From Klebsormidium nitens (taxonomy: Eukaryota; Plantae; Klebsormidiophyceae), in contig DF237049.1 in the NCBI GenBank assembly GCA_000708835.1, positions 62,001 to 126,000 of the forward strand: a stretch of DNA of 64,000 nt. Direction: 5' to 3'. Position 1 is the stretch's first letter, and each line of letters opens with the position of its first letter. A program made the position numbers and the translations under genes. Positions 1 to 64,000 of the stretch are shown one piece after another. The notes beneath the pieces were generated by a model that was not told where the DNA came from, did no database searches, and saw nothing but the letters and a program-made list of their open reading frames with translations.

Positions 1-541
1 TCACATGAACCGGCTGGAACCGGCGTCGAGTTAGTGCATCGCGCCTGCGCGAGTGACCTAGGCTTATGACGGTGCAGACCGCGCATTTAATTTGGGCGGC
101 GGCGCTTTCACATCGAGACGGTTCGCAACACGGACCATGCCCCGTCATGTGCACTCTGCGCCTGCTGATGGCTCAGAGCCGCATATCGTCATCACCATGC
201 TGCAGGCGGCCATGTCCTGCATGCTTTCCGCTCAGTCTTCGCCGAATCAAGCCCCTTGCCTGCACACAAACGCTAGCAGCAAACGCCTAGAAAACTGAGG
301 CGTCGAACCCGGTGACTTATGCTGACATCTCAAACTGAAGCACACATGAGAATTTATAAACGAGAGATTGCACGCCGGGTCAGCTTCACACAAACGCATG
401 CATGAAAGTACCCAGCGTCACACTTATAAAGCCTGGCCGCGACAAGCAGTCGAACACAGAACCGTTTTGGGACAAGCAAAGGTCATAGCTCACAACAGAA
501 GCATTCCATGTCACAAGACGCGAATCAGGACTTCCATCCTG

Positions 542-3500
542 CTAGCTGTCACCCACTGCTTCTGCTTTCGCTTCTAACTTCGGGCGCTTGGCAGCTGGAG
601 GCTCTTCGTCCCCTCCGTCGATCTCTGCGATACCCGTGCTCTCCGCTACTACACTACCAACAATCGGTGCCGGGATGCTGTTCGACGAAGATGGGCCGCC
701 ATTAACGGCGGCCTCCCCCATGAGCGACGCGTGCTGGGGCCCAATTTTGCGGCCCGCCTTGGGCTTGGGTCCCCAGTGCTGCTCCGGATTCGGCAGGAAG
801 CGAGGAACCCGCGTTGCCTGGGCTTTGCTCTGTGCCGCATTGCTGCGCGCAAAGTTCGCCTGCAAGGAAGCGCCGAGCTTGACCCGTCAATGAAACAGCT
901 TGGCTGATGACGTTTCGCGCCAAACGAAGTATACACAAGTTCCGCATTCGACGAGTTGAGATGCTATGACCCGACGAATTTCAATTGCTATCTGAACCAT
1001 GATCACACAATCTGGCAAACCGTTCGCTTCAGCTCTACAGTCCCGACATTGCCGCAAAAGATCGACAAACACTTGAGGCCTGGCCCGTTGTGCACTGACC
1101 TGTATCTGGGGCTGCTGCGCCAGGATCTTTTGTCCCGGCGTCTCGTCCTTCTGCGGCTTCACCGGGTGGTCTTTCACCCAGCACCGCATGATGTCCCACA
1201 GCACTTCCATCGGCGCATCCGTTTTGATCCCGAGCGGATTGGCGTGCGACGTCGACACGCGGTACCCTGCGTTGGCCACCGCCGAGCGGAACAGGATCGC
1301 GGAAGGGGGAGTGCACTTGAGCGTTGCGCTCAGGGCGTGGAGGCTGACGTAGAGGGGGCAGTCGGGGAGTTCCTGCAATGGGGAAAGGGATCGGATGTTA
1401 GCGACGATCTGCAACGGCTTGACGTGCTTGCAGGTGTAAGAGCCACTACTTTCTGGAGGCTCGTGACTGAAGGTACCAAGCAAGGGCTATCTGACGCTTA
1501 GGGAACCGTCGCGGATCCACGTTGAGGCAGATTGCTGATCTTTTGGCAGTAGATGACAAGCTCGAAGGAGTTCCAAGCAACAAGACGCACCCCCGAGTTG
1601 TGTGAGTGCATCAATGCAGACAAGATTGACATCTTGGAGGTTTTCTGTCAGAAACTTCGTGCAGCGGCACGCGAGGCCATCTTTTTCACGCGTCGATCAA
1701 ACGGTCTAGACGCACAAGCGGACACCCAATCCACCCAGACCCTCGCACGCTGCTGCGGTGCCTCACCTCAGAGACTGCAGTGAGGATGCTGTGCACTTTG
1801 TCGTACGCCGGGTAGCGGTGCTTCATACTGCGCACGCGGCTCAGCGTGGCGGCCACCCAGGCGGGGTCGTGGATGGGCTCCGACCAAATGGGGCCGCCCA
1901 TCAAAAAGTGCTTCCCGCAGTTCTCGCACGCCTGCCCGACTGCGGGGCCGACGCCGGGAGTGTACCGCGACTGGTTGTTCTGCAGAGACGGACTGCTGAG
2001 TGTGACGAAGTGTGTGGACGAACTCCGCTAGGCGGAGGCCAGACCTCAAAGGTGTGCGCTTGGAGGAGGAAAGAGAGAGAACAATGAGGGTTTTGGAAAC
2101 CGGACGCAAGCTTGAGCTAATGGAGATGCTACCTGGCTTGTTATCACAAAAGATTGCTGGCCGCAAGACGCGACAGGAATTTGTCCATCGCTTGTCATTA
2201 AAAACAAATGTGCACGAATTGGGCCGACTCAGTCCAGTGAGCCCTTGGAACAGCTAGTACCTTCTGCACCAAATAGAAACTGAAGCCACGAAACGAGCGA
2301 CAAACAGCCAACAGCTTTTCTCCTACACCAGCCGAGGCCAGCTGTGGCTTCTCACCTTCTGCGTGACCCTCCCCAACGGCTGCAAGTAAAACGAGTCGCA
2401 CCCAACGCACTGGTACACATACGAGAGCTTGCTGGGGCTGGCTTTGACTATGTTTGGGGACCTGGAAATAGAGATAACATAAGCATTTGGATCTAGTTTC
2501 TGCTTGCATCCGACTCCTCACTCGATTGAAGCCTTGCAAACTGTACGCTTTTGTTCCTTACTCAAGTCGAACTTGAGATTCAGCAAAGCCAGTATCCAGA
2601 TAGAACATCTGCGCGTTTGTTATTGTGGAACTTTATCGAGAAGCAAGCAGACCTTCAGACTTGATGACAGCGAAGCAAGGCGCTGCACTGTTAAGATGGC
2701 TCGATTTCGACAGCACACCAAATCGTATGCTTCTTTTGTCTCGTCAAGGTGCGGCAAACTGGTTTAGCAAGAAAACTCACGTGTGGATGCGAACGAAGAC
2801 CCGGATGTAGAAATCGACGGACAACGAAAGGACAGGGACGATGTAGCGCTTATACCGGTTGGCATGGCTCTGCAAAACGGATCAGAAGGTGAGATCACGA
2901 GTGTCGCAAGTTTCCTCCACACAAAAACTGCTCAGTCACGAAAGAGTAACCAGAACTTTAACCCTGAGAGCAGGTCATTGAAGTGCCTTTTCTAAGAGCG
3001 CCCGTGATGAAGCGCAGAGGAGTTTGTCATATTGAGGACATAGCAGCATCTCCCTATGAGACGACACCACTTCAGAACTATAATGATGGCCCGATGCGCA
3101 CCTCGATGCATTGGAGGAGGATCCGGAGAGCCATCTCGTGGCAGTACTTGGCGCGCAGCGGGTATGCCCCGTACTTGGAGTAGCACACCTCGCCGTTGTT
3201 GCCGCACAGGACGGCCATGTCGGTGGCCGTGCACAGAAAAAGCCCCCCGTCCGCCACGCTCTGAACGGCCGAGTCGAGGAAGATGGACGGGGAGCCGTAC
3301 GGATCCAAGTCGACCTGGGAGTAAAACCGAGGACGGAAGTTACTAGGACGACCAATATATGTCCACGATATGCACTCCGCAACGCTGTGCAGGGGTGGAC
3401 TTCGTAGCTGGCGGCCTTCGCGAAACATTCCAAAGAACGTTTTACGCCTCCTTTGAGAAGCCATACTAACCCAGTAATCCTCTTTAGCTGACTAGCCGAA

Positions 3501-5271
3501 ATGAACTCTGCACCCATGCACGGCTCATGCGTGAATTTTGTTGAGAAGAATTGACTGCCCAGGTCGAGCCAGATCCTGGTGTGCTCGAAAATTCGTGGAC
3601 CATGTGGCATCACCCACAGAAGTTTTAGTAAAGAGAACAGAAGAGCTGATACTCACGATGTCGAATGCCTTCTCGTGCTGCAGGCACAGCAGTCGCGCAT
3701 CCTGTTCCCGCACTTGGACCAACGCCGCGCGCCCCCCGTTCCATTCGATATTTCGTCGGCACGCTTCAACGGCGACTGCATGCAGAAGATGCGCACGAGC
3801 TGTGTGTTGGAGCAGCCAAAATGCATACCATCAAGTGGCAGTGATGTCTGGTTGAAGACCGAACAATCTGCTTCAACTTACATCAGGAGTGTTGCTGAAA
3901 TGACTTCGAGGAGGCTTTCCCTGATGGAACTTTAATGCTGTCTCTTCTCTGATGCAGGTTAGGTGGACCTCTACTACAGGAATGCACCCTAATCTCAACA
4001 GCTACTCGGAGGTGATGTTTGACCACCACGACTTAAGATCTATCTATTCACACTAGAGACAAGAGGTACTTTGTGAGGGTTCGCTTTTGGTGCAGGACGC
4101 CCCCAATAAGAACCAACAATATGATGTATCAAACGTTTTTGATAGAAGCCAAAGCAGTCACGTTCATACTCACCTTTGTCAATATCGCTGGCAAGGACGG
4201 CCCCGAGCCCGTCCACTTCAATTGCATAACGGAGGGACCGTAGACCGGATGCCGCGAGTGGCTGCATACAGAGATGCTAAATTGACCAAACAGCTAGTGA
4301 CAAATTTTTCAAGACATTACAGTAATTGTTCCCGACCTTGCAAATGCAGCCGCACCTGCTCCAGCAACTCCGACCTTCTAGCACTGCATTATGGTGCGCG
4401 CAACTGCTTAGAAAGGGCCACTCTCGATTGTCCATCAACGCTGGGCACCTGTGCGCTGCCATAACACAGAAGGGCATTTATCTCTTCGCAGAAAGAGACT
4501 ACTCCGATGCATACCTCAAGAACTTTCAGCGGGGCCAAACCCTTCCCCCTCCCATGCGCCGCACCCGAAGACGAGGCTCCGCCATCCCCGTTGGCCGTTT
4601 CCGTGCTTCCACTGGCCCCTTGCACTGCTCCCTTCTCATTGTGAGAAGGCCCCGAACCGGCTGCATCGTCCGAGGGACCTGGCTCCGGCCCACTCTCTCC
4701 CCTCCTTTCCTCAACCTTCCCTGCGTGACCACTTTCCCCAGCACCCGGTGCACCGCTGGCACTGGCGACCGGACCATTACCAACTCCGCCTGGCCCATCA
4801 CTAACACTGCCACCGATTGCTCCTGGCGCAGCGCTTGACCCCGCCCCGCTTGCGTGCTGACCAGCTTGCTTGTTCTTCCCCTTTCCTCCACCACCCTGCC
4901 CTTCTCCGCCTCTCTTCTTCTTGTTGGCTTTTGCCGCGGCATCCTCCTCTCGGCGCTTCTCAACAAAAGTACGCAGGATGGCGATCGAAAGGTCGCGGTT
5001 CACAATCTGCGGAGAAAGCAGGCAACAGGATGAGAGTGCTCTTCCCTTCCAAGTCCTAGAATGAACAAGTTTGAATTCTTCTGGAATCTACATGATCAAG
5101 ACTGGTCAGATATCGACAGATGGAGATGCTGAGTGGCAGACGAAGGCCCACCTGAGTCTTGTTGTAGAAGACATCATTACCATGCTGTAAGATCTCAACA
5201 TCGCCCTCCTTCAAAACCTTGAAACCCTCTGGAACTTGCTTCTTCCTCTGCCCATTGGGGGCCGACATCAT
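542..5271 (-). CDS. TRM1: tRNA (guanine-N2)-dimethyltransferase Trm1, multi-exon
   Basis: Exons splice in frame at GT-AG sites: MMSAPNG...[20 protein letters not shown] | [14 protein letters not shown]...LKVLE | [16 protein letters not shown]...SDIDK | [10 protein letters not shown]...AFDI | [38 protein letters not shown]...HEMALRILL | [15 protein letters not shown]...FYIRVFVRI | YQCVGCDSF | CENCG...[11 protein letters not shown] | ELPDCPLY...GIKTDAP | ANFAR...[14 protein letters not shown]. These are canonical Trm1 motifs. Confidence 0.95.
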
Positions 5272-5577
5272 CGCAGAGTACTTCAAACCACTCGGCACGA
5301 TTATCTGTTCCGATCCTGAGAAAGAGTCCAGAGTACCCCAGAATGCGGCCTTGGTTCTACAAGTTGAACTAGCAAACAAGCTGTGCTTTGTTTGAAGAAG
5401 ATCTGCCACCTGCCAAGCCTTCCTCAGGCGCCTCAATCGTGTCCTTGGTCGCGAGAGGGCGAAGACGACGTTCATGCGCCTCCACAGCTCGCGTTGTCCG
5501 CTCTCCCTGATGTCACTGCCGAAGTCCTTGAGTTCCTAGTTCAAGGGTTTGGGCAGCTCTAGCTCAGATCTTGGGTA

Positions 5578-6413
5578 CCGTAGAGCGCCCAATCTGGATC
5601 ACCTTATTTTTCGTACCGCTTATTTGCAACAATATTTAACGATTTTACGATTTTAAAGTGCGGTTTTCTCCACATATCCAGGTTTTCCAAGGGCTATCTG
5701 CCGATGCACTTGGATCCAGATTTGACCAACTCTAGGTCATGCTCTCGAGTCAAAAACCTCGGTTTTCCGCACAAAAGAGCTGATCCAGTTTTGGCACAGT
5801 TGGAAATACGAGACTGGATCAAAATAGGTCCAGTTTAGGGCGGAGGTGATCCAGTAAGGGAAGCGTCATTTTGAAGCTGTACCCCCCGTAGTAACTGTTG
5901 AGCCCTTTTGAGTTGAGGACCCTTGTCCCCCCCCTTTCCCAACTTGCCCCACTGGCTCAAGTCCCAAGTCCCCCCCCCATGCCTTTCGAGCCTTGGAAGG
6001 TTTCAAGTCCCCCTCCCATATACAGGCTTGAAAAAGGCGAATTTCCGCTATGTTTTGAGTATATTTGCCAGACTTTGATGGCACCGATCCTTACAGAGAG
6101 CTGCTTGCAAGGTCTTTTTGACCATTTGGTGGAGAATTCGCCCAAAATAACGCGAAAATCACACCAAAACCTACAAGAACGGATCAAAACTCCTAAATCT
6201 GCCCCTATGACCTTTCCATCTCAAGGCCTGCAAAGGCTCCCCCCCCATGTAGCTACGAGATTCTTCACAGGCTGCCGAGTCCCTCCCCCTTCATTACCCT
6301 GGGATTCAATCTTGGTCCAAGGTACCCCCCCCTTAACAGTTACTCCGGGGGGTACCGCTATACAAAATGACCCTTCCCTAATGGTACGTGATCCGGTTTT
6401 GGGCGCTCTACGG
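5578..6413. mobile_element. Non-autonomous Tc1/mariner-type MITE (836 bp)
   Basis: Perfect 15-bp terminal inverted repeat CCGTAGAGCGCCCAA (5578-5592) / TTGGGCGCTCTACGG (6399-6413), extending imperfectly through GGATCAC. TA on both flanks (5576-5577, 6414-6415). No recognisable transposase. Confidence 0.85.
5882..6352. mobile_element. Putative nested MITE inside the 5578-6413 element
   Basis: 18-bp inverted repeat CCCCCCGTAGTAACTGTT / AACAGTTACTCCGGGGGG with one mismatch. TA immediately outside both ends (5880-5881, 6353-6354). Confidence 0.55.
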
Positions 6414-6795
6414 TACACTTGTTTTAGGGTTTTCCTTGGGCTCACAAAGTTTCTACATTGCCCAGCTTAGAAATTGCAGTCCTGGAACCGGTGAAAGCGC
6501 AGCTCCTGTACGTATTATGGTGGTGACACACGGCTTCAAGACGCCTCCAGCGATACAGTCTGGGTAGCAAGGTGGTGCAGCCATTGTAGGTTGTAACAGA
6601 CAAGAAAGGCGTCAAAGTTACATTGGAGAACGATGACCGAGCAGCATTGAGAACAGTCCATAGAAATCTCTGCACGCGATAGCGAGGAAGTCTGGCGCGG
6701 GACCTTCGCGGATGCTAGAGAAGCGTACAACTCATCCAGAAGGTGGAAGGGGTTGAATAGCAGGTTGAACGCGGTTCCCACCGTTAAGCTGCGAG

Positions 6796-7478
6796 ATGCA
6801 GGAAGGACTTGGCACAGGCATCAAGAAGGTTTCCAGCTCAATGTGTGCGGACTTTTCGGCAGCATCTCTGAAATGTGAGCCCATTCTGTTGATCCTTCTT
6901 CAAGCCCTGGGTCAGGTGGTGATTGGAGGCTGTCTGCATGAGGGGATTGTATGAGTTGCCACTTTCTCAATCCTGTGGGTCTTGAAAAAGCGCTACCTTC
7001 CATTGAACCTCCAATCGTGCCCTTTTGCAGGTATAATAGATGCTAACTATGACAAGAGCAAGTGTCAAAAGGAGTTTCTAGAGTACAAGGAGTGCCGAAA
7101 AAAAGAGGTGATTATCCTTCCATTCAATCTTACCAACGTGTATACAGTATATGGTGGAAAGAAACAAGATGAGCAGTCATCAATACTGCTCCGTAGTTCT
7201 CGAAGTTATGTTAGAAGTATTTACGCACTGCCACTCGGGCTACACTGGCGCCAGTGCGTAAATACTTCTAGTTAAATGTAAGTTAAGTTGTTTCTCACTT
7301 CTATAATCATGCATTCAGTCTTCAAAGCCTATATCTCCATGTTTTGCGCTCAAGGACAGGAGGTTTGAGGTTGATATCTGGGCATACCACCAGCATGCCC
7401 ATCTCACTTCTCCTCATGTCATCCTTCTTGCAGCGAGCAGCCATGTTAGCCACGAGGCAGCAAGGAAAAGCCTGGTGA
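6796..7478 (+). CDS. COX23: Mitochondrial twin CX9C protein, COX23-like (66 aa)
   Basis: Exons 6796-6874, 7031-7107 and 7434-7478 give MQEGLGTGIKKVSSSMCADFSAASLKCIIDANYDKSKCQKEFLEYKECRKKERAAMLATRQQGKAW*. It has a CX9C-X10-CX9C pattern and the SLKC...DKSKCQ...YKECxKKE signature of plant COX23. Confidence 0.85.
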
Positions 7479-9062
7479 CTCGCCCTGGATTGTCAAGTGA
7501 CTCCAACCCCCATGAGAGCATGGTGCAAAGACAGAGGTGAATTTCCCAGAATCTCAACTATTGCTTCTGGTGAACATCTAACTCCCATTGCTTCCAGAAA
7601 CCTTGATTGGGAGCATACTTTCTCTTTTTGGTTCGTGGCCAAAAGCTGTTTGTAACTTTGGTGATGTAGCCCCTTTTAGCAGGTTGCAAATTGCAGATGC
7701 GCTGCAGAGTGTGCAAGTTTTTCGATCTGATAGTTCAAAACGTTTTTTTGCAGAAGTCATGATTAACGGCCTGGGGGTGCAGAGACTTGACCTTTTTCAT
7801 TTGTCCTCTGAACATCTCAATGGGGTGTCGACTTTTTCCAAGAGCTTTCCAAACCAATAATTGAATCTTCGAAAGGCTGATTGTGGGCCAGCTTTTGCAA
7901 ATATGCATCCATGTTCCGGTGGCAGCCTGTGTTCTCGTTGCATGGCAATTCAGATTCTCACAGACTGGAGACTACCGAGTATCCACATGGCCGAAGGACT
8001 CAATGACGGGCCAACGTATATAGCCACCCGGCGCGATCGATTGCCAAGTTGAGCGCCGTAACGGAGCTGTCGAACCTTTAAAAGGCAAAAACTTTTAGAT
8101 GTTGCACTCACAAGGTCCCAACCCCAACCAGTGACATGTATTCATTAGCATACAGTGGTTGTTTGTGACCTCATAACCCGATTTCTGCGGTCATGCATAA
8201 TTCAATCTGGATAGTGTTGAGTAAGACTCAAAATACGTGCGCGGCTCTGCGCATATGGGCTATACTTGGATCTTATTTCTCGGCGTCATTCGAAACTACT
8301 TTTCGTCTGGTCAATAAGTTCGAGCATGCAGTGGCCCGTGGTCATTCATGTGAGCTCTCGATTCTCGAACGACCTTTTAAGAATTCCATGCCAAGGTTCA
8401 CTAACGTCGCGACGAGCCTAACAGGCAATACAAAAAGTGTATAAACGGACAGTTACACTGCAATATGATCTTAATCTCGAGCCTGGCTTATGTTTTTTCA
8501 ATAAGCTCACACTCTTGTGGATTTTCACATGGAGTGTACCTAGTAGCTAGCGTGATAACATGCAACGATATCACAAACCATGCTATATGGTCGATTATAA
8601 TCCTACACAGTGATCGAGGAACCCAGATCAGCTAGCGGGCCTGTGCTTGACGTATGCCAAATGGTCTCTAGTTTCAAATATGATCAATGTACCCCATGGT
8701 TGTATGTGATCTACAGTCGATCACCTGGCAGATGTTTTTTGGGCAAGCGCAAGCGCGCTGCCACATCATAATATATTCCCGCATATGTGCAGTGCGTGCC
8801 ACACACACATGCGGAGGTCAAGCTCCGTGACAAATCGCGCAAAGAGCATGATACACATATGGGGCTGCCATGCTTAAAGTGAGCTATATAAGATTACAAA
8901 TCTGAGACTTACCGTCAATACTTGGAGCTGGTAACGCCGACGGCGATATTGACAGCTACATATTTGCCAGCGCCGGATCTTACACAAGTTTACTTGATCT
9001 AGCTCGAACGTTCTACACGACACCCTCCGCATTTTGCAATTCTGGCGTTCACGACCGTGACT

Positions 9063-11640
9063 CTACAGCGCTTGATGAGTCGGCCCCACCGCATCGTTCA
9101 AATCCTTGCCCCCATCAGCCTTCCGTTCTTCCGCCTGACCCGTGCTCTTGCTGCCCGCAAGGTCCTCATCTGGAACCAGCGAAACGTTGCCCTCGCTCGT
9201 TTTCTCTGCTTCCGAAGTCTCCGCTGCAGATCCCGCGGTGTCCATCCCCGAACCAGGTGCCTTGTCGACCTGATCGGACAGGGCCTCGGGGTGACGCGTC
9301 GCTTGCGCTTCGAAGTTTTCTGCCATCGCCTCGTGCTTGGATCTACAGTCGCGAAGTCAGGAGTAACATAAGGTCGAAGACTGTCCAAAAAGTAGTTGGA
9401 AGCATTGTGAGATTCAGCGCATCGCATCGTGCACGTTCGCTACGGTCAACCTTGCCAACACAAGCACAGAAGGAACGAAGAAGCAATTGATTGGAGGTCA
9501 ACAAGAGCTCCACAGCAAGAAGCCTGATACGAAGTGGGCGGATGTCGCGAACTTGAAGTTGCGACAGAGAACCCCTCAGTCACTCCAAGTAGCACAGAAT
9601 CAGAGCGGCCTTCAAAGTCTTACCCATTCTCTTGGCCTGAGAAGCCCTGCGCAGCAGGTGCGGTGTCAGTCTCTTGCAGCGGGGACTCTCGACCTCGCGG
9701 AGCAGCTGAGGCCGCTGCGGAAGGAGGTCGGGCACCTGGCTGGACGGTGGCTTTCGAGTAGTCGATCTCGCCGGCGCTGTTCACACCAGGGTTCAATGCT
9801 GAGGCCCCTGGGCCATAGTCACCTGGAAACAACATTCGTTTTCGATCGAAATAAAGGTCTTGTACTCAGTCTCCCCTTTGGTCTTGCCTGGGCATCTGGT
9901 GCGACGAGCGGAGCAGTCTGGTTTGGGACTAGCATCCAAGGTTGTTGCGAAATCTTTCTTGTGCTGCCACAAGAACAACTTTCGCTCTGCATCGATGCGA
10001 TATCTGAACGCATTTTCCAAATAATTTCAATCTGGCGCTTTGACTAAATCAGGTCCATGTTAGCACGGGCTTTCTGCCACCACACTCACTTGCAATAGCA
10101 GTCTTTGCTGGCGACCCAATCTCTTCTGCTGTTTCATCCGCTGCTTCCAGTTCTTCTGCAGAGCCAACAGTCCCAGCTACTCCAGCCGCAGAATCTCCAA
10201 TGGGCCCAGCCTCCCGCATGTGGCGCAGATCAGCAGACATTCCGTCTTCGCCTGTGGAAAGGTCCCTGCTTAATCAACAGTGAAGTACGCTCATCCAAGA
10301 AGATGTTGAACTTCTAATTCATGCTGAAAACCCTTATCACAAAGATCAAGGGATCATACTCAACTGGGCAAGAGCTTGCCATTTTAAAGAACAGATCTTC
10401 AACAGTCTCATGAAATGGAACGACGAGGAAAGAGCAGCTATTGCAAATCCTCACTCTTCATTTTTGGTCACTTACCTGCGCCTACAACAAGAAGGTGGAG
10501 GCTTCTTCACTCCATGCCTAACGCAAAATCATCATCATACAGGGATCATGAAATGCTAATGAACTGCCCATTCGATTGCCCTAGGTAAAGCTGGCTCAAC
10601 CTTGCCTTCCCTAGGTTTTATCAGCTGCTCTCTGGGTTTGTTCAGTAAGATCAGCTGTTCGGAAGATTACGCGCATTATGAAGGGTTCTGGAAAGAACCA
10701 TTGTAAGAAAAAAAAAACTAAAACAAAAGCTCCGCAGATAAAAGGTCTGAAGCTGGGCGTATGTACAGAAATGCCTACATTCCACGTTTTCTGGCTGCCT
10801 GAAGAGCGCTAGCGGATGCAATCATGGCCAGAAGTATTGCAAGCATGGCAGTCATGACCGTGACACAGCAATGATGAGCAAAACCAAGTAGCATGGCTGG
10901 TGGGATCTAAGACGCTCCTCAGGTAGCCTTGTTGCTGTAACCGGGCAAAAGCAACGACCAAGTATCCGGTATACAGCTGAAACCTTGAATCAACAAAAAT
11001 CTGTGTCTGCTTTTTAAGAGTACCTCAGAAACTCGAGGATTGAATAAACAGCCTTCAAAGGACTTGAGACTAGGTGGCACATTGATGCCCTAACCTGCAG
11101 AGCCTCCTGGAGAGGGCTGCACCTTTTCTCTCGCAGGTGCTGACTGAGCTCCATCTGCTGCACAGGCCAAGTGGATGCTTTTCCTTGTATGGATTTTCGT
11201 TTGCGGCAGGGTCTTAGGACTCTTGATCAGCTCCCTTGCGTGAAATTGAAGCGCGGACTGAGTGCTATGGCGAGGGGCGCAAGTAGCTGTTACTTTGTGC
11301 TGAGAATTTGTGGGTCTTTCATTGGCAGGGATGAAGAACGTTCTGGCACCCCAGCATTTTATGGCGGAAGTAGCACTCATGTTTGCTGCATGCAGCCTCC
11401 CAGGATGCAGCTACCGGATCTAGGCTACTGAACTTTCAAGTGCGCGCTGACTGATCCAGTGGAATCACTGCAAGAGGCAGCTCTCCTGTGAATCCTGAAG
11501 CTAGCAAGAAAGGCGCTCTCTCTTGGTTGCCTTGGTATGACCTCACGTTTGAAAGCAACATGCCACTGATAGAGTTTCAGGGGGGCCGGAGTTTCAGTCT
11601 GAATGGAGCCACTGTAGCCCGCACTGCTGCCGCATCCCAC
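9063..11640 (-). CDS. Hypothetical acidic low-complexity protein with N-terminal MGCGSS acylation motif
   Basis: Phase-compatible GT-AG exons at 11640-11547, ~11162-11097, a possible 10481-10476, ~10251-10092, ~9822-9624 and 9342-9063. The product is A/E/G/S/P-rich and has no recognisable domain. Confidence 0.6.
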
Positions 11641-11960
11641 ATTCTCTGCTCAGTGCGCCCAGATGATCATATTTCCTGGCCAGAGAAGCATCCGCAGCTT
11701 GACACTTGGGAGCGCCGGCCACCAGCTGGATGAAGGGCCGCCAGCTGTTGCCCTTGGTCGGAGGGATCCCTCGAGAAATGATTACGCGCAGCTCAGCGCG
11801 CGCGCAGTCAAGGTGTCACGCGATCTCTGTGGGAACGGTTTTGCCACGGCACCACAGGCAGTGGTAATGGCTCTTTTCGAGTTGGCGTTCTTCTCGCACC
11901 AGCCTGGTGCGGCCACATTGCATCAAAATTGGCGATTGGCAGCCACACCCTTTGGTTGGC

Positions 11961-14900
11961 ATGGCAGCAGAAGGTCTCGTCCCCGACGCTCCTGGCGGAT
12001 TGGGGTTCCACTCAGCTGAAGAAGCAGCTGCGAAGCTGGATGCAAACAACAGGAAACGTTTGGGGGATGCCAGCACGGAGGGAGATGCAGAAAGGCGAGT
12101 GAGGCCTAGACTGGAGCTGCCCCCGGAATCTGCGCAAATTGAGCAGGCAGGAGGGCAGGAAGATGCAGATGCAGAAGGAGGACCCGAGGACGAGCTGGAC
12201 AAGCGGCTGAGGGCCCTGGTGGAAGTCGCTGCTCAGCGGAAAGGCGACGTAAGTGCATGGTCCCTCCTCTCTCTATGCGTGCCCAATTCAGCCACTTTGT
12301 CTTGCTGTTCTGATAGAGACAGCATGTTCTGATTTAAATTCTGCCACCTTGAGCTCAGATTACCGCTCTGTCATTTGCAGAGCCCCCTTCCCAAGCCCCC
12401 CCACAGCTTGTTCCAAGCATCTGTTCCTATTCCCTTCGGGACAGCAGCCCCCCCCGCCTCAGCATCTCTGAATCTACCCACTCAAGAAGCGCTTGGAAGG
12501 GGCAGAGTTGGGGAGCTTCCATCGGGACTTTCTGTCAGTGGGGCCTCAGGAGAGGCAATTCTGACTGGCGGTTTCTTGGCGGGCGCCCCTGATGGACTGC
12601 ACAGTTATGCGGCTGCCAGGCAGCCCCTGCCGTCAGAAGATCGCCTATTATCACAGCCACCGGACCATCCCCAGTCAGCTCAACACCCATCGCAGGCGCT
12701 TACACCTGCGGAGCCCCTCGGCCCTGACGAGGACGTTCCGATCTCTCAGCTCCAGGGGCGCCCAGAGCGGTTGCGAGCGGGGGAAGGTGGGGGGAACAGT
12801 ATGCAGATCAAAGAGAGCGCCGAGCATGACACGAATAGGGGCACTGAGGACCATGGGTTTGGGCATGAGCATGGGTTCACTCAGCACGAGTACGCGGGCT
12901 ATGGGGAGCACCCTCAGTACGAGCCTCACCAGCAGTATGCGGCTACTGCGGAGGCGCAACAGTTAGCGGAGCATGCGGGTGAGGCGTTGAATTGCATAGA
13001 AATCTGTGCTGGACCATAGCTGCCCCCAGGGCAATCCACCCTTGACGGGCTGCAGCCAAAGGATGAAACTCACTAGACCTTGAATTTAGCATCTAGACTG
13101 TGTTGTTCGAAAATCGTATAGGAAAGACCCACCCTTCCAGGACTTGTTTTCATTCTTACCAACACACTTGAAGATTCAAAGCCCCAACTTTGGAGTCTGG
13201 CACTAGTACACTAGGCGTTGAGCAAAGTGAGTTAGGAGGGGGGAGGTCAAGCTCCATCAGATATGATAGACTCCTACTAGATTCATCTCAAGTAAACAGA
13301 TTCTGAGGTTTCAGAGATTCCACGTAATCCAGAACCCAAGGCAGGAAGCGTACAAGCGAAGGGAGTGATGCTAATGTAAAACCTCGATGTTTCACCACCC
13401 TAGCCACTTGGTACACTTGGCCCACTCCTTACTCAGGTCCCGACTTGCCTTAACCCGGTCCCTTTCTGCGCCCCTGTGAATCGAGTCACTGCCCCCCCTC
13501 TCGTCAATCTGGACATTCTATAAATCCAGGCCCGATATCCAGTCCCTGGCCGATGTTTCAGGTTTTGGCGGGGGCCACATGGAGCAGGAGGAGGACGAGG
13601 GCGCGCTGGCTGCGTTGGACCTGGTGGAGGTAGGTTTCCCGCGCAGCAGCGTGGAGGAGCTGCAGACGCTACCGCAGCACGACCTCATCACGCGCGTGCT
13701 CGACCTCGAGGAGCGCATCTCCGCCGTCGTGCGCGAGAAGCAGCTCGAGGCCGCCGCGCGCCAGGAGGCCGAGGACAACGCCGCACGATATGCAGGTGGG
13801 CTGCAGGCTGTTCCTCGTTGCGTTGGTGGTCTTTGGAAGCTAGTGATGTACCTGGGGGTCGAGGTGTAGATTTGATAGCTGCTCGCTCTGCCTGTAGCGT
13901 TCTAGTGGGCGCGGAAGCATAGGATGCGACTTCACCTGTGGAAATAAGAGTATTCAATTGCTCGATCTGTGTGTTAAACCAATTTACAAGGCGCTCTGGA
14001 TGACGTTTGGGACGGGAGTCGGAGTCGGTATTCGGGGGAACAGGTGAGTAGAGTACCGCTTTGGAGTGGGTTGCTGAGGGTGGTCACCCTTCACATTATC
14101 GTTCAATATGTACTCGTTCTCCAAGAATGGTTCTCGGCATTCTTTTGAAGACCTAAAAGACATAGAAGGCCTTCTAATATTTGAAGGTCTGCCGTTCTTC
14201 GAATGGCCCAACCAGGTTCGTTCGACAAATTTGAGCTGTGACTTCCCAGGGTCAAGGGTCCAGTCACTTGTGAAGAGGCCAGTTTCATCCATATTTGTGG
14301 TTTTATCACGAGCAGCGAAGATTTTTCATGAAAACAGACCTCTCATCTCTAAAGCCCTTGTCCCTACGTTTTGCAGAGGAGAGCCGACACCTGCGTCATG
14401 TGGTGCGCGAGAAGAACGGCTACAAGAAGGGCGTACTCCAGGAGATTGCCGCTTTGGAGAATCCGCTCGGCATCCCCCAGCTGGCGGGCCGCTTCACCAT
14501 CACGCGAGAGGGATCCCCCGGGGGCGGCCTGCGCCTGGAGAAGGGCAACAAGGGCAGGTCTCTCTCCCCCGTGAAGGAGAAGTGGAAGGCCGAGTGGAAG
14601 AAGGCCGCGTCTCGGAGCCACTACGTACCGTCGGCAAGCCTGCTAGCGGGGGCGGAGTTTGGGAACCCGTATGCGGGGTTGGAGGAGCTGAGGAACCCGG
14701 CCAACGTAAAGGGCGCTCGAAGCAGGAAGGTGGGGCCGTCGCAGGCCACACCCGCGAGCAGGCTGCTGGCGATCCTGGGGGCGCAAGGTGAGGGGCCCGT
14801 TGCTTCTTTGTGCGACACACGCCCCATGCCTCGAGTATTATGGGCGGAGAAAAAGCTTGATTGTCTCTTTCGTCGGCCTACTTTGATAAATAGTCTCACA

Positions 14901-16135
14901 GAGCCACGTGTTCGGACCGGCTGTTCTCTGTCACCACGTGATACGAGCAAGTGTTGTCACAGCAGCCTGTATTGCCGCTGATTGGTTGCAGGTTCCGTTT
15001 CATTTTTCGGGGCCAGTTAATCTGGTGATATCCACTATCCCCGTTCCGCTGTTGAAACAAAAAGAAATGGCCTTTGCGAGGATGTAAACGAACAGCAATA
15101 TTACTGAGGTCGAAGAACCTCAAGTCTCGGCCTACGAGCCATGTAAAAACCACCGGCAAAGTCTCAAGTTGTCGCAGGCCATGCTTTCTTTTTCTTGTTT
15201 CTTCAACCGGTCTTTTGGGTCGAGACGTCATTCTCGGAAAATGCACTCCTCTCCGAGTCGGTCGATAATCCTTAAGTTCTATCTCCTTTGAAACAGACGA
15301 CGATGACGACGACGAGGATGGAGACAATACGTATGTGGCCCCCATACCCCCACCGCCGCGACTGATCGGGCCAGTGGGCCCCGCTCCAACGCGCGCCCCG
15401 CGCGCAGAATCGACGGTGGGCCTGGAGGACCTGAGCGAGTTTCTGCGCACGTGCTGCCAGGCGAAGCAGACGGGCCACATGACGCTGCACCGCGTGCTCT
15501 GGTACACCTACCTCGCGTGGCGCCAAAAGATCGCCTCGCCGCGCCCCTCCGTCTCCAGCGGCGGCGTCGGCCTCAGCCAGTGCATGCAGAAGCTGGGGCA
15601 CCGGGAACGGCTGTTCACGCGCGAGATCCAGGTGGGCGGGCAACGTCGGGCAGTTCTGACGGTCCGACTTGCGCGAAGAGGTCGTGATTGTGCGTTTTTC
15701 GTTTTGCACTGCCGTCTGCTTGTTTCTTGGCCCAACTGCCCCGTGCAAAGCTACGTGACTCGGAAGAGTTTAAGTCGTCTTCTGTTCTCAAACTCGGCGC
15801 ATAAAACTAAACGCCGCAAGACAGGGGAATCTTTGTGTGTTGTCAAGTCCCAACAGTAGACTGAGTCTAACAGCCACTGAAAGCGACCCGCCGTTGTGCA
15901 GGCCAAGAAGGCTGGGTGTAAGGGCTACGAGGGCGGCGGCAAGTACTGGATGGGCCTGGTGGTGCTGGACAAGGCGCTGGTGAAGACGGGCCGCCAGTGG
16001 CTCGCCGAGGCCAAGCGCAGCGGCGGCAGCAACCGGGTCACCTTCTCCCGAGATGCTGCAATCAAGGTCCAGGCCAGCAAGGACGAGCCGGCCGACGAAC
16101 AAGGCGCCCAGGGAGAAGCTGCGGCAGAAGCGTAG
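11961..16135 (+). CDS. Hypothetical nuclear protein with coiled-coil and C-terminal RFX/D5-like winged-helix domain
   Basis: GC-rich exons at ~11961-12249, ~12380-12980, ~13560-13796, 14377-14767, ~15295-15631 and 15902-16135; the later junctions were checked and are in phase. Coiled coil: DLITRVLDLEERISAVVREKQLE. C-terminal motif: SEFLRTCC...LWYTYLAW...LSQCMQKLG...KYWMGL. Confidence 0.7.
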
Positions 16136-17492
16136 GCTGACGCGCTGCAAGTTGGTGGCGAAAAGTGGGCGGATGCGGTGGGCTCTGTTATCGTGGAAGG
16201 GGACGATATGTATTTGTAGCGTATGGAAAAGCTGATTTGACAGCTGTTGAGTGGGATGGCGAAAGACTAGTCGCGGCTTTGCCAGGCACCATGCGCCGCT
16301 GTCTCCCTGACAAAGTCGAGCAGCTTCTGGCAATAACGTTCCGTGTTGTAAGTTAGCTCTATGATTCAGGGAAGCTGATTTGTTTGGCCGGGACTTGCGA
16401 GGTATGTTGACCGTTGCCTGGAAGCTTTAGAGTTGCTTCGTGGTTGGAGTTGTTGAGGCTGTTCGCGTTTGACACAAGGAACATTTCATCTTTCAGGATC
16501 ATGTCACTGCGCTGGTTATCAAGGTTCCTAAGTAGACATATACAGTCATGGCGTCCCTTTGCTTGATCCTGGTCCCGTACAAACAGCGGGGCGGTACCAG
16601 GTTCAGTTCTGGGTTTTAACTAAGCATCGCCGAAAAAATATCTCGCTTTGGATATGTTCTCTTTTCACACGTAGCAGCCACATGGGCCATAGACTTCCAT
16701 GGCATACATGGGAATCAATGCATGTTCAAGTTTTGAACGTCTCCGCGTTCTAATATGAAGCTCCATCATGCACAAGTAGGACGTCACTGCCGCCGGCTAA
16801 GCCTGGGCTTAGATCAATAGTAATTGCGTAAGCTGATGTGTTTTTGCAACTTTCCAAGGATCGACTGCTCATGCCAATTGTGCGGTGTCCACTCAAGTGT
16901 TGCAAGTCCGCACATATATGCCAGAGCACCTATATGGATACTGGTACGTGCATGATGACGCTTCGTACTGCGCCGCGATTGATCAAAACAGAGCTAGGCA
17001 ATGATGCAATCACAGTTAAGTGCAGCATTCTTTGAATGACTGCACATCATTGCCATGACGGCCAAATACATGTGCGCACATGCTTGGATGGTATTAGCTG
17101 CGGCGGCTGGTTGTTAGGTTTCGAGGTTGCATGATTTGTCATTGGCAATATCATGTAGCCTAGCTAGGTAGCCTTAATCAACATATAGCAATGGGCTTTA
17201 TGTACCACTTGATGGTTTGATCATATTGTTGAGACCTCAATCATCGTACGTTGTAAGTCAGTATGGTTACATACCTTTTATAACCACACGTACCGCGCCA
17301 GATCTTGCAACTGGGCACACGGCATTGCATGGCTCAAGCTACTGGATAGATGCTTACTGGCCCGATGTGCCTAAAGATCTCATTCATGCTGCAACCTTAA
17401 ATCTGAAAACTGATCTTGCTTTCCTGAATCAGACCGTTTGTTAACAGGACTAAGTGGCGACAGCCAGTAGCATTCATTCACGAAGCCTTCTA

Positions 17493-18263
17493 TTAACTTT
17501 TCCGAGCTTTCTTCGCTCGTGTACTTCCGTCCTCGTTTGACTCAACAAAGCACATGAAAACATAACCAAGTATCCAGAGAAACACGTATCGAAGAGGTGA
17601 GTATGGCAGACAACCTAACAAAGTCATGATGGAACCACAGTATTGTGGATCCCTCACCGTCCCAAACGGGAATGCTGTAACCCACGGTATTTGTTTGCCA
17701 AAGCGGACGCCATAGTAGACGCCATCTTCTCCAAGAAGTTGGTAAACCCTGCAACCGAACCAAGGTGAGAACTCTTGGAACCCTTAAGGCAGATAAATCA
17801 AGAAGCAATTCTCGTTCCCTCGCTCCCAAACAGGACAATCGGGTGACAAACAGGCCGAAGCATGCACAACGATTGGGATGTTCTCAAAAAAGCATGCAAG
17901 CTGGTGCAATCTATGTTGAATGGTGGAGCTCTGGACGCTTTATACAAGTCTTGCCCTATGCTTGATCATTTTTGCACGCGCCCAGGCGGTCAGAGTACAG
18001 AGCAAGTGTACTCACCTTAAGTTCAGATATTGTCCCGCGACAACCAGAAGGACAGACCACCAAGGTGGCCAGCTAAAACTGGATACAGACAACAGCGCAC
18101 AGATTTGCGCAGCTTTCAGGACTGCCGAAATTTGAGCCATTCGGTGGGAGGGGTCAACATCTGGTCCGCAGGCGTCCACAAAGACCTGGGGCCACCGCCA
18201 GAGATACCAATAGAAGGGAAAGGGAGAGACAACAGCCAGGCAGAGGAGTATGTCAGCCACCAT
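17493..18263 (-). CDS. PLMT: Phosphatidyl-N-methylethanolamine N-methyltransferase (phospholipid N-methyltransferase)
   Basis: Two exons, 18263-18016 and 17748-17493: ...SPFPFYWYLWRWPQ...DPSHRMAQISAVLKAAQ...SWPPWW...GQYLNLR|VYQLLGEDGVYYGVRFGKQIPWVTAFPFGTVRDPQYCGSI...ESNEDGSTRAK. This closely follows plant PLMT. Confidence 0.93.
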
Positions 18264-18913
18264 TTTTGCCCAAGATGAACCTGCTTCTTGTTCTCAGGAT
18301 CAGGTTGTCTACATAGGTACATCTCTATGAATCAGTTGGTGAGTTGGCAGATTCCCTAATTAGATTTTGGGCCCTACATAGTGGTAGGTAGCTTTGGAAT
18401 GCGTCCTGACACCTTTCCTATGCACGTCCCCAGCTCGACTTTTTAAGATCACAATTCTCGCCCATGTTCAAGACACCAGTCCTTGCCAGATCAGCAGCAC
18501 TCTGACATCAGCAATGAATTTGCGCGGCAGATTGGCAAGTTAGAAAATATTAAAGAACTTGCGACGACGTTTTAGCCCTTGGGGCCAATAGCAACAGCCT
18601 CTTTCTACCCACGATCTCACAACAATCGAGTGTCCTTGGCGCCTCCTTTTAACCCGATGTCACTGTCAGAACACGGCTCCTTGTTCCGGTTGGAGAAAAG
18701 TGGTGGAGGAAGGTTAATTTACTACCGACATAGGTACGTACCACCCAGTTGGCGTTGACCTTCACAAGTTCACAGTCAATATTCCTAAATTTCTCAATGA
18801 CAGTACTTCTGAAAACACCGTAGAGTGAATATTTTCTAAGAAACTATGTGTCAACTTGTCAGGGTCCCGAAAACAGTCTCGGCATGGATTATCCAAATTT
18901 TACAGGTCGGAGT

Positions 18914-18945
18914 CGGTCCCTACTCCGAGCACGGAGTAGGGACCG
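18914..18945. repeat. Perfect 14-bp-stem hairpin in the PLMT/endonuclease divergent intergenic region
   Basis: CGGTCCCTACTCCG-AGCA-CGGAGTAGGGACCG; the stem extends imperfectly with GGAGT/ACTCC. Confidence 0.8.
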
Positions 18946-19291
18946 GCAACTCCCTCTGCCTCCAATGCCGAAGCGACGAAGGGGCTTGGGCCTTGGCAAT
19001 GGTAGCGGTGGCTTGGTGGTTGAAGGGTGGATGGGGTTGCGGTCCGCGGAGCGCCTAAAGTTTTTGGTCAGGTAGGATTCTTGGTTGAGGTGCTTTGGGG
19101 CTTCGGAATCTTTGGTAACAGATGTTGACATCAAGCTGCATCGAGCTGCGCCCTTTCCAAGCATTGGACTGCTGTAGAAGACCCAATGCCACTAGTACTG
19201 GCACTACTACGCACTAGTATATACCTGTCTGTGTAGTATCTTCTCTCCTGGTGTGCAGCGTCACCAGTGCTTGCAGCTTGAGCGGGTTATA

Positions 19292-22200
19292 ATGCACCAA
19301 ACTGGATGCTTTCTGATGGCGCCTGCAGGCCAGATGCTGTCCCATCACTGTGCAGCTGCCTCGGCATTGGACACTTGGAATGTGCAACTAACCAGACGGG
19401 TGCACGTAGTGGCGCAGCGGCTTTGCCTAGCTCGCCAGCCTTCCAAAGCAACTGCCTACAATCACCGCAGTAGGAGCCTTCGAGGCAGTCAGCTCCCAGC
19501 ATGCTTCTTTACCGCAACAGGCAAAGAGTGTCATCACACAAACAGTTGCATTGCAAGAAAGACAAGGCCCACCTGGACGGGACACTCCTATGGAAGAAGA
19601 CACCAACTCCCAATTGTTTGCGGCCCAATCGGTGCGGAAAACAGGAAGAATGCTTCGCAAGCTGCGGAGCCAGAGTAAGTACACAATGGACATGTAACTA
19701 GGTTGAGGGCTACTGCAATACTTTCTGTGCCCTCTTTGAAGAGGAAGGGGGCACTCGGATAATGCAGATCAATTTCACCTTGTCCCCTTCTGAAAAGGGA
19801 ACCCCCTTCCTCAATTTCGCATTACTGTGTCCAGCCAGGTTGATTCCTGTTTGGGTTTCTTAAAGTGGTGCATTGTACGAAGGTATAGCGAGTCAGTTCA
19901 CTCTCCAAGCAGTTGTTGAACAGATGCAACTCCTAACAACAGATAATCTGGTGCTTCTATGCAGTCAGGATGTGCTGGAGGGAGTTCCTCATGAGGTGTT
20001 GGACGCACATCAGTCAAGACGTACAGTCCTGACAACTGTGTTGGCAACAGTCCTGGCCCTTCAAGCTCTACCATCTGGCGCTCAGGGCCTGCCCTGCGAG
20101 AGCGTGTCCTCTTATTATGCACCACTTGCTGGTCTTAAAGGACAAGCTTTAAAGACAAAGCTGCACGATATTGTGGCAAAAGATGCACGGTCCTTTTCAT
20201 ACGCCCAGGTAAAACGCTGTTCCTCCATTGCAAGGTCTGTTTCTCATGATGCACAATGTATGACGTCATGGGGAGGCTGTGAAATTTGGCAGAGTTGAAG
20301 AATAAGATAGAGATACATGAAACGAGGAAGATGAGGTCACCTCCTTAGGTCAATCTCCTCAGGATGACTTATGAAATGAAATTACCGTACAACATCTGCT
20401 ATCCCCCTCCTGTCACGATGCAGCTATGACCGACCTGGCCTCCCGCATATGTTTCTGAAAAGGAGGTCTCAGCAGACATCTGTCCGCCTGGAAAGTGGAC
20501 TTAGTCAAATTGACAATTGGAAGAATTGAGCCAGACTTCCATATGATCAAACTCTACATGGCAACAGATGGATTGCAGAGGACGAATTCTGCCCAATACA
20601 CGAGGTTGCTAGATGCGGGCAAAACCTCAAAGCCTACTCAAGCTTCTGCTTGTCTCACCCTGTCTCGTCTTGTCTTACCTGCAGGTATGGGACGCACTCT
20701 ATATCCTTGATGCAGCGGATACGGCTAATCCTACAGCTTCCCCGGATGTGTGAGTACCATCTACTGTTGTACCCTTGGAAGAGATGGCACCTTGAGTGTC
20801 CCAACTTCCTCTCTTATTCTCCATCTCCAGCGTCTCTTGATTGAGCCTAAAGTCAGACTGAGGTTCTTGCTGAAACAGCTCTGAAGGGACTCAGTTGCCC
20901 GAAGGGCCTGCTTTGCTGCAACCTGCTCCTGAGGGTTGGAAGAGTCAGAGCAGTACCTTAAGCACAAACACACTGTCCTTTCCTTCATATGAGGATGCGA
21001 TGTTACAAAACTTCGAACCCTGTCCTTCTTTCTGTATCATTCTCTGTTAGTCACCTCCCTCATCGTTGCCCATTCCCGCACCCACTCCTAAGTATGGCAA
21101 AGACTTTGTGCAGCATTGACATCTACAGCAAGAGGACATTTCCAAAATTGGCAAAAGGCCTTCCGACGGGATGGAACAGTGAGTAGTATCACCACTGGTC
21201 TCGGCAGTGCGCAAAGATAAGGCGTTTTGACAAAACCAAGGTCAAGTGACCACTTGATGTCCTTTGTCCTTAGATACATCAAGACGAATGGTGCAGTCTG
21301 TCCGGCTGTCCTGACTGGTGCCAGCTGAACATCCAATGAATGGCCTCTGTCTTCGATTCTTTCATCTCCGAGCTTGAATGTCCAAAAAGACAACCTTGCT
21401 GGGTATCTTCTTTCTCAAAGCGACTCTCTATTCAACATTATCTGGATGCCCTCATTTACATCCTAAACGACCATGGAGCCCTTTCCTGAAAAGGCTCAGC
21501 TGCCACATATATCCGGAACCTCTGTCAGGCCGGCAAACAGCCGTTGACTAGCTTCAGCCTGGCTTCTTCTCGCACTAAAATAACGTTTCTACACCTCTGA
21601 TGCTCAGGGGAACACTTATGGCCTCGCTCGTATGGCCTGCCGGATGGAACGCCCCAGTTCACCGACCTCCACAACCTACGGCCCGCAGACACCAACGGTA
21701 AGGGCCAGCCATTGCAGAGGAAATCGAAACCGTTTTGCAGGCGAGTAACACATTTCCCATTATAAGATGCTGCACAGCGGCTCAGAGTGCTACTAGCGTC
21801 TTCAATTGGAGTTGCCAGTCGTCAGAGTACTTTTCTTTGAGTCCGTTCGTAGATGATCACGTCCAAATATTCACAAATTGAGACGCTAGCCTGCATTCGT
21901 TTGCCTCCTCGCAACGTTTCTCGTTTCGGGACAAGGCAAAGTGTTCTTTTGCATATCTTTGCCCGTTTATCGATTGTCAGAGGGCGATCCTTCAAAGACC
22001 AGATACCGATTTTCGACAACATCGTCTCATTCGAAACGAGCTGCTTTCCCTTTGTGCGTCTCTTGATCTTTATCTTGTCGGACAGCGTTTCCCTCATTTC
22101 CAACACGAACGGCAAATTGCTTACTCTTCGACTTTCGGTCGATAGCTTCTTCTTAAGCCTCAGAAAAGTTCGAGGCAACTGAACGAGTGAACGGCGCGTT

Positions 22201-25200
22201 CTTAACCTCTCTTTCTTGTGAGGATTTCAACCTTTCTCCAATTAGACGCAGCAACCCATTGCCGACCTCTGGTTATGCGTACGCTCCCCCTGACAGCCTC
22301 TTCGTCTGTACCGCGCAGTCAACTCTTCCCGTGGCAACAAGGCCTTTGGCGAATGTAGCCGCGAGACGGACGCCACCTGCTTGATTCCGGCCAACAGGGA
22401 AGCCGGAAGCGACACTGCCGCTAACCGGGAGATCTGGACTCCTCCCGGAGAGGTGCGCTGTTTCGACGGTTCCTCGTCCTCTTTTGTTTGCAGTCGTTCG
22501 TCTCGATTGTGTGCAAATGTGGAAGCCGCCGTAGCTGAGGGAACCGAATCTGGTCTGAGCCCCTCGCTACCGCTGGAAAGGATCTTTCACCGACACTTTG
22601 ACACAAGGTTTCGCGCTTCCGGGTGAACCCGAATTTCAATCGGTCTGCCACCTCTATAAGGAATGTGTAGCAGCTAGTGCCTTTTCAAGTGCTTAAAAAG
22701 GAAAGTCGTTGTTGAGGCTTCGCTTCACTTTGACATTACTGTCAAAGAAACGATTTGAAATCAAATTCTCTTCGAAGAAGCTGGCCGCTTGAATCTATCC
22801 CTGAGGCTTCAAAAGTCTCCGCAACGCATTCGCCTCTTTTCCATTTGCTGAAGCATCCGTCCTCTGCGTACTTCTGTTTGGCCGGTCCGCTCGACCAAGT
22901 ATCCGTTGCAACTTATACCAAGGACCAGAAGATTTACGGAACAGGTAGCTAACAACTGCACGATTGTCAGGTTCGCGGCGACATTGCCCGCGCTCTTTTC
23001 TACATGGCCGTGCGATACGAGGGCGAGACTCCCGGGTCTAAGGACCTGGAGCTGTCAGACGAGCCGAGCATAGGTTGGGGCCCCATCTGACCACCGTCGT
23101 CTATTTGTGTGGACCAAGTCTGCTTACAGTTGCTTCTCGCAGAATGCTTGCTCATAGAAGACCTCGAAGTCACATCAATCTACTAGTTACTGTACAGCTC
23201 TGGCGTTCAAATGCATCTTATGAGCGCCTCCAAAATCTGGACTCCGCAAAGCTAGCAAGATTCCAAGTCTGGAAGGCTCTGGAAAGTTCCAAGCTTTGCC
23301 ACCTGAGCCCAACTTGCTTGTCGCTATTGGAATGCTGCAGTTTGCCCGTTTTTTGAATTAAACTTCATTGCAGAGCGGGGTCAAATGGGCCGCTTGTCGA
23401 CACTTCTGAAGTGGCACGCCGCCGATCCGCCGTCGGCGTCCGAACGCCTTCGGAACGACCGTGTGTGCACCATGTACCAAAAGAATCGGAACCCGTTTGT
23501 GGATCGGCCGGAGCTCGTTGCCGCGATCTGGGGAACGGGTCCGCCGCCAACTAACGGAGGCAGCTCAGGTGGGTCCCGTGGTCCTTCGCCTGGATCTGGA
23601 CCTCTTTGTTCTACCTAAAGCGCATCTTCCTTCTCTTGCTCATATTTCCCCTGACAGCATCGCTGGCCCCATTTCACGTCCTCAGACCTGGAGCCTTTCA
23701 GAATGCAATTATCTGGGCTAGCACACTCCGCAGGGTCCTGCTCTTGCACTCCGTCATGTATCACGCTTTAGTAAGGACTGGGCTACTTGGATCGGCTCAC
23801 GCCTTGCGGTACCAGGTTTTCCTTACCCGGCTCTCTGCCTGTTCATTCTTCTGAAAGCCCTTCTCCTTCCAAGGACAATCTGTTGATTCAAATGCACAAT
23901 GTGGCACACCTGCATTCGGATTTGACTGGCCGCAGGCTTTGTCAACTTTCTGCGCGTGTGTACTGATGGGCACGGCGTTTCTATCCAGAGCCGCGGCTTG
24001 AGCCCTCCAAACCGCAGACGCCTCCCAAGGTGCCGGCCAGTAACCAGCCCGGCGCTGTGTGGGTGAACGAGTTCCACTACAACAACACCGGCAGGGACGA
24101 GGGCGAGGTACGCTCGGCTCTGATCGCACATTCTCATCCCTGGCTGCGCAGACTCCTTTTCCCCTTTCCCCTGTGAAAGCTTGAAAAAGAAACCCAAGAT
24201 TAAGTTTCCCTTCCCAGCTCTGCGTAACGCACGTTAACCCATGCCAGCCGGTATTCGCTCTTTGAAGGCCCAGTTTCAAGGGCTCTCAGAGAGGTAGACA
24301 GGTCTCATGTGCTCTCTTCTTTTGCTCTGTGCTCGAGCGTGGTGACTGACCGAAAGTTGAACTCGTGTTTCTTCGTCCACGACGGTGCATAGCGGCAAAG
24401 CAACGACAGAAAGCTCCGAATTAACTCTGGATGACCAGCCGATATCTTGGAGCCCTGACTTTTTCAGCGCTGGTCAGACGCGGGCGTCACATGCCTTCTT
24501 GCCCGCCTCTTCGCATGACTCTTCCACCTATAGAGTACCCCCTTCAGAACAATTTCCACCATCTATCTCCGCAGTTCATCGAGATTCTCGTTGGAGCGAA
24601 CGTTGACCCGCGAGACGTGGTGGTCTACTTGTACAACGGGGCTGACCGCGGCGTGTATCGGACGTTGGCAGTTGGGGACGGCTCACTCTTCGAAAAGGGA
24701 GAGGTGACGTCAGGTAGGCTGTGCCGCCTTAAAAATTTTGTAAGCGCGTCTCATGCCGCAGGTATTAAGGCAAGCTTTCTTCGAACGTATATGTGCGCAG
24801 CCGGGTGGTTACCACAAAGGTAGTCATGCCATAACGTGCGGAGTTGGGGCTGCGAACGCGCACCGACCATGTGTAGAGCCAGGCTGAGAACAGTCTTCGG
24901 TCTCGAATGCTTCGCATCCTATCCCTGAAGGGCTCTCTTAACAAGAGATTCACCGAAATATCTGCAAACACCAATCGAAAGGAGAGCCCCGCTTTTGGTC
25001 TGCAGGCGGCGCGACGTTGTACGTGTGCCAGCTGCCGCCGAACGGTCTGCAGAATGGGCCAGCGGACGGGATCGCCGTCACCGTGGGGGGCAGGTACGGC
25101 TTCGCCAGATTCTGGCGCTTCGTGTCTGGGGCCTTTCAAGTCTGTCGTCATTTTCCGGGGTGGCTGGTAACGTCACCCGGCTTCGCAACTCCTCCTGAAA

Positions 25201-26012
25201 GCTATCAGACGCGCTCCTCATACGCGACTCTGATGGCTTGAGTTTCGAAACGGAGTTAGCAGATTCGGTCCATCTGGCGGTTCTTGAGCCTAACAAAAGC
25301 CTCCTCTAGGAGGTCAATACGCTCAAGTCGAGCAGTGGCTTTTGTGAGGTTGAGGAACTGAGGCACGAAGGGAACGGTGTCGTCCTTGACAGTCGCATTT
25401 TCCGCACTTATGAGAGACATTGTGTGTCTCTTTCGCACTCTTTGAGACATTGTGTGTCTCGTCCCGTTGCTCTCTGCCGTGGGCAGGACTGAGATCGGCA
25501 ATCAAATTGTTAAGTAAAGTGGCAGCTTTCGGTAAACCGACCTTCGTCTTGGTCGGTGTCTACGACTTAGGTTCCGATGCATAGGTCTATTAGCCACTTC
25601 GAGGCCATCCGCCCTCATTTGTCAGCCTCTCAGGAGTCTTGTCTGGCACTGCATGGTACTTGAGTTCGAGAGTGTAAAGGTTGAAGAAGTGCTTACTAGT
25701 GACGGTTCAGAAACATTCTCGGCTTCGCTTGTTGTTCTCTTGCGAATCCTGCACGATGTGAAGTAGGCGGGGTGACAGGACAGCCACTTAGCTGACGTGA
25801 GCATCTATACCGTTTACAGGGTTGTTGACTTTGTCTCCTACGATGGAACACTCACTGCTGCTTCGGGCCCAGCGGAAGGCTTAACTTCGACGCCGATTGA
25901 GGTTAGAGAAAGCGAGCAAACAGAGAAGGGGAGCTCCGTTGGGCTTGTGGATGCGGTGAAGAAGCTCTGGCAAGTCTTCAGGCAGGCGACACCAGGGTTA
26001 CGAAACCAGTAG
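19292..26012 (+). CDS. Endonuclease I family (EndA/Bsn-like His-Me finger) nuclease with C-terminal lamin-tail-like domain
   Basis: About 12 exons encode YY..L.GLKGQALKTKLHDIV | VWDALYILDAAD | IDIYSKRT...GWN|REHLWPRSYG...TDLHNLRPADTN|VNSSRGNKAFG...WTPPGE|VRGDIARALFYMAVRY...DLELSD | MGRLSTLLKWHAADPP...ERLRNDRVC...QKNRNPFVDRPELV | VWVNEFHYNNTGRDEGE|FIEI...LYNG | GLQNGPADGIAV | FVSYDGTLTAASGPAEGLTSTPI. The start codon at 19292 is inferred. Confidence 0.9.
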
Positions 26013-27358
26013 GCTGGCACTCCTTCCATTTTGGAAAGGGGAGCTGGTGGTGCCGACAAATTTTGCTCTGGTCGAAAGTCAACCATGCACTCTGGCCCCC
26101 AAGGACCAAGTGCTGTGTATGTTGTGTGCTGTGTGTTATTTAAACACCCGAGTGCTAAATTACGTAGTGCGTGTGTCTGAGCATAGAGGTGAGCGCGGCA
26201 ATTTGCACAGGCTTGAAAGCAGTACGATAGTACTATCAAACGAATTTTGGCATTGCAACTACCTATATGGTTTCATGAGCGTGAGTTGATTTTGTTGTTG
26301 ATAATGTTTATTTGCCGTCTTGATGCCGGCAGTGAACCCACGTGGCGGCTTGAGGCGCTCGATCAGCACGGCTGAATGCATTGAAGATGGCTTGCGCCAC
26401 CAGCAACCCGGCGTACGAAGACTACTTTACGCGTTGACGTCAATGAGCGTATGGTGCAATATGATCTCATTGTTACATAATGATTTTAACGGCTATCGCA
26501 GAGACAGGCGACGCAGCCCGCGCATCGAATCTGCATGTGCAGATACGTGCATCTTTCTGTTTATGAGGTGCAATTAACATCGATATCGAATCAAAGATTG
26601 GTTTGCAAAGAAGCTCATGCATGAAGTCAAGAGCCCTAGGCTCAGGCGGGATCATATAGGTATCCTCCATATTGAATTCCGCGCGGCGCACATGTGTATG
26701 CTGGCGGGGCCGGCCCGCGCGGCCTGCATGAAATATAAGTGAGAGTGCTTCCGGCTCTGCCACTCGTATTCATATGGTCACGCATGCCGCGCGCTGCAGT
26801 GACTGGGACGTACATAATGACCGCGAGCGCATGTCATTGCGACGGTTGCAGCTGTCACTCAATGGTATACTGGGTGGCGGGCATGGCCATGCCACATGTG
26901 CACAATCAATTGACACTAAGCCTGAAATATTCGTAGCCTCCGAGTCAGAGTACTCGAGAGAGATGGCATGACATACGGGTAATCCTACTATATTAAACGC
27001 GATTGAATCTTTCTACGAAGTATAGCGCATGTGAGGCATGGATGTGTATTCGAAAATGTATCATGAGGACTTCCCTGTGTTAAGTTGGACTTACATCGAA
27101 TATCTCAATCATTGAACAATGATGATGCATGTTGCAGATGTGCTTAATGGTGCCTGGCAGCTCAGCTAATGAATCCCCATATAGAAAGTTGCAACCTGGC
27201 GAGTGCCATTTTCAACTTAATAGCCGGCCCTTCCAAGACTGAGCTTCTAGATTACGATGAACTGTGTACGAGCCAACATGTTAAACGGCGGGTGGTTGTG
27301 AACTTCAGGCTTTCGGCCACACATCAAGAGAGCATACCGAAAGTCCGATATCAAGCTG

Positions 27359-29642
27359 CTACCTTTCGATTTTCAATGCGGTCAAAAAGAGGGACTCCAG
27401 ATTTGCTGATCTACAGTACGACGCTAGTTCGGACATTCCTCCTTCTGGGAGCTCCTTGATGCCAATTGGGAAGCGTCGAATGCATTCGATGTCTTTTCCC
27501 TGTTCCGATTCCTGCCCCCGTTGTTGAAGGGCCTGCCACCGGAGATGTTGAAGCCGTTGCTGATACTCGTGAACGTCCTCTTCTTGCCCCTGCACGAGTG
27601 ACTCCTTCAGGGTCGAGCAAGCTGAGGGCAAGTGTTCATATTTGCAAAGTCGTCTTCGTGGCAGCAATTTCCTTCGAGACAGCTGACACGTGAGAAAGCA
27701 ACAGATTGCTATCCCGTGGGACCCTTAAACAATGTTCGGAATCATCACCAACTCCAACCAGAACATGACAACAGCAAGCTCGGCCCACACAGAAATAGCA
27801 GCTCTAGATGACGGCTAACTCAGAGTGGAGACATCAGAGGCTTGTCAAAGTTGCCTTAAACGGGCCGCTCAATCTCACCTCGAATATGAGGACACCTGGA
27901 AACCCAGGCTTGCAGTAGCCACCCAGCCGCAGCTCCTTGCTCCACTCACAAATGGCTTTCCGTTTGCTCAACGCCTTCAGATGGTGGAACCACAGTGCTC
28001 GTCTAAGGATGACCGCGTCTCTAGGCCCCTCGAGAGTTGGTTCAGAGCTGCTCGCACTCTCTTGAGCAACGTCTTCCTTCAGGTCAGCCACAATCTCCTG
28101 CACGTCACTGTGAGCAGAGTTCAGTCGTCATATCGAAGTAGTGACAGGCTCACAGCTGGTGCACAGCTCTCAATAGCGAAGTTTCGTCGCAGGAGAGTCT
28201 CCTCCGCACGTGTGAGAGGCGCCTGTGCGAGCGGCAATCCCATAAAGGATGACAGCAATGACTTCAGGTGTAGAGTTTGTGAGTTCTGGGTTTAGTAGCT
28301 TCATCTTGCTCTGAACTCAGCAGCAATCAATGGCTTCTCTCAGCTCTCCACTCCACAACTGAACTGTAACTCGTGAGTCACCATACCTGCGCCTTCTGCA
28401 GGAGGTCAAGGATTGACTCCTGGCCTACGAGCTCCCCCGCAAGCTGTTGGAGTGCGCTGCTTATCTCTTGATGCTGCCCTCTTGTCACGAGGCCAGAACA
28501 ATCGACTCTGATAGAAGGGGCCGCAAGCTGAGGGTATTGGCGGGGGAGTTGGAAATGGATGCTAAGAGGCTGGCCCCCGAGGCAGGTGTCCAGCAGATTG
28601 ATTGTGAAAGAAATCTCAGGAAGGCTGGCATCAGGAACGCTCGCGATCAGACCTGCAGGCAGCCAAGACGTCTGCATGAGATCATGGTACCTTTCTGCTG
28701 ATCGAATCAGGCCGTATTGCAAATGATTTTGAAATCGTGCCTCTGATTCCGAGCCTAGATTCTGCAATAATTACGGTCTGCTACTATCCTGTTTCCTGCT
28801 TATGAGTAAACGGACGCCACAAGGTGACCCATGATAACACTTACCCCAGTGTTGTAGTGATCTCGATGCTCATTCAAGTTCAAGCCTGAAGTACACTTTG
28901 CTTGAGAACAGGAAGAGTTCTTACGGTTGTTGTTGGACGCAGATTCCGCCAGCTCCTTTAGGATCGAGACTGCTTCCGCATCCGGTTTGGCCATCACGAA
29001 CTCGCCATCCCCTGGGTACATGGATTGAAGAGCCTCCAGCTGCAACATGACTCCTTTTCATTGAAAGAATGATCAAATTGATTCTTTCAATGCCGCACTT
29101 ATTCTTGGAAGCAGGCATATGCATCACGACTTTCTGTACCTGGAAGCATGGCTAGCATCAGTTCACTTTCTGAGGCAGCGCACTGATAGGAGGGGCTTAG
29201 CGGTGGCTCATGCTCTTGCGCGCACCCAATGCCCCATCAACAGTCTTTCCAGACTGACAGAGGGGCAGCTTTTTCCTTGTAAGCAACTGTTCAAACAGCA
29301 CACTGAGGCATGGCCTCTTGTTTTGTCTTGTCTGCGAAGACCAAAACAACATGAAACCACTTTTCTAAAGCTGTAATCAACCACTTTGACTTCAGAAGTG
29401 AAGAAGTGGCACCAATGCATGAGACACGAATCATTAGCTTTGAGTAGGGCCAGATCTTATTGCAGCAAACCCAATGGAGGATGACAAACTGTCGCCCCAT
29501 ATGCTTGTCGGCATGCCACCGGCTGCATTCAGAAGCAACACATGAACCTACTTGCAAGGCTTCTGAGCAAAGTGCTCACCTCAGCCAACTGGCGCTGAAT
29601 GCACTCCAGCACGACATCCTCAAACGGCTTCTGGGAACCCAT
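27359..29642 (-). CDS. RWD domain + DUF1115 protein (RWDD2-like)
   Basis: Exons give MGSQKPFEDVVLECIQRQLAE|LEALQSMYPG...|...IHFQLPRQYPQLAAP...GQESILDLLQ|...RRALWFHHLKALSKRKAICEWSKELRLGGYCKPGFPGVLIFE|GQEEDVHEYQQRLQHLRWQAL...LESLFLTALK. It has the RWD YP motif and the DUF1115 HH...GxxKPGxPG motif. Confidence 0.88.
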
Positions 29643-30427
29643 CAGACGATCTGAGTCCTCCCAAGGAGACAGGTATTTCCTTGCGGACCGCAAAGGTATC
29701 ACCCAACACTAGTGCCTCCGTAAGCAACGGAGCACCTTTTTGGAACGGATAAGGTTTAGCCTAGCCCCACCACCAAAACGGAAACTCATCAGCCACTTTA
29801 GCGCTGTCACTACGCACACCAGGGGCAGAATTCAAAAGAGAAAGGGGCGTATGAGAGCTCCTGGTTACCGAACTTCTCAGCTATCGGTGTTACTAGTACT
29901 ACTAGAATATTGCCCTGTTTCTACATAGTTTTGCGTTTATCGTCGAAACCGCCGGGTTTGATGCCGCGCGCTCGGGCAAAATCACATTTAGCGACAGAAT
30001 CTTGTGACGGATCGTACCTCACGTCAATGCTATCAAACAGAATCTACAGCCATTGAACAGCCCGTCGAAAATGAATACTTGGGACGTCTGCATATGGCGA
30101 ATGTTTTGGTTAAAGAGTACTCAATAAGTCGCCGGAAATACCTAACCGAGGCGCATTGCGGGAGTAGAATCAGGATTTTGGATCAACCGTAGAGTTTACG
30201 TACTTGGAAAACAGGTTAAATCCTCAACCAGATCTATATCGACCGGGTTATCACTCCCGATATAATGTGGAGCTGACCGACCACTGCAACGTGTTCAAAC
30301 TTCAGCTTCGCATCCCCGGTGGTTAAAGTCGGTCCTTCGTTCCATGCTTCCGGCCCACCTTGGACAGCGTGGGTTAAGAGGCAAGTTCAGTATCACATCG
30401 TAGATTAGTTTTGCAGCCACATACCTA

Positions 30428-30717
30428 CCGTAGTCCAACGTGATGATTCCGAACGATTTTATTTCGAATTATTTTCCAACAATCCGACCAGGAAAGCGGA
30501 ATTATTTATGCAGATTCCGACAACAATCCGAATGCCCTATGTTCCTGAGAAGAAGGGGATTTTAAGGCTGATTTTGGCCGTTTTGGGGCTAAAGAGGACC
30601 ATTATGGAATTATTTAATCTTTCCGAATTTCTACTTTCCGAATGGGAAATCCTAATTTCTGACTTTCCGACTGCAAATAATTATTTATTTATTCGGCATC
30701 ATTACCTTGGACTACGG
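30428..30717. mobile_element. TA-flanked MITE, family B copy 1 (290 bp)
   Basis: Left end CCGTAGTCCAACGTGATGATTCCGAA; the right end reads CCGTAGTCCAAGGTAATGATGCCGAA on the minus strand. TA at 30426-30427 and 30718-30719. The AT-rich interior has repeated TTCCGA motifs. Confidence 0.8.
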
Positions 30718-31022
30718 TACTTGCTGAGGGTCTTCGGCTTTAGGCGCTGACTTCTGGGACTCCGGTTTTACTCGGCACTTTCAAGTTGTGGGCTTGGGCT
30801 CCCGCTGAAAGTGCCCGGGGAGTCAGCCGAAGTGACCGTCGATGATACTGACTATGCCTTTGAACCGTCCGATGTACATATGTACCTGAACATTCCAGGG
30901 GACAAAAAGTTCATGCCCGACAGACAGAATGCAGAATGTTGGCATATTTAAGCAATCCTCTGGCTGCTGGCCAATGATGGGCTGGGAGACTGGAGTTGCA
31001 ACTACTGTATGGTACTACTTAC

Positions 31023-31344
31023 CCGTACGACCAAGGTATGATTCCGAATAAATAAATAATTATCTGCATTCGGAAAGTTGGAAACTCCGGATAAGCAGTC
31101 GGATTCTGCTTTTTCGGAAACCGATATTAATTGCTAAAATGCATTCGGAAAGTGATTTCTAAGCAGTCTGAGCATTCGGTACGTACCTTTTACCACTGTA
31201 ATCTTGAGACAGCGTGGGTACCGGGTACCCTCTCAGCGATTCGGATTTAGGGTCGGAAAGTAGAAAATAATACATGATTTGGCCTCGCATTCGCTAAAAT
31301 AATTGCTCTTTTTGAGCATTCGGAATCATACCTTGGTCGTACGG
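31023..31344. mobile_element. MITE, family B copy 2 (inverted relative to copy 1)
   Basis: Perfect 26-bp TIR CCGTACGACCAAGGTATGATTCCGAA / TTCGGAATCATACCTTGGTCGTACGG. TA follows the right end; the left flank is TA plus one extra C. Its first ~50 bp are the near reverse complement of the last ~50 bp of copy 1. Confidence 0.85.
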
Positions 31345-31357
31345 TACTAGCAATCTA

Positions 31358-32157
31358 CACCCCGATTCAGAAGTTTTATAACGTGGACTTATGAACCCTA
31401 CGGGCAATTGAGGCCATTCTCAATTGGTTTGAAAATTTGGAAAATTAGCCAACCCCTATTATGAGATGTTTGAGGTGCAAGCACCTTGAAAGTTGATGTG
31501 AGGTGGCCAATACAAAAATGGCAATAAAATACTAGGACATTTGCCAAATGGCCTTATTTTTGCCACGAATTGTGGTGCCCCTTGTGCGGTAAGGCTCCAT
31601 TCTTGACACCTCAAATGGATTCTTCTTCCTCCCAATGGTGCAATTTGTGAACACAATGGCTTGTTGTGTTTCCCCATCGGCTTTTAGGCTTTCGCCGGAA
31701 AAACCGTACTCGAAAGCCGGTGGCCGCCGTACAAAGTCACATGTCCGCCGCGCGAGCTTCGTTGATGATGGAAAGCTTTGCATTTTAAATTCCAGGAGTC
31801 TCGTGTTAACCCCAATCCATTGGTAATGGACCGTTTTGCGAAGCACGCGAGTTTTGCCCATCAAAAAGTGATCCATGCAAAAAAGCAAAAAATGCATGGA
31901 GTCGGGCTCGAACCTGCGACCTCGCGCTAGGCGCTCGGACGCTCAGCTCGGCTACGGACTACGGCGCGGAGGCAGAGGCGTCACTGAGAGGCCATGATCT
32001 GGCGCAAATGCTGGCGCATTAGTGGCCTAATTTATACTATATAGGGTTGTGCCCGATTTGGTTAGGTCAAAGGACACAACCTTATAATGTATTAACCGTA
32101 ACCCGGTGAAGTTGCCACGTCATCCGGGTTAGGTTACAAAACTTGTGAATCGGGGTG
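31358..32157. mobile_element. TA-flanked MITE, family C (800 bp), carrying a tRNA-like sequence
   Basis: TIR CACCCCGATTCAGAAGTTTTATAAC (31358-31382) versus GTTACAAAACTTGTGAATCGGGGTG (32133-32157), 23/25 matches. TA at 31356-31357 and 32158-32159. Confidence 0.8.
31897..31962 (-). pseudogene. tRNA-derived sequence (tRNA pseudogene or SINE-head-like Pol III unit)
   Basis: The minus strand shows an A-box-like TAGCCGAGCTG, the tRNA-typical GAGGTCGCAGGTTCGAGCCC (B box), and then two T6 runs. The acceptor, anticodon and T stems pair poorly, so it is not a canonical tRNA. Confidence 0.5.
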
Positions 32158-32256
32158 TAGGTGAATTGCGGCGACGACTATTTTGAAACCATCAAACCAA
32201 GTTCACTTTCTCGCTTGATGCAGACGAGTTTGATTATAACCCCGGTCTGGCTGAAT

Positions 32257-32415
32257 GCCTTTCTGGCAAAAGGATTATAAGCCTTTTTGGCTTACAGCCC
32301 TTCCGGCTTGCGGCCTTTCCGGCTCTCAAAGCCTTTCCGGCTCTCGATCCTTCCGTGGCATTGAACTTGGGCCAAGCAAGCCGTTCAAGGGCATTTCCAT
32401 GGCAGCCTTTCTGGC
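32257..32415. repeat. Cluster of 11-bp motifs (consensus GCCTTTCYGGC)
   Basis: Copies at 32257, 32281, 32297, 32313, 32331 and 32405 with 0-1 mismatches; five of them are spaced 16-24 bp apart. Confidence 0.7.
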
Positions 32416-33977
32416 TCAACAATTAAGTTACAGACGATCTTTTCAACTACAAGCCCTTGGATATACACGCCTGCGCTTGTTGAGTATGTGCGTATACACT
32501 GCACACTGTACATTCTCCACATACCTCTGTTGAGTGACCGCTATCATTGCATTCCGACAACCTTGGTAAAGCTGCTTGCAGCTTGCACTATGGAATATCC
32601 TCGGATGGATTCAGTACTGGGTTGTTGGCTCCGCGCCAACAAGCGGGTTCCCTGCTTGCGAGCACACCTCCTTCACCGACAGCAGTGGTACCTCAACTTC
32701 GGACCGGGGACTCCAACCAACAACGACCATAGTCAAGGATCTCAATATTGAGTAGAACAGTAATGTTGGTGCTTAAGAGGGAGGTGTAGATAGTGCTTGA
32801 TAATGCATCTAACGAATCGTTTAGTGGCATAAACGATCCTTGCTAGATAAAGCCTATCAAAATTTGCCATCTAATATGGTAGAAAGATCTTGCATGCAGG
32901 TAGCTCAATAGCTCGTTGGACAAAACGCGGCCCTGACCCCATGTACTCAATCAAGCCCCATGCTTCGGTACGGGCTTTATAATGTGATGTATGTATTGGC
33001 AGTTAGAGAGATTTTCTCAGAGCCATGGGGTTTGGTTCCATCATCTGGTTTATTGTGGTCGGGTGTGCCAAATCTCGTCTCGTATTCGCACATCGGGAGC
33101 TTTGGGGAGGCATGTTCGGCAGTACACCACTTGCAGAAATTGTTTCTTAACTTGAGAAGCCACTTTCCATGCAAGTTGCGAGCCTGATCGATCCTTCATC
33201 TGATCATGAATTACATGAAGCTAGTGGGTCTTGAGACACCGTTGTTCAAAACACGCCTGCTTCTTTAGTAAGACAAAGGCGGGTCTGTCGGAACCCTGAT
33301 TGCAAAGTTGCAGTTCGACTCTTATCTGCAAAGCAGTCGTCCTACGTGTCGCTTTTTCTATCATCTTTGCTAACATGATCCGTTCTAAGGCTCACCTTTT
33401 TCCCTGTCAACTGGATTGAAGTTGGAATTGATTGCCTTGGACGGTCAACAAGGGCGTCCTAGCCCGGATACATGATACTAAGGCAAAATAGAGTGATCGC
33501 TGAAGCTAGCACCCCGGATCGTATTAAGGTCGAAGTAGTGAGTGAATTGTGCACCACATCTATATTCTAGCTAGCGGACCATGGCCATACACGGCCCACA
33601 TGCAAGTCGTAAAGATAATGCAAATAGCGCAGACTTAAGGAGTACTCATTCAACCAACAACAGGGAATCTTCTAAGCGAGACTTGAGTGTTGTTCTTCAC
33701 CATATCCTATGCAGCGTGTGCAACAAATAGTTACAGCTAATTCGACATGGCCGCCTGGCCGGCACACTATGAAAAGCCAGGCAGATATCGATGCCCATTA
33801 TGTTGCTTTTGCGGTGGTCAAGGCTTTGCTTGGAACAGGTGCTATGTTACACTAGACGCTTCAATAGTGTGATAGCATGAGCCTTGCCTTTTTAACGCAA
33901 TCAACAGTGCTGGCAGAGCTTTAGCAATCGCACTCCCACAAAAGGGTATATGTGTCTTTGTCCCCTGTGTTGCCAAC

Positions 33978-36900
33978 CTAACAAGCCGTTCCTGTCATTG
34001 TAGAGTGGCGTGCATCGGTCAAAACCTCTTCAACATTCTTGAAACCCGCTTCGCTTAGCATGCGAGCCAGGTTTCGTCCATAAAACTCGTCGCTCCAAGG
34101 CTCAGTAGACTTCATTAACGTGTAAACAGGAGCAGGCAGACTCTGCAGTTCAAAGAAGTTGTGTCATGTTTACAAATCTGCAAAGCAGGGTTAGTTCAAG
34201 AAGGTACAGTAAAACCCGAGACACGGAGTCCAGAAACAGATTCTCGTAATATTTTCAGGCTTCAAGGAACAAGCAAATGCTGATGAAGGGACAAGCTAAC
34301 GGCGTACAGCAGATTAGGTGGTTAAGGAGAACAGCCACAGGATACGGAAGGGCGACAAAAGAGGAGACGAAGCTTCAGAACAGCTTCGAGAAGATGTTTT
34401 ACCTGGATAATCTTCGATCTCGGCTGCACAACGAAAGAACGTCATTAGTGGACACTGACTACAGTCGATTCAATCCATTTCACAAGAGATATTCCAGAGG
34501 GACATCAGTCCTCATACCGTTGCCCCGAACACGACAAACTTGATCAAGCCAAAACTGGCGAATCAAACTTGGACCTTCAAATCGTGAGTTTGACTCTTTT
34601 GAAGCGGGTGGCGATGCAAGGACGGAACGAAGTTGAGAAAGCTCTCACTTACCGAGTTATCGATGATAGCAATCGTCCCCCCAGGCCGCAAAATCCGCTT
34701 CGCCTCCTGGATGAGGTCCCGTGCAGCTGAGTTGGGACACTCGTGCAACTGTAACCAACGACCACGCAAAGATTCTGTCTTAAAATCCTGAAACATTGGA
34801 CGACGGAGAAAGGTGCAATTCTACTATAAGTAGAGCAGCAACAAAACGAAAGCCTGGGCGACTTCTCCATGACCAAGACAACTTGAGTAGCATGTCAACC
34901 TAGAGAAGATATATCTTATAACGGTGCTACACAGCCCCAAGGGGACATGGCTAACAACTAGCCAGTACCTTTCCACCAGGTTTTCATGGGGCCCCCACTG
35001 CTTACCACAAAAGCTAACGAGACGATGTCCACGCTATCGTCGGGCAATCCGGTATTTTCCCCCAGCTTATGCATCCACTGAATCGGCCGCACGGGCTGGC
35101 CAGCTTCCCGAGCTTGCCGGTCGCGAAACTGGGCCACCGACAGGAAGTAGGGGGAGAGGTCCAACCCCTGACGACGAAGAGATAAACAATCAGGAAAATA
35201 CTCTCGACTTGGGTAATCTTGGTGATGACCATAACAAAACCTTGACAGGTTTCTCCTTTCCTCTGTGCTTGTGACAGAAGGAACGCCCTGCCTGCGCGGT
35301 GTCAAAGTGATACAGCTACTACATTTGAATCAAAAACATCTCAGGAAATAGGTCAGTAATCTAGCCAAATATCTGTGTGGTTTGTGGAACAACTTCTTCC
35401 AAAACGTTACTTAGGAATGTGTTTACACCAGGAGTTAGGGCCTACAGTTATCACTTCTCTCTTGACACGATATGCAAAGCTGATGAGTTAAGCTTCGTGA
35501 GCATAGCGCTAGCATCTCAAGGAGGGACTCGACATCCCAACGGTGAATTTAAAGGTTGCTGTCGTGAAAGTACAGATGGAAAACCAACGTTTTAGTAGGG
35601 ATGCTGCCCGTGCAGCCTTGCTCCATGGACGTTCTCAAACTGAAAACGTAATGCATTATTTATGGCACGATTCAACACCCCCTTCTTAAGGGAGCCTCTT
35701 ACCAGCACCTCTTCAGCACTACCAAACTTGTTGGCCAAAAATCTTGTGCTGATCCCTGTGGCACACCCAACGTCCACGATTCTTTTCACTGGCAGACCAC
35801 CTGAGTGCATCTCGTGGTGTTCTCGAATGCGTTCCAGCCAGTTGCCCCGCAAGTATGCATTCGCCTCGTCCACTGAGCTGGCTTGAGGAACGCCACGCAA
35901 CACCATCGAGGCGGAGGCAGAGTCGACTTCAAAAGCAGCCTGCGGCAAGGGGCAATGAAGAACTTGGAGCAAAAGGAGAAGGGCTAGGAGGTAAATGGCT
36001 CAATCAAGGCCCTGGTTTACCAAAGCTGAGGCTGACAACAAACATAGGAAGGCTTTGAGGCAAGACGATTAGAACGTGCAGGCAACGCCACATGATCGCA
36101 CCGTGGAAAGTACACCGTTTTGGGACCATGAATGAAAAAGCAGCTGATGAAGTATCTTGTGGAGAGGAAACTCCTTCAAACAATTGTGTAACTCCTTCAA
36201 ACAATTGTGTAAGTGAGGCCACCCACATCTAAAAGAACAGTATGACTTATACCAATACATGCACATCTCTTAGAGGAACAGAAAACCCTGCTTTAGCCCC
36301 TTCATTTCGCTTTCCGGAAGCATCTTACCTGCCAGCAGAGGTTTCCCCTGTCGTATGCATGAAATGGCTGCAAGTAGTAGTCTGGGTACAGAATGCTCTT
36401 GTCCTCAATCAGCTCCAGTTCTTTGTACACGTCTGACGTCTCAAGCTCCTTGAAATGTCGCCGCCAAGGTACACCATTCTTTTCGGCAGTACTGAATAAG
36501 GAGAGAAGCATATCAGAAGGCGCCCCACCTTTCGAGCACCCAAACTGCTATGGTTTTGACAAACAAGTTCTATAATCTGGCACATGCGATTGCTCACCAC
36601 CTCTTCTTCAAACAAAAAGCGTCAGATAACCAGAAGAGTCAAAATGGTGAAGAGACAACCAGACAGGTAACACAGTCTTGACCACACCCGAACAACACAA
36701 ATGATTTGTTCAATAATAATATACTGACCTGATCATCATTCGTCTCGCCCCTGCCTTCATCAGAGAATACAGCGGTTTGATGCCAATCAGAGTGTTGATG
36801 ACCTTGCTCAAAAGGCTGTCTCCGGACCAGTCAGGCTGCTCCAGGTCTCCCCATTCCCTGTTCTGCTTGACAGTAGTGGTCGCCTCCATAGAGGAGCGTG

Positions 36901-37159
36901 GGGGCTCAAACCTTCTGTGTCTGTTAATTTTATGATGCTTCAGAAACCCTGTTCCAAGACCTTCCCTTCCAGGCAAACCACACCGTTTGCACAGCCGTCG
37001 CCGAAGTAATTGTTTCTTGCTGTTTTGAAGGAGCGCTGTCCTGCCCACCAGCATTTCAGTGCAACCTGGAGAAGCATTCAGTGATAAATTGGGTTTCCTA
37101 CCAGCAGAGAGTTGTGTAGGAATGCAGTTGACAGACCCTGCTGCAACATTGAGAGCCAT
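33978..37159 (-). CDS. Plastid-targeted class I SAM-dependent methyltransferase (Methyltransf_11/UbiE-like family of plants and cyanobacteria)
   Basis: A transit-like N-terminus is followed by PDWSGDSLLSKVINTLIGIKPLYSLMKAGARRMMI|STAEKNGVPW...YPDYYLQPFHAYDRGNLCWQ|AAFEVDSA...RIVDVGCATGIST|GLDLSPYFL...GENTGLPDDSVDIV|HECP...EAKRILRPGG|PRSKIIQ|SLPAPVYTLMKSTEPWSDEFY...TDARH. Confidence 0.9.
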
Positions 37160-37701
37160 GTCTTGTAATAGGTAGAAGTCTGCCGACACCGTCCTGCACC
37201 TCTCCTGCACGAGAGCGCTGGTTCTGCACGCTCTCTCTCCGTCTCTTTCTCTTTCTCCGAGTCTCTCTCTCTCTCTCGGGGTTCTGAAGACTGAGACCAC
37301 CCAAAACCCGTTCAGGTTTGTTTTGTTTGTTCGAAGGAGAATCAGTTCGCTGTCAACTTCCATGTTGGCCAGCCCGGGTCGGACTGCATTTCTCTTTGAA
37401 GGAGCCCGGTTCTGCATCAGATCTCCGTGCCAAACCTTGGAACCCCAAACCTTGACCGCCTGTGGCCCCACCTTTCCCCCACCTCGCTTCTCCCTCCACC
37501 TTGGACTCATGAAGTTGAACTTGAAGTTGAAGGTTTTGGCGCTCCTCCCAGGTGGACCTTGCGCTGCTGAAATTCACTCCTCGTCAATTGGCACTAGTTT
37601 AGGAGAAGCAAAAGTGACGGGGGAGGCGGCTGCTCACACTGGTCGTTGCGGCGGCTTTCTTGCATGGGGCGGAGGTATCTGTAAAGGCGCACCCGGTCAA
37701 C

Positions 37702-40700
37702 ATGTCGTCAAGAAGCTTGCATGTGTCTGCATCGCAGTTGAATCTCGAGAGAGGCTGCATAAAACAAAGCAGGTCGTCTGAAAGGCCACCATTACCAAGT
37801 ACTGGTTGGGCAACCTGCTCAGGATGCAGACAATTCTCTCTTGTAGAGTTAAGCGGGTCCTGTAAATTGCGTCCCCGTAGAAAGTTGAGCGAGTCAGATG
37901 GCGTTGGTTGGAGAGGGGAGGGTGGACAGCTCACTCAAGGCTTGAGCCGGATGAATTGGGCCCTGCAATGTAGAGAATGGAGAGCAGCTCGGAGGTTGCT
38001 GTCTGGGGTGGTGAGAGCAGCGATGGTGCAGCAGACACGGGCAGACAGCGATCACACTAGTCCAGGCGTTGAGTTGGCGTCCTCTCTATTAGATTCGCTC
38101 GCTCCATATGTCAGCATGTAAGTCGGCAAATCGGTTTCAGAAGCTTCGTCTCCACATTCATGTCATGCTGCTGAGTTGTGGTTTCCATAAGAATTTGAGG
38201 GAAGTTGGCACTCTACTTCTCAAAGCTCGTTCCCACAACATACACAACAGAGACAGACAATGTGCTGGGTGCAGTGAGCAGATGCTCTAGCTGCTCTCTG
38301 GCAAGAACGACGCTAGAAGTGGTGGCAGGTCCTCAATGTCCTCACAGTGACACTGCTTGAGTACAAAGTGTGTGACCTGAGTGAGCGGACCCTTTGTTTC
38401 AGGTACGACACCACATTACGAGATGGCGCCCAGATGGTTGGCATTTCACTAACCGTTGGGGACAAGCTCAAGATTGCCCGGCTGCTCACAGAGTTAGGAG
38501 CGGACTATATAGAGGGGGGTTGGCCTGGTTCGAACCCCAAAGATGCAGAGTTTTTCCTCCGATTCCAGGAAGCCATGGCCGGTGCACCTTGCAATGCGAG
38601 GTGAGAAGACAATCAAGCAGGTCCGCATGAGTGGTGTGATCACAAGATCGGGCACTGGATTCCAACGCCCAAAGTGTGATACAAAATGCCCATAGGCCTT
38701 CTGAAACGCCCATATCAAAAGTTGCCATTGGAACTTTTGATGAACCTCGTGTACGTCAGGCCTACTTGAGCACTCTCAGCAATGTTGTCGTGTTCACGCT
38801 GTGGTTATGCACGTTCTGATGAGCTTGGAAAGAAGCCGGCAATTGACAGCAGATCCTGTGCGACAGGTACGGCACTCAGAAAACCAAGTTGGCGGCCTTT
38901 GGGGCGACCCGTAGAAAGTACTCCTCCTGCGAACAGGACGCCAACGTCAAGGCGCTCGTGGACAGCGGTGCTGATGTCATCACTCTAGTAGCCAAAGCGT
39001 GGGACGTGCAAGTGACGAAGGTACTTGAGGCCAGCCTGGAGGAGAATCTGCTTATGATAAGAGAAACAGTGGAGTACTTCAAGGTGAGAAACAGGCTGCA
39101 ACTAAGAAAGTTATGGGTTGAAGAGCCTCCGTTTGGAAGTATTTGCTTTTGCGTCTCGTTGGTGATTGAAGAAACAGCGGTATCTTCTCAGTTGCTCTCG
39201 AGAGACTTCTCCCGATGAGGTGATCTTCTTGGGGTAAAATGGACATATCCTAGTTTCTCAATTCTGTTTGAGCTGTTTGCATGGTTCTCCAACTGTCATG
39301 AAGAGTCAGATGACTGCAATCTCCTCTGGCAATGCGTACTTTTAGCCAGATTCTTACTTTCAAGCCCCTGCCCGCTTGCGAGACGCACCTGTCATAGTCT
39401 TGTAGGCAACCACTGGATTCCCTTTCCCCCCTTATTGTATGTAAAACTTGCACTCCTTATGTTGCAATCGTTGAGTTGCATGGTCTTCGTTTCTGGCCTG
39501 TTGTCTGATTCCTCGCGCGCGTGCGTTGCTGTCAGGCCCTGGGCAAGGAGGTGATGTTGGATGCGGAGCACTTCTTTGACGGCTACAAGGCCAACAGCCA
39601 GTACGCGCTCGCTGCCCTCCGTACTGCTGCGGAGGCGGGCGCCGATGTGGTGGTCCTTTGTGACACAAACGGGGGCAGCATGCCCTGGCAAGTAGAGGTG
39701 AGCGGACATGGGCCGCCCCGGCAGTGCGCCATTTGTTGCTTCTTCTCTCCTCAAGCACCGTGTTGTTGCTTGCTCATCAAGGAACTTGCAACTGCGACCT
39801 TCGTTTGAGAAAAGCTCTACCCTTCACTGCCTGGTTTGTAGATACGGGGGTTTGCGGCTGACGTGGCAGTCTTAGGCATTCTGCTCCCCTGTCTCGAGCT
39901 GCACTTAAACCTCTGTCTCTTTGTTTGTCTCCCGAATGAGGGCTCAAGCACGGTGTTGCAAGAACCTGACAAATCAGCTATCTTCTTTTGGACACAGGAC
40001 TGGACGCGTGCGGCCAAGGAGGTGCTCCAGGACTGGCCTCACGTTCGCATTGGTATCCATACGCATAACGACTGCGACATGGCGGTAGCTAACAGCCTGG
40101 CCGCAGTGAGGGGGGGTGCCACTTTGATACAAGGCTGTATGAACGGATATGGGGAGAGGACAGGGAACGCGAACCTGGTAAGGACGGGCTCGTTTTTGGG
40201 CCTTGTTTGTTGAGTTTACTGAAGTCAATCTGTCTGAAAGGTTTATTGATGGACAGGGTTCCGTCACTCGCTGCTTTTGAAAGGCTGTCGATTCAACCCT
40301 TGCCATGCGTGGGGGTGCCGCCTCGTTTCAGGAAAGCTGTAGTTTGGCCTCAAGTTTTGCGGCTCTGTGATTTTGAACTTGGTGAGACGTGTAGCTTTGA
40401 AGGAAGATCCTGAAAAATGTTCTCAGCAAATGCAGCGAAGCAAACCGCAGAAGCACTTAGAGCTGTTCCCACTTATTGTCGCCTGTACTCGTAGCTCGGC
40501 TTCGCAGAGCCGAGTCCTTGTGGTCCGCAAGCTGAAGCTCTGGCTTCCCGCAGACGCTCCTGTCATAATCAAATTTGCTGTCTGCCTGCAGGTCTCCGTG
40601 ATAGGCGGGCTTCAGGCGAAGATGGGGTACCGCTGCATCCCCATGGAGTCCCTGAGTCGCCTCACAGAGATTGCTTCCGAAGTGGGCGAGATCGCGGGGC

Positions 40701-43045
40701 AGCCCATGAGGCCCAGCCAGCCTTTCGTGGGCTCTAGTGCGTTTGCTCACAAGGGCGGCATTCACGTGGCGGCCGTTCGAAAGGTGGGCGAGGGTGCTCG
40801 AGCTTTCTCTCGAGAAGAGTGTACTTCATGTTGTCGTGTGGCATCGCACAGACGATTGGACAGGATGCTCACGTCAGCCCAGGCCTCCTTTCGTACCCAG
40901 TGCGAGCTCACTCACTTATAGACAGAACCATTTGGACCTGATTGGGGCACGAACGTCCTCCTACGAAGGAGACAAAATCTGAGTTCGATATAAGATTGCG
41001 GAAGCTTCTCAACACCTGTTTTCGGGCTTCAATGCTCTGTTGGCACAGGCAGCCACTCTTCCGCTTTTGCCGCTCGTCTGCATTCAAGTGCTTACCTGTG
41101 CCTCGTTCACGATGCCCTGTCCCGTTGGTGCGCAGATGCCCGAGTCGTACAACCACATGGACCCGCGCAGCGTGGGCAACACGATGCGGTCGGTGGTGAG
41201 CGAGCTGTCGGGGCGCGGCAACATCCTGGACAAGGCCGAGCAGGCGGGCCTCCTGCTCGACAAGGACGTCGCGGGGAGCGTGCTCGCGCGCATCAAGCAG
41301 ATGGAGAACGAGGTGCGGCAGCTTTGGCCTGCTTTTAATTCTCATTACGAGTCAAAGCCGCAGGGACAAGTCTCGAAGGGGTCTTGGTTTTTTGGTAGAG
41401 TGACCGGTCGCTTCCGGAGACGGATGGGCCCAGCTTCGCAGCAGATTGGATGGTTGCGACGTGAACTGCAAAGCAGTCATTGCTGCTGCCCCAGAAGCAT
41501 CAAAGCTGCTCTGCATTGGGAGCTCAAGTCGTAATAGCGCAAGTCGTGGAAGACGTGAAAGTAGAAAGCTGAACACCGAGAGCCTGCAAAGATGCTCGGT
41601 GCTCACGTCGATCTTCCATCCAGACGTCCGCCCCTGCCACGTCACATCCTCCAGGACACGCAGGTCCTTGCCCTGCGCCGCGCCCACCGCCGCGCCCACG
41701 TACTGCCACTGCTTCGTAGAAATGATACATGGCACGGGCCGCTTATAGAGAGATAATGATTGGAAGAGTAAAGCCTTCTCATCCGTTCGAGCGACTGACA
41801 ATGGCAAAGGAAGACTCCTAACGGGTGGAAACCCAGGGACTGACCGAAATTGAGATTTCGTGGTTGCGCTTGTGACATCCACAAGAATCCTCTTGACTGG
41901 CTATGACATCCTTGCACCCTCCTCATAGTGTGGAAATTGACTATAATTTGCAACAGGAGCCGTCTCTGCACAGCCCTCTCAAGGGGAATAGCCTTGTCTG
42001 ACCTTTGGATCCTTGTCAAGTTCGTAGTGACACTTGTTAACGACACGCCCTCCTGGCCGCAGGGGTGCACGTTTGAGAACGCGGGCGCGTCGGTGGACAT
42101 GCTGATCATGCGGCGGGACCGGCACTACCGGCAGCCGTTCCGCGTGCTCGAGTTCTCGGTCATCTCCAGCAACCGGGGCGGCGCGCGCGGCAGCGACTCG
42201 GAGGACGACGAGGTGGGCGAGGCCAGCAGCGGGCACTGCGGGGACTGGCTGGACGCTAACAACAGCCACGTGAACCAGGCCATCGTGAAGCTGCTCGTCG
42301 GGAACAAGGTCAAGGTGCGTGCCGTGATGGCGCCGATGCCTTGCATCGCTGAGTCCACGTTCATAAGTTGTTGCCCTACTTCGCCCGGGACTTGTCAAAA
42401 CGGTGACTGCAGCAGATATGAAAGTTGCGGTGCTTTCTGTGCTTATCACTTCTGCGATCAGCAACTTCGAGTTAAGTTCATTGCGTGTGCTGGCTCAGCT
42501 CAGTTGATTGGTTTGAGGCTCGTCGTTCGCATTCTTGATTGCTTTAAGCAGAAGTGGGTAACCAAACTTCAAGGCCTCGGATCGTTCAGATCTTTTTGTC
42601 GGGAATGCAGGCTTGCCTGGCCGCTTCTCGTGGACGTATGGTTACTTGTGCTCACATTCACCCTTTTGAGCCTTCCGTTTCTCTCCAGTTGAGCGCGGCG
42701 GAGGGCAACGGCCCCGTGGACGCGCTGAACAAGGCCCTGCGCGAGCCGCTCGAGACCGAGTACCCCCAGCTGCGGCAGACCGATTTGGCGGACTACCGCG
42801 TGCGCCTGCTCGAGTCGGACATCTCGGGCCGGTCCGCGTCCGACAGCGCGTCCACCACGCGCGTGACCATCGACTTCGAGGACGAGGACGGCAACAAGTG
42901 GACCACCGTTGGCGCGCACACCAGCATCGTGGAGGCCAGTTTCCGCGCGCTCGTGGACGGGCTCGAGTTCGGCATCATCAATTGCGACGACGTGAGAGCG
43001 CCGGCTGTTTGGAGACTGTCTTTGTGTACCAAGTCGTTTGTTTGA
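37702..43045 (+). CDS. cimA: (R)-citramalate synthase, bacterial CimA type (DRE-TIM family), with N-terminal transit-like extension
   Basis: Spliced motifs: [81 protein letters not shown]...[83 protein letters not shown]...[11 protein letters not shown]. The 3' end is uncertain because a donor at 42992 suggests a short extra exon. Confidence 0.88.
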
Positions 43046-43732
43046 GGGGCAGTCTGAGGTTTTGGGACTTCAGGACGGAGTCTGATCTCAGAGTGCCTCC
43101 TGCCGTCTATAAACGCGAACCGGGACTGCTTCTTAGTGGAGTGTTTTTCTTTCTGTCGGTGCTTTTGGGTTTCTCAGCAAGGATTCGTGGTGCCGAGCTT
43201 CCTTAATAATGCGATTTGACGCTGATCTTTGCACCATAATGGATAAGCGTAGGCCAGTATGTTGCTGACTGCTCATTTCGAAAGTCAGAGTTGGTCTTGG
43301 TTGGCAAAGGTTTGTAGGCGTTTGCGACTTCTTTACTGCTCCATGTTGCTTGACTTGCGGGCGTTCCGGATTTGGGCAATCCGGTTGCATTGCTCGTTGT
43401 CTGCGCTCTGGCAGGCTTGGGGGCTGTGAAGCCTTGAAAGAACGATATATTTGCTAAATGTGAAGCTTACTCAAGCTCCCTGACAAAATCTTCTCTCTCA
43501 AACAGGATGGGTGTGACATCAATTAGCGGAGCTATGGTCAGAAGAAAGGCAAGCGTGTTTGTTCAGCCCTTCTGTAGGACAAAGTACTCAACCTGGAGAG
43601 TTCTTAGACAAACGGCGTTGAAGAGTCGAAGCGACTGGTACCTTAAGCGAATGGTATCCAGATCCTCCAAAGCTGGTGGAGAGTTCCAAGAGAAAGTGAT
43701 ACTCGTACGACACATAGCATGCGAAGTACCTT

Positions 43733-44400
43733 AGAATGGAAGGCTGACAGTATGTCGGCTTGAAGAGCTAACAATGGCTGAAGCGGCCGGCCAAGGAAGT
43801 CCGATGCCGGCCTTTGCAATTTGCCTATTTTTACCTCTGGTTTTATCATTCTTGGATCGTGCCTCGATAAGGAGGGATGTTAGTATGCCCCGAGCTGGCC
43901 AGCATGTGGCGTTATAGTCGTCCTCGATGCTGCATGTCACCCTACAGACGTTGAGGTGCAGCTTGCGCAGCCATCCCTTTGATGGCGCTGCAGTCGCAAA
44001 TAATCATGGTTGCACGCACTTATGCCACGCCACCCGGACCGTACTACATCGAGTTCCACATGGCCTGGTACTGTAAACACGGTTCATTAAATAATACTTT
44101 CGTGAGAAGGCCGTAGCTTTCGCCATGGACCTAACGGGTGCCGCGTACAGACATGCAAGTCACGACTGCGACCTTTGGATTCGAAAAGCTACTCTACCAC
44201 TACAATATAGCGACGTACCGGGTTCATTTTTTGCACACTAAACTCAGATCTGCCTCGATCTCGTGCTAGATCTCAATTAATTCGGGACTCAAATCGATTC
44301 CTTTCGTCAAGCCACATCCGTGCTACCTGGCAGTCGGGCCGGCCATACCTTGTTTTTCGAAATTCATACAAGATGAAATTGAATCCGGATTCATTCGAAA
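43733..44400. repeat. Diverged direct repeat, copy 1 (partner at 48716-49400)
   Basis: Collinear shared blocks include AATGGAAGGCTGACAGTATG, GATAAGGAGGGATGTTAGTATGCC, TTGAGGTGCAGCTTGC, GAAGGCCGTAGC, TAACGGGTGCC and TTTGCACACTA, with many indels. Boundaries are approximate. Confidence 0.85.
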
Positions 44401-45528
44401 CAGGAATTAAACCGCTGAAATCGGCGCTTTGTCGAAAAAAGATAGCGCCCATTGCAAATCCATACGTCAAAGTTTCTTCAAATATGTTCCAAACAGGTCT
44501 CCACTGGTCGAATAACAAGTTCCCCCGGGCCCCTTTCTCTTAACTCCAGAACATTTGGTCATATGATCCTCGGGCGGCGATACATAAAAGTGCCCGCTGC
44601 TCCAAAACGCCCTAAAAAGCATGTTTTGACTAGAGGTTTATAGTTAGCATTTCATGTGTCCTTGCATATGCAAAAGACGGTTCTCAAAAAGATGAAGCGA
44701 AGCTCAAGATATGAATGAAGACGCCTTCATGATTTTCAGTTGCGGGCAATAGGGTTTTGTATCTCCGAATTAAGGAAGTTCGAAGAACACTCAAGTCTCG
44801 CTTAGAAGATTCCTTGAAAGTGTACTCCGAGTCTACGCAAATTGCATGCATCATCTTTAAACGACTTGCATGGCCAGGCGGGCACTTTCCATTGTACATG
44901 AGACTTTGCGGCGCACATTTCAAGATACCGAGTTCGATCGAGTGTGATTGAATCTATGACTTCTTGGAACCCAATAGGAGCACCAACAATGGCACTTGAA
45001 TGTAATGGACTTGCGCAGACAACATTAACTTAGGGATAATTACACAGTGATACAAAGCGGTGTTTGCGAGAAAAATGCGGACTGCTTCTTGTGGGACATC
45101 TTCACAACCATCAACTTACTCCAGAGCAAGCAATCTGTACCACTTGGCCAACACTTAGATGGTTCCACCTCCTTACTTCAAAGTGACGAGATTGGGTGTG
45201 TTTCACAAGCAACCGATTGCCTGGATGAAACTCCTGGCTTCAGGCGAATTAGGCATTTGTGATGCGACGTTGGCTCCTGCCTGCGCTTCACAAGAGCTCT
45301 CCAAAACATTCATGCTCCCTCGAGACAAGTTGCAATCATGGCAGTCCAATGCTCAGACACCGTGCAAACTTTCAAGACACAATTGAATGCTTGCACGGTG
45401 TCTGAGACTGCAGCTTATTGACATGTCCAAACGGGCACCTATGGCGGTGGTGGCAAGCTGACACTGAACCGAGCTTGTCAGCGCAAAGTCGAAGTGTAAC
45501 GCTCTCTCTTATGCAGGGCTGTTCATAT

Positions 45529-47691
45529 TTACAAGATCGACCTAGGAATAAAAACGTCCGCAACAGTGTTGTGCCACGGGTCCGACAGGTGCTGTGCGAG
45601 GTTCTCAAGAGGTCCAGTGCCTGGCCTTACGGCTGCTTGCACGGCAAAGCCAAGGAAAGCAACCAAAGCCAACCGTCCTGCAGCAGAACATGACGTATGT
45701 TAAGGGGGATGCAATGTGCCGTCAGAAATCCTATCCAAGAGACGCCATGGCTCGCATATGCATTTGTTGTAAGCAGCTTGAAAACAAGAATGCACCTCCC
45801 AGAATAAAGCACTTTGAATCTGAATTTTAGTAACTCACGAACAAGACTGCTCAAAGACTTGCACACGATCTCAAAACGATTCCAATTCATCGAAGACCTC
45901 TCACCATTCTTAAGCTCCTTCAGCTTCAACTCGTCCAGCTTAGCGGGGTCTTTGGAGAAACCTGTAGAACAAGAGAGCACAACTGATAAGCTGAGACCCT
46001 CCATCACTGGCGTCCAGCCCTGACTCTCCCACCTGAATAGAAACCCTTGTGTTTTCATCTTTCTGTCACATTGCTTTCCTCATTCCTTGTTGCAGCCAAA
46101 GTAGCCAGCTGAAGTTGAAGGCGAGCTCTGAGTCTCACCAAGGGGATCGAAGGCGCCGCCGGGGTACTTCTTCTTCTCCGCATCGCTCTCGTTGTTCCTC
46201 TGGGACTCGGCCCAAGCAAGCGCAGCGAACTCAACAGCGAGAATGGTGGGTAGATTGCCCCAAGGCACGGCGACTCCGAGGTAAGTGGGGATGCCGCCCT
46301 TGGCTGCCCAGTCCTGTGCGTTCAACCAGTTGCCCAGACCGAGAGCCTCAGGGACGAGGACGCCCGCCTACAGGACGCGACCAATTGGTAGTGAGAATCT
46401 TCAAGCGCCGTCTGACTAAGGTGCCAAAAGAACCTCATCGACCAAGAGAAGCCAAGCATGATGCAGTGATGTGATCCCGAAAGTGGTCTAAAAGAGGAAG
46501 TGCGGCAGTAACAGATGCCGTTATAAGAAACCTCCCCGTTCAGAGAGAGCAATTGTACGCAGTTGCAGGTCATCGCAGAAGCGAGCTAAAAGCTGGATTC
46601 TCTTGCTTCCCAAATGCTAAAGAGGGGTCTGGCTTGTTGTCAGCATCCATTCGCAGAAGGTTTACTTGAATGGGTTACTTCTTGCAGCCTCGCCAGAAGG
46701 ACTTACTGCGATGTTCACCAAGCCCACTCTGTACAGCAATGTGATGCAATCTGAAGCCCTTCATTTGTAAACAATCTGCTTTTACTGACTTTTCGTTTTG
46801 ACCCTCAGAACACCATTGCTTTGCTCTGTCATTCTTTGCCATTGAGGACCAGGTGTCTGGGGGCGCAAGCACAAGAACCTGTAATGGCCTTAAGTGCAGT
46901 TCCAATTGCGGATGCTTGCAAGCGAATCTTCGTTGGAGAGAACGTGCACTTTAGTCAGGAGGCACGAAAACTCACAACTCCAAGCATGGCCCACCGGCAG
47001 TGGATCAGCTCTGCTTCTTGAAACCGGGCCAGGTTCTCGGGAACCTCTCCAAAACCCAAAGGATCGAATCCGAAGTCACTGCACAGAAGAGAGTGGCATT
47101 CTGAGGGACAATCTAAGTGGGTGACTTGAATGCGATGGGCAAGTGCAGATAATAATGAGGCGAATAATTAACACTTTCTGCACATTTCTAATAAAATGCA
47201 GACACCTTCAGCGCAATTTGCTGATCTTCATTTGCTGACAGCAGATTAAAGGGGTGTGATATACACCAAAGGAGTATGTCTTAGCAACTGCAAGTGCTGC
47301 TTTGCCACATTACGAGCAGTGCTGGCAGCAGCTACTTGATCCATCATTACAGCATGCTACCTCCGTTCAAATGCAGCCTGTTGACAACCTTTTGGTTGGC
47401 AAAGCTCAGATCCTTCTAGGTCACATTGAGAAACTTGTGATTTAGGCTAGGGCTTTTCTGGAACCTGTGGATGAATCAGGCTTACCCTGGCAGGCCATCC
47501 AGGTATTCGGGGAGCTTTGAGCCCGGCAGCCACGAGGCCCTCATGGATACCTTGGCGGACCCTGCAATGCTTCTGCAAAGCACAGACCTGCTCCCGCTCA
47601 AGTAGGTGCTCTTCTGCGAAAGAACCGCCTGGGTGCCAGTAAGGCCAACCAATCCGCTGGCCGCAGCGCGGGCAACCACAGCCTGAGCCAT
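45529..47691 (-). CDS. LHCA1: Photosystem I light-harvesting chlorophyll a/b-binding protein Lhca1
   Basis: MAQAVV...[21 protein letters not shown]|[34 protein letters not shown]|...[17 protein letters not shown]...[17 protein letters not shown]...[12 protein letters not shown]|[20 protein letters not shown]|[10 protein letters not shown]...[19 protein letters not shown]. These features are diagnostic of Lhca1. Confidence 0.96.
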
Positions 47692-47909
47692 CCTTCTTGG
47701 TAGCAAGCACGAGACGAGCTTCTCGAAGGGCGATGCGCAACAAGAGCCCTTTTCTTCCACCAACGACTCGGAGTTCAACTTCGAATGCAGGTCAGGTAGC
47801 CTGTAGGTGCCTGGCCAGTGGCAGAGGAAGATGCACCACAGGGGTACGTCGTACGATGTTCGAATTTCTTGAACAGTGCTCAGCGCACACTCAAGACTGG
47901 CGAGAAGAG

Positions 47910-48026
47910 CCAATCGCAGCCGTGCAACCTGGATGAGATTTCCTCTAGGTACTTTTGAGGGCGGGGGGATGTCGGACCCGCAACTTGGCCATATTAAAGT
48001 TGGACGGTCGAAAAGATAATTATCTT
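47910..48026. promoter_or_regulatory. Candidate light/GLK-responsive motifs upstream of LHCA1
   Basis: CCAATC (47910-47915), AGATTTC matching RGATTYY (47936-47942), and a GATA palindrome AAGATAATTATCTT (48013-48026), 220-335 bp upstream of the ATG. Short motifs like these can occur by chance. Confidence 0.3.
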
Positions 48027-48715
48027 CTCAAATCAACGGCCAGGTGGCTCTGAAAACAAGTCCACCCTCTTGACCCCGGGACCTTCCAACAAGTACAAAC
48101 TTGCGCATCTTCACTTCGATCCTTCGCTGATTCGCTGGTATCTGGCCCCTTCCAATCACCCGTCCGCACCTTCGAAGGCACTTCGCGGAAATACGAGCTT
48201 GGCGTCGCACGCCGACTGTCATGGTCTCGCTTCGCAGAAGTTGAATCAAGGAACGGTTACTTACAATAATACGAAGGGCGGAAAACGGAGAGCTTACTAG
48301 GCAAAACAGTGGGAATAGGCAGATTAAAGGGAAGACAAAGAGGCAGACTAGCTCGGAGAAGAGGAGGAGTTTCCGAAGGAGGGGGTCAAGGACGCGTATG
48401 GAAAGGGGGGTAGTTTGTGAATTGAGGGTTATTTTGCGTGGTTACATGAGCAGTCTGTACACTTTTTCGTATAGCATAAAAATGTCGTGTACATGTGAAA
48501 AGCGTACTTTTTGGAGTCTGAAGTTGCTTATCTAAGAATCGAACAAACCGGAGTCGTACGATCTGTGCATCTTACGGCTCCCATTCGCTGACTGCCAAGA
48601 CTGACTTTGCGTTGCATTGTGTGTAGGTAGCTGGGTGTGTGTCAGTGTGTATATTTTGTAATCCCCTTTGTTTCGGGCGTACATTTTTTAGTCTTTTAGC
48701 GCATTGAAGTTCCTA

Positions 48716-49400
48716 AAAATGGAAGGCTGACAGTATGTTGGCTCAAAGAGTGAAAGAGCTAACACTGAGGTGGCTGAAGCGGCCGGCTTGAAGGATGTCC
48801 GATGCTGGCCTTTGCGTTTGCGTCTGTTTAGAGTCGATTATATCACTAATTTTGAATTGTGCCTGGATAAGGAGGGATGTTAGTATGCCGCGAGCTGGCC
48901 TGCAGCATGTGACATTATAGTCGTCATGTGGTCGTCCTCGATGCTGCAGAGCACTCTGCAAGCCTGAGTTGAGGTGCAGCTTGCATGCCATCCCTTAGAT
49001 GGCTCTGCAGTAAATAAGATTATGATTGCACGCAGTGTTATGTGCCACCATAACGTGACCATAACACGGAGTTGCACATGGCTTGCTACTGCAAACACGG
49101 TTTATTCATTCATACTTCTGTTGTGAAGGCCGTAGCGCTTTCGCCTGCACTTAACGGGTGCCCGTACAGACAACTTACGACTTCAATCTTTAGATTCGAG
49201 AACCAGGCTTTACTCTGCAATTCTATACACTACCAACGTAGGGTTCACCTTTTGCACACTACACTCATATGCCTCTTACGATCTCGATTCGAGGTCGACT
49301 CGATCTTTCTTTCTTCAAATATATAAGCCATAGCCATGCTGCAGCTGGCAGTCCGGCCATACAGTGTTTCGAAGTTCCAGTAAGATGGATTCAATGAGTC
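48716..49400. repeat. Diverged direct repeat, copy 2 (partner at 43733-44400)
   Basis: Same collinear blocks as copy 1; weak similarity may continue for another ~200 bp. Confidence 0.85.
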
Positions 49401-50325
49401 CATTTCTTCGATACTCGCCCGATACTCGATGATGCGTAGTGACACAGCATGATAACAGTACAAATTGGACACATGATGGGTTGCAAGCGGACTCGAATCG
49501 GCTTTGACGGCTCGACCCTTACGCAGACATAACGTGACAGCAAGGCCGCCTCCGACTGCTTTAGCATGTAGGAAACGCATTTCAGCTGCGTGCACCTGAG
49601 TACCTTGCAAGTATCTCACATGCCGCGGTAGCTCTGCAATCTATCACTTGCGAGACGTGACATGGAGCTGCATGGGCAATCATCATGCAAAGTTGTGCAT
49701 GTCCGGATCAAAACAATGATCAGAATCACGCGCTTAACATATATCATGTGTGGTCGATAATGCAGTCACCACAGCTAATGCGGTTCGACGCGTGTTTGCT
49801 GAGTCTCATCCTTAGAGAAGTTGCACAGCGGCCGGACTCGATAGACACAAAGCTGAACAGCATCGATAGCACTCGACCGACTCTCTTGCTGAACATGCAA
49901 GCATTCACAACGCCCACAGTCGCAAAGATGAAAACTCGTCCGACTAAATGCACTAATTTGTCGTCACTGAGTAATGCAACGTACCGCACATGTTGATTCT
50001 AGATACGAAAAGTCAAGAATCTTGTGAGATATGGTTGCCGCCACAGGCCATGATCAATTCACGAGGGCGAGCAGATGCATTAACACCTCACGAGATTCGT
50101 TTCCCCCCTAGTACGGATTGATGGACACGCGTCTTTGCCCGAGCTTGCCCACATCTCAGCATGCCTCGTGAGCCGGAAACATTCCTTTGCAAGTTTTTCT
50201 AGAGGACTGTTCCGAAGTCCGCCAGGCACCGGAGTGAGGATGCATATATGGCTGCGGTAGTACTTTGAAAATTTCAGTGAGGCTCTGTATTTTGCCAACC
50301 CGCTTGGCACAAGCGTTTCTGGTTT

Positions 50326-52616
50326 CTATTCGTAATACGAGTCGACAAGCGCCGCCAGGTCGTAGAACATGGACGGCACGAAGAAGGCGGCAGCGATGAT
50401 CGCCATCTGCGAAACGCGCAGCAAGCAATCAGCCAGGCAGCAGAGAAAACGTTTGAATGAGCATTGTGAAAAGCCCTTTCGGCGCCATCGAATCCTGCGT
50501 GATAGCAGCATGGAAGGGCACAGTCATAATCACGTATCGGGCACGTTCGCGAGCAGGTAAACCAGCAACAAAGTTGCAACTCGCTGGCTCTTAAAAAGCG
50601 GAGGAGTATGATCGTTTTTGGCCTCCTTCTGAGGACAATTGTGATCCTTTTGGACAGTCTGAATCCCCTTCTCCAGATGCAACAAACCCGTTCCTTTAGT
50701 TTTAGGGGATGCAGAAACCAGCCAGCAGGCGGCGAGGGCGTTTCCCTCCGTGGCACTCACCGCGGTGGCCGCTTTGGTCCTGGCGCAGAAGCTGTTGAAC
50801 GGGGTGGAGCCCTGGCAGGCCGTCCGCACGTAAATGTTCTTCAGCCCAAAGTCTGCACCGGGAAGGGAGTTTTAGACACAAGGGAAAGCCCAAGTGAGCT
50901 GAAGCTGGTGAACTTGTCCTTACCCATATCCGTCAAATCACTGCCTTGGATCCACTTTTTGCGGGCGTTTGCCCCCTAGCTGCTGACATGTTACCGCCAC
51001 AAGGAACCAGATTGGTAGTCGATCTCTCCAAAGAGAATTCCAAAGGTGATAAACTGATTCCGAGCTCTTCTGGTATCTCGAGATCGGGTCTGGTACAAGA
51101 TGAGCGCGGGGCTCGTCGATCTCGACGATCTTACCGTTGAAGGTGGTGATGCCCGCAGCTGCCGAGCCTGCTCCCAGGGCGAAGAACAACCCTATCTGCA
51201 GCCAACACGGTGGAGAGGGGGTGATTGGCATGAAATGTGCCAACGTCTAGCCGCAAAGATCTCGTTTATCAAAGACAGATGTTTCGTTCCTGGTTGCGGG
51301 CCGACCAATCCTGTAACCGATGCGAATCTAATTTTGACCTCTACACGGACAGTGCACTGGTACTTTGTTGAGAACGATACGAGCCTTTGAGTATCAGAAG
51401 TAGTTTGGAGAGTCGAAAGCCTAGCTCTGCTCGGAAAGGGCATGAAGACATTCAAAAACAAACAACAAAAACAATCCTTCGTGAAGAAACACATAGGCAC
51501 TTGTTTCTGATCCGACAAGGTGAGGTTTCGGAGACTCGACCGTTAAAAAGGTGAAGCTCTTGCAGTATATTGTACTCACTAGGGTTCGCGCCCAGAAGGA
51601 CCAAGGACTCACACAAGCTCGTAGCAATCATGCAAGAACAATGTAGAGGCGGCTGCTGGAGGGTGTTTCTGCAGCGTTTTGGAGGAGCATAACCGTGTAA
51701 TTCACCTTTCCAGGATTACTAATTAACAAACTAAGAAACGTCGGAAGCGCGGTTGAGGGCTTTTGGGGTGCGCTCACAAAGTCGATGAGCGTGACGAACC
51801 ACCAGAAGAGCAGCGCACGCACGGTGCGGCGCATGCAGCAGAGGATCAGGTCGACGCAGAGCATGAGCAGCGCCACCGCCGCGCTGATCACCGTGCCCGC
51901 CACAAGGAACGAGAAGGCGTAGTAGTTGCTGTACTTGATCCCGCCATTGCTCCTGCGCAGGGAAAGGAGAAGCGTGCTGGGAGCTCTGACAAGAGGCTGG
52001 TGGGCAGGTCTAGAAACAATCTGATGACAAGAAACCAGTCTTGAAGCAGGCATGGCTCAGGGGCCGGGTTACAGGCACCCGACAGGTAGAGACCGCAAAG
52101 CCTGATTATCGAAAAGAGAGCGTCAGAGACACAGCGGCGAGAATGCAGCGTCGATGGCGCAAGATATGTCGACGCACCCGGGCTGTCTGCGCCCAGATAA
52201 AAGACACTCTTCTTCCAAATGTCATCTGCAGCACCAGACCTTTCTCTTCAAGGGCATTCTTCTCCACGTGCAATGGAGGCCAGACTTGCCCTCCATCTTC
52301 TCTCCTCGCATCCTTCCTGATCCATCACAAATTCTCATTGCTACCAGTCCAAACCGTCCTTTCAAGGGCCGACCACAAAACCATACATGCTTTCAGAAGT
52401 GCCCACGAACCCTGGTCGCACTCACGGCCTGAGCGAGACCATGATGCCGAACGCGGAGACGGAGGCCGCCAGCTGCAGGAAGCGCAGGAGCGGGTCCAGC
52501 ACGTGCCACGCGGTGAAGCGCTTCTGCGTCGCGCCGCGCTTCTTCTTGCCGCCCGGCGCCTCCGCGCGCCGCGCCTCCTCAACATCCAGGGCGCCGCCCT
52601 TGCGCGGGGTAGACAT
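50326..52616 (-). CDS. CASP-like (DUF588/MARVEL-related) four-transmembrane protein, paralog 1
   Basis: Exons encode ...LDPLLRFLQLAASVSAFGIMVSL | SNGGIKYSNYYAFSFLVAGTVISAAVALL...WWFVTLIDF | IGLFFALGAGSAAAGITTFNG | ...TACQGSTPFNSFCARTKAATA | MAIIAAAFFVPSMFYDLAALVDSYYE*. The LR-Q, AFxFLV, D...AAA and FC...A pattern is typical of CASPL proteins. Confidence 0.8.
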
Positions 52617-53673
52617 GGCGGCTGAAGACTGTTGGCTTCACAGACGAGAATCTCTGAAGAAGGTCTATAAGTATCCAAAGGACTGTCAAACTTGTCGCGT
52701 CTCAGGATTTGCGCAAGGGCGAGCCTCACAGAATGCAGGGTCAGGACTTCCGATATCTGCCAAAAGGAACGGGGGTCTTCTCCTGGGGGCAAAATCGCAG
52801 CATCTGTCAAAAAGCAATTCTTTCTTGCGTTTCTGATCCCTTGGCGAGCGCGCCCTTGATCCGCTCTGCGGTATGTGAAGGGGAAAAGAGGAGTTCGGGC
52901 AGAACCGTTCAGGAATCTCGTGATTTACCTTGATGACTAAGTTCATCGCGGGCTCTTAATTTGGCATGCCTTCAGCTTCAGCATGTGAGCCTCGAAGTCG
53001 CATGTTAGATTCTGCATCGGATTCTCAGCGGGTCAAGGGTGCGGCACAAGCGGCTAGCTTGCGACCCGGGTAAGCTCATCAGGCCGCAAGCCCGCGTATG
53101 CATCGGGGAACGTCAAACTTTTCGAGTCTGGCCCAGGCTGGCGAGTTGACCATGCTGGAAGAACGAAGTTTGGTTGGGGTGTAGTCTTACCTTATGCGAC
53201 ATGAAAGAATCGCAATGTCGTCCGTACGGAGGAGGGGACTCAGCAACGCGCTGCGGCCACTTGTTTTCGAGGTCTATGCATGGCAAGTCAAAATTTAATT
53301 CAAACCGCAGTCTCTGAGCTACTGAGGGGAAGAAGGAACCAGCTTTGGGACAGAAATTGTTCCCTTGCGCCGCGAGCAGAAAAGCAGAGCCCCCAGCGGG
53401 CAAAACTCAAGAGACCGAGTGAAAGGGCAGGTTTTGTAAAAGAGAAGAAGCATCTCGGGGCCAGGTGAAAAGCACAAGATTTTGGTTGGCAAGAAAGGGG
53501 AGGATCGCGGAGTTGCACGGCGTCGAGATACTGTTGCTCGCGCGTTCTGCTTCTCGAGTCTTGCGTGTCTTCCTGTGCCTCTCCTTGCAGATTTATCCAG
53601 CCACATTTGGGAGTTTTTCTGGAGTGACCCGTGTTGAGAGCATCATACCTGGCTAAGACAGGCGTTTGCTAGC

Positions 53674-56309
53674 ATGGCACGCGGCGCGCCCCGGGCTGAG
53701 GAAGAAGCGCCGGCGCGGGGGACCGCCCCCGCGGGCAAAAAGAAGGAGAAGAAGGCGGGGGAGCACCGAGGGGGAAAGGGCAGAAAGTTAACGAACTGCA
53801 TCCGGTAAGGTGCCCGGGCATTGAAAGCCCACAATTGACCGGGTCTTGTGCGCTGCCAATGTGCTGCATTGCAAAAGATAAACAAGGAAAGGGCACAGTT
53901 GTGGACGATGAGAAGTGGATAGCTTGCTCTTAATGTTCTGCTGACTGCATTGCATCAGATGTGCTCCTGTCAGAATTATTTCCCTGCCTTTTGTTGCATG
54001 CAACTTGATTCGAGTCTGCAACGGAACCGATTCCCAAAAATCCTCATGTGTTATGCTGTGTGCTGTGCGGTTCTGTGCTTTCAGCCATTTCTCGCTTGTG
54101 TGAAGGATGGATTTGAATGTTTACATGAAAACTTCTTCAAAGTAAGACGACTCTTGGGTTAGATAGTGTGATTCTTTTAATCTCGACACGTGGCAAGGCT
54201 GACGGGCACTTCAAGTGTCCGTGATCTTTCCGATTAAGGTCGATATGCGTACACCCTTGTCAAAGGCGTCCGGATTGACACGGTGGTTTCTGTCCGTTTG
54301 AATTGCCCCAGACTTTGGCTCATGCTTATTTAATCTCTTTCTACTCAAAAGTTCATACACAGTCGACATGATCATGGAAGCAACTGTCTCCTCTCCTTGC
54401 AGCTTCGTGTGCCGGTTCATGCAGTTTGCGTCGGGGGTGGTGACCATTGGCGTCATCTCCGCCACTAAGGAGAAGGGCACCCACTTCTACGACTGGCAGG
54501 TCAGCGCGTCTTCTCGATTGCTCCTCATCGTCTGTTCTATCCCGAGACCACGACTTTGGAAAGATCGGTGTGGACACAGCGGCCTCATAAAGTGCGGCTC
54601 AAAAACTTTCTGCAGCGAGTACCGCGGTACATATCTATCCAATCTGCCTGCGCCAGTGCCCACTTGCTGATAAGTCAGCTTCTGGAAATGTTTTCTTTCC
54701 GTTCAAGCCGACGCAAGGACCGCTGTAGAGTCTTTCTCTCTACCTACTTTTTAAGCCACGAGAGGTCTCATACCCACAGACTGAGAGACCATCTGAAAGC
54801 ATCAGATGCTCTGAACTCCTCAGCAAATCCACGCCCAGGAAGCTCGATAATGCTATTCTATGAACACTTATTCCCCTTGCCAAAGTCCGCCCGGGGGCAT
54901 GTTCAAGAACACATGCCCTTGCAGTTTTGAATTCTTTTCGTCTCCGTTCCGGTCCCTGCTCATCTTTCTCGCGACTGCTGCCAATCCCACCTGTGTAAAC
55001 AATCTGAAACAAATGATGACATGCGCGCAGGCGTTCTCGTACTTGCTGGCGGGCGGCTGCTTCCTGGCCTTCTGGGGCCTCGTCACGCTCTTCTTCGACT
55101 GGTTCGACACTCTGGCGTGGCGCCTCATCATCTTCCTGGGGGACTGGGTGAGAGGCAAAAACCCCGTGTTCCTGAGAAACCGTCTTGCAAGCTTACATTC
55201 AAGCTCCCTCTGCCGTGCGCTGCACTTCATTCACGCAAGCTATACGTCAGGGGTCCCGGTGCTAAGGCGGCCGCGATCAAAATCCTCCATTCAAGATACT
55301 GAACGATTCCTTCAGACCTTCTGGTGCTTTTACTCTGGAAACTTTTTGACGCGTAGGAGTAGGAGAGTACCCTTCTCTTGCCGCTTAACATAGTGGAAGG
55401 TAAGAGTCGTTCCTAATCCTGTTCTGAAGCCGCCTGCTTCTGAACACCTGGGCACCTCGATTTTTGCGTCGCTTTCCACCCCGAAGCTCTCCTCTCAAGT
55501 CCTAACCTTGGGCAAGTCCTTTATCTCTCAAAGACACTTCTGAACCAGGTACCGAGGTCATTTGGTGCATGCCCGGCTCACGTAGGTGGATATTTGCGAA
55601 CACCGGCACTCGTGATTTATTTTGATCTACTCTGCGCAGATTGTCGCATTCATCGCGTTCAGCGCCGGGTGCGCGGCCGCAGCCATCACGACGTTCAACG
55701 ATAAGGGCGCACCGCCCTACCAGGCCGCCCTCTGCCGGGTAAGGACCGCCCACCACACAGGCCAGTGCAAGTTTTGAGAGAATTGATCGGAGAATGAGCC
55801 TTTCTTTGAGAGTAATGAGGGCAAAGCTTGTCCAACAGTCTGTACCGCTTCATTTGGTTCGCCGTTTCAGTTCTTCTGCTTGACCGTTTCCGCGCTCAAT
55901 CAGCGATGTTCGCTGATGGCGTATTTCAGCCCACAATCAACTTCCGAGCAAGACATTAGGAAGAGTGCTTAAACGGTCGAAAACTGCCGAAATTACATGC
56001 TTTTAAGCGGTTTGTAAGCTCTCGTCTCGTCTCAAGTCCAATAGACTGCAAAAGCAGACGGGTCTTTCTCATGCGGAGCGGCAAGCTGCTGCTCCTTGCT
56101 TGTGACGGCGCGCTGGTTGCAAGGTGTGCGCCTGCTGGTGTTTTGGTTAACGCAGAGGTTTTCCGTCGCAGGACACGGGCGGCGCGTACAACAAGATCTG
56201 CTCCTACTCGAAGGCGGCCACCTCGTTTGCGTTCATCGGCTTCGGCTTCCTCATCCCCACCATGTTCATGTCCGCCTTCTCGTTCTTCTCGAAGTACTAT
56301 GAAGGGTAG
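53674..56309 (+). CDS. CASP-like four-transmembrane protein, paralog 2
   Basis: Exons 53674-~53805, ~54401-54498, 55031-55147, ~55640-55739 and ~56172-56309 give ...FVCRFMQFASGVVTIGVISAT...FYDWQ|AFSYLLAGG...LIIFLGDW|IVAFIAFSAGCAAAAITTFN...LCR|DTGGAYNKICSYSKAATSFAFIGFGFLIPTMFMSAFSFFSKYYEG*. Confidence 0.8.
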
Positions 56310-57208
56310 ACTCGAGGAGGCGAAACGACGTCTGCCAAGGACCAGAAACGCGCGTAGCAAAACATAAGCAGGCAGCTCGATAGGTACGGCCGCGCATGTT
56401 ATACAGACTCTCCTTTCCACACAAGACTCGATACTGACTGGAGATACCACTACTTCACGTGCAGTATATTGGGGTTTGAAAATCAACGTGTGAATTCTGA
56501 CGTCCCAACTCCTCTCATTCAAGCTAGACGCAGTCCTGTGTCTCATGGCCGCCATGAGAGGTAGCCGGGCTTCGAATGCATGCCAGCTAGGCACCAAATG
56601 CGCATATCAGGCTTCAATCGCTGCGGTGCTAGGAAGGTGGCGTACATGGCCTCACGCACTTCTAATCAAGCACTCCGTTTTAATGCAAATGACTGGTGTG
56701 TCAAAAATTTTGGCACTTTTCTAATCACGTGCAAATGTCCCCCAGTGATCAGATCCACTACTAAAGCTGATGCTATTCAATCGTTCTCATTCTGCGTTGA
56801 TCAGTGTCTGCTACGGTTCGAGTCAGCGGCCTTCGGACTTTGTAGATCTGCGATTGACACACCTATCCCGCGCTCATTCTTCTAACCCGCGATTGATCTT
56901 CTGTTGTACAGCATCTGGAAGTCTGATCTTGCGCTCTTGATCTATGGCGCATCTGGCACCTATACTAGACTTCTTGATATCTTTCAACTTCCCAAGCCTG
57001 TAAGAAGATGGTTCTCACATCGTGTCTGGCAGTCGATCTACCTAGACTGACATTTCTTTGATCAAACAGTCGGGCCTTCGAGAGGACTGCTGTCCTTCTC
57101 AACACACCTCGCAATCCACAGCTACCTAACTTACGCCACCACTGTGGCATGCTTATTGGCCCTCCCGCGTACGGTTTCTCGGATCGTTCTCCCTAGAGCA
57201 TCAAACCT

Positions 57209-60010
57209 TCAACTCCGACCGTCCCCTTCTGAAGATGCTGGCAATCGAGCTGCTACATTCTTCGCCCTGTATCCCGACGCAAGCGGCTCCGCCCTGCGCC
57301 GCAGTTCCGCCAGCAGTCCGTTCTCCTGTTCAGAAGGGATCCTTTTCGTCCGCGCTTCCCGGCGCAGCCACTCGACCCCGAACTCGACCATGCGCCGCAT
57401 CTTGCCGTCCAGCTTTACCGCCTCCATCGGCAGGACCGCTGCTGTGAACGCGCCCTCCATCGTGCGGCTCAGCGCGCCCAGCGCCTGCGCGAGCAGCTTC
57501 TCGCGCGGGTCCGCCTCCTTATCGTTGTTTGCCGCCACCACAAGGTTCTCAAACATCGCGCACATCCGCTCGCTTTCTGACGTCACGCTCGCGTGCAGAA
57601 ACGCGTGCCGTTCCGACGGGGCGTTCTCGGTAGCGACCTCATTGATCGCGTCAAGAGCCGCCTGCATCTTGACGGCGAGTTCCGTTTCCGTTAGCGGCAT
57701 TCCGGCCACCAGAGTCCGCATCTGCTCCTCCGCTTCCGCACCGACCGCTGCGATCGCTGCCGCGGCAATGACCAGGTCCCCCCGGTCCATCTCATCCGCG
57801 CCGTTCATCGCCACCGCCAGACCCGCGAACCGTCCCGCCAGCTCGTCCACGTCAGCACTGATCTGCTCATAGATCCACTCCGGTACGGCATCCGTCAGCA
57901 GGCGGTGGCACTCGTCGCTGACCGTGTCCGCCACGTGCTGCAGGCTGTGCCCCAGCGCGTGCTCCTGGAGCGGCATATGCCCCGCCAGGAGCGCCACCTC
58001 GTGGTACAGCACGCGGCCGGCCGTACCCAAAACCCGCTCCAAACCCTCCCACCAGCCGCGGTGCCCGCTGCTGCTGGGCGCGTTGTCGGAAGGAGACGTG
58101 GCACCGTCTCTGCCGTCCCGTTCTTCTGAAGCCGACTCCGAACCCTTGATGACCTCTTCGGGGTCCTCTGAGGGCTCGGGTGACCGTCGGAAGATCTTCG
58201 TCTCGTGATGCTCTCGCCACTGTACGTTTTTCCGGGGACTCATGGGGGGCGAAATCACGCTGTTGGCGGCCCCCTCTTTACTGATCTGCGTCTTGAGATT
58301 GCTGCGCCGCCGCTCGAGGCGGTTCTGGGAAGAAACGGACGACAAGTGGGGTAGCTTAAGAGGTGGAGGTTCTTCCTTTATCGTCTCCGTCTTGAGCTCT
58401 GCAGTCTCGAGCTTTGAAGTCGCCGGGAGAGCTTCTGAGGCTGACTCCAGCTCAGCACAAGGGGCGGGCAATGTGTCCGCCATTTTCAGGAGGTTCTCGG
58501 CGGCTCGAATGACGTGCTGGTTGGCAAGTTTTCGCATCAGGGGGGTCACTTTTGGCCCCGGGGAGAGGGGGCGCTGCCGAAGGGGGGGCTCTTTGGCCAC
58601 GCTCATGCTGAGGACCTGCAGGAAGGTGAAGGAGAATTGGGCCCTGCTCACAAATGGCAAACGACTGCTTCTGCTTGTAGTGTTGCGTCCTGTTTTGGCC
58701 AGGACAACGCTTTAGGAAGCCGAAAACGAAGGCCTTCCACTCTCGTCCTCTCTGCGTTTGGGGATGCGTTGAATCCATCGACTTGACTGGACGTTCTTTT
58801 ACTTCTGTGGTTGTCTGACGGCATGCCATGGGAATTGGTCAAAAGCTTAGGGGAAGATTAAGGTCAAAAACCATTTTGGGTCTCCTTCTACAACGACCGA
58901 CGTTTCTTCCTACAGAATCTTTTCAGTTCCTTAAGGCTTGAGAATATACCTAAGAGAATATCATTAGCTGCACAAGCACCTGGTGGCTCGAAAGGGTCCC
59001 TCCTCTGGCATAAGCAAGTGATTACATGATTACACAAGCATGACCGATTACGCAAGAAGGTTGAAGAGTAAATGCGGCAATGACCATAGTTGGTACCCAT
59101 CACTTGATCAAACAAGAGCTTGACAAACTGTCAGCATGTACAACCTGTGGTGGATTGCATAACCCACAAATGATTCTACAAACAGAGGTTGCCTGCTGTT
59201 TCCCCAGCTTGATTGTCACCGTCTTTCAAAAACTCTGTTTGCTATTTTTGCCCATGTCAGAAAGCGGGTGTTCAGTGTCGTAGTATGCTGGACAGTTGGA
59301 CGCCTTCTCTTCCTCCTGTTCCTTCGTTCCAGTAAAACAAAGGAGGAAAATATCCTCGCTTTATCTTCTGCTCTACGATATCTCAGTCTTTGCCAAGGTT
59401 CATGTCATACATTGACGGATTCGCCCTTCTGTTTCGAAGCCGGTCAGCCTACCTGACTGGCCCACCTTACAGCCGACAGCAAAGCTCGAGCTGCCACTAT
59501 ACACATCTGTTCAATTTAGATTGCCAGAGGGTCCAGAGGATCCCTTACGGATGGCAGTAGGCCTACCTCAGTATCTCTGTTGCAGCGGCACAGTCAGAGC
59601 TCCTTTCTTTGTCCTTTGCATTTTCGGAGGTGATGAAGCGCTTCTTCGAAGTATGGAGATCTGCAAAACACAGTGTTGAATCATTTTTTGGAGTTTGAGC
59701 ATCGTTGGAGGTCCATCTCTACCTTTCAAGTTGGACGTTACGTGGGCTCTTCCACTTCAATCTCAGGTCTTGTGTTGCTGCTTACGATGAGACAATGCTC
59801 AGCATTGGGACTGATTGACTGATGTTCAAAATTCGGAGGACTGTCTCCAACCACAAACGACCCGCTCATTAGCTCTTCCCCCAGAGTGTCTAGAGCTGCA
59901 TCTGAGCCTGTCACAATGAGTTCACCAAACGTCGAGATATTGTGGAGCCTTACCTGTGCCTTCCTTGGAACCGGGGTCTTAAAGTGCTTGGGTTGAATTG
60001 GTTGGGTCAA
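57209..60010 (-). CDS. Hypothetical protein: disordered N-terminal part and alpha-helical C-terminal domain
   Basis: A 1.4-kb open GC-rich terminal exon (58615-57209) follows a polypyrimidine tract and CAG acceptor. Probable upstream exons lie at ~59565-59660 and ~59742-60010, but the 5' structure is unresolved. Confidence 0.6.
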
Positions 60011-61513
60011 TGCTTATCAGCATTGTTAGTGCGTTCGGCGGGCAAACGGAAGTAAGTCCTCCCGCCAAGGATGCAAACATCAGATTGTGTCCAGTTTCGA
60101 ACAGGAGGGTCGACTTTGATTAGTCAATCCATCCACTTTCAGGATGTCAACCTAGAACACCTTATGGTTCTTTCACAAAAGGCCATGAAGCAGCAATTGC
60201 ACCACTCTTAATGAGCACGCATCCTAAATGTGCGCGTTCTTGAAGCATTGTTCAATCCCTGCGCACAAGATTCAACGGGAATACTGAGCGCCTTCCTACT
60301 CCCTAAAAGTGCTCTGAAACAATCTCTCTGGTTTAACGGCCCCGAGCAAGGATCTTTGATGCCTTTTTGAGTTCGAGGCGTTACTCTGGCACAGCATTCA
60401 ACTTCAGCAGCCTGCTTTCCTGTTTGTACAGTAAATGATGACATGCAGAATGTCATCATTAACAATGCCTAACCTCGCATAATTGATGGCCAACGCCAGC
60501 AACGCCGCCGGCGCGCTTGCGTCACACTTGTGAGTCTTGTGGCACACTACAGAAAGCGCTCACAAAGACAACATCATTTTTGCAGCATACATAAATCCCA
60601 ACCGTCGGCTGATTGGAGAACAGCCGCGCGCTGATATCGTGTAGACTACTCTTGCGACCCGCGTCTCTGTGTCTTTAGCGAACCGTCGATGCGTCAACTT
60701 CAAGCATCTACCATGGTCCAGTATGCTCAAACTCAAAGCTGCACCGTCGCTCTAGTTGCTTGAATCATCATCATCATGGTGTACGTGTCCAGCGCCAGCA
60801 CTGGCGCAAGTAGTACAAAGAACTCAGTTGTAAAAGTGTTAACAAGCCAGTGTTACCTGGGCCAGCCTTCTGAGCCGCACGATTGATGTTCACCCTGTAC
60901 CACACGCTCGACCGTGATTGCATTTCCGAAAACTTAGTGTTCAGATGCGGGCACCGGGGAGCCAAACATCTTCAACGCGGTACCTAAGGCTAGTGCCTAC
61001 CATGCTGATCTAAATACGCTGCGCAAAGCCCGGGGCACGAAAATCCGTCTTCCGGTCAAAACCACCGGGGAAGGTATGCCTGCCGTGCGAAGGCGTTAGT
61101 AGTTTTGGCCAGGGTTAAGGGGCTAAAGACATTCCAACCAAGTCTAGTCATCTAAGCCAGGCACTCCTAGCATTTACCCGACTCTCATAGGAAGCTCGGT
61201 GACTTGGTTTGCGGTGGACCGGAGGTGTCAACAGCTGTGGCACCGAGCACTTTTACCGGTCAGAATGTTTAGACACAGAGGTTTTCAGGGTATTGGAACA
61301 CTTGATGTTCACACTTTTACAACTGAGTTCTTTGACCTTTTTGCAGCACGGGCAGCAGCACCTGGAGAGGACGCAGCAGCAGGGGCGGTATGCTCCTCCA
61401 CTTGCTCTCTAGCTGAGTCTAATAGTTCAACTTCAAGAGGTGAATTGGGTCACAGCCAGCGCTATCTGGCTGGAGGTCACCACTCTTTTGTCCTGTTTGT
61501 GGGGCGGGCTGCG

Positions 61514-64000
61514 ATGGCGGGCTTGGAAGCAGCATTCTGCGGCTTCACGCAAGGGTGCGTAAGTCAGGCAGCATTCAGCAGGCACACCGACCTAGACGCC
61601 AACAAGCAACCCCTCTTCAAAACCTGGCTGACGCCTGCGACTGGGGCCAGAGCCACCCTCCCCTGTAGAGCTAGCCGCAGAAGTATAGGCATCAAGTCTA
61701 GAAAAACCCTCGGCGTGTCATCGCCGCCCTTCTCATCCTACTCCTTCCTTCCCCTAGCACCACTCCCTACCTTCCGGTCACCTCATCGGAGTCGACAAAG
61801 TGGTGCCCGGCGACGTGCTTCTTGTGTCCGAGCGTCCGGCTCGTCAGATCAGCTGGTCCCCACTTCTGCAGTGATGGATTCAGCAGATTATAAGGTGCAG
61901 CAGAGCCGGATAGACACAATACTGGCGCGCCTGCATGAGCTCGACCCAGGGATCCCCTCAGTGGAGGAGGCGGCCATCCGCGCAGATCTCAACACCCTGT
62001 CCGCAGAGCACCTCTCGCTCGTAGAAAACAGTACCGGCAAAAACCGCACCATCAGCAGCTGGTCCGCGCTGCTGAAGCGCCTGATTGCGCTGAAAGAGGG
62101 GGACGATGCGCAGCGTCTGGGGCGGCACGACCACCGGCGCGTCTGGCTGGCGGAGCAGCGCCTGCTCAAAACGCTGGGCTGGGCGGCGCGCCTGCGGGAG
62201 ACGCTCGCACGGTTGTTTAGCTGGCAGGGCCTCGTGCTCTTTGGCGCCTTTCTCCTGGCTGCGGTGTCCATCAACCTTGCATGGAGGCCGCAGGCGAAGA
62301 TCGTGACAAAGCCCGTGCAGTACAGCACGTTCCTGCAGGAGGTGAGGCACGGCTGCCAATGGCGTCGTTAGTCTAGGGACAGTAGTGAGATTCCAGTGCA
62401 TCAACATCATGCATGGAGAGATGTCAGGATCTTGTGGAGCGTTGGGCCAAAGTAGAAATCCGATTGTTCAGAACAGAACTCAAAAGCCAAGATTGGGAAG
62501 TTAAGGGTTTGTGCAGGTGGCCATCAAAGGGTTGGGCAATTCATCAGTTTTTCCCCCTGTCTCGCAATCAGGCCCTCAGGCAAATGGCTTTGAGAAAGAT
62601 CTGTTGACTTTGCATGATGCAGGTTAATTGTACAGCGATTGTCTTGTACAGCTCATGAACAGGTGAAAGTCGTTCTGAAGAGAAGTGCCTCATTCTACTC
62701 ATGTTGGCTGAAAGAAGTTGACGTTTCTTGGCAGGTGGAGAAGAAGAACGTCAAGGTGGTCAATTTTGAGGAGCAGTCTCGGAAAATATACTTTGCACTG
62801 AGGGATGAGGACGAGGCATTCCGAGCGCAAAGGGAGGCGGGCCAAGAAAAGAAGGTGAGCAGGCAGTAGAACCCAACTGTCGATTCTCTCGGCCATGCTT
62901 GCAGAGCCACGTGCTTTACCCCCCTCTTATTAGAGACAGTCCTGCACCCATTTCAGCAAAGCCTCTTCTGTCGAACAGATCTCTTGTTCGTTGGGTGTCC
63001 GGCTGTGCCCTTTGTAATTATGGACAGAAGAACCAAATGCACCAGTGCTTGGCACTCCCAGCTCTGCGCGTTCGAGCGCCCATACGGGGAGTTCTCACTG
63101 GCTTACACATGCCTGGCAGGACATCATTGACAAGGGGTTCCTGAAAATCTCTGTGGAGAGGACTGTGGCCAGCCCTCCCCGCCCTGCCCGGTACCTGACG
63201 CGCCGGGTGGAAGGCGACATGAAACTCATCGAAAAGCTGCAGGTAAGAAGTAGATAACGTCATGGATGGCCTTCCTCGGACGTCTATAGAGAGCTGAGCC
63301 TTGAACACAGGCATGCACGTGTTGTACAGCCGGAAAACTGATCAGGAATGGAGATGGGCGTAAGTACAAGGTTGCCCAGTCTACTGCGACTTCTGTCAGG
63401 AATAGCCCTCAGGTCTTCCTGGGCAGAACCCTGTGTCCCTGTCTTCTTTGCAGGCCAGCGGCGCAGCATTCCGGTCGGTCCCCCCCTCGTCTCTGGACGG
63501 CATGCGCACGGCGCTCTTCACAATGGTGGCCATCTACGTGCCGCTCATCCCGCTTTTCATCTTTGCGCGGCGCCAGCTCATGGGGCGTGCCACCAAGAAG
63601 CGCGCACGCGCGCACGACTCGGCGGTCACTTTCCGGGATGTTGCGGGGGTGGACCAGGCGAAGCAGGAGCTCATGGAGGTGCGGTGGATAAGAGTTTGGC
63701 GCCTTGTGATATTGGTATCACGTTGTTTGCAGCGAGGACTTTCATGCGGTTGGTGCAGGTGCTCCATGGTGGATGCAAATGTCCAGCAACGTGGTTTTTT
63801 TGCAGCCCAGAAGGGGAACACTGCCTCAAGACGTTTTTCAAATGGCCGCGCTGAGATATATGGCTCGCTACTCTACGTGTCAGGATTTCGGAGTTGAAGA
63901 CGTTCTCCGAAGATGCATCGGTGCTGAGTCGTGGCACACACTTATTTCCAGGAAAGTTGCGTCGTGTGCCACTTTTCTCTCCAGAAAGCCTTCCCTTGCC
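61514..64000 (+). CDS. FTSHI3: Chloroplast FtsH-like AAA protein, FtsHi3 type (5' part; continues past the window)
   Basis: Transit peptide and TM segment, then VQYSTFLQE|VEKKNVKVVNFEEQSRKIYF|...YLTRRVEGDMKLIEKLQ|ASGAAFRSVPPSSLDGMRTALFTMVAIYVPLIPL...VTFRDVAGVDQAKQELME. As I recall it, this parallels plant FtsHi3 (EEGSRRIYY, YVTRKVD, SAPQS...MRT, WIPL.PL). Confidence 0.8.

What the first reader, a model, noticed from the sequence alone, without database searches (positions are those of the whole stretch)
37702..43045. Intron-containing, probably plastid-targeted bacterial-type citramalate synthase (CimA): a possible threonine-independent isoleucine route in a green alga
Seen in sequence: the spliced protein has CimA-type signatures ([29 protein letters not shown]) instead of the LeuA/IPMS form (AFAHESGIH). 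It also has a ~140-aa Ser/Arg-rich N-terminal extension and an acidic insertion ([15 protein letters not shown]) in the regulatory domain. Established: CimA condenses pyruvate and acetyl-CoA to citramalate, giving 2-oxobutanoate for Ile without threonine deaminase in several bacteria and archaea; the apple citramalate synthase evolved separately from IPMS. Inference: this is a naturalised bacterial gene that could give the alga a second plastid route to isoleucine.
Basis: partly seen in the sequence, partly recalled or inferred. Interest (0 to 1): 0.75.

Follow-up and report, generated by a model that had tools for sequence, protein, structure and literature searches.

The report
Ancient bacterial-type citramalate synthase gene in Klebsormidium
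This alga's intron-split gene belongs to the bacterial citramalate synthase family, which can start isoleucine synthesis from pyruvate; it is an old gene shared with red algae, other green algae, clubmosses and ferns, and public databases already label it so.

Summary
The gene is real. It has ten GT-AG exons on the + strand of a Klebsormidium nitens scaffold. The public protein P0171 matches every exon at 100%.

- **Family:** P0171 scores 567.9 bits on NCBIfam TIGR00977 (citramalate synthase; cut-off 450). All LeuA, homocitrate synthase and Leptospira-CimA models stay far below their cut-offs. The metal- and substrate-binding motifs and the C-terminal regulatory domain are intact.
- **Origin:** this is not a transfer private to this alga. 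Orthologues occur in red algae, the prasinophyte Pyramimonas, other streptophyte algae, Selaginella and ferns. In trees all eukaryotic copies form one clade, sister to Anaerolineae (Chloroflexota). A clade with cyanobacteria is rejected (p-AU 3e-6). No named bryophyte, seed plant or core chlorophyte appeared.
- **Gene ends:** Orthologues carry 62-113-residue, positively charged presequences, so organelle targeting is plausible.
- **Acidic insert:** it lies in a variable loop shared by all eukaryotic members.

Enzyme activity, location and the "second route to isoleucine" remain inferred. UniRef already names the protein (R)-citramalate synthase.

The parts
37702..38117 (+). In-frame ATGs lie at 37702, 37951 and 38023. 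The public model P0171 starts at 38023. The true start is unresolved.
38403..38600 (+). Exon 2: start of the catalytic TIM barrel, with YDTTLRDG (substrate-binding Arg, metal-binding Asp) and the [10 protein letters not shown] signature.
   Evidence: (TIGR00977 8.8e-23)
38867..39083 (+). Exon 3: catalytic domain. The acceptor at 38865-66 keeps the phase with exon 2.
   Evidence: (6.3e-18)
39536..39697 (+). Exon 4: holds the DAEHFFDG signature. LeuA has a three-residue shorter S-x-E-D-A motif here.
   Evidence: (1.8e-21)
39998..40177 (+). Exon 5: H-x-H-N-D metal ligands and the [12 protein letters not shown] motif.
   Evidence: 3e-18; PF00682 8.2e-18
40592..40783 (+). Exon 6: end of the barrel, with the AFAHKGGIH signature.
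   Evidence: (4.6e-18)
41136..41312 (+). Exon 7: post-barrel subdomain (PF22617 HCS_D2).
   Evidence: (1.2e-6)
42063..42314 (+). Exon 8: linker and first part of the regulatory domain. It contains the acidic insert.
   Evidence: no HMM hit on its own
42180..42260 (+). Acidic Ser/Asp/Glu-rich insert. This is the K. nitens version of a variable insertion present in all eukaryotic members and absent from the Anaerolineae sister clade. It is predicted disordered.
42689..42991 (+). Exon 9: LeuA_dimer allosteric/regulatory domain (GNGPVDAL motif). It ends at the donor GTGAGA 42992.
   Evidence: 6.8e-23; PF08502 3.3e-16
43506..43526 (+). Exon 10 of the public model (last six residues plus TAG).

Best explanation
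This is an intact nuclear gene of Klebsormidium nitens for a TIGR00977-type (Geobacter/Chloroflexi/cyanobacterial-type) citramalate synthase. Shown here: family membership, intact catalytic motifs, a retained C-terminal regulatory domain, and a LeuA-like predicted fold. Also shown: one eukaryotic clade (red algae plus green lineage) whose nearest relatives are Anaerolineae (Chloroflexota) and not cyanobacteria, and N-terminal presequences in the orthologues. Inferred mechanism: the enzyme enters an organelle, most likely the plastid. There it condenses pyruvate with acetyl-CoA to (R)-citramalate. The leucine-pathway isomerase and dehydrogenase then convert citramalate to 2-oxobutanoate, giving a threonine-independent entry to isoleucine. 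The retained regulatory domain would allow feedback control. Inferred history: a non-cyanobacterial bacterial gene was recruited before the red and green lineages split, gained introns and a presequence, was inherited vertically to Klebsormidium, lycophytes and ferns, and appears to have been lost from several other green groups.
For: Every exon with a hit matches TIGR00977 best. The public protein P0171 is 100% identical to the window exon by exon. It scores 567.9 bits against a cut-off of 450, and the next family reaches 269 against a cut-off of 517. The R/D, HxH and E motifs are invariant or nearly so in 34 aligned members. Pfam finds HMGL-like, HCS_D2 and LeuA_dimer domains. The AlphaFold model has pLDDT 82.6, and its best PDB matches are HCS, MAM, LeuA and LiCMS structures. 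In the trees TIGR00977 separates from LeuA/NifV at 100. Eukaryotes are one clade (97*; 98.7/100), sister to Anaerolineae (98*; 97.9/99). A eukaryote-plus-cyanobacteria clade is rejected by the AU test (dlnL 120.7, p 3e-6). All eukaryotes share an insertion at one site. Orthologues are named. Their presequences are 62-113 residues, net positive and Ser/Thr/Ala-rich. The citramalate route to isoleucine is documented for Cyanothece (PMC3487460, PMC6349668) and Geobacter (reference 24 of PMC7826400).
Against: No enzyme of the eukaryotic clade has been assayed, and no TIGR00977 member has a solved structure, so pyruvate specificity rests on family membership alone. The K. nitens N-terminus is unresolved: the public model has only a 31-residue, net-negative leader, and the upstream frame looks non-coding. 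No targeting predictor was available. The root inside TIGR00977 is unstable, because a FastTree run put the outgroup next to the eukaryotes. Only four cyanobacteria were sampled and no glaucophyte. The constrained tree for the AU test came from a fast search. The careful mixture-model search did not finish in the time available.
Confidence: 0.75

Rival explanations
1. It is an ordinary 2-isopropylmalate synthase of leucine synthesis, as the NCBI product name says.
For: NCBI and JGI name P0171 and many relatives '2-isopropylmalate synthase'. The fold and domain set are the same as in LeuA.
Against: All LeuA models fall far below their cut-offs (for example TIGR00973 212.5 against 598.7). Identity to E. 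coli LeuA is 29%. LeuA and NifV sit across a branch with 100% support. The signature motifs differ from LeuA.
Confidence: 0.06
2. The gene came from the cyanobacterial ancestor of the plastid (endosymbiotic gene transfer), and the Chloroflexota affinity is a tree artefact or reflects later transfers among bacteria.
For: Cyanobacteria have TIGR00977 genes (L038, L051, L058, L076) and use the pathway (PMC3487460). The gene is shared by red and green lineages, as expected for an early plastid-era gene.
Against: Cyanobacteria group with Actinomycetota, away from the eukaryotes, in three analyses. The AU test rejects a eukaryote-plus-cyanobacteria clade. Identity to Anaerolineae is 55-57%, against 42-46% to cyanobacteria.
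Confidence: 0.08
3. It is a recent, lineage-specific bacterial transfer into Klebsormidium, or bacterial contamination.
For: Bacterial-type sequence; the closest non-eukaryotic hits are bacterial MAGs.
Against: Nine spliceosomal introns. It is 68-73% identical to orthologues in other streptophytes, against at most 57% to any bacterium. Its place in the tree is broadly consistent with streptophyte relationships.
Confidence: 0.01
4. The enzyme makes citramalate or a related 2-alkylmalate for another purpose (organic-acid pool, anaplerosis, chain elongation), or works outside the plastid, and contributes little to isoleucine.
For: Specificity and location are untested. The family's pocket residues cannot be mapped on a solved structure. 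An earlier scan note says the genome also has a threonine deaminase gene. Cyanobacterial metabolomics papers discuss citramalate in anaplerosis (PMC6349668).
Against: Long conservation across red and green lineages together with a retained allosteric domain fits a feedback-controlled amino-acid enzyme. The characterised members of the family serve isoleucine synthesis (literature cited above).
Confidence: 0.1

Closest known systems
NCBIfam TIGR00977 citramalate synthase (cimA of the Geobacter sulfurreducens type; Risso et al. 2008, cited as reference 24 in PMC7826400)
   Same: Full-length match over profile positions 2-519 of 526, at 567.9 bits, above the equivalog cut-off. Same domain order and same signature motifs.
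   Different: Nuclear and intron-split. It carries a eukaryote-wide variable insertion in the linker/regulatory region. Orthologues add a 62-113-residue presequence. Which member was assayed is from my own knowledge of the family record; the paper is not held.
Cyanobacterial citramalate pathway (Cyanothece 51142; Wu et al. 2010 as cited in PMC3487460 and PMC6349668)
   Same: Same predicted reaction and the same pathway logic in an oxygenic phototroph. Cyanobacterial genes belong to the same TIGR00977 clade.
   Different: The algal gene is not the cyanobacterial lineage of the family (42-46% identity; AU test). Cyanothece lacks threonine ammonia-lyase (PMC3487460), whereas K. nitens is reported to have a threonine deaminase gene (earlier scan note, untested).
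Leptospira interrogans CimA (PDB 3BLE/3BLF/3BLI; NF042433)
   Same: Same superfamily fold (TM-score 0.88-0.89 normalised to the target) and the same nominal reaction.
   Different: A different lineage of the superfamily: 139.8 bits against a cut-off of 950, and 24% identity.
Apple citramalate synthase MdCMS (PMC7826400)
   Same: A plant-lineage enzyme proposed to feed isoleucine from pyruvate and acetyl-CoA.
   Different: MdCMS is a recent derivative of plant IPMS, lacks the regulatory region and is not feedback-inhibited (PMC7826400). The Klebsormidium protein is bacterial-type and keeps the regulatory domain. I made no sequence comparison with MdCMS.
Chloroflexi-derived plastid histidinol-phosphate aminotransferase of Plantae (PMC3518814)
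   Same: An amino-acid biosynthesis enzyme shared by Archaeplastida lineages whose nearest bacterial relatives are Chloroflexi. This is the same evolutionary pattern.
   Different: A different enzyme and pathway. That survey started from Arabidopsis proteins, and the paper nowhere mentions citramalate.

Membership tests
TIGR00977 citramalate synthase (equivalog) | Whole-protein score above the curated cut-off (450 bits) | tested here: met
   P0171 scores 567.9 bits over profile positions 2-519 of 526. The exon-wise hits alone sum to about 469 bits.
TIGR00977 citramalate synthase (equivalog) | Groups with bacterial TIGR00977 members and apart from LeuA/NifV in a tree | tested here: met
   The branch to five or three LeuA/NifV outgroups has support 100.
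TIGR00977 citramalate synthase (equivalog) | Catalytic motifs of the Claisen-condensing DRE-TIM enzymes: Arg/Asp of DTTLRDG, the HxH metal ligands, the acidic residue of the DAEH motif | tested here: met
   All are present in K. nitens and invariant or at least 90% conserved in 34 sequences.
TIGR00977 citramalate synthase (equivalog) | C-terminal LeuA_dimer allosteric domain | tested here: met
   PF08502, 59.8 bits on exon 9. The beta-alpha-beta elements are modelled with pLDDT around 90.
TIGR00977 citramalate synthase (equivalog) | Condenses pyruvate with acetyl-CoA to (R)-citramalate | not testable with these tools
   Needs an enzyme assay. No family member has a solved structure for pocket mapping.
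2-isopropylmalate synthase LeuA (TIGR00973, NF00208x, TIGR00970) | Score above the curated cut-off | tested here: not met
   Best is NF002085 at 269 against 517; TIGR00973 reaches 212.5 against 598.7.
Homocitrate synthase (TIGR02660 NifV, TIGR02146 LysS) | Score above the curated cut-off | tested here: not met
   197 against 462.9 and 201.3 against 413.55.
Leptospira-type CimA (NF042433) and archaeal LEU1_arch subfamily (TIGR02090) | Score above the curated cut-off | tested here: not met
   139.8 against 950 and 213.7 against 484.75.
Nuclear-encoded plastid protein | Cleavable N-terminal transit peptide | tested here: inconclusive
   Orthologues carry 62-113-residue, net-positive, Ser/Thr/Ala-rich leaders. 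In K. nitens the start codon is unresolved and the upstream frame lacks a coding signal. No predictor or localisation data were available.
Apple-type plant citramalate synthase (IPMS-derived) | Derived from plant IPMS and lacking the regulatory region | not tested
By description (PMC7826400) it differs, because this protein keeps the regulatory domain.

The most novel reading that the evidence does not exclude
The common ancestor of red and green plastid-bearing eukaryotes recruited a Chloroflexota-like, feedback-regulated citramalate synthase. A threonine-independent plastid route to isoleucine has therefore run for over a billion years in red algae, prasinophytes, streptophyte algae, lycophytes and ferns. 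It was then lost in seed plants (and perhaps bryophytes and core chlorophytes), where apple later re-invented the reaction from IPMS. If so, the statement that the citramalate pathway was known only from microorganisms before apple would need revising.
Probability: 0.45. Interest if true: 0.6.

Novelty: new member of a known kind. Interest (0 to 1): 0.42.

Why it matters
Textbook plant and algal isoleucine synthesis starts from threonine deaminase. The only plant citramalate synthase described in the papers I could search is the apple enzyme, presented there as the first case outside microorganisms (PMC7826400). A conserved bacterial-type cimA across red algae, green algae, lycophytes and ferns would add an overlooked, probably regulated, entry into branched-chain amino-acid metabolism in these groups. 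It would also add one more non-cyanobacterial, Chloroflexota-like enzyme to the early plastid metabolic mosaic (compare PMC3518814). For this window alone the result is modest: the gene is correctly typed and already labelled in UniRef. Its public NCBI product name (2-isopropylmalate synthase) and probably its annotated start are what need fixing.

Tried and rejected
All searches used single exons by reference or the public protein P0171, which matches the exons at 100%.
I therefore could not fetch the genome of the close Klebsormidium relative seen as P0001 (96% identical in exon 9) to test conservation of exon 1.

**Searches that gave nothing useful**
- A metagenome scan with exon 1 returned one locus, L086. 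It has no cimA and no DNA similarity to the window, so it is a chance hit.
- Exon 8 alone hits no NCBIfam model even at E 10.
- The ESM Atlas look-up with exon 9 only confirmed the LeuA_dimer family.
- No LeuA paralogue lies in the flanks of the 80 bacterial loci. Outgroups came from E. coli and plasmid records instead.
- Flanking ORFs of the window gave no Pfam hit.
- Risso et al. 2008 is not held.
- Paper searches combining citramalate synthase with Klebsormidium, Selaginella or land-plant gene transfer, and Chloroflexi with Archaeplastida and isopropylmalate synthase, gave nothing.

**Phylogenetic runs that did not finish**
- treekit's AU test on 97 rows did not finish in about 860 s.
- The careful mixture-model search on 47 rows did not finish either.
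- I replaced both with IQ-TREE LG+F+G4 with UFBoot plus an AU test.

**Readings considered and rejected**
- IPMS, homocitrate synthase, recent transfer, and contamination; see the rival explanations.
- I did not try to map specificity-pocket residues from Leptospira CimA, because the motifs do not align one-to-one.
Full report
**What is in the sequence.**
Between 37.7 and 43.5 kb the + strand carries a split gene. Stop-free segments in the three forward frames, tblastn with bacterial homologues and inspection of the junctions give these exons:
- E1: up to 38117
- E2: 38403-38600
- E3: 38867-39083
- E4: 39536-39697
- E5: 39998-40177
- E6: 40592-40783
- E7: 41136-41312
- E8: 42063-42314
- E9: from 42689

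All are bounded by GT and AG, and the phases fit. Scanned one by one by reference, E2-E7 and E9 each hit NCBIfam TIGR00977 (citramalate synthase) as their best family, with E from 1e-9 to 7e-23. Together they tile profile positions 4-372 and 428-518. Pfam finds HMGL-like, HCS_D2 and LeuA_dimer domains. E8 has no hit of its own, but it aligns to the missing profile stretch in homologues.

**Whose gene it is.**
A search of protein representatives with exon 9, followed by a word search with the Spirogloea orthologue, returned P0171. This is the public Klebsormidium nitens protein of 598 residues. NCBI names it 2-isopropylmalate synthase; UniRef names it (R)-citramalate synthase. tblastn of P0171 on the window is 100% identical across exons 1-3, and the lower percentages for later exons come from matches that run on into introns. 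So the window is K. nitens, which agrees with earlier scan notes on this genome. I used P0171 as the full-length proxy from here on.

- **5' end:** it starts at ATG 38023, which leaves a 31-residue leader.
- **3' end:** it ends with a tenth exon. The donor is GTGAGA at 42992, the acceptor AG is at 43504-05, and exon 10 is 43506-43526 with stop TAG. The C-terminal Cys-x-x-x-Gly-Cys motif that results is conserved in Spirogloea, Selaginella and Chlorokybus.

**Family membership.**
P0171 scores 567.9 bits on TIGR00977 against a curated cut-off of 450. No other family passes its cut-off:

| Model | Score (bits) | Cut-off (bits) |
|---|---|---|
| TIGR00977 (citramalate synthase) | 567.9 | 450 |
| NF002085 (best LeuA model) | 269 | 517 |
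| TIGR00973 (LeuA) | 212.5 | 598.7 |
| NifV (TIGR02660) | 197 | 462.9 |
| Leptospira CimA (NF042433) | 139.8 | 950 |

Nine orthologues behave the same way. TIGR00977 members have [18 protein letters not shown] and AFAHKGGIH where LeuA has G-F-P, a shorter S-x-E-D-A and AFAH-S/E-SGIHQDG. The Arg/Asp of DTTLRDG, the HxH metal ligands and the conserved Glu are invariant or nearly so in 34 sequences.

An AlphaFold model built on that alignment has mean pLDDT 82.6, with the barrel above 90. Its best PDB matches are homocitrate synthase, MAM synthase, M. tuberculosis LeuA (full length) and the catalytic domain of Leptospira CimA. No TIGR00977 member has a solved structure, so the substrate pocket cannot be read from sequence.

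**Distribution.**
Named orthologues come from these groups:
- **Streptophyte algae:** Spirogloea (three copies), Mesotaenium, Closterium (several copies), Chlorokybus and Mesostigma.
- **Lycophytes and ferns:** Selaginella, Adiantum, Ceratopteris and Pteridium.
- **Chlorophyta:** the prasinophyte Pyramimonas parkeae.
- **Red algae:** Porphyridium, Timspurckia, Rhodosorus, Rhodochaete, Porphyra, Agarophyton, Gracilaria, Gracilariopsis, Galdieria, Cyanidium and Cyanidiococcus.
- **Unnamed marine sequences:** a large set of 615-735 residues from Tara, MMETSP and metagenomes falls inside the green clade in a FastTree run.

No bryophyte, seed plant or core chlorophyte name appeared above the bacterial hits in three searches. 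This suggests loss but does not prove it, because only the 8000 candidates sharing most words were scored.

**Origin.**
I ran three analyses.
- **98 rows, LG+C20 PMSF, quick search.** TIGR00977 separates from five LeuA/NifV outgroups at 100. All 37 eukaryotic rows form one clade (97*), made of red algae (98*) and the green lineage (100*). This clade is sister (98*) to a clade of Anaerolineae and lies inside a Chloroflexota-dominated group. The four cyanobacteria (100*) sit elsewhere, with Actinomycetota.
- **47 rows, LG+F+G4 with SH-aLRT/UFBoot.** Eukaryote monophyly is 98.7/100. Eukaryotes plus Anaerolineae is 97.9/99.
- **AU test.** The best tree that forces eukaryotes and cyanobacteria together is rejected (dlnL 120.7, p-AU 3e-6).

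Other evidence agrees. K. nitens is 55-57% identical to the Anaerolineae proteins and 42-46% identical to cyanobacterial ones. All eukaryotic members, red and green, share a variable insertion at one site of the linker/regulatory region, and the Anaerolineae lack it.

It is predicted disordered.

Caveats:
- The root inside the family is not stable.
- Few cyanobacteria and no glaucophytes were sampled.
- The constrained tree came from a fast search.
- The careful mixture-model runs did not finish.

The pattern has a precedent. Plastid histidinol-phosphate aminotransferase is reported as recruited from Chloroflexi by the Plantae ancestor (PMC3518814).

**Targeting.**
Bacterial proteins begin about four residues before YDTTLRDG. 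Most eukaryotic orthologues, including transcript-derived ones, carry 62-113 residues there. These leaders are net positive, rich in Ser/Thr/Ala and often begin Met-Ala, which supports import into an organelle.

For K. nitens the start is unresolved.
- The public 31-residue leader is net negative, so it looks truncated.
- The upstream frame is open back to 37618, with ATGs at 37951 and 37702.
- That upstream frame has GC3 of 0.49-0.55 and a negative codon score, like the introns. Exons 2-9 have GC3 of 0.57-1.00, rising from 5' to 3'.
- Open frames of 100-260 codons occur in clearly non-coding frames at this locus, so the length of the open frame proves little.

The plastid is the likelier destination by pathway logic, because the leucine-pathway enzymes that would process citramalate are plastid enzymes in plants. 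This is established knowledge and was not tested here.

**Function.**
By family membership the enzyme should condense pyruvate and acetyl-CoA to (R)-citramalate. Isopropylmalate isomerase and dehydrogenase would then yield 2-oxobutanoate for isoleucine. This route is documented for Cyanothece (PMC3487460, PMC6349668) and for Geobacter (cited in PMC7826400).

The retained LeuA_dimer domain suggests feedback control. Apple MdCMS, by contrast, lacks that region (PMC7826400). Earlier scan notes report a threonine deaminase gene in this genome (not tested by me). If that is right, this would be a second route and not the only one. Activity, specificity, regulation and flux are all inferred.

**Novelty.**
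The identification is already present as an automatic UniRef name. In the searchable library I found no paper on bacterial-type cimA in streptophyte algae, ferns, lycophytes or red algae. The apple paper describes the pathway as previously known only from microorganisms.

I rate it a new member of a known kind. The family call is solid, the evolutionary history is of moderate interest, and the physiology is untested.

Noticed in passing
window 38403-43042: GC3 of the coding exons climbs steadily along the gene. It runs 0.57 (E2), 0.69, 0.78, 0.70, 0.77, 1.00 (E7), 0.98 and 0.90 (E9), while the introns stay near 51% GC.
   Followed up: no
window 41907-42689, 42670-43203, 36710-37510 (-), 37176-37778: Very long stop-free frames (178-266 codons) occur in introns, in wrong frames over exons and in the upstream spacer, with no Pfam hit where tested. 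ORF length is a poor guide to coding here.
   Followed up: partly
P0382, P0388, P0395, P0398, P0400, P0404, P0407, P0411, P0418, P0420 (clusters of up to 316 members): An abundant clade of unnamed marine cimA proteins of 615-735 residues (Tara, MMETSP, metagenome contigs up to 2.2 Mb) sits inside the green-lineage clade. They are probably picoplanktonic green algae. The species were not identified.
   Followed up: partly
P0183 (Closterium sp. Yama58-4, 1091 aa); P0002/P0168/P0169 (Spirogloea): Closterium has several copies, one of them 1091 residues long (possible fusion or mis-joined model). Spirogloea has three 92-94% identical copies.
   Followed up: no
No named bryophyte, seed-plant, glaucophyte or core chlorophyte orthologue ranked above the bacterial hits, although lycophytes and ferns did. 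This suggests several independent losses in the green lineage.
   Followed up: partly
L086 (Ga0247809_1000350): The only metagenome hit to the exon-1 peptide (47% over 32 residues) has no cimA and no DNA similarity to the window. It is a chance match.
   Followed up: yes
P0001 cluster (P0151-P0153): Exon-9-sized ORFs 96% identical to the window come from JGI, Logan and NCBI contigs. They indicate a closely related Klebsormidium genome in public data, which could settle the 5' end by conservation.
   Followed up: partly
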